This document shows, piece after piece, positions 1-8,356 of a DNA stretch of 8,356 nucleotides. Position 1 is the first letter of the stretch. Every line of letters starts with the position of its first letter. Location: positions 1 through 8,356 of the forward strand of contig JBJCIZ010000963.1 of NCBI GenBank assembly GCA_051294375.1. The letters are read 5' to 3'. The stretch comes from Paraspadella gotoi. Lineage: Eukaryota > Animalia > Chaetognatha. The position numbers were made by a program, and so were the translations under genes. Below the pieces are notes generated by a model. That model did not search any database and was not told the origin of the DNA. It saw only the letters and a program-made list of their open reading frames with translations.

Positions 1-115
1 GCGAAAAAGAGGTTTCATGCTTTTTTTTGGTCAGCCCTGTTTTCCATCAGAAAACCAAATAAAATATTATAAATGTGGTGATATTACGAAAGCGGGGCGT
101 GCTTGGGAAGCCCAT

Positions 116-255
116 GCAGCGGCTGGAGCAATTTTAAACATCGGTCATCTTGATATGGTACGATGGACCAAAGCTGGGACTGTTTATACAGGTTTTAGAT
201 TCCCCGTAACTTGGACTTATTCGTTCTCTTAGACTATACAAAATACATGGGTATG
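116..255 (+). pseudogene. Possible decayed PIF1-like (Helitron/Helentron-type) helicase fragment
   Basis: Translation AAAGAILNIGHLDMVRWTKAGTVYTGF-RFPVTWTYSFS*TI-(frameshift)-KYMGM loosely follows the PIF1 motif order (GA.VML..N....GLVNG..G.V.GF ... QFP..LA.A.TIHK.QG.TL). It needs a stop, a frameshift and an internal deletion, so the match is weak. Confidence 0.22.
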
Positions 256-1340
256 CGTTACACAGTCAGATACGACTCTTATCTTGGCTAAGACAGGGTA
301 TCTTTTTTAAAAAAATTTTACCAAGCTTGCCTTGTTTATTTAACAATCAATTAACTGGTTTTTCGGGCCTTTATTTTCCCACGTATCGCCGTCCCTAACT
401 ATTTCTTTTTAACTGATCGAGTGATACTATAGTGAGGTCTAGTCTGTCATTTTGTTTCCCGGTGAGCCAATCGTGGAGCAATGTGTTTTTAATTTTTGAA
501 ATAGTAGGAGAAATCCGTGACTTTTGTTGGGCTTTGGGATTCTTTTACCACGGCCCTGAATGGCGCATAACTTACGGTTTACCGCAAGAACCACGAGAGC
601 CATGCACTTCGCGTAGAGCCAGGCAGCCGCGGTTCACGAATCAGAGGTTTTGTTTTTATAAACGTTATTCCCGCCCGATTTTTAAAATTTTTTTTATGAA
701 AATTATAATGAAAAGATAGATTTTACGTTAAATATGTACATTTATTGTTATTTTTAAGACAATTTTGAGATTTCGTAAAAAAAGCTTAGAAAAAAACATT
801 TCGTAAAACTTCGGCGTTTTGAGTTACAAACAGTTTGCAAGAATCTTCAACTATTTGCTCTCTGTCGCTCTCCAGCGCGGCAATGCCACCCTGCTGGCTG
901 AGAGGGAGCTTTTTCCTCAAAAGCAACGAACTAACACTCGCTTCTTAATACGAGTACTATAATATTGTCATTTTCGGACTATTTTAAATCTTATTATTGC
1001 AGTTAATTTTATGGAACCTGTCCCATTACAAAAAAAATTATCAAAATATTTAATCTCTAAGATTATAATGGCCCACAAAAAGAAAGTGGTAAGTTGTAAT
1101 ATTTTTTTATACAGCGACTCTTAGTGGAAATTGTTTTGCGGACTTGATGCTTCCATTCGAGGACGCTGTTACGGTTATGACGTTCATACCATGATGGAAA
1201 AAAAATTGTCATGTTACTTTTTAGCTATTTTTAGCATTTTAATATAAGAATCAAAAAATAAAATTTAAAGGTTAAATTTTATTTTATTTTAAAAATCTCT
1301 TAAAAATACTTATTTTTAAACAAAAATTTAAAAAAATATT

Positions 1341-1432
1341 ACCTAATTACCCTAACTCCCTTTTTAATCTTAACCACCTCTAACCTTAAACCACCATTAA
1401 ACTACCTTTAACCCTAACCCCTGCCTAAACCC
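1341..1432. repeat. Degenerate telomere-like (CCTAA/CCCTAA-rich) low-complexity repeat
   Basis: acctaattaccctaactccc...taaccacctctaaccttaaaccacc...taaccctaacccctgcctaaaccc. The + strand has no G at all from 1272 to 1422. Confidence 0.55.
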
Positions 1433-1969
1433 AGTCGGCGAAAGTAAAAGTAACCTAATTTAAATATAAAAAAACTTTAGCTTCATGTGATTCATATGAG
1501 CTGTATCTCATTTATTTTCAATAAAAAATATAACAGTTCCATGCAAAAGAAAAGAGTTGTTTAAAAAATGATTTTTTTTAGTTAAACTATTATTTATCTC
1601 ATGTCAAATAGTTATTGTATTATCTTTATTAGGATGAAGCTTAATTCATATGTAAAAAATAGTATTTAATATATATTAATATTATAATTTGTTAATCTAT
1701 GTTTTTCTTTTAGTGTTGTTTCAGTTAGTGCAGTACTACACAATTTCTTTGATTACATTTTACATGATCTTTGGACTTGTTTATACGTCTCCATCGTCTC
1801 CCGTATTTCTTGCGTATTTGATTTCGTGATTAATTGTAACTGTTTGTTTCATAGTGATTATTACTTTTAAAAATTAGTATTAGTATTTATTGACTGTTTG
1901 AATATGCAGCTTTATTTTAATAAGGTACCCAATTAAATATCAACAAGATGCCAAGTAATTAAGAAACTA

Positions 1970-2699
1970 CCTCGTGTCCGTCCGCGAGTGACACCAAAAA
2001 AATGCGTACCATTTCTCATTGGATGAATATTTTTTAAATTTTCTTCTCTCATCTTATAGCAAAGTACTGGAAGTTTATTATATTTTTATTTCATAAAATT
2101 AATTTTATATTTACATATGTAAAACAACCTTTCTTTAATGGATATACATTTTCATCTTCAGTAAAAAAAAAGAAAATCATTATAAATTAATTACTCATTA
2201 TTTACTCAAAATTATTGAAATTCATTTATACTATTAAATGAAGCATTAACTGAAAATCCTTATGATATAAAATAATTATTCAAGACTGTCAAGAACATGC
2301 TTATGACAGCATTTTTTTCTAATTGGACGAATTATACAAAGAAAACTTAAGCTTTACAAATAAAAAAAAATTATTAAAAAATCATTACTCAAAAATTTTT
2401 AAATATGATGATAAATTAGATACGCTATTAATTAGACCATTGATTGGGGATTTCTCATGTTGTAAAATTGTTCTTTAATGCAATCAAGAACATGCCTAAA
2501 ATGGTTTTTCTTCACCATTTTTTCTGTGTTAGATAAAAAATTAAACATAGAATAGTAAATGAATTAAACACGAAATGAAACTTATACATAAAAAACGTCA
2601 AGTAGTTCTCCAACTAATGATATACTTATGAATTATATTTATCAAATATTTAAAGTATAGTAAAGATTTTTTTGGTGTCACTCGCAAACAGACACGGAG
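1970..2699. mobile_element. Non-autonomous Tc1/mariner-type DNA transposon (MITE), 730 bp
   Basis: 34-bp terminal inverted repeats: cctcgtgtccgtccgcgagtgacaccaaaaaaat (1970-2003) vs the reverse complement of 2666-2699 (ctccgtgtctgtttgcgagtgacaccaaaaaaat), 29/34 identical. TA on both sides (1968-1969, 2700-2701). Very AT-rich interior with no ORF. Confidence 0.88.
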
Positions 2700-3040
2700 T
2701 ATTTAAATAAACATTACGGCGCCTGCGATCCCAGTCTTCAGCACTGTTTCTCTCCCGACGGCTTTTCCCTCTCCGTTAGGAGGGGGTTCTTTTCACCTTC
2801 CGAGAACGTCGCCGTTTCAAAACAGGTTGATTTGCAAGTGATTTAAAATTTATTTGTTTAAAATCCTCATAGCGGTAATGCATCAACTGTTTTTTGCAAG
2901 AAGGATCACTTTAAAATACTGACCTTCAACAGATAATTAACTTTTTGGCTATGATTAATTTATTATTTGGTTGAGAAAAAAGTGACGTGCAATATAATGA
3001 GATCATTGAAGAAACACAATAATTGTAAGTGTGCTTCGTA

Positions 3041-3700
3041 TCAGGCTGTACCACCGTGCTAAAAGCGCCACATCCCACTTAATTGCAAGGAGGCAACCGG
3101 GCTTATATTATTTAAGGTCCTATATTTAGAATTTGCTTGACAACGAATGTCTCTCATTCGCGTTGCCGCCTCCCACCCCTATACTTCACCTAGAATCCCT
3201 ATTTCTAATGTTCCCTTAATTGAGGGAAAAAACTATTGACTAATTGATTATTTAATTTCCTTTATTTAGAATTTGCTCTGACGACGTGTCTCTCGTTTGT
3301 TTCGCTGCCTCCGAACCCGATGACGTCGAATCTCGTCTCCAAAGTTTGACAGCGTCTTTTACTTCACTTCGACGCCGAATTCGTCTCGCTCAACGATGTC
3401 GGCAGATCCTTTTCTGGCGTTTTCAGCAAACCTCCGTCTCCATCGCCACCGCCTCCGTCGCCATCTTGGTTCCATTATTCCACGCCACCACCGTCGCCTC
3501 TTCCTGGCACTTGAGGGCGACAGGGTCGTTCGCCCTCTCTTAAAGAAGAATTCTACTTTGGGCATCGCGTCACCGCCCCTCCCGCCGACGTTTGGGGCAG
3601 CGCTCGCCGGGCAACGCTTGACGATTGGGCTCGCTCCGTGCCGCCGCCGCCGCCGCAACCGCCTTCCCAAGACCAACTATCACTGCGAACTACTAACTTA
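3041..3700 (+). pseudogene. Decayed non-LTR retrotransposon (Jockey/I-like) reverse transcriptase remnant
   Basis: Motifs appear in RT order across frameshifts: SG-VP..VL (3041-3061, GVPQGSVL-like); ttt gct [ct] gac gac = FA-DD (3272-3285); VESRLQ...RIRL...QILF; SV-RHLGSII (3454-3479, SVKYLG-like); HRRL..W (3489-3507, DRRLTW-like); RPLLKKNSTL (3531-3560, YPLL.R.S.L-like); RLTIGLAP (LRIITGAP-like). Confidence 0.6.
3073..3346 (+). repeat. Diverged ~140-bp tandem duplication covering the RT FADD-like motif
   Basis: attatttaaggtcctatatttagaatttgcttgacaacg (from 3107) vs attatttaatttcctttatttagaatttgctctgacgacg (from 3247), offset 140 bp. Similarity extends left (tcccacttaattg / tcccttaattg) and right (gaatccctatttctaatgt / gaatctcgtctccaaagt). 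Confidence 0.85.
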
Positions 3701-3775
3701 ACCATTAATTTTTTTTATTTAAATGGTGAAATTCGGTTAAATTTTTTTTCTTCCAATTTTGATACTTTGGTGTAG

Positions 3776-3820
3776 AATATTATGTTAATATTAATATTAT
3801 GCTATTAATATTATGTTAAT
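3776..3820. repeat. Short AT-rich tandem repeat (aatattatg x3)
   Basis: aatattatgtt-aatatt-aatattatgct-att-aatattatgtt-aat read directly. Confidence 0.6.
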
Positions 3821-3924
3821 TAAATTTTTTTAAAAACAAAGTGAAGCGTTCAAATCAGACTCACGTTTTTTATCATATAAATAGAAGTTTTTATGGTGGA
3901 CTAAAATCCACCAACCATTCATCA

Positions 3925-3997
3925 GCGGCCATTGGTGCCAGAGGCAAGTCATTCGCCTCCCAACCCAAAGGTCCGGGGTTCTAGCCCGGTGGTTGCC
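3925..3997 (+). pseudogene. tRNA-Gly(CCC)-like sequence (SINE head / pseudo-tRNA) with Pol III internal promoter
   Basis: 73 nt. Acceptor stem gcggcca (3925-3931) / tggttgc (3990-3996); A-box-like tggtgccagagg (3933-3944); anticodon loop ctCCCaa (3957-3963) within tcgcctccca, as in eukaryotic tRNA-Gly; T-stem ccggg/cccgg with B-box-like ggttctagccc (3977-3987). The anticodon stem has two C-C mismatches and the D stem is poor, so it is not a functional tRNA. Confidence 0.8.
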
Positions 3998-4005
3998 TAA
4001 TGCCT

Positions 4006-4078
4006 AGCAGTTAAGAGGGACGGGGCACTTAACACGCCTGTAACACGTTACAGCCTGATCCGAAGCTCAGGGACTGCT
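4006..4078 (+). ncRNA. Twister ribozyme-like fold, type-P5 circular permutation (P2 damaged, P1 vestigial)
   Basis: P5 agcagtt (4006-12) / gactgct (4072-78); AA; P2' gagg (4015-18); conserved GA (4019-20); T1' CGGG (4021-24); U|AA (4030-32); P2 cac (4033-35); T2 GC (4036-37); P3 ctgtaac/gttacag (4038-53); P4 cctga/tcagg (4054-58/4067-71) enclosing TCCG-AA-GC. TCCG pairs with CGGG (T1) and GC with GC (T2). Confidence 0.75.
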
Positions 4079-4497
4079 TATATTGAATGGTTCTGTCACT
4101 AACACATAACAATTATGACTGTCTCTTCAAGGCTTTCTTCTTGAGAAAATCAACTTCAATAAGTTTTTTGATGAAACAGGTGTGCAATCACCACCTATGA
4201 AAAAAATATATTTTATACTACTTACTTTATTGCCAACCTTAATCTAAGCTGAGAAGTGCATCAGGACGTTTTAACTCTTAATTCCAAACATTAACTGTTG
4301 ACGCTCATATATTTCAACGATTTATTTTCTGAAATAAAATTTGTAATAAAGTTTTTTAACCATACGAGTGTCATTTTTTTTCATTTTTGCGTAACGTGAT
4401 TTCTATATGTCGCTCATAAGAAACCAAAAACAAATAACCGACCGCAAAATCCTGGTCTGTGAACGAAAAAATAAGCTGAGGACGTCGAGGTGACCAG

Positions 4498-5120
4498 TAA
4501 GGCGTAGTAAATTTTCTAAATTTAACTTTAATTCTTTATAATTTGCAAAATTCTAGAAGTGAGGAACGAACAACATTATATTAATGAACATTTATGTAAT
4601 TAAAAAATTATAATAAATTTACAATTTTCGCAGTAGGCCATATACTAGTAGTAAACCAATAAATGTTAAAATTTCAAAACAGTTTTTTTGTAAGATTTTT
4701 TTGCAGATTTGGATTCGTCATAAAAAGTTGATAAAAAGAAATATAATTTCTTTTTGAAAAATTCCTTCATTAAATGGGTCAACACAATGAGAAAAAGCTA
4801 TATTTTAAGCTGAAAATTAACTTTTTATATATTAAATATAGTTTTTTTTATTTTTAACCCACTTAATGAAGAATTTTTAAAAGGACTTATATATTTTCTT
4901 ATATCAACTTTTTACGAGGAATTCAATCTGCAATCAAAATTAAGAAAAGCCTATTTTAAAAATTTTTTCGATTTTATAAGGTTAGTACTATATATAAATA
5001 TAGCCTCCTGCGAAAATTAAAAAACATAAAATTAATTTTTTTTACAAATTAATGTTCACTGATGGTATGTTGTACATAATTGACTTTTAGATTTCGTACT
5101 GTAACTTTCACTACGCCTTA
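4498..5120. mobile_element. hAT-type non-autonomous fold-back MITE, 623 bp
   Basis: Perfect 11-bp TIR taaggcgtagt (4498-4508) / actacgcctta (5110-5120); 8-bp TSD gtgaccag (4490-4497) / gtgaccat (5121-5128). Internal arms are inverted copies: 4623-33/5008-18, 4701-09/4925-33, 4721-33/4902-14, 4765-73/4863-71; centre ~4820. Confidence 0.88.
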
Positions 5121-5595
5121 GTGACCATGTGAGTCGGTTCTCGGCCCTCTCAAGATGATTCATGTCGCGTCCTACGCATATGATCCACTGGACTCGACCG
5201 GGGGCGACGGTCGCGGCCGGCACCGGGGAACCTGGGCGGCGCCAACGCCGGAGGCAAGTTCGGGGCAGAAGACGCGCGCGTTGCAAAGTAATAAATGTTA
5301 TAAATTAGGGCAAGATGAAAGCCGAAGAATCATCAAAGAGTGCCACGGGAGTCGCTCGTCATCCAATTGTTGACCAATTTATATTAAATTATCATTCTAA
5401 TCACTAATTTAAGTTTTAACCAGTAATCATATTACCTCATTCTCTTAATTGTTTCCTCTATGAATATTTTCTTTCCGTCGTCAGCTCCGTAATTTTCCGT
5501 CTATTCTAATTGGCCCGGAATGAGGATTCGGCTTTTACCGTCGATTCAGTCGGACTAAGGATTAGTACTACGTAGTTCAATTCTATGTTAACCAC

Positions 5596-5840
5596 TTTTT
5601 TGCTCGTTGGAGCGGCGAAGTGATCCCTCGAAGGCGCTATTTTTCGTCGTTTTTTGCCCTATACTTTTGAACGCGAGGACCGATTTTAACGAAATTTTAT
5701 TTTCAGTAAACTAGACGTAATTCCACGTCGTATCGGTACCAACATTTATCGAAATCGAGCCACCAGGAAAAAAGATCAGATGTTTTTTCTTAAAAACACA
5801 AATATCAATTTTAGTTGACTATCCTTTTTTCATTTACAAG
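5596..5840 (+). mobile_element. Possible short non-autonomous DNA element fragment (Helentron-associated/DINE-like or MITE)
   Basis: T-run start followed by gctc...gaag...gcgctatt, then acttttgaacg and ccgattttaacgaaattt (5680-5697) with an imperfect inverted partner at 5741-5758. These are wordings I recognise as common in insect short DNA elements. Flanked by tgttaaccactt (5586-97) / tgttaactactt (5841-52). Confidence 0.3.
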
Positions 5841-5899
5841 TGTTAACTACTTAATTACTACAATTAACATTCCAAAAAGATCGAAACTTGACAGACAAA

Positions 5900-7080
5900 C
5901 CTCGCCAACCCGAATAGGGGACCGAAACAGAAGATCCCTCTCCTCGAGGCCACTCGCCTGCATTCTTCCACCGCTGGTCCGTCTCGAACACATCCTGTTC
6001 CATCGAGTTGCTTGCGAACTAGTCATTTGCGGCGGATACAATAGTCGAGAACGACCCGTCCTCCCTGATCGCAGATCGGCAGCACGACCGCTCAGGCGAC
6101 GCCAACTCGTCTCGCTACGCTCGGTCGTCGAGCTCGGCGAGGCGGCGGGGAGGCGAAGGAGGCACGCTCGACAGAGAGCCGAGACCCGTCTCCATTTCGA
6201 TCCGGAGATGTGCGACCGATGTAGCGGGCAATGGAGTCGGAGCCCGCTGGATCGCCCGGGCTACCTCGGAGAACCCGGGGGCCCGGTGGAAAATTTCCCT
6301 TTTTTTTCTCTCTCTTTCCTCTCTCTCTCCGCTTCCCCCGTCGCCCCGTGGCGGATCCCGAACAGGGCGGGGGCGGGGACACTACTGGGCCCTCGGTCCG
6401 GCGGCTGGTTGGGGGGGGGGGCATACGGGCCGCTCCGCCGGACACGACGTGGCTCGTTCGCGCTCACCTCCGACTCTCCTCCTACGGAGCGTCCGACACG
6501 CCACTCCTCGTCCGCCTTTTCCTAAAGCGGCGACGATACTCTTGCTGTACGCCCTAAAACGTACGGACTTGCCCTCTCCTCCGCACTTTGTCTCGGAACG
6601 CCTCCTCGGGCTCCCGAGGGCGGCCCGATCCCGATGAAGTACTGCTGCTTTAATGTTTGAGTATTGTGCTGGCCAGCGCGCGCTGGCGCTCCCCGACCGG
6701 CGACACGAGGCCACCGCCTGTCGCCCGAGTGGTAGTCAATGAATGAATATTGAGAGAGACACGCTCCGACGCGACCCATGGCTGCGCGATCGACCGTAGC
6801 CGATTCTTGACTGTGAGGCTCGCACGCCCCCGAACCTTCCGGCACCTGGACGAAATCGCCGATCCCGCGCGCTCGGAGCAATGACTGGGAAGACCTGACG
6901 GGACCCGACCCCGGCTCATTCGACGGGGCCCACGGCTCCCACCCGGAGCCGGCCTCTCTCGCTGTCAAACGTCTTCGACCGCATACAGCCGGCAGCTTCC
7001 AAATAATCAATCCCTGTGAAGTGAAAGAGCTCGCGCTCTCGGGCCTTCCGCGACGCGACTAAGGTGGCAGGTGGCACAGT
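5900..7080. promoter_or_regulatory. GC/CpG-rich non-coding island, candidate cis-regulatory or 5'-UTR region
   Basis: Abrupt shift to GC- and CpG-rich sequence. Contains a Rel/Dorsal-like ggaaaatttccc (6288-6299), a (CT)n GAGA-type tract (~6306-6330), GC boxes (6365-6378) and CAGGTG-type E-boxes (6844-6849, 7068-7073). Overlapping ORFs are R/P/G/A/S-biased with no recognisable domain. Confidence 0.35.
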
Positions 7081-7450
7081 TCGTCATACTATACTGAGAG
7101 AACCTCGCGAACCCTTTTTCTCGAAAAATAGGAAGGTTTTATACACTAGTAACACTTCTCTTACTTATCACCTTCGTTAATCATACTTTCATCATACCTT
7201 TGCGCCCTATAACCCTATTATCTTATTTCGCTCACCCAACCGTTCATCAATATTAATCACCCGCCTCCGTCTTTTTTGATGTCTTTCTGGAAGGCACACA
7301 CATTTAAGAGGGTCATCAAACTATTAATTCAAAATTTACAATCAGTATTCTTAAAGAACTAGGGCGACTGACATGTTACCCTGACGAAGACATCGCTTCC
7401 GGCGAACCTCTGCACTCTTGTACCGTTGATCTCAGGCGCGACACCACGAT

Positions 7451-8060
7451 CCGCTCATCTTGACCCGGCTTTGGACTTGTATGGCCAACATCCAAGACTG
7501 CCTCCCCACAACCACGACGACGTTCCGGCCCGACCAGCCTCGCACAAACTCAAAAACTAAACCTACTGTTCTCAGTAATGAAACGTTATTTCATTCTTCA
7601 ACATAGCAACACGTCTAACTGCCACACAGACCTCCACAATGCCTCCTCAACCTGGGAGTACATATTTGCGGCTGCTTCATGATGCATGCTGCTGATACAG
7701 CAGTGTCCGTCCTTCTTTCGCACCGACCGCTTCGCACGACGCTGGCCGTCAACACGCTTGCCACGCCTTTCGATCGAATTGCTCTCGGCGATGACGCGGA
7801 CGTTGATGCCCTCAGGGCCGATTGCTTGGACGTTTTCGACAGCAACGTCTCTTCCCGGCGTTCGTTTCTTGCAAGGACGCGGTGGACCGTGGAGATTCCG
7901 TCTCACATTCTTCCTGCAACGCGCAACAGGAAGCGACATTCGCAAAAGCCGAAAAGGCGATCTAGAAAACAAAGCCGCAAAAAAATCAAACCTGAGCTTC
8001 GTTCTCGGCACGCGCTGCAGAGCCGTGCTGTCAGGCGCTGACAGTTAAAAGGTGGCACAT
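7451..8060 (+). pseudogene. Decayed non-LTR retrotransposon (Jockey/I-like) AP endonuclease and linker remnant
   Basis: PLILT..DLYGQHPRL (7451-7500; GDLNAKHP.W-like, single-base changes in three codons); SSTWEYIF (~7643-7667; PST.D.F-like); LSHRPLRTTL (7715-7744; SDH.P-like) about 82 codons after the GDxN-like motif; then linker-like EIPSHIL..RNRKR (from 7892), RKKIKPELR and LSGADS*KVA (DNSLWKVA-like). Confidence 0.55.
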
Positions 8061-8143
8061 CTCGTAGTGATTTTGCTGAGCTCGTTTGAGCACGAGAGGT
8101 GGAGTTGTGGAGAAGGAGTTGGGCGCGTCATGACTCCCTGAAC

Positions 8144-8356
8144 TCATGTCGGGCTGTTTGAGGAGTGACCTAGTCGAGAACTACTAAAGTCGTTGAAGGA
8201 GAACCCCGTAATTTCATTTTCGAACAATTTCCGGTTCCGCTCGCTTACCCGGAGTGTGACGAATCCGAAGGAGAACACGTTTTGTCCAAGTTCGAAGTCT
8301 GGAGCTTGTGGGTTCGGACTGTTGACTTCGTGCCGGCTCGGTATCGTCTCTCTTTG
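8144..8356 (-). other. Open frame entering from the window edge (70 codons plus stop); unknown, weakly like a Gypsy integrase C-terminus
   Basis: QRETIPSRHEVNSPNPQAPDFELGQNVFSFGFVTLRVSERNRKLFENEITGFSFNDFSSSRLGHSSNSPT*. FELGQNV...RKLF...G recalls the F..G+.V...KL...GP pattern. A donor-like CGG|GTAAGC also lies at 8249/8248. Confidence 0.2.

Follow-up and report, generated by a model that had tools for sequence, protein, structure and literature searches.

A high-copy 238-bp repeat joining a tRNA-like head to a twister-like motif in type-P5 order

A dispersed repeat with two fixed ends

The window (the whole 8,356-nt stretch of DNA that was analysed) looks eukaryotic and is AT-rich with GC-rich islands, and comparison of 13 of its open reading frames with Pfam gave no match above the cut-off. 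Near its middle lies a repeat that carries, in order, a leader hairpin, a tRNA-like head, a twister-like motif and a tail; these features are listed in Table 1. Its extent was read from summed contig depth in four sequencing runs across the region 3800–4250. The depth over the repeat was ~1e6 in run X1, against 36–48 in the flanks, ~1e5 in run X5 (flanks 20–30) and ~1e5 in run X9 (flanks 6–50). Summed contig depth is not a copy number and is read here solely as thousands to tens of thousands, which suggests that copies of the repeat number in the thousands. A sequence-only reading of this DNA had proposed a high-copy family bounded at 3913 and 4115; the depth plateau and the fixed ends bear out the family and move its bounds to 3892 and 4129.

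Among the 19 of 401 loose-end entries listed, loose contig ends of run X1 gather at the left edge (55 and 96 contigs at 3891/3892) and at the right edge (100 and 57 contigs at 4129/4130), and the flanks of different copies agree with one another at 0.41–0.50. Because loose ends pile up at both edges and the flanks disagree, the copies are dispersed with both ends fixed. In the three runs of organism A, only 0–4% of contigs continue into unlike sequence. No pile of contig ends was seen at the predicted cut (4030/4031) among the same 19 of 401 entries, and the 15 of 36 joints listed include neither a head-to-tail joint (4129 to 3892) nor a strand switch within the repeat. The right end at 4129 bears no poly(A), microsatellite or other simple-repeat tail, the 3892–4129 copy is flanked by no target-site duplication of at least 2 bases at any end offset within 2 nt, and an inverted-repeat search found no terminal inverted repeat between its two ends, which read TA...CA. 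In the consensus, the flank letter adjoining the left family end (3890–3892) is G in 2 of 2 runs, and that adjoining the right end (4129–4131) is G or C in 3 of 3; these end-adjacent letters echo those of the opposite end, which could reflect a target preference or a circle junction. Just left of the repeat, at 3816–3879, depth is raised in run X1 only (200–640 versus 36), marking a separate low-copy repeat.

The family is young, with most contigs 90–100% alike. At least half of the sampled words of 3700–4400 are present in 9 of 12 sequencing runs, all from organism A, and a small share occurs in one run of a second organism (B), from which two contigs match 4069–4129 and 4092–4129 at 90–95% and both stop at the right end of the repeat. 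Within the window, an 18-letter motif of the repeat matches twice, against a mean of 0.01 by chance, owing to a second, decayed copy at 3007–3105. This copy is truncated at its 5' side and is missing the cut site, P2 and the stretch matching 4070–4100; it shares the right end of the 3892–4129 unit and shows a double change in T1 (C-G to A-U, in this one copy). A 31-nt direct repeat (90%; 3107–3137 and 3247–3277) adjoins its truncated end.

Several other structures were noted elsewhere in the window. Inverted repeats of 48 nt (79%), 644 nt apart, give 1965–2704 a MITE-like appearance, and three nested inverted repeats (26, 37 and 25 nt; 84–85%) at 4618–5023 outline a fold-back or MITE-like element of ~405 bp. 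C-rich, degenerate telomere-like units were seen by eye on the plus strand at 1340–1430. At 5800–7100 GC content rises to as much as 66%; this island holds long open frames that lack a Pfam match and might represent either a promoter region or the remains of an element.

Table 1. Coordinates of the repeat, its parts and related features in the window
Feature	Position	Strand	Description	Evidence
Whole repeat unit	3892..4129	+	238 bp, dispersed, high copy, non-coding	contig depth plateau, loose ends
Leader hairpin	3894..3913	+	perfect 7-bp stem, upstream of likely Pol III start	mean pair probability 0.91
Basal stem, 5' strand	3913..3921	+	A3913 is the inferred Pol III start	9/9 pairs with 4084-4092; start inferred
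tRNA-like head	3925..3997	+	degenerate, tRNA-Gly(CCC)-like; anticodon arm unpaired at two places	ARAGORN, tRNA covariance model
Linker	3998..4005	+	length variable in family	contig variants
Twister-like motif	4006..4078	+	type-P5 order, closed by P5 (4006-4012 with 4072-4078)	descriptor, folding
P2 3' strand to T1	4015..4023	+	P2 3' strand 4015-4018, predicted general base G4019, A4020, T1 strand 4021-4023	descriptor, folding
Vestigial P1	4024..4029	+	6 nt, one G.U pair and at most one more	phage comparison, folding
Predicted cut site	4030..4032	+	U4030/A4031, then A4032	descriptor
P2 5' strand and T2	4033..4037	+	P2 5' strand (3 nt, imperfect); T2 dinucleotide 4036-4037 pairing with 4065-4066	folding, contig variants
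P3 hairpin	4038..4053	+	6 bp in the 3892-4129 copy	folding, contig variants
P4 and L4	4054..4071	+	P4 (5 bp) with 8-nt loop L4 4059-4066	descriptor, folding, own model
Basal stem, 3' strand	4084..4092	+		folding, contig variants
Tail	4093..4129	+	weak hairpin 4093-4121 with A/C-rich loop (13/17)	folding, contig ends
T-run	4164..4169	+	first run of at least 4 T after unit start; flank, outside repeat	sequence
Second, decayed copy	3007..3105	-		inverted-repeat search, motif match

The tRNA-like head and the twister-like motif

The head was recognised most clearly by a tRNA covariance model built from 15 bacterial tRNAs, which ranks 3925–3997 first of its 11 matches in the window (19.1 bits, E 4.4e-5; the next match scores 5.1 bits), in line with the tRNA-derived, Gly(CCC)-like Pol III head that the sequence-only reading had placed at these positions. 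The Rfam tRNA model gave no match there at E up to 5–10. ARAGORN found no tRNA in the window at its default setting and called 3925–3997 a tRNA-Gly(CCC) pseudogene only at the 85% threshold, a chance-level call since 100 shuffled windows yielded 90 hits at that threshold. The acceptor stem is complete and the anticodon loop reads CCC, while the anticodon and T arms are damaged, as is expected of a promoter remnant. Positions 3933–3944 are A-box-like and 3978–3987 are B-box-like, the latter one letter off the consensus. The best ARAGORN pseudo-tRNA of the window lies elsewhere, at 5508–5595 (90% threshold; 10 hits in 100 shuffled windows), and the tRNA model does not match it as a whole.

A Pol III start is expected about 20 nt before an A box, and A3913 sits 20 nt before the A-box-like motif; judged from this distance, transcription likely starts near A3913. 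The family begins 21 nt upstream of that position, so that its left end, 41 nt before the A box, stands at about twice the usual Pol III distance. Together with the lack of a simple-repeat or poly(A) tail and of a duplication at this copy, this apparent early start leaves an identity as a textbook SINE unsupported. There is no run of four T inside 3892–4129, and Pol III transcription of this copy would terminate at the T-run in the right flank.

The leader hairpin begins 2 nt from the left end of the repeat. A perfect 9-bp basal stem joins the leader (3913–3921) to the tail (4084–4092), with a pair probability of 0.9, and was equalled in 34 of 5000 shuffles. Its pair 3917/4088 is A-U in the 3892–4129 copy and G-C in 95–99% of contig depth; both changes fall at CpG sites, and decay could also be their source. 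A candidate antisense hammerhead core near 3917–3924 was rejected since its second core strand is absent, and the hammerhead families gave no match in an Rfam search of the window. Between head and motif, the 8-nt linker described from sequence holds for the 3892–4129 copy and fails for many others, which omit 3, 4 or 7 letters in the region 3994–4003. At the other end of the unit, the right end lies 99 nt past the predicted cut, just after the weak hairpin with its A/C-rich loop.

The motif at 4006–4078 was identified with a type-P5 descriptor, which was written after the candidate was known. On both strands of the window it finds one match, at G4019, A4031, GC4036 and the loop at 4059, with a P4 of 5 bp, a P5 of 7 bp and a P3 of 6 bp, and it places the predicted cleavage between U4030 and A4031, where the sequence-only reading had also predicted it. 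The strands follow the order P2'-GA-T1'-P1-UAA-P2-GC-P4, as in type-P5 twisters, and L4 fits the twister loop pattern U-NNN-AA-GC on the 5-bp P4. Both pseudoknots pair in Watson-Crick fashion (T1 3 of 3, T2 2 of 2). With the strand order, G4019 and U4030-A4031-A4032 all in place, the claimed twister ancestry in type-P5 order is supported; G4019 is the predicted general base, a role that belongs to established twister chemistry as described in the available text of PMC11662667. The four-letter match between UCCG and CGGG that had been drawn for T1 survives as three Watson-Crick pairs (4021–4023 with 4060–4062), the fourth position being A4020.A4063. P1 is confined to 4024–4029. In the plain register P2 forms 1 of 3 pairs in the 3892–4129 copy; the majority letter at 4034 raises this to 2 of 3, and one more pair would need a bulge. 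The P3 hairpin of this copy appears 3 nt short compared with most copies.

Among the 40 of 42 variants listed, none falls on G4019, A4020, U4030, A4031, A4032 or the T2 letters, and G4062A, at up to 7% of depth, is the only one that touches a pseudoknot. In P5, A4006G (up to 34%) and C4008T (67% in one run) lead to wobble pairs, and two minor variants each break a pair. Because the family is young, this unvaried core is weak evidence of selection.

With the descriptor post hoc, its core alone is found in 20 of 2000 block-shuffled windows and in 3 of 20000 element shuffles, and the core with P3 and P5 in 0 of 2000 block-shuffled windows. The descriptor recovers 110–115 of 133 phage loci that had been retrieved by twister patterns. 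Rfam twister models, on the other hand, gave no match in the window or its parts at E up to 5–10, the 3892–4129 copy included, whereas they score 11 of 11 phage motifs from the first twister pattern above the cut-off. This miss is attributable to anatomy, namely the 6-nt P1 and the imperfect P2. P1 measures 14–30 nt in 74 of 74 phage type-P5 matches with full T1 (80 examined, L011–L090), and the P1 hairpin of ~8 bp that is typical of RF02684 is absent from 4006–4078; a 3-nt P2 strand also occurs in natural type-P5 members that pass the Rfam cut-off. Membership of the Rfam type-P5 family, which the sequence-only reading implied, is thus not supported. That reading had also named the lack of a covariance-model hit as grounds for rejection; Rfam indeed gives none for the 3892–4129 copy, and this is outweighed by the structural and homology evidence. 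A type-P5 model of our own, built from 40 of 81 non-redundant phage motifs, ranks 4009–4071 first of 11 matches, weakly (12.9 bits, E 0.011) and in the wrong register outside P4/L4.

Folding is neutral as to function. The folding energy of the unit is no better than that of shuffles (z −0.9 to 0.1), and a ribozyme-compatible fold makes up 1.8% of samples, against a median of 2.2% in 126 natural motifs, 60 of which are equal or lower. A competing rod (G4019-C4060) accounts for 2296 of 5000 samples, which is no evidence of an off state since natural motifs show a similarly low ribozyme-compatible share. According to the available text of PMC11662667, high-throughput assays of type-P1 twisters tolerate defects in P1, P2 and P4 and do not tolerate catalytic or pseudoknot defects. 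In our judgement, majority-type copies would probably cleave to a measurable degree, and measurable cleavage by the 3892–4129 copy itself is rather doubtful.

A pattern scan for relatives gave one chance match in viral contigs and none in metagenomes, and a looser pattern gave 11 metagenome and 12 genome loci, with the twister descriptor in 0 of the 23. Among the viral contigs, one of 5.5 kb (L028, 1–2254) carries five type-P5 twister pattern matches spaced 420–540 bp apart.

How the repeat may move

The repeat is a real feature. The reading that we favour, at a probability of about 0.4, is that of an Sm-alpha/retrozyme-like Pol III retroposon that uses a twister and is likely moved by a Penelope-type enzyme. 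From the observed repeat, its ends, the tRNA-like head and the pairings of the motif, we infer the transcription, circle and copying steps as follows. Pol III would start near A3913. At source loci arranged head to tail, which would be rare, cleavage at two sites would free a 238-nt monomer that extends from 4031 through the junction to 4030. P5, P2, T1 and the basal stem would keep the 5'-OH and cyclic-phosphate ends of this monomer together. RtcB could seal these ends into a circle. A Penelope-type reverse transcriptase/endonuclease would then begin internally, always at 4129 next to the A/C-rich hairpin, and copy one turn, giving products of unit length that have the 21-nt leader and no tail. 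Dispersed monomers, that at 3892–4129 included, would be dead-end daughters.

Sm-alpha RNA is reported as a permuted monomer that runs from cut to cut (PMC6765202), animal retrozyme RNA as a cut-to-cut monomer circularised by RtcB (PMC7229834), and the Penelope element PAc as a template on which reverse transcription starts internally, in an AC-rich stem-loop 85–92 nt after the ribozyme cut (PMC11167929). Animal retrozymes have been argued to be non-autonomous Penelope derivatives, with a monomer share that ranges from 0 to 1 (10.64898/2026.07.22.740005). A Penelope-type partner fits the repeat because its tail-less end is fixed 99 nt past the cut, close to the distance in PAc.

Such a monomer would also remove three difficulties. 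A single copy that relies on its own Pol III promoter cannot pass on the 21 nt that precede the putative start. An active ribozyme behind the head would part the promoter from the tail and truncate the element, as the available text of PMC5786205 points out. Finally, a type-P5 twister would be unfit as a 5'-end cutter of the Perere-3 LINE kind, since half of its core precedes the cut; unlike the type-P1 ribozyme of Perere-3 it could not be rebuilt from the 3' product alone and so would need a redundant or circular context. All three vanish if the real RNA is the permuted cut-to-cut monomer. The 6-nt P1 may be the remnant expected if a type-P1 ribozyme had its end joined to the 5' end made by its own cut.

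The favoured reading draws on the fixed ends, the unrelated flanks, the lack of a tail repeat and of a duplication at 3892–4129, the unvaried catalytic positions, the tolerated defects in P1 and P2, the unit size and the precedent of Sm-alpha for joining promoter to ribozyme. It is weakened by the lack of tandem or strand-switch joints among those listed, given that Penelope-type insertions and retrozymes, as far as the available sources describe them, mostly occur as tandems, whether partial or full; by a left end sharper than is typical of Penelope-type copying; and by a P2 that is imperfect even with majority letters, a near-absent P1, no Rfam match and a weak match to our own model. It requires tandem source loci to be scarce and copying to stop after exactly one turn, and the partial tandems and inversions typical of such elements are unseen among the joints listed.

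An ordinary SINE with a passenger ribozyme is a serious, if unlikely, alternative: transcription would begin at about 3892–3893, a LINE or Penelope enzyme would copy uncut or nicked-but-paired RNA, and the twister, acquired from a partner element, would be slow or off. The tRNA head in front, the 3' end common to organism B, the 5'-truncated decayed copy with the same right end, and the dispersed monomers with no tandem joint among the 15 of 36 listed are all as this would have it, as are the imperfect P2, the vestigial P1 and a basal stem that would keep cut halves joined. The available parts of two reports add that SINE bodies often derive from the 5' ends of RTE elements, and that an active ribozyme behind the head would truncate the element (PMC5786205), and further that the RNA from which PAc inserts is uncut and that protein is required by the PAc ribozyme (PMC11167929). 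Such a SINE would not lead one to expect the missing tail repeat, the lack of a duplication at 3892–4129 or catalytic letters that are absent from the listed variants, and an RTE 5' end would not supply the P5 permutation. The left end also lies about twice as far from the A box as is usual.

An improbable alternative is the solo LTR of an LTR-retrozyme or TRIM-like element, with 3892–3912 as U3, the tRNA-like part as an internal Pol III promoter, a twister cut in both LTRs and insertion by integrase. It would account for the leader, for the lack of a tail and for the fixed position of the two ends. The ends TA...CA and the symmetric end-adjacent G or C, where A/T is the default (consensus letters only), suit it, and plant retrozymes share the design, with 4-bp duplications and solo LTRs, in the available text of PMC4918200. 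At 3892–4129, however, shifting the ends by up to 2 nt reveals no duplication of at least 2 bases, a primer-binding site is missing after 4129, and the combination of PBS, PPT and 4-bp duplication is lacking; the flanks are at single-copy depth and unrelated in the entries listed, and the decayed copy 3007–3105 is 5'-truncated. Less probable again is an element mobilised as DNA, in which a passenger of the rolling-circle HUH or tyrosine-recombinase kind, with a hairpin close to each end, would have picked up a tRNA-twister RNA gene. It would explain precise, tail-less ends without duplication, and of the two hairpins present the perfect one starts 2 nt inside the left end and the weak one lies towards the right end; no terminal inverted repeat joins the ends, though, the ends do not resemble those of Helitrons, and the basal stem, which starts at the putative Pol III start and shows a double change, points to a unit at the RNA level. 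That the twister is in truth a second decayed tRNA of a dimeric tRNA-derived SINE, a T-loop/D-loop contact mimicking the pseudoknot, is very improbable. ARAGORN draws 4006–4079 as a tRNA-Tyr-like pseudogene at the 80% threshold, the length and the 7-bp closing stem suit a tRNA, and the Rfam twister models miss the motif, but 100 shuffled windows give 520 hits at that threshold and 4006–4079 is absent from the 11 matches of the tRNA model down to E 10. This identity was rejected, the ARAGORN call being at chance level and the tRNA model silent; it would also leave P3, T2, the 8-nt loop and the likeness to schistosome twisters unexplained.

Should the Sm-alpha/retrozyme-like reading hold in full, the repeat could be the first twister-based retrozyme: a tRNA-promoted, Pol III-transcribed 238-nt circular RNA whose twister is P5-permuted and by nature P1-less, and from which copying of exactly one turn has produced genomic monomers that lack tails and number in the thousands. 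We put this forward tentatively, as an outcome somewhat less probable than the reading on which it builds.

Relation to known systems

In the open-access literature we found no tRNA-headed or Pol III repeat with a twister and no twister retrozyme; the 238-bp repeat itself may already be named in Repbase or Dfam, and the supplement of PMC11662667 holds ~2600 type-P1 twisters with contexts and may include relatives. The one documented job of a twister in animals that we found is cutting the 5' end of Perere-3 (available text of PMC8501958), and the retrozymes and Sm-alpha-type repeats in the parts of the literature available are all hammerhead-based. If the interpretation is true, a high-copy, tRNA-promoted element built around a permuted twister would mean that the ribozyme slot is interchangeable, and a natural P1-less twister missed by Rfam would mean that eukaryotic twisters are under-counted. 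With such a repeat one could also test directly how a short retroposon persists when cleavage separates its promoter from its priming end.

The closest sequence found is that of the T-variant twisters of Perere-3 (RTE) in Schistosoma (PMC8501958, available text). Compared by eye with one Perere-3 twister record, three blocks have 13/16, 21/26 and 9/13 identical columns, and P3 is the same. The differences keep pairing, as had been claimed for P4/T1: 4021/4062 in T1 changes from G-C to C-G and 4056/4069 in P4 from G-C to U-A, an A-U pair is added at 4058/4067, and a G.U in P3 becomes A-U. In the available text of PMC8501958, Perere-3 twisters are of type P1, stand at the 5' end of an autonomous LINE with target duplications, and cleave where the element begins; the motif at 4006–4078 has P5 order and a predicted cut in mid-element, and the repeat has no open reading frame. 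With the type-P5 twisters of RF02684 the motif shares strand order, GA, UAA, GC and the L4 pattern, and it differs in its lack of an Rfam match, in its 6-nt P1, and in carrying P3 and a closing P5.

Among short retroposons, tRNA-headed SINEs with RTE/Vingi-derived bodies likewise place a tRNA head before a body borrowed from a retrotransposon, but their bodies usually avoid the ribozyme-bearing 5' end and they have LINE-type tails; the available text of PMC5786205, from which this is taken, does not mention twisters. Animal non-LTR retrozymes and Penelope-like elements resemble the repeat as non-coding units of similar size with an internal ribozyme (available parts of PMC7229834 and 10.64898/2026.07.22.740005), 238 bp falling within the 150–450 bp given for animal retrozyme units in the available text of PMC7229834. 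A tail-less 3' end fixed ~90–100 nt past the cut, beside an A/C-rich stem-loop, is a further Penelope-like trait (PMC11167929, available text). As described in these sources, animal non-LTR retrozymes carry type I hammerheads and are defined by tandem arrays, whereas the motif here is twister-like; the words twister and tRNA do not occur in the available text of the preprint 10.64898/2026.07.22.740005. The nearest precedent, as the sequence-only reading also held, is the Sm-alpha/Sj-alpha family of schistosomes (PMC6765202, PMC2770079; available text). There the ribozyme is a hammerhead and the head is Gln-like, whereas here the motif is twister-like with predicted cleavage, the head is Gly(CCC)-like and no tandem copy is seen among the 15 of 36 joints listed; in both, a short, high-copy repeat unites a tRNA-derived Pol III promoter with a ribozyme, self-cleaving in the schistosome repeats.
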